In this document: piece by piece, positions 1-21,522 of the stretch
Position numbering within the stretch: the first letter of the stretch is position 1
How the letters are laid out: every line of letters starts with the position of its first letter
Origin: Catajapyx aquilonaris
Taxonomy: Eukaryota
Assembly: GCA_000934665.2 (NCBI GenBank)
Contig: KZ538331.1
Span: 62,001 to 83,522 of the forward strand
DNA: 21,522 bases
Direction of reading: 5' to 3'
Notes under the pieces: model-generated
What the model saw: only the letters and a program-made list of their open reading frames with translations
Told to the model about the DNA's origin: nothing
Databases searched by the model: none
Made by a program: the position numbers and the translations under genes

Positions 1-371
1 CCAAATTTCAAAAATGCGCAACTGTCTTTGCTTTTGTGGGGATTAAATAACACTAGGCGGCTGCTGGTCAATGACAGGCGTCAATTTGATGAGTAATTGA
101 TTTGGCAAGAGTTAATATTTATTCAGTTGCTGCAGGTGTATTTTTTGATGATGACTACAAGGTTAACTTCAGGACGCGACAGACACGCAGTCACAATGCC
201 TACTTATTTCTGCTGATTACTCCTTGGCGCACAGACGGGGCAGACTTTTGACATAAAAATATTATGATGACATTGTAGCTCTAATGATGTACTGCTCTTC
301 TTCTGATTGATCTGTGCTTCCATAAATTCATCATAAATTTTGTGATCTGACGCGTATTAGTTCGTAATGCG

Positions 372-433
372 TATAAATTGAAAATCCCGCTTTGATGAAC
401 TGCATTCGGATGCGCTCCCACAGTTGCCAGATG
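372..433 (+). promoter_or_regulatory. Putative core promoter / TSS region of Srrm234
   Basis: TATAAA at 372-377, Inr-like GCATTC about 30 nt downstream (402-407) and ACAGTT (420-425). ATCTGGCAAC on the - strand (423-432) fits the start of Drosophila Ohler motif 8 (MKSYGGCARC). All lie at the shift from AT-rich to GC/CpG-rich sequence. The exact TSS is not determinable. Confidence 0.4.
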
Positions 434-673
434 CGTGGGAGGGAGGGAGAGGGCGTCGCGGTGGCGAGAAGAGAGCGTGAGTGCTTCCACCTGGTGGCCA
501 GCTTTGGGTTGCAAAGGCGACCCAACTAATCGGGTCGTGTACAACGTAGGCTGTGGTGTTCTGTGTGCTACGGGAAGGAAGGAACAGGCCCAGGGGCCGA
601 CCCCGTGGCGGAGACGAAGGAGCGACAACGGTCCGAGGAAGACTCACTCCAACCCGTTTCCAGGCAGCCGCAG
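420..673 (+). other. Srrm234: Putative non-coding exon 1 (5' UTR) of Srrm234; start approximate
   Basis: GC/CpG-rich segment ending in a consensus donor CAG|GTGAGC (GT at 674). The ATG-bearing exon is preceded by a clear acceptor at 4621-4623, so an upstream exon is needed. Confidence 0.65.
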
Positions 674-3600
674 GTGAGCATAAATATGCCAACATGCATG
701 GGTCTATCGCGAGAGAGAGGGGAGGAGGCGCGGCCGTTGAGGGGCGGCCGGGAAGGAGGGGAGTCCCGGTCGGTCGGCTGGACACTGATCGTTTTGGGGG
801 CCTACCTTTTGGGTGGAAAATTGTTTATTCACTTGGGACACTTGCGGGGGTGGGGGAGGAGAGGGGGGTTCAAGTTACGTCGTAGAGACGTTTTCGTGCG
901 TGATTACCAGTCTAGAGAGGACAGCAAACTGCTGCAGTATTTGTGGTATGTGGCATACAATATGGGATGTGTTCGGGGATGAGGGTTGGCATTTGAAATA
1001 TTTGGCCAATCTGGGTCCTTGTCAGGGTGAACCACCATGCATAATACCTCCTCTGGCAGTGTAATGATTTGGAAATTCGGGAGTAGAACTAGTCGTAACT
1101 GTCACTTACAAATTGCATAGGAAACTGCTGGCACTCCAAGTGGTGCTTTAACTATTTTAAATGATGGTTAAAAGCAGTTTTTAGTGGAAAGATTGTACCT
1201 AACCGTCACACTTATGGTATTGCGACTGAAGGTGATTGGTACTAGGACAAGCAGCGGCAGTTAATTTTTCTGGTGCCTTGTCATGACTTGCACAATATAT
1301 TGCTCAAGTTGATAGCATGAGCATGTGGAACTCCACTGCCCAATTTGGTGGTTTGGGTTCACGTGCACATTTTCTGTTCAATTGCATGGTGAAGCCTGTT
1401 TAGAACTAAAAATTCTTAGTGAGCCAGCTAGCCAGAATTTTCTGCCTTCACTAGCATGTAAACAAGTACAAATATTTGCTTTGGATGCTTGGCATATAGG
1501 GTTCTCCTGTACACCCACTATACCTTGCGCTGTACAATGTAGATCACAATCATTATGCATGGGGACTTTCATGCAAATTTTTGCATATGAATGTGAAGTT
1601 ACTTATGCTGACCTTCCATGAAGATCACTACACTAGTTTAGAAGGGAGTTAAAAGCACATTTACATTACTCATCTGAAAGGTATATCAATAGGCACATGC
1701 CACATGGGTGTGTTCAAAGATATGGCTTCTTTCTGGAAACACACTGAAATATTATTTCTGGTGAAGTCACCTTGCCACTTGGCAGAAGATAATAATATTA
1801 GCATTTTTCTGTTATTGGCATGACTAGATTTCTATGGGGAAATTAACGTGATGAGATGGATTTATGTGCTACATGTAAAGAGAGATCCCCTCAAACTGGC
1901 AAGTATGATTCATACACATGAATCAACAAAGCTAAAGTGACAGGAATAATGTTTTTATTTTGGTCAATTTGTTTATGCCCACGTTGCAAAGAACCCAAAG
2001 TGATATCAATATTGCTTTTAATTGATGCTGTGTAATGTGCGTTACAGTCCCAATTCATTCATTCATTCCATCAGATCATTAATCTCGTAATAGGGTAGCC
2101 AGCGATGACTAGTGTACACAGTTTCCATATATCAGTACACCTAGCCATCTCGATTATAGTCATAATGATGATCAAAAATTAACTACATATTTGTGAACTT
2201 GACTGAACACCATATTGCTACATGTAAAGCTCCAAGCCAGTGCAATTGGGGCCAGCCAGACTTTATAAATGCACAGCTGGTGCCTACACTGTACTGGCAG
2301 GTAGGATATGTAGTATGAAGTGTATCTCTGGAGCAGTACAGCCACTGCTGCTGTTGTGCCAAGAAAAGCCCAATCAATCCATCAATGATAATATGAAGTG
2401 GGGTTTTGTCCAGAGACATCAGATACCTGTATTACATACCTAGACAGCCACCACAGCCCTTCCCTATACCAGATGGAAACATGTGAAAACTTGGTGGCCG
2501 TATAACTTAGCAAAACCTTGATGATTACATTATGTTAATTAATGATGTTCAAGCACCCTACCATTTTTGATATGCTTACCACATGGCATTTATACATTTA
2601 TTTCACCAGTCATGATGTGTTTGTTGCATGGTGCTTTGATAAAATACATTTGTGAGTGGATCTTGTGATTGAATCTGCACATACCTCTGCAGGATTGTCA
2701 TTGCCTGAGTCCACAGTTCAAGATGAAGGCATGATAGACTGTGGAGAAGTTCTGGGTTGTTTACTTCAGCAACCTTATCAACCATCTGGTAGCAACTATG
2801 TCCGGGTGACATTATCTTGTCCTGATTTCTATTTCTATTTCTTTTTGCGTGCAGTCTTACTGCATTTAATTTTTTTTTACAAGGCAAGGGTTTGAATGGG
2901 ATTAAATGTGCTGGTCATATGGAGATAGGAAAGGCTGTGTTTCTCTTGGTCTGCCTCCAACCCCATACACACCTTTCTGGCTGGGGTGGCCTTGCTAGCA
3001 GATGAAGCTACTGCGGATATAGCTTTTGAAGTCATTGGAGAATGTGATACCGCACCACCATTCAATGATTCAGGCTGAAAAATGATAGATTTTTTTTGTG
3101 TGAAAATCTTAGGGGTACTGTAAACCTGCTTGAATTTTGCCAAGTTTAAGTACAAGGGGCTTTCGTAAATAAATTGTAATTGAGATGTTCATTAGTGCCT
3201 GACCAGATTTGACATTGTACTACTGTAAATATCAATATGAAAATGAGCGACTGAGTGCAGGCCTTTCATGTGCATATTTAAATATTATTGCAGATGCATT
3301 AAAGGATGCTTAAAAATATCACTCCTTCTTATTGAAATGCTTCACAAACATTTGGGAGAAAAATGTTTACTTTAAATTAAATATTATTAATAAAAATAAT
3401 GTACAGAGTAATAAATTGTAATGTCAGATGGAACTTTGGATCACTTTTATCCTACAGAGAGTAATTCCATAATGCATCTGCAGGTTTGCTGAGAGAAAGG
3501 TGAGCCAAGGGCAGTAGTAGATGGAGTGAATCAGGAAATAGGGCAAGTGATTTATTTTCTTTGTGGTTTAATAGTGAAGGACGCAGTCTTTTCCTGTGCC

Positions 3601-4048
3601 ATGCAGGATTGTATTTCATGCTACTGTGCAATCATGAAAGCATGGCACAATTTTTTATGTGGAAAGGGGAGATTGGTCAATAGTACTTTTTAGCTGAAAT
3701 TTTATGCTCATTAATTCATTGAAGACTGTCAAATTTTTACGGTCTTGTATTTCACACTCTTTCCAAGCTTTATGCAAGTAATGTGGATATGAGAAGGTAG
3801 GCCAGATCTTTCTGCATGTGCTAGTGCTATTGAGATGCTTACTTGATCTTTAAACAGGAGATGCGAGTCATCTTCATGATGTATGTTATAAAACACACCT
3901 ACAAACCAGGTGTTGCATGGTTAAAGTATCACAATTCTGCCACCTTAGAAGAAGAAAAATCCACACATCCTTAGTTCATATTGCTGGAAGTGCTTATTTC
4001 CAAAACACTGCAGGATGCCAGAGAAATGATAGTGAGGTCTGGAAGAAG

Positions 4049-4222
4049 CAAGGGGTAAATCACTCGTCAAGTCCGTTGTACGGTTGGCGCCAAGTCCGAC
4101 CAAGTCCGGGCTCAAGTCCGCTAAGTCCGGGCTCAAGTCCGACAAGTCCGAGCCCAAGTCCGACCAAGTCTGGCTCTTTACAAGTCCGTTGTACGCTCAA
4201 CTGCCGAGTGATTTACCCCTTG
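4049..4222. mobile_element. 174-bp non-autonomous DNA transposon (MITE), hAT- or P-superfamily-like
   Basis: Perfect 18-bp TIR CAAGGGGTAAATCACTCG (4049-4066 / 4205-4222) and perfect 8-bp TSD GGAAGAAG (4041-4048, 4223-4230). The interior has ten copies of AAGTC[C/T]G. Confidence 0.9.
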
Positions 4223-4651
4223 GGAAGAAGCCAGTGGCGGAGTGACCCGACTGGGAATCATAACTACTTCAATCAATTCATTAAGCATTATCTGCTTTGA
4301 ATACTGCTTATCGATTGATTATTTTCTGAAACAGTGCTGCTTTATAAAGGGGCCCCTCTGGGCTGGCCAAGAGGGATGTACAGTTTGAAACAAATATAGT
4401 CACATAACAACCAGATGCTTCATACAAGCATGTGGCATTTGGTCGCGATTAATAGATTTTCCCAGATGTTTTTTCCTCCCTTGCTAACAAGTTGTTTTCA
4501 TCAACCAGTAATGTTGTAGTGTGTCATTGTGGCTGGCAAAGATTTTGTTTAATTATTTTTTGTGGGTGAAGTGTGTTAAGATAAATTTGCTATAAATATG
4601 TTTATTTGTTTTGGCCTTTTCAGGTAGTGTGGTAACACTGGACCAAACAGA

Positions 4652-4890
4652 ATGTACAATGGTATAGGCCTACCAACCCCTAGGGGGTCAGGCACAAATG
4701 GGTACGTCCAACGCAACTGGGCCTTCATCCGTAAGTCAAAAGAGAAGGTCCAGTACAAGACTGAAGAGGAGTTGGAGAAGCTGGAGGCTCAGAACAATCG
4801 GCAGCCAAATCAAGATATCCTTGATCATGAGCGCAAGAGGAAAGTGGAGGTCAGGTGCATGGAACTCAAGGACATCCTGGAAGAGCAAGG
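4652..4890 (+). CDS. Srrm234: Srrm234 coding exon (exon 2 begins 4624; ATG 4652): N-terminal peptide and first part of the cwf21 domain
   Basis: MYNGIGLPTPRGSGTNGYVQRN...PNQDILDHERKRKVEVRCMELKDILEEQG matches the recognisable SRRM2/Cwc21 N-terminus. Acceptor ttttCAG 4621-4623; donor GG|GTAAGT (phase 2). Confidence 0.98.
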
Positions 4891-4979
4891 GTAAGTTGCG
4901 TTTAATATTGCAATATATTGAGCATGTTTTTATTAACATTTCCAAATGATTCCAAGGGATGCGAGGCCAGTATTAGAGG

Positions 4980-5304
4980 TTTTTTTTATTTTTTATTATT
5001 TTTAACCCCATTAAGAGATCAGCGCTCTTTTAGGGTGTTGTAACACCACCATATTTTCAAATTTTCTTGTAGTTTTCTTCAACTCCGTGCAGGGAAGAAA
5101 GGACATGGGGTAGGGATGGGGATTTTTTGAGGAGGGGAGTGCAATGTCTGAAACCGGGTCATGTGCAGTCTCCCTGGAGGTTAGGTTGCCAGATGCCTCC
5201 AAGGCGTGTGATGCAGGGGGAAGGGAACTCCCGGGTGGGGATCAAACCCGGGACCTTCCGCTCAGCAAGCCGTCGTGTTATTGACTTGGCCACCACTCCT
5301 CCCC
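4980..5304 (-). mobile_element. tRNA-derived SINE
   Basis: On the - strand: head with A-box-like TGGCCAAGTCAA (5281-5292) and B-box-like GGTTTGATCCC (5238-5248), a body of about 250 nt, and an A-rich tail (T-rich 4980-5003 on +). No clean TSD. Confidence 0.75.
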
Positions 5305-7051
5305 GTATTTGAATATTAGATAATTCATATGTCACATAATGAGATATCAATCATTTTTGGTACAGTAGATTGCAATGTATGCTGCAGCTATCTTGAAGAT
5401 GCATTTTGCAATATCTGTGGTAGTTGTGGGCATTAAAAAATAGTAAATTGCCACAAAAGGGCCTGCATGTTACAGAATGGCAGTCTGGTAGGGCGTGATA
5501 GGGAAAGTCAAGGGGAAAGGATAATGCCCATGTGGCGCTCTTTGAGTAAATTGGCGCCCGTCCAGGATACCTGCCAGTTATATGTGGTTATTTCTACACT
5601 GGCATCCACTTCTTTGTAGGTCAGTGATGCATGGGCTAAAATTCAGGAACTGCCTAGGAATTTAAGGCTTGGATTCCCTCTCATTTGCATACCAATGAAT
5701 GGATATGGCACCCAGAGGAATGAGATTAGATGTTTGTTCCCCCTTGTTATCATTAATGAAATATTGTGGCAGTGGGCTTCCGGAACTGCTTGCGTTTACA
5801 GGGTTGGGTGGGTGAGTGAGGAGTGGGAGACTCCTCCTAACTATTGATCAGTTCCAGGCTGCTGCCATGGCCTTAGTTGTTACAACCTTGCCCCACCACC
5901 CCACCCATTATCCACCTGACTATTACGAAAGTTGAAGGAGATGGGTTTGCAACAGGAGATAGCCTGGCCTAAGTTTTTTTTATATTCTTGCACAATTCTT
6001 TTGTCGTCCCAGCTGCTCAAATGAATAGCCATCTTGTTGGGAGTCGACAGGCGACAGCTTGCATTGTGCTGGGTTGGATTCCATGAGACAAGCGTGATGT
6101 TCAGGGAGTTGATGCCATTCTTTTCAACACTGACGGGAGTGTAAATTTACTCAGGGATTTCTTTGTGGGAATTCAGAGCATTATATTTCAGTGACAGTGG
6201 GATGAGGGTGTGGTGGCAGTGAAAAATAAAACTTGCTTGCAAAAGTGTACATTCTGTACACTCCCGATACAGTATCTCAGAAACTTGGCATCTCTACTGC
6301 TCTTTCTACAGTTTATAAATACTTGAATGCAGATAATAGCAAGGTCAACATTTTTGGATCCAGGTTCATGACAGGCTGTGATAAAGCCTGGTTTTAAAAA
6401 AAATATCCTTTAGGGAGACCGTACTGTGGAAAAGTAATGTAGTGACAGTAAGAGGTTTGCTTAAGATATATCACTGATTTATGAGGAAAATTAGATATAG
6501 TTGCATGGTAATGGTTTATTTTTAATTAGGTCTATTTGCTTATCAGTCAATGTAGTGATACAAGGGGCAGTGCAGTGGTGTCAGAGTGTAATGTAATGAT
6601 GTCACATTGTAAGCCTTACACACACTGGCCTTGCATGCTTGCACTTCTGCTTTGGTGTAATACCAGACCTTACACTGGAATAAACGAATGGTGTGTAGTA
6701 AGGCTATGCCGGGCTACGCCCTTCCCCTGCACTGGAATTAGCAAATGCTGCTCTTGCACCATTGGTGTTGCATCAGGGCCAGAACTGCTGATAAATGAAT
6801 AGACCTATTGTGGAAGGGTTGCAGTAATGCTGACAATAGGGAAGCACCATAATAGACATTGATAATAATAACTTATCAGTTAGATTTATGTAGTTCTATG
6901 GCATCACCACATATTAGTAAACTACACAAACAGGTTTTGGGATAATATTTGTTAAAATGGGATAAAATGTACTTGCTTGTGGATTTTGTAGAAAATTTTG
7001 GTCACGTGAGTCGATTTATTCAAAGAATCGCTTGTCATTTTAAATTGGCAG

Positions 7052-7156
7052 ATGCACCAAGGAGTACATAGAAGAGAAAGTAACAACATTCAGGGCTCAT
7101 TTGTTGGAGAAGGAAGGTCCCAATGCCATACCTCGAGATGAATTTGGACGACCATG
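7052..7156 (+). CDS. Srrm234: Srrm234 exon 3 (105 nt), rest of the cwf21 domain
   Basis: Not in the ORF track. Acceptor ggCAG, donor TG|GTAAGT. Translates in frame as (G)CTKEYIEEKVTTFRAHLLEKEGPNAIPRDEFGRP(C), similar to SRRM2 'IQEKVATFRLMLLEK'. Confidence 0.95.
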
Positions 7157-7490
7157 GTAAGTACATTTTTTTTATTTGGATGAGAGGAAAGACATTGACA
7201 ATAATAGAGAGTGCGGTGTGTTAGCTGCGACAAAATAAATCTATTGAGGCTTATGTAATGCAGTTGGTAGACACGAAGGATAGGTAGTCATGCTATCGTA
7301 GCATGTAAAGCAGTTGCCAAATGGAATAAATCATTCCTGCCCAGCATTGATCAAGCAAGGTGGAAATCCAGTTGATTATTGAGTCAGGAAAAGCCATTTC
7401 AGGAGACCTAGTTGTTAGGCTGACGACAGCTAAAAATGAGTAGGACCTGACCCAGTAAAAGGGATTAGACACTAGAAAATTGCAGACTCA

Positions 7491-9400
7491 TTAGCGTCTT
7501 CCTGGGGTAATTTTGGATCCAGGAGAGATAGGACATGCAGCTTTATCCAGAAGGAAGGTCACCCAAGTCATTAGGATTTTAAGCACCCTAATTATTGCTT
7601 CTTCTGATGGTGGTTCATTCGAGGTGTGTTGGGGGGGGTTAAAACTCGGCGTTTGCATAGCCGCATGCACTACCTCTCCCGGTCTTTTTCCACTTTTCCG
7701 ACTGGATCTGCGTGTGTAGCGTGAATATTGATCTGCGGCCTCGCCCCGCAAGAGCTGGTTGGAAAGTACGCGATTTTTCCGCCGGGCCCGGCTTCCATAC
7801 GGGGTCTTTTCATCCCCTCCCCGAACCTCAATGGGCACGTTTTGCACAGGAATTTTTCATCATTTTTTAAAAAATGAAAAGGACCCAAACTTTTCTGAAG
7901 ATTTTCGGGAGCACCTGGCGTTCCGAGAAGTTTTTCCGGGGCGAAATTCTCATTTGTCCGGATTTGCGGGGGGGTCTTAGGGGGAATAAAGTATGAGATT
8001 TGGGCATTCATACCCGGAAGAACCAGGGTGCAATCAAGGGTTATTAGTGTTTGCTCAGCATATCGAAATGCGATGCTTAGAATGGGGGCGAGGGTGATAT
8101 TGGATCCGGCCGTGTTTTTTTTGTTATGGGCGTCACATGGTTGTAATTAAATAAAACCGGTTCCAGCTTTATGGTCCCGGTGCTGCCGGTGTTTCGGGAG
8201 GGGTGGGTTGGAGGGGCTGCCACTATTGATTTGCAGGCAGAAATCCGGAGCATGGCGCCCGGATAGGGGGCATCTCCCATCCAGTGAGAGGAAAACGGAG
8301 GAAAAAGAGGGGGGAGAGAAGAGTATTTTGGGTGGATTGCCCCCGGGTCAAGTGGCGCCGGCGCCTAGGCCCGACCCGTAGGTTTTAGGGTCACGGCAAC
8401 ATTTTCGTAGGGGGCCCAATATGCGCGTTGAGGAATCGGCGCAGGGACGTCGCATTTGCGTGCGTGACTCGGTGTCTTGGGGCACACTGGTCACAACCAT
8501 GGCACTCTGGTACAGCTCAGGAGCGGCTGCAGTCAGAGCCTGGGTGCCTTTCCAGTTGGGAGCCTCTCGGAATTGGTGGTGACCATGTGAAAGACACATT
8601 GTTTGCAACGAGGTGCCTCAGCTAGTCTTCCATTTGAAACCAAGTCTTCCAGACGTACAATCCTACCAAGGGCTTCCATTGGTGTTCATGACTTTAGTTT
8701 TTTCGGTGTGCATGAAATAGTGTGTGATGCAGTGCCAGAGTAGGATGTCCAGAAAGGGACGACCCAAAATACCAGTTAGTCAGAGGGCACTTTTCGAGCG
8801 GTTGTGGCAGGGGACTTTCCGAGCAATCTTAGCCGAACAGACTCTGAGGACGGGAGCTGCACCTTATTGTGCCACTGAGTCGCTTCATCCGACATGCCAC
8901 TGTCCTTGCGTGATGACCAACACTTGCCTCAAGTGCCACTGCTGTCACCACCCACCTGTGATGGCCCATCACCACGACGATGTGGCAAACTTGAGAATAA
9001 GGGTCCTCACACCTCGCAGGGATAGTCACCCTTCTTGCAGGAAGACACTTCGGTCTGTGGTTAGGTATGGGAAAAATACTGAACAGCCTGCAGCTAGTGG
9101 GCTACTGTTTATTGGATTGCAGCTTGTGTTTAAAGGACCGGCTGCCAATCCTCTTAGGAATTCCACCATTGCGTTAAATCCCCACTCAGGCAGAGAAATC
9201 TCATTAATTATTGATAGGAGTTGGCTTAGCTTTATTGTCTTGGGTAGAGCTTTGATTGAATTAAAGGGCACCTCTCAGACCTTGCCAGGAAACATCAGTG
9301 TGGTACACCGAGAGTTCGTATTAAAGTAGTTCCTAAACCTAAGGCGATAATTGAGTGCGCGCTAATAATTCCAAAAACTTGCATGACCCATCAATACTAA
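7491..9400. mobile_element. GC/CpG-rich intronic segment, probably a decayed retroelement remnant; boundaries approximate
   Basis: Composition differs from the AT-rich introns. The - strand has broken Cys/His fragments (PRCKQC..SHGHH across a frameshift; ECHGCDQCAPRH) at about 8460-8615, resembling gag-like zinc knuckles. No intact ORF, termini or TSD found. Confidence 0.3.
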
Positions 9401-9534
9401 GTTGCCTTGTGAAAATTCATGTTCAGTTTCAAGAGTATTGAGCCAGTCAACTTGATATCAGCCTCTTTTTATGACTTGCGCTACTGGTACTATACATTAG
9501 TCCAATCAGTGATATATGAACATTTCTTTTACAG

Positions 9535-9873
9535 TGTGAAAGAGACTCATCAAATAGCAGAGGCGCAGCAAGAGAAGAATGCAAAACTTCGGGAGGCTTT
9601 TGGAATATCAGAGTTTTTTGTTGAGGGCAGCAGCCTCGATCCAAATCGCAAGGCAAAGGAGGCAGCTGCTAAAGCTGCAGCCACCACATCAGTGGAGGTG
9701 CAAAAGCAGTATGCTCTGGTACATTCACCCAGTGCTAGTCCTCAGAGAGAGGAGAACGAAAAGGAGAAGGAGAAGGAGAAGGAAAAGGAGAAGAGCAAGA
9801 AAGACAAAGTGGCAGAAAAAGGCAAGGACAAAGATGGTGACAAGATGAGCAAGCGGAAGAGGAAATTGTCCAG
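9535..9873 (+). CDS. Srrm234: Srrm234 exon 4 (339 nt)
   Basis: Acceptor ttttACAG, donor AG|GTAAAT. VKETHQIAEAQQEKNAKLREAFGISEFFVEGSSLDP corresponds to SRRM2 'ETHQLAELNEKKNERLRAAFGISDSYVDGSSFDP', followed by an EK repeat. Confidence 0.96.
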
Positions 9874-10080
9874 GTAAATGCAGTTTCCTTTGCTGCATAA
9901 ACTGCGTAGCTGACATTTGCATTGAGATTTGACATGAGAACACTACAAATGAGTAAGGAATATAGTGTACAGTAATAAATTGAAAATTAGATGCTGCATC
10001 TTCATTTGCTTGCAATAATGGAGAACATGCTACAAGTTTACCCAGACTTCAATTTACTCAACATTCTCATTTTACTTCAG

Positions 10081-10146
10081 ATCATCCAGTTCACACTCAC
10101 ATAAAGGCAAGAAGAAGAAGAAGTCCAGCAAGCGAAAACGTGAAAG
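10081..10146 (+). CDS. Srrm234: Srrm234 exon 5 (66 nt), Ser/Lys-rich
   Basis: Acceptor tttacttCAG, donor AG|GTAAGT. Reads in frame as (R)SSSSHSHKGKKKKKSSKRKRE(S). Confidence 0.92.
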
Positions 10147-11985
10147 GTAAGTGCATATGTTTGTGTGTGGCGGTACTTTTTTTTTGCCATTGGTAGATTT
10201 TATTGGTTACTCTTTCCACCTCTACATTACTCAACTGGATGGTAGGTTTATTGTGTGCAGCAGCAGAGGCAGGGTTTTAATACACTTGTGGTTTGAGGGA
10301 TCCTGTCATTGTCAATAAAGAAATCATAAGTAATTTTGATAACTTTTTTGCTTGTGATGTTGACTTTTGCTGCCATGTTTGAACTTGGGAATCCAGGAAA
10401 CCATAAGTTGTGGAAAAATACTGATTTAAATGATAGCCAACATAACACTGCTTCTGCTGATCTATGGTAGCCAAGAACATGTTTACTACTGTGGACATGG
10501 CTCATTTGTAACATTGTGTGTGTGAATGTGTGTGGGATAACAGCGGCAAAAAGTCAGGTCCAAATGTGAGATTGTAGTCATCTTAATGCCACCTTTTCAC
10601 TGTTTCTACATTGTTTGTTTATATATTGTGGGTGGGCATGAGTGTTCCTCAGATGAACTGAATAATGATGACATTTTTTTTCCTCATTCAACAAATTTCT
10701 TTCTATGCTGCACATGAGATTCAGTGTGATGTTACCCTAAACTAGCAGGTACGGTAGTAATTGTACATTTTTAGCACAGTTTTAAAAAGCCCTGTTCACA
10801 TAAGAAGACATCTGAAGCCTGTCAGTATGTTGGAATTTTGCTGTGATTCTTGTAGGATTTAAAAAATTATTCATGCACACAAACTGAAGAAATATTCTAA
10901 ATTAATGTCGAATTACATAGGGCAAATTTAACTGGTTGCTTTACAACATGTGTCATTCATTGGGAGGAGTCATTCGTGCTCATCAATGGGCTATGTAAAT
11001 ACCCACCTTACCATGGAAGTCATCGATGCCCTAATGCTTGGACAAGGCTGATTGCTATCCTCTCCTATACCACGCAAACATTTGTTAATACCTTTCTCTT
11101 TGCTTTTTTCTGACAAGTCCTTCCTATCGAAGGGTGCGAAAGGTAAAGCTCTTTGCCTAAGTCCTAGGCCTGTATGAGTGTGTCTTACCAATGGTGTTCT
11201 TTGTCAGAAATATTTTTAAGAATATCACCTATCTTTTCGCCTCTTTTATAGTCATGTAAATAATTATAAGCAAGTTTCTTTTGTGTATGTTTCTTTTCAC
11301 TCGGGAAGTTTTGAAGTGAACACCTTGCAGGAACAGTGCCTGCATTGCTTTCAATTTCAGAGAAGAAATAAAAGAATAAGTAGAAATTTGTCCTTCAGAG
11401 GAATCTCAGGCACTTTTTCACCCACTTAACTACTAGCCCCTTAAAATTTTATAGATGTTGGGATCCAATTGGATGTAGACCTTGGAATATGTGCATAATT
11501 TTTTAGCGATTGCTGGAGGTTCCTCATTGGGTCTAAATTTAATTGTCAAGTAAGATATGGCATGTGGGACAAAGGTAAGGATCCAACTTCAGAACAGAAA
11601 CACCAATACTTACGGGATTTTAAAAATACACTAGTTTGGAGAGGCACATCTGAGAATATATTTTTATTTGTGTCAGTACTTCTTAAGTTTTTGAGTCTTT
11701 GTAGATAGCTTTTCACACATCTTGAAACCATGTATTTTTAAAAATAACTATGTTGTATTGCCTTTTTCTGTATATTAGTGATTTCTTTTGTTGCACACAG
11801 CACTTTTGTGAGATTAACGTGTCACCTCAGTGGCACCTAGCCACCTGCCTAAAGTATTCATGAGAAGGGGGGGAGAAAAGAACAGTAATTTTGATTGTAC
11901 CATGGCCTAAATTGTATTGTCAGCATTACTTGCTATTTGGAGAGGAGCCCAAATTTTTTCATGGTTTCTTCTACCCTTCTTAAAG

Positions 11986-12150
11986 TTTGGAGGCTCGCTC
12001 AAAAAAGCGTAGCAAGAAGAAGAAGAAGGAACAGCGCCGGAGGCATCGTGCTTCCTCCTCATCGTCGTCATCATCCAGCTCTTCATCATCATCTTCCTCG
12101 TCCAATGACAGCAGTTTCACCGACTCTTCATCCTCATCCAGTTCTAGCAG
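11986..12150 (+). CDS. Srrm234: Srrm234 exon 6 (165 nt), basic stretch plus poly-Ser
   Basis: Pyrimidine tract with AAG acceptor, donor CAG|GTATGA. Reads in frame as LEARSKKRSKKKKKEQRRRHRASSSS...; phase 2/2. Confidence 0.9.
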
Positions 12151-12672
12151 GTATGAGGCAGATCTTCTCTGACTGATGAACAGTTTTAGGGAAAGATTGT
12201 TATATTCCAGACAGAGTTCATGTCTTTCTTCCCAAGAGTAGTACATTCCAAACTCAATAATATGATGATCTTTGTAATCATATTATTTTTATGCAATAGA
12301 ATTGAAATTGCACTTTCTGTACCTCATCAGTTTTGTTTTGATCAAGTTAAGTTCATCTGCCTTTTCACATACTAAACAGGCACTTTTAAACTACCTGTAA
12401 GTACGTTGGGCACTTGAGCTCCTTTGCATGCAATGTGATGGGTGTTGAACACTGCTATGTAATATGGCAGGAGCATCGAGAGATGCCATATGTACCGTTG
12501 TTTTACACGGATCTGCTTTCCGAGGCACACATTTTTGTTTCCTTATTTGCTATTTTGATTTATTGCCCCTGGAGGTTATTGAATTTTTTTTTGTGCTGCT
12601 AGTTGCTTACTTTCTGACTTAAAGCCAGGAATGAATAATCACCCATTTTTTTCTGCCTGCCCTTCTCCACAG

Positions 12673-12702
12673 ATAGTCATTTTGAGTTTTGACTTTATGG
12701 AG
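12673..12702 (+). other. Srrm234: Candidate 30-nt poison (PTC) cassette microexon
   Basis: Long pyrimidine tract ending ccttctccaCAG and a consensus donor GAG|GTGAGT. In-frame TAG (12674-12676) and TGA (12683-12685). TGC motifs at 12654 and 12658. Confidence 0.6.
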
Positions 12703-13825
12703 GTGAGTACTGGCCTCTTCTATACCCTCATTTAGGACAACTCAGTAGAAGCAAAAGCTATTGTAACTTAGCTTATTGGTTCCACTCAGTTATCCACACA
12801 TCGGATACCCAAATTTTCACCTACTTCACAAAATGACAAGCATTCAGAAAGTTCATTTCTTTGTTTTCTTTGTGCAAAAGATGCCGTAGTAAAATTGCCA
12901 GTTTTCTTTGCACCAGTTGGGTAATTGTTTCATGGATATTCAGCTGTCCTATGCAAGATGAACTTACTGCAGATGATTGTAAATATTAAATTGCCCCTTT
13001 TCTTTTAAGTACAAGGGTCAGTCTAATGACAATTGACCAGGCATCCTTTGCCAGCATGGTGATTACTAAATAGATTTTAAAAGCCAATTTGAGCCGTCAG
13101 CAGGTTCTAATCCACATGAACCCCCCCACTCCACCTTGTCAGGCTGAATCACCATGAGGATGGGTGACAAGGGGGATATGGTACGGAGGCTGACCCTTTT
13201 CTTCTCAACCTGGTTTCTCTACCTCTGGCCCAATTTTCTTTAGTAAGGTAGATCGACAGTTCTCTGAAGACATTTTTACTCTGATGTCAATGCAACTTTT
13301 TAGGTGTGTTGAAGAGACTTCAGTGAATTGCCAGTGTCCCATGTTATCATGACATATGTGTGTTGGTTGATTTTCATTCAATTGACCCTTGTAATTTGGC
13401 CAATGCATCTGCCCAACCTACCATCATGTATGAGAAAGTGATAACTGCAGATTGGCATACGCAAAAGATACTTTTATGTGCCTTGCACAAAGGATGAATT
13501 TTGTGTGCTCTGACAACGTGCAGTTAACATCTTTCTGGTGTTGAATAAAATTGTAGTTCAGGCCTTCCATGGGACGGTAGTATTGACAGCTCTTGTAGGC
13601 TTTCCTTGTAGAGCATGCTAATTATGTGATTCCTTCTGACCCAATGGAAGTTATCCAGAGTAAGGAATGTGTGGGGTTCAATTTTAAATTAAACAAAGTT
13701 AGTGTCAGTTACCTTGTAGTGAAAAGCACTTCCTAGAATGGAAGTTCAAAACTGACCAAAAAAAGGAGCATTTTGTAATTTTCACAACTGTAATCTGAGT
13801 TTCTGTTTCTCCCAAAATCTTCCAG

Positions 13826-13858
13826 ACCTCGACAGGAGAATATTACTGCAGCAAAGAG
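13826..13858 (+). other. Srrm234: Candidate 33-nt frame-preserving cassette exon (RPRQENITAAK)
   Basis: Acceptor ttctgtttctcccaaaatcttcCAG, weak donor GAG|GTACAA. Symmetric phase 2/2 and stop-free in the Srrm234 frame. Confidence 0.35.
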
Positions 13859-14944
13859 GTACAAAATACAGTACAATTCCACATCCTAGTTTTAAAAGAA
13901 AACTGCAGGGTTGCAACAGTGGCATTGAATTATTATTAATCACATAAAGATAATGGAATAACTGATATAATCAGTCAGCCAAACCACTAATATTGGATGG
14001 TAATCCGCATTAGGAAACAAGTACTTTCTAAGTATAAAGTACAATTACCAGAATTTCAGGATTATGATAATTTTGTGAATGTTGAGTGTTGTCCTTTACA
14101 TTCCAACTGCTAATTTAAATTGCAGGTTAATAGAAATAGAGTTGGAACTAAACTTTTTATTCAGTTATGCACCAGCTCAACTGGGCATTATTTGTATAAT
14201 CGCAAGAAAACCTGGTAATTAATTTGAAAATGTTTGTATTGCCCAGGTTTTTGACTTTGATAATGATCGAAATTTTGCCTGATATGTGGAGTGGTTGGTA
14301 ATTGCCATGTAATGGGCAGGTGGCCTATTCCAATACCGAAGTGTTTTCTGTCACTTTTGGTAGGGAGGCTTTGTTCCAGTCAAAAATTATGTATGTTGGT
14401 GTTGGAATAAGTGTAGTCGGCCACAATGATTGCGGGATGATTGGAATGTGGGTTTGTCACTCAAGCACGTATTGAAGAACAAGCTGCACTTATTGACTCC
14501 AAATAATACAAGCCTATCCAGAAGGCAGGGGTGGGCTGGGAGTGGGTGGCCTTAATAAAGGTGGGAGTCAGAGGCAGGCAGCAGCTCAAGGCTGCCACGT
14601 AATGGCTGAATGTCGCAAGTCCTATATTATGTATGTCACTGTCCACATGTATGTGGGGAAAATCCCATTACTTTTATATGGAGTCACTGAGAAAACATGT
14701 TTGTGAGACATTGCAGGAACGTGAGGCTAACCCTTAAATTTACTACTGCAACAACTTGAAAATATGTGAGCTATTGTGTACATCTGTGGAGGATGATACA
14801 ACATGTATTTAAAACAAGAGGAAAGTGAAATATTTCTGGAAGTTGCTTGCTAGGTTATGGAATTCCTGTGCAGTGACATTAGTACATATACCTGTCTGAG
14901 CAAATATGAGGGTTGCTTTCCTTGTGCAGATTACCATACATTTA

Positions 14945-15100
14945 GGGCCAGTTGCACCGGCCTCAGTAAGAATTGCCACAGCAATCATTGTTGGTCAACA
15001 ATGATTGCTATGGCAATTCTTGTTGGTCAACAATGATTGCTATGGCAATTCTTGTTATACCCGAGGTTCTAAGTTGTACTGAGGCCGGTGCAACTGGTCC
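14945..15100. mobile_element. 156-bp PIF/Harbinger (Tourist-like) MITE
   Basis: 24-bp TIR GGGCCAGTTGCACCGGCCTCAGTA (14945-14968 / 15077-15100, 1 mismatch) flanked by a TTA TSD (14942-14944, 15101-15103). Contains an internal palindrome and a 32-bp tandem duplication. Confidence 0.88.
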
Positions 15101-15440
15101 TTAGTAGTGATTGACTGGTCAGTTTAGGCTGTTATCCCATTATTGTGTGCATGGCCCAAGTGGCTGGAATTTATGCATCAATCAGCTGGACACTAGAATT
15201 AACCATTGCACAAAGTTGGATTAGGGAAAAGTATTATGCAATTAATTTTATGTCACGGATCATTGCAAACGAGCAGCATGCATTTATTTTATTGTTGCGT
15301 CCCAATTTTTTTGTCTTTTGAAGCGGGTTTTGTTTTGCTCATTGTGTGTGCCAATTCTTGCAAACGAAAGTGTGAGAGCATCGAGATCAGTGGCATTGGA
15401 TATGCATATTAACTGGATTGCCTATTTTCTCTATTTACAG

Positions 15441-15552
15441 TACTTCTAGCAGTGAGGATGCAAAGCGCAGAAGCAAGAAAGGGAAGCGAAAGGGAGGCCG
15501 ATCAACAGAGAGACTACGAATCGGCAGAGATGGCCCAAGGGGGTTCACAGAG
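15441..15552 (+). CDS. Srrm234: Srrm234 exon 7 (112 nt)
   Basis: Acceptor ctatttACAG, donor GAG|GTAAAA. Reads in frame as (S)TSSSEDAKRRSKKGKRKGGRSTERLRIGRDGPRGFTE; phase 2/0. Confidence 0.88.
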
Positions 15553-16062
15553 GTAAAAGACCAAATTCAACATTGGTTTAATTTTTTTCGAGTGGTGTCT
15601 ATATTCAGTCCATGGCATTCTTCCTTTGTTTTTGATGCCTGTAAGAGGACTTTGTTCAAAAATAATAATTTAAATGGGTATTGTTATTGTACGTATACTG
15701 TCGAATGGTGCAGGTATAGTTATTGCGATTCAAGTAATGTTCATTGCATGCTGACCTTCAACAAGAGGTGTGTGTTTGACTGAGAAGTTGGCTGGGTGTG
15801 TGTGAATGTGTGTTGTGTGAATCATCCCAGTTATTTGACATGGAAAAGTTGGTCAATAATCCTTCTCATTTGTGACATCATGCATCAATTGTAGGAGAGA
15901 TTAAGTCCTCTTTAAAATGAGTAAGTATGGCAGGAGAGAGTTGTTGTAGCAACCTTCTTGCACTGAACTTCTTTACTTGCACTTGGTTTTTTTGTGTGTT
16001 TGTGTGCATGCAGTAAGGTGGTGGAATAATGCAGATTTTTAAATGCCCTTATTTCATGGCAG

Positions 16063-16127
16063 AAGAAGAAGCGCAGTGACAAGGCCAAGAAAAGCCATAG
16101 GTCTTCGTCCAGCAGTTCTTCTGAAAG
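16063..16127 (+). CDS. Srrm234: Srrm234 exon 8 (65 nt)
   Basis: Acceptor ggCAG followed by tandem AAG triplets, donor AAG|GTAGGT. Reads KKKRSDKAKKSHRSSSSSSSE(S); phase 0/2 restores the frame with exon 7. Confidence 0.88.
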
Positions 16128-16630
16128 GTAGGTTGGGTTGGAGATTTTCTTCTTCTTTGACACTGGTTCTTTCTGTAGGCAATTTGTAGAACATAAGCCA
16201 TGATTTCGTAGGCATTCACAGGCAGTGGACCCGTTTCATTTCCTTCATCATCAGAGTGTTTACTTGTGGTTCTGGCCTGTTTCTTGACCATGATGTATGA
16301 AACTGTATGTAATCAAGGAAGGAAGGAAATGTATTTGTGTGTTTCATACAATGTCAGTATATTTATATAGGTCACATGCACTCTATTTATCTTTGAAAAT
16401 ACAGTAGTAGGCTCTCTGATTCTGCAAGTTCGTAACTTTTAAGCCAAGTACACCACTGAAGATATTTTGTCAAGTGAAAGTTTTTTAGATGTTATCAAAT
16501 GTTCATGTTTGTAAGCATTTATTAATGACAACATCCATTAGATAATCGGAAAAATACATAATTATCAGTTGAGAAATCTGCCCTTAGGGATTGAAAATGA
16601 ATGTTCTGATCTGTGTAACCTACATTACAG

Positions 16631-17608
16631 TGCACCTCCAAGAAAGAAGCCTCATTTGACAACTAGTACATCTCAAAAGAATCGCCGAAACAAGTCACCT
16701 GAAGCATCTGCAATAAAAAAGAACTCTGCACTAAATCACGGCTCCTCAGTAAATAGAGATCTCTCTTCCCACGCAAAAGAGAGACTGGCCGAAGTCGTGT
16801 GGAGGAGGAACCAGGAACGCAATGAGGAGGAGGGCAAGGGCAGGGAGTCTCGGAAAGAGAGACGTAGGCGCAGTCGCAGCCGCAGCTGGAGCCATGGGCG
16901 ACACCCCCAGGACCGACAGGACCAGAAGGGGAACAGTCATGTTGCTTTGAGAGAAAGGAGCCCTGCACCAAGGAAACTAGAATCCAAGCCAGCTAAATCA
17001 ACATCAAAACCTCCTCCTTTCATCCACTCCCCATCCACCTCACCTCCAGCTGCACCATCTCCCCAGTCACCAAAGCCGCGACCAGCATCAGTTATAACAG
17101 CCACAGCACCACCAGTACAGGTCGCCATGCACAATCGCAGTCGCAGCAGTAGCAGCTCAAGCTCCTCCAGCAGACTGAGCTATTCACCAGTGCAACGCAA
17201 TCCAGAGCGGTACAAGGACATACTTGCACCAGCCCCAAAGCCCACCCTGGAAAACAACAACATTACACAGCAGAAGAGCATAGAGGAGGTGGCGGAAGAG
17301 AAGGCAGCTGCAGCTCTTAGAGTGCAGAAAGTGTTGATTCATCTAGGCAAGGGGCGGGACAAGCCCGTGCTCCCTCATGGCCTGTTGGAAGCAGAAACCA
17401 AGGAGAGGAGTGTAGAAAAGACGTCGCTCTCACCACCAGCTCCTTCAAATCAGTTGGGGATGACTGAGGTTAAGAAGATGATGCCGTCTGATTTATTAAG
17501 AAACGTCAACTCATCCAAGAGAGCAGAGCTGTTGCCCAGGAAATCACGATCCAGGTCTCCTAACAACAAGGCACCAGACTGGGTCAGAAAGGGCCACAAA
17601 TCACCCAA
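16631..17608 (+). CDS. Srrm234: Srrm234 exon 9 (978 nt), large low-complexity R/S/P-rich exon
   Basis: Lies within ORF 16569-17612. Acceptor attACAG, donor AA|GTGAGT. Contains RS dipeptides and Pro/Ser-rich tracts; phase 2/2. Confidence 0.93.
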
Positions 17609-17946
17609 GTGAGTGCTCTTTGCTATGTAAAGGTTGCTTTCCGCTGGCATCACCTTTGTTGTTGCCTTTGTCAAAGTTTCCTGAGTTGGTCCTTGCCTTT
17701 GGTTGAAGATTAGAACAAAATAATGGCAAATAGGAAGGCTCCCTCTTGGGAGGAAATAGCCTGGAAACCGGGCATTAAGGGTATATTTTAATATTGCCCT
17801 CCAGAAGAATGAGATATTAAAAGGCAAACCTAACTTAATTATCTGTGACTCTCGCTAGTGCCTGAAATGAAGATGTTTATTTTAGGCAGAGTAATTGAAT
17901 GTTTTTCTGGTTTTCTACCATGTTTTCAAACATGTTCATTTTGCAG

Positions 17947-18348
17947 GAAGCAGAGTCGGAGCCGCAGTCGCAGCAGTGGAGGGAGCAAGAGCCGCAGTCG
18001 CAGCTCTTCATACAGCCGCTCATCCCGATCAGCCAGTCGTAGTGTCTCACCTGCAAGGAGTCGGAGCCGCAGCCGCAGTCGTTCTTCACACTCCAGGTCT
18101 CGTTCATCTCGGTCTAGGAGCCACTCCAAGTCATCTGGGAGCAGCCATAGCCGGAGCAGGAGCCACAGTCGTAGTCGGAGCCATAGCCGGAGCTTCTCAA
18201 GAGCTTCCAGTCATAGTGGAAGCCACAGCAGCTGCAGTGGGAGCAAGAGCAAGAGCCATTCAAGCCAGTCGCGCTCCAGATCTCGCTCACCATCTATTCC
18301 TAGGAGGAGGGGATCACCCAGCTTTTTGGATAGACGTCGCATCACCAG
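17947..18348 (+). CDS. Srrm234: Srrm234 exon 10 (402 nt): RS domain and N-terminal half of the eMIC domain
   Basis: Acceptor ttttGCAG, donor CAG|GTGAAG. RS/SH repeats end in SPSIPRRRGSPSFLDRRRIT, compared with SRRM4 'RRRDSPSHLEARRIT'. Confidence 0.95.
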
Positions 18349-18431
18349 GTGAAGTTCATTATATTTTCAGAAGCATTAGGGAGTGAAATTTTCAGCACTT
18401 TAGCATCAATTTTTTTTTTCCTTGTTTGTAG

Positions 18432-18516
18432 CAGGAAGCTTCCGAGTTCCCGCCCTATTAGTTACAGGTCATATGACCGCAGAAGGTCGCCTCCACAGCA
18501 TCAGCGTCGCAGATAA
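18432..18516 (+). CDS. Srrm234: Proximal alternative last coding exon (eMIC-negative isoform, about 851 aa)
   Basis: Strong U-tract with a tandem TAGCAG acceptor. Reads in frame as (S)RKLPSSRPISYRSYDRRRSPPQHQRRR* and is followed by an AT-rich UTR and AATAAA. Confidence 0.8.
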
Positions 18517-19000
18517 AATGTATGCAAGGAGGACAGCATGTGAAACTCGTGAATTGTACATGTCATAAGCCTAGCGCTAGTTCCTGCTTGCTGGTGGTTT
18601 GTCTTGCAAAACCACACGTGACAGCCAATTTGAGGAGTGACATTCTTTCATGTGAAAAATTGGATTTCTCATATCCATCTTAACTGAAGGCACTGCTACA
18701 TAGCCTCTTTGACAAAATAGTCTCCATGCAGAGGCAATAGTACCCCTGAACACTCCACACTAAAATATCCGAGTTAGGCAGGAACATGACTGCTAGTTTA
18801 AATTTTACTGAAGATATTGAGTAACAACTGTCACGTTCCTATAATTTTGAGGCAAATGTAATTGAAAATGTCTCCCACGTTTGCTTTTTTTTTTTGCTGC
18901 AGTAGCACTTATGTATTTCTTCATTATTTTGTAATTTGATCATGGAATGGTTAATTTCATGTTTTTGGCGCAAGTTTGGTTTTCTTTTATTTTGATCTTG

Positions 19001-19070
19001 TGTACTCTGGAAATAAACACACCATTTACTTTGTTATTATTGATTTGGCATGAGTTTTATTCACTTTTCT
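19001..19070 (+). terminator. Proximal cleavage/polyadenylation signal
   Basis: TGTA (19001-19004), AATAAA (19012-19017) and a U/GU-rich downstream element (tttactttgttattattgattt). Confidence 0.7.
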
Positions 19071-19774
19071 AAGGTGCATGATCTGGTAATTGTTTTACTT
19101 TTATTAGAGCGACCAGTGTGGATGCATTTTTGTTCTTGAGTTCCACGCACATTGAGAAGAAGCACATCATAGATGCTGTACTTTTTCCAGGTAAAAGAGA
19201 TTTTTGGTTTGTGATGTAGGTTAGTCCTCAGTTCACATTTTTGTAACTTTGCTGTTCTCTTTTAATTGCCTTCACGGCTTTAGTGCTCCATTACCTTTCT
19301 TCCAAAAATTGTTAATCAACTAACATTTTTGCTTTCCCAGGATTAACTACTGTATCTCATCCCAGCCCATTCTACCCTACCTTAATTGCAGTACCTTTTG
19401 AGGAATCTTGCAGGAAATTCAAGCATGCTGCATGAAACTTACCCTTAAGCAATTTGGTTCATTAACTCCGAGTCAATATTGGGAATTAATCTAGAGTGGA
19501 ATGGGCTTGATTACTAATCACTGATACTAGTGGTAGTGACTCAGGTAGGAAGCAACTCGTGGAACTACTTTGGTATCTTCAGTCACACTCAACAGTGGAA
19601 TTATTGTATTTATATTGAGTCACGACTCAGGAAACTTTGCGCCTGCTTTCCATAATGCCAAGGGCAATTATTAATTGATTGGAATTACATCAATTGAAGT
19701 ATCACGAGTTGCTCCCTCAACATGAAGTGCTGCCTGGCATGTGATGTGAAAATATACCGTGTTTCCCCCCACAG

Positions 19775-20063
19775 CGCTCGCAAAAGGCCAATTCCGTACC
19801 ACCGGCCAACTCCACCGACACCTTCAAGTCCATCAAGTTGCAGCAGTTCCAGTGGGGGTGACGGTGGAGGGAGTGGCAGTGGAGGGGGTGCAGGAGTAGG
19901 TGGTGGCGGTGGCAACGGAGGGGGTGGTGGAATGGGTGGGCTAGGAGGTAGTGGAATTGGTGGTGGGGTTGGGGGAGGGGGTTACCAGAGCTGGTCAAGG
20001 GTCAGGTCTCAAAGGCTTTCTCAATCTAGATCTCGAAGCGCCAGCCGCTCATCCAGTCAGTGA
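19775..20063 (+). CDS. Srrm234: Distal alternative last coding exon completing the eMIC (SRRM3/4 C-terminal) domain; isoform about 919 aa
   Basis: Acceptor tttccccccACAG. Joins exon 10 in frame to give ITS-ARKRPIPYHRPTP, compared with SRRM4 'ITSARKRPIPYYRPSP'. Followed by a Gly-rich tract, an RS tail and TGA. Confidence 0.95.
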
Positions 20064-21432
20064 AATATATCACAGGAACTAGATATGGCTGAAACGTTTT
20101 CATAATGGGTGGGGTCAATATATATTTTGTTATGTTTTATTTGGATTGCAAACATACGCATGTCTGCAATTCAAGATTAATTTATTTAGCAAAACTACTT
20201 AGTACTTGAGTATATAATACTCGTAATAATTGTGATCTCAAGAGTATCTTTTATTCGCCATTACGTTCATACCTACACACCTTTTAGAGAATTGTTACTC
20301 GAGGTCTCTAATAGAAACTAATTCTGAAACTATTCTTGTCACATGCCAAAAGCTCTTGAATTTTTATTCATGTTCAAATCTAAAGTAGATTGTTTCCTTA
20401 TCGCTGAAAAATAAGCAGCAATGTAAAGTACAGGCATTGAGGCTTGTTGGTTTGGCGAACTGAAGGATTAGTCGACTAATTAATTCACGGAAGTTAAATA
20501 ACGGAAATGATACAATTACATGTGATAAGTGGTGAAAAAAAAATCCTGATTTTTAAAATGTTGATTTTGATTGAAACTAATTTATAGAGTTCTGAAAGAA
20601 AAAATTGAACAAATATTTCCTGTAATATTGCATGTGAAGTCGGGATTTGCATTCATGTGGTTTGCACTTGAATGATGTGTGTCAGGGATATGTAAAAATG
20701 AGAGGATGGTATTGGAAATCAAAGCTTTACCTGACAATACCAAAGGCTTGCCTTTCTAAACTAGAAGGGGGGGAAATATTTAAAATTTTAGTCATACGTA
20801 GAAGTGTAGTTTGCCTCTGAATCACTTATACAAAGGTGTCATTGTAGTCACTAGAGAGTATTGAGGCAGTCTTGCTTGGCAATAATTATGATCAAGAATA
20901 ATGACACTTCAGGATGGCGTACTTAAAAAGTTGTGTTGCGGATTTGAAGTACAAATTTTTGTGGGCATTCTTTCTCAAGTTGTGAAAAGTACAGTGTCAA
21001 GTACTTGAGGTGTGTAAACAATCAGGAGAGATGAAGTCAGGGTAAAGAAAGCAGGCAAAGTCATGGATGAGTCAAGTCACTTATTTGAGTGCATGTTTTA
21101 TGATTGACATGGCATGCTTAATTTATTGTATGGTAACTTATAATATTTATTGAATGTGTGATCCCAGTTTGCTGTGTGATGTTAATTTTTCCATTATGTT
21201 TCAGCACAGTTCAGGGTGTAATCAGGGTTACAACCCATGTTGGAGTCCATTAAATTTTTGGCACATGCAACTTTCTTCCACTGTGCAAGTAGTTTTCCAA
21301 CTGTGATTGGTGCTTTCAAGAGGTAAATCTAGTCTCTGGGATCCGATGCCCATAAGCATATCGTGGACTGCTCATGGTACTTTTTTGCAAAGTACGGTAT
21401 TAAAAAGTTAACTAAGGATTCCCATCATTTAA

Positions 21433-21522
21433 GGGGGCCGGATACCAAAGTCTCCCGCCAGTTTTCAGCCCGCTTCGAGCCAAAATTCGGCGTGCCGACT
21501 TGTCTTCAACCTGCTCGTACGG
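21433..21522. mobile_element. Possible left end of a TTAA-targeting DNA transposon, truncated by the window edge
   Basis: Abrupt change from AT-rich to CpG-rich sequence right after TTAA (21429-21432), starting GGGGG. The other end is not visible. Confidence 0.3.

Follow-up and report, generated by a model that had tools for sequence, protein, structure and literature searches.

The window, a stretch of 21,522 nucleotides from Catajapyx aquilonaris, carries on its plus strand the arthropod copy of Srrm234, the ancestral gene of SRRM2, SRRM3 and SRRM4. We propose, with good confidence, that this one gene gives rise to two C-termini from one donor located inside the coding sequence of the eMIC domain, the proximal last exon being the default and the distal last exon being used in neurons, by analogy with the fly. 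By default, the near and T-rich acceptor would be chosen across an 86-nt intron, a splice that was observed, and the exon from 18435 would complete an 850-aa protein of cwf21 and RS regions; without a whole eMIC, this form would act as a general SRm300-type co-activator, its 3' end presumably being formed via a poly(A) signal at 19012. Transcripts that skip the proximal exon along with its 3' end are predicted to use the T-poor, weaker acceptor at 19774 and to encode a protein of 919 aa in which eMIC is intact. As in the fly, ELAV/Hu would bring about the bypass in neurons, and the 919-aa product would promote the inclusion of short UGC-marked neural exons.

Identity and structure of the gene

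Nine coding exons, from the ATG at 4652 to 18348, are joined in frame in the exon model. The RNA evidence consists of the spliced contigs of a single public run (X1), the kind and tissue of which are not on record; these contigs hold nine GT..AG joints, which are the eight upstream coding introns and the proximal last joint. The non-coding exon 1 (501-673, donor after 673) has an approximate 5' edge; in the X1 contig 170 loose letters precede 4621, and their consensus fits 641-670. Exon 2 (4624-4890), defined by Pfam and a spliced joint, contains the ATG and the first half of cwf21, and exon 3 (7052-7156), with joints on both sides and in the model, carries the rest of the cwf21 region. Exons 4 (9535-9873), 5 (10081-10146), 6 (11986-12150), 7 (15441-15552), 8 (16063-16127) and 9 (16631-17608), the last being of low complexity and rich in R, S, K and P, are supported by the model and by spliced joints. 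Pfam and the spliced contigs define exon 10 (17947-18348), which holds RS repeats and the N-terminal part of eMIC (SRRM_C 2-55) and ends at the common phase-2 donor.

The cwf21 profile (PF08312) matches exon 2 alone at 35.8 bits against a cut-off of 23.2, the 850-aa form has an RS-rich low-complexity body with 47 RS/SR dipeptides, and SRRM_C/eMIC is present C-terminally according to both Pfam and an alignment of the core. The first-pass annotation had suggested searching the spliced product for cwf21 and SRRM_C, and the profile search matched both domains, the 919-aa model being open. In the species' own genome, an assembly of 20,583 contigs, the cwf21 exon was matched once (1 candidate scored) and PF15230 once (7 scored), in each case at the Srrm234 locus; no separate SRRM3/4 paralog was found, and the gene is a single locus in an assembly whose completeness is not established.

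The nearest named rows are Odonata, and the cwf21 region shares 129 of 164 residues with the damselfly Hetaerina (P0003). A tree built from 37 hand-picked rows, none of them a named crustacean or myriapod, places the window among the insect rows and in no supported small clade; chelicerates, molluscs, annelids and vertebrates form a supported group that excludes it. The homolog search with exon 9 yielded nothing among 8000 candidates scored.

Several other elements were observed around the exons. Many unrelated contigs pile up, at high depth and with loose ends, over a short repeated element in intron 2 (5080-5275), which is probably a dispersed repeat, and short intronic tandem repeats with units of 21 nt and 32 nt are located at 4089-4170 and 14981-15056. 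The upstream neighbours, numbered along locus L003, lie at 3190-4293 (plus strand), 4400-7330 (minus) and 7848-9897 (minus). One neighbour there is an SH3-domain ORF recognized by Pfam; other upstream exon pieces, labelled by eye, resemble a WD40/THOC6 gene and an ionotropic-receptor gene, and the three pieces tested gave no Pfam match.

The split eMIC domain and its two last exons

The donor CAG/GTGAAG after 18348 is in phase 2, and the intron that separates it from the distal acceptor spans 18349-19774 (1426 nt). Within exon 10 Pfam aligns SRRM_C profile positions 2-55 (E 5.9e-9, 36.9 bits, cut-off 27), and in the distal frame positions 56-67 (E 0.0077, 17.2 bits, below the cut-off alone), such that the two halves abut exactly at the intron; the earlier claim of an eMIC motif cut by a 1.4-kb phase-2 intron is thereby borne out. 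The predicted coding part of the distal last exon (19775-20063) follows a T-poor acceptor, completes eMIC and continues into a Gly/Ser-rich tail, and the spliced distal model reaches its stop at 20063 as a 919-aa protein with no internal stops.

Of 199 AG sites between 18349 and the window end, only the AG at 19774 is followed in phase by xARKR, and the chance of finding the 8-residue motif after any of the 199 is about 4e-9. Once joined, the 35-residue core is identical at 35/35 positions to that of Hetaerina P0003 and at 28-34 of 35 to the other 23 of the 24 complete cores collected, and it is near the SRRM_C of three fish proteins. A profile built from the 24 cores scores the distal form at 71.4 bits versus 35.0-40.5 for five other endings. 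The 18348-19775 joint is thus strongly implied by the conservation of the joined motif. The first 14 residues of the distal exon are likewise identical to the damselfly, and the tail beyond is Gly-rich (32 G in 95 aa). The Gly-rich run of the distal exon is encoded at 19860-19990; in Hetaerina P0003 a Gly-rich run is found instead just upstream of eMIC. A probable distal 3' UTR (20064-21522), covered by X1 contigs and continuing to the contig end at 21522, contains ATTAAA at 21249 and 21399; AATAAA does not occur between the distal stop and that end.

The proximal joint was seen directly in an X1 spliced contig, in which 86 nt with GT..AG ends are skipped between 18348 and 18435. This short intron (18349-18434) has a T-rich acceptor with a tandem AG (TAGCAG), and the length of the skip indicates that the second AG is used and that the proximal exon begins at 18435. 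The competing terminal exon put forward by the first-pass annotation is therefore spliced, and its start has to be moved from 18432 to 18435. The exon (18435-19040; contig record 4 extends over 18432-18984, and the 3' edge is set by the AATAAA) adds 26 further full codons, a short RS-type tail, before the stop that ends at 18516, giving a product of 850 aa, and is followed by 3' UTR; the proximal frame has no Pfam match and no eMIC.

A candidate proximal poly(A) signal (AATAAA, 19012-19017), recognized from the sequence alone, is followed by T/GT-rich sequence and is the sole AATAAA between 17001 and the window end. The signal had been proposed before and is indeed there, yet one AATAAA in the 18349-19774 intron, with 0.42 expected, is not above chance, so that poly(A) use at 19012 is put forward as putative. 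The main X1 contig ends at 18984, 28 nt before the signal, contigs of one study being unable to show RNA ends. Counted over 17 nt, the distal acceptor has 5 T, the proximal 11-13 and the nine upstream acceptors 6-11; a proximal acceptor that is near and T-rich and a distal one that is far and T-poor fit a default proximal choice.

Also within the proximal 3' UTR, at 18880-18905, another T-rich sequence resembles an acceptor and has UGC motifs and a tandem CAGTAG; no CTAAY branch match was found for it, and splicing to it would add a different short tail lacking eMIC. A brief RP-I-x-Y similarity, together with a MAFFT alignment, prompted the idea that the proximal exon is a decayed duplicate of the distal one. 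We rejected this idea, as the likeness is not above that of shuffled sequences for the peptide (p 0.21 and 0.15) or for the DNA (p 0.07-0.79 over eight scoring set-ups); the bare 4-residue pattern gave p 0.004, having been chosen after the fact.

Homologs share the boundary at the end of exon 10. The search with the cwf21 exon returned 120 proteins, the motif being reached in 17 and not in 103; of these 17, the second half follows in 5, a different tail in 9, and a stop within two residues in 3. For the end of exon 10 the corresponding figures, over 20 of 20 representatives, are 8, 8 and 4. As tails that start with RY, RW or RF may stem from gene models that ran past the donor, these counts show a common exon boundary more than real alternative exons.

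Control of the choice and alternative readings

The distal joint is not among the nine X1 joints, and the bin 19268-19835 has zero contig cover; since contigs of one run drop rare variants, neither absence speaks for or against the distal splice. X1 contigs do cover the sequence from 19836 as far as the end of the window, at a mean word depth of 3-6 versus 44 for the main contig and 0-4 for intron pieces, word depth being a poor measure of expression. A distal exon that is a relic, no longer spliced, would agree with the joint missing from the contigs, with the unusual Gly-rich run past the motif and with the lack of AATAAA downstream within the contig. Against it stand the 14 first residues matching the damselfly, an acceptor in the right phase, an open frame and the X1 cover downstream of 19836, and as a dead exon is not expected to retain a perfect motif, we consider a relic extremely improbable. 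We think it unlikely, too, that the proximal segment serves chiefly as a poison exon within transcripts reaching a distal poly(A) site, or that the intron is retained, polyadenylation at 19012 being minor. A single AATAAA is expected by chance, the fly has an isoform G of this type (10.1101/2021.02.24.432780), and read-through of the donor meets an in-frame TGA at 18350-18352 that stops the protein at 824 aa, but the main contig does contain the spliced proximal joint. This reading alters the RNA route only and, as the protein outcome (no eMIC) is identical, it may coexist with the switch between two last exons that we favor.

Regarding the factor behind that switch, an ELAV/Hu-like gene is represented by five exon matches on one contig, covering profile positions 1-350, none of them above the whole-protein cut-off alone. 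UUUNUUU occurs 7 times in the proximal UTR versus 1.6 times in shuffled sequence and is absent between 19041 and 19774; as these matches overlap in two T-rich clusters and the motif is also enriched in introns 1, 5 and 6 (p 0.01-0.05), it does not single out ELAV control. The lack of specificity of this motif is compatible with both last exons being used without being confined to neurons, or being governed by some factor besides ELAV/Hu, and so are the missing tissue label of X1 and the position of the window in no supported small clade among the insect rows; moreover, the fly paper shows the exact layout for holometabolous insects only (10.1101/2021.02.24.432780). However, the same source reports that ectopic eMIC is harmful in the fly wing, and its introduction and a review call neural post-transcriptional control general for non-vertebrates, and we judge unrestricted use to be quite unlikely.

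The targets of the 919-aa product were approached through one gene. A 6-nt APBB microexon is reported as an ancestral eMIC target, and we place it in the APBB gene at a position that we presume to be the ancestral one. The APBB/Fe65-like gene, the sole ancestral target checked, has no intron at this site. Its PTB region is uninterrupted there at about 1750-1900 on the minus strand of locus L008 (G000:C20), by intron loss or as a retrocopy. As eMIC targets turn over fast in insects according to the fly paper (10.1101/2021.02.24.432780), this result says little, but it does not support a program. A DENN search of the genome did not identify MADD.

Scanning the distal intron brought out a candidate third acceptor (19320-19351), whose AG ends at 19340 after a 55-nt AG-free zone, with CTAAC at -21, UGC at -11 and 13/17 pyrimidines; the GT donors downstream, 11 and 50 nt on, are weak. 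It is the sole full match, in the ten introns and the downstream stretch (~18 kb), to an eMIC-target signature taken from the published fly work (10.1101/2021.02.24.432780). The minus strand of the window has none, and the background has 1 match in 136,598 bases (19 other loci, both strands), the thresholds having been set after the site was seen and the background including loci from the DENN search. It is conceivable, at a low probability, that the 19340 acceptor belongs among the targets of eMIC, opening either a frameshifting microexon of 11 nt or a further terminal exon. Splicing to it would disrupt eMIC and draw transcripts away from the eMIC exon, and would thus form a negative feedback loop by which the eMIC isoform limits its own synthesis.

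In flies a photoreceptor-specific third acceptor is described at this very boundary (PMC8797185), and given this acceptor and a 4-residue insert in Myzus, a feedback exon could be widespread. We found no description of such feedback in the literature searched, figures and supplements being outside its scope, and the text of PMC8797185 contains neither "feedback" nor "autoregulat". If true, the loop would cap from within the dose of a regulator to whose level flies are known to be sensitive (PMC8797185), and it would be the sole novel element here. Elsewhere in the intron, at 19173-19197, a pyrimidine run and CAG are followed directly by GTAAAAG; this AG/GT looks like a site of recursive splicing, or else like the donor that would end an in-frame exon of 18 nt whose acceptor is poor.

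Comparison with known systems

The cwf21 domain and RS body of the window gene are as in vertebrate SRRM2 (SRm300). The combination of cwf21 and eMIC is the layout of SRRM3, and vertebrate SRRM4 proper is a separate eMIC gene without cwf21, with which three fish rows are consistent: these have SRRM_C and no cwf21, whereas the distal form of the window gene has both. The distal form retains cwf21 and is encoded by the sole locus found, and it is not SRRM4. Of the earlier proposal that one locus encodes both SRm300-like and SRRM4-like factors, the single locus and the split domain hold, and the term SRRM4-like is loose. In vertebrates the jobs are split among paralogs and eMIC is controlled by transcription, according to the fly paper (10.1101/2021.02.24.432780); a review considers the ancestral bilaterian state to be one SRRM234 gene whose distal last exon is neural. 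Further literature was drawn on (PMC10551640, PMC12992808, 10.64898/2026.09.14.751627, 10.64898/2026.09.05.749416, 10.1101/2024.09.17.613571).

In aphids, a mite and an abalone, NCBI isoform sets show the same boundary after RRIT as the window gene, with and without the ARKRP half. The Haliotis asinina isoforms are identical over 493/493 aa and then diverge, one with and one without eMIC, and those of Myzus persicae, Acyrthosiphon pisum and Tetranychus urticae are annotated as diverging at the same residue. The proximal tails of these sets and of the window gene are unrelated in sequence, and some annotated Myzus persicae isoforms (P0134 and P0157) carry a 4-residue (12-nt) insert between the eMIC halves, in contrast to P0158.

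Another close likeness is to the 3' end of Drosophila Srrm234 (CG7971), in which isoforms A/G and C/F show the same switch layout (10.1101/2021.02.24.432780, the same paper as PMC8797185). In fly neurons Elav/Fne cause the proximal exon with its poly(A) site to be skipped, and short neural exons are promoted by eMIC only when it is complete (10.1101/2021.02.24.432780). The parallel with Drosophila drawn by the first-pass annotation is supported by the split domain, the proximal exon and the conserved joined core. There are differences: the proximal tail has 26-27 residues in the window gene and four in the fly (PMC8797185), and the distal exon of the window gene adds a Gly-rich tail, unlike that of the fly. 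Neural bias, ELAV/Fne control and activity have been demonstrated for the fly switch and are predicted by analogy for the window gene. For annotation, single-isoform or whole-body models would retain the 850-aa form, with its acceptor at 18435, and miss the eMIC exon. The finding is a real one but not out of the ordinary: the switch is known from flies, isoform annotations of aphids, a mite and an abalone already include it, and the window adds one more arthropod to a published system.
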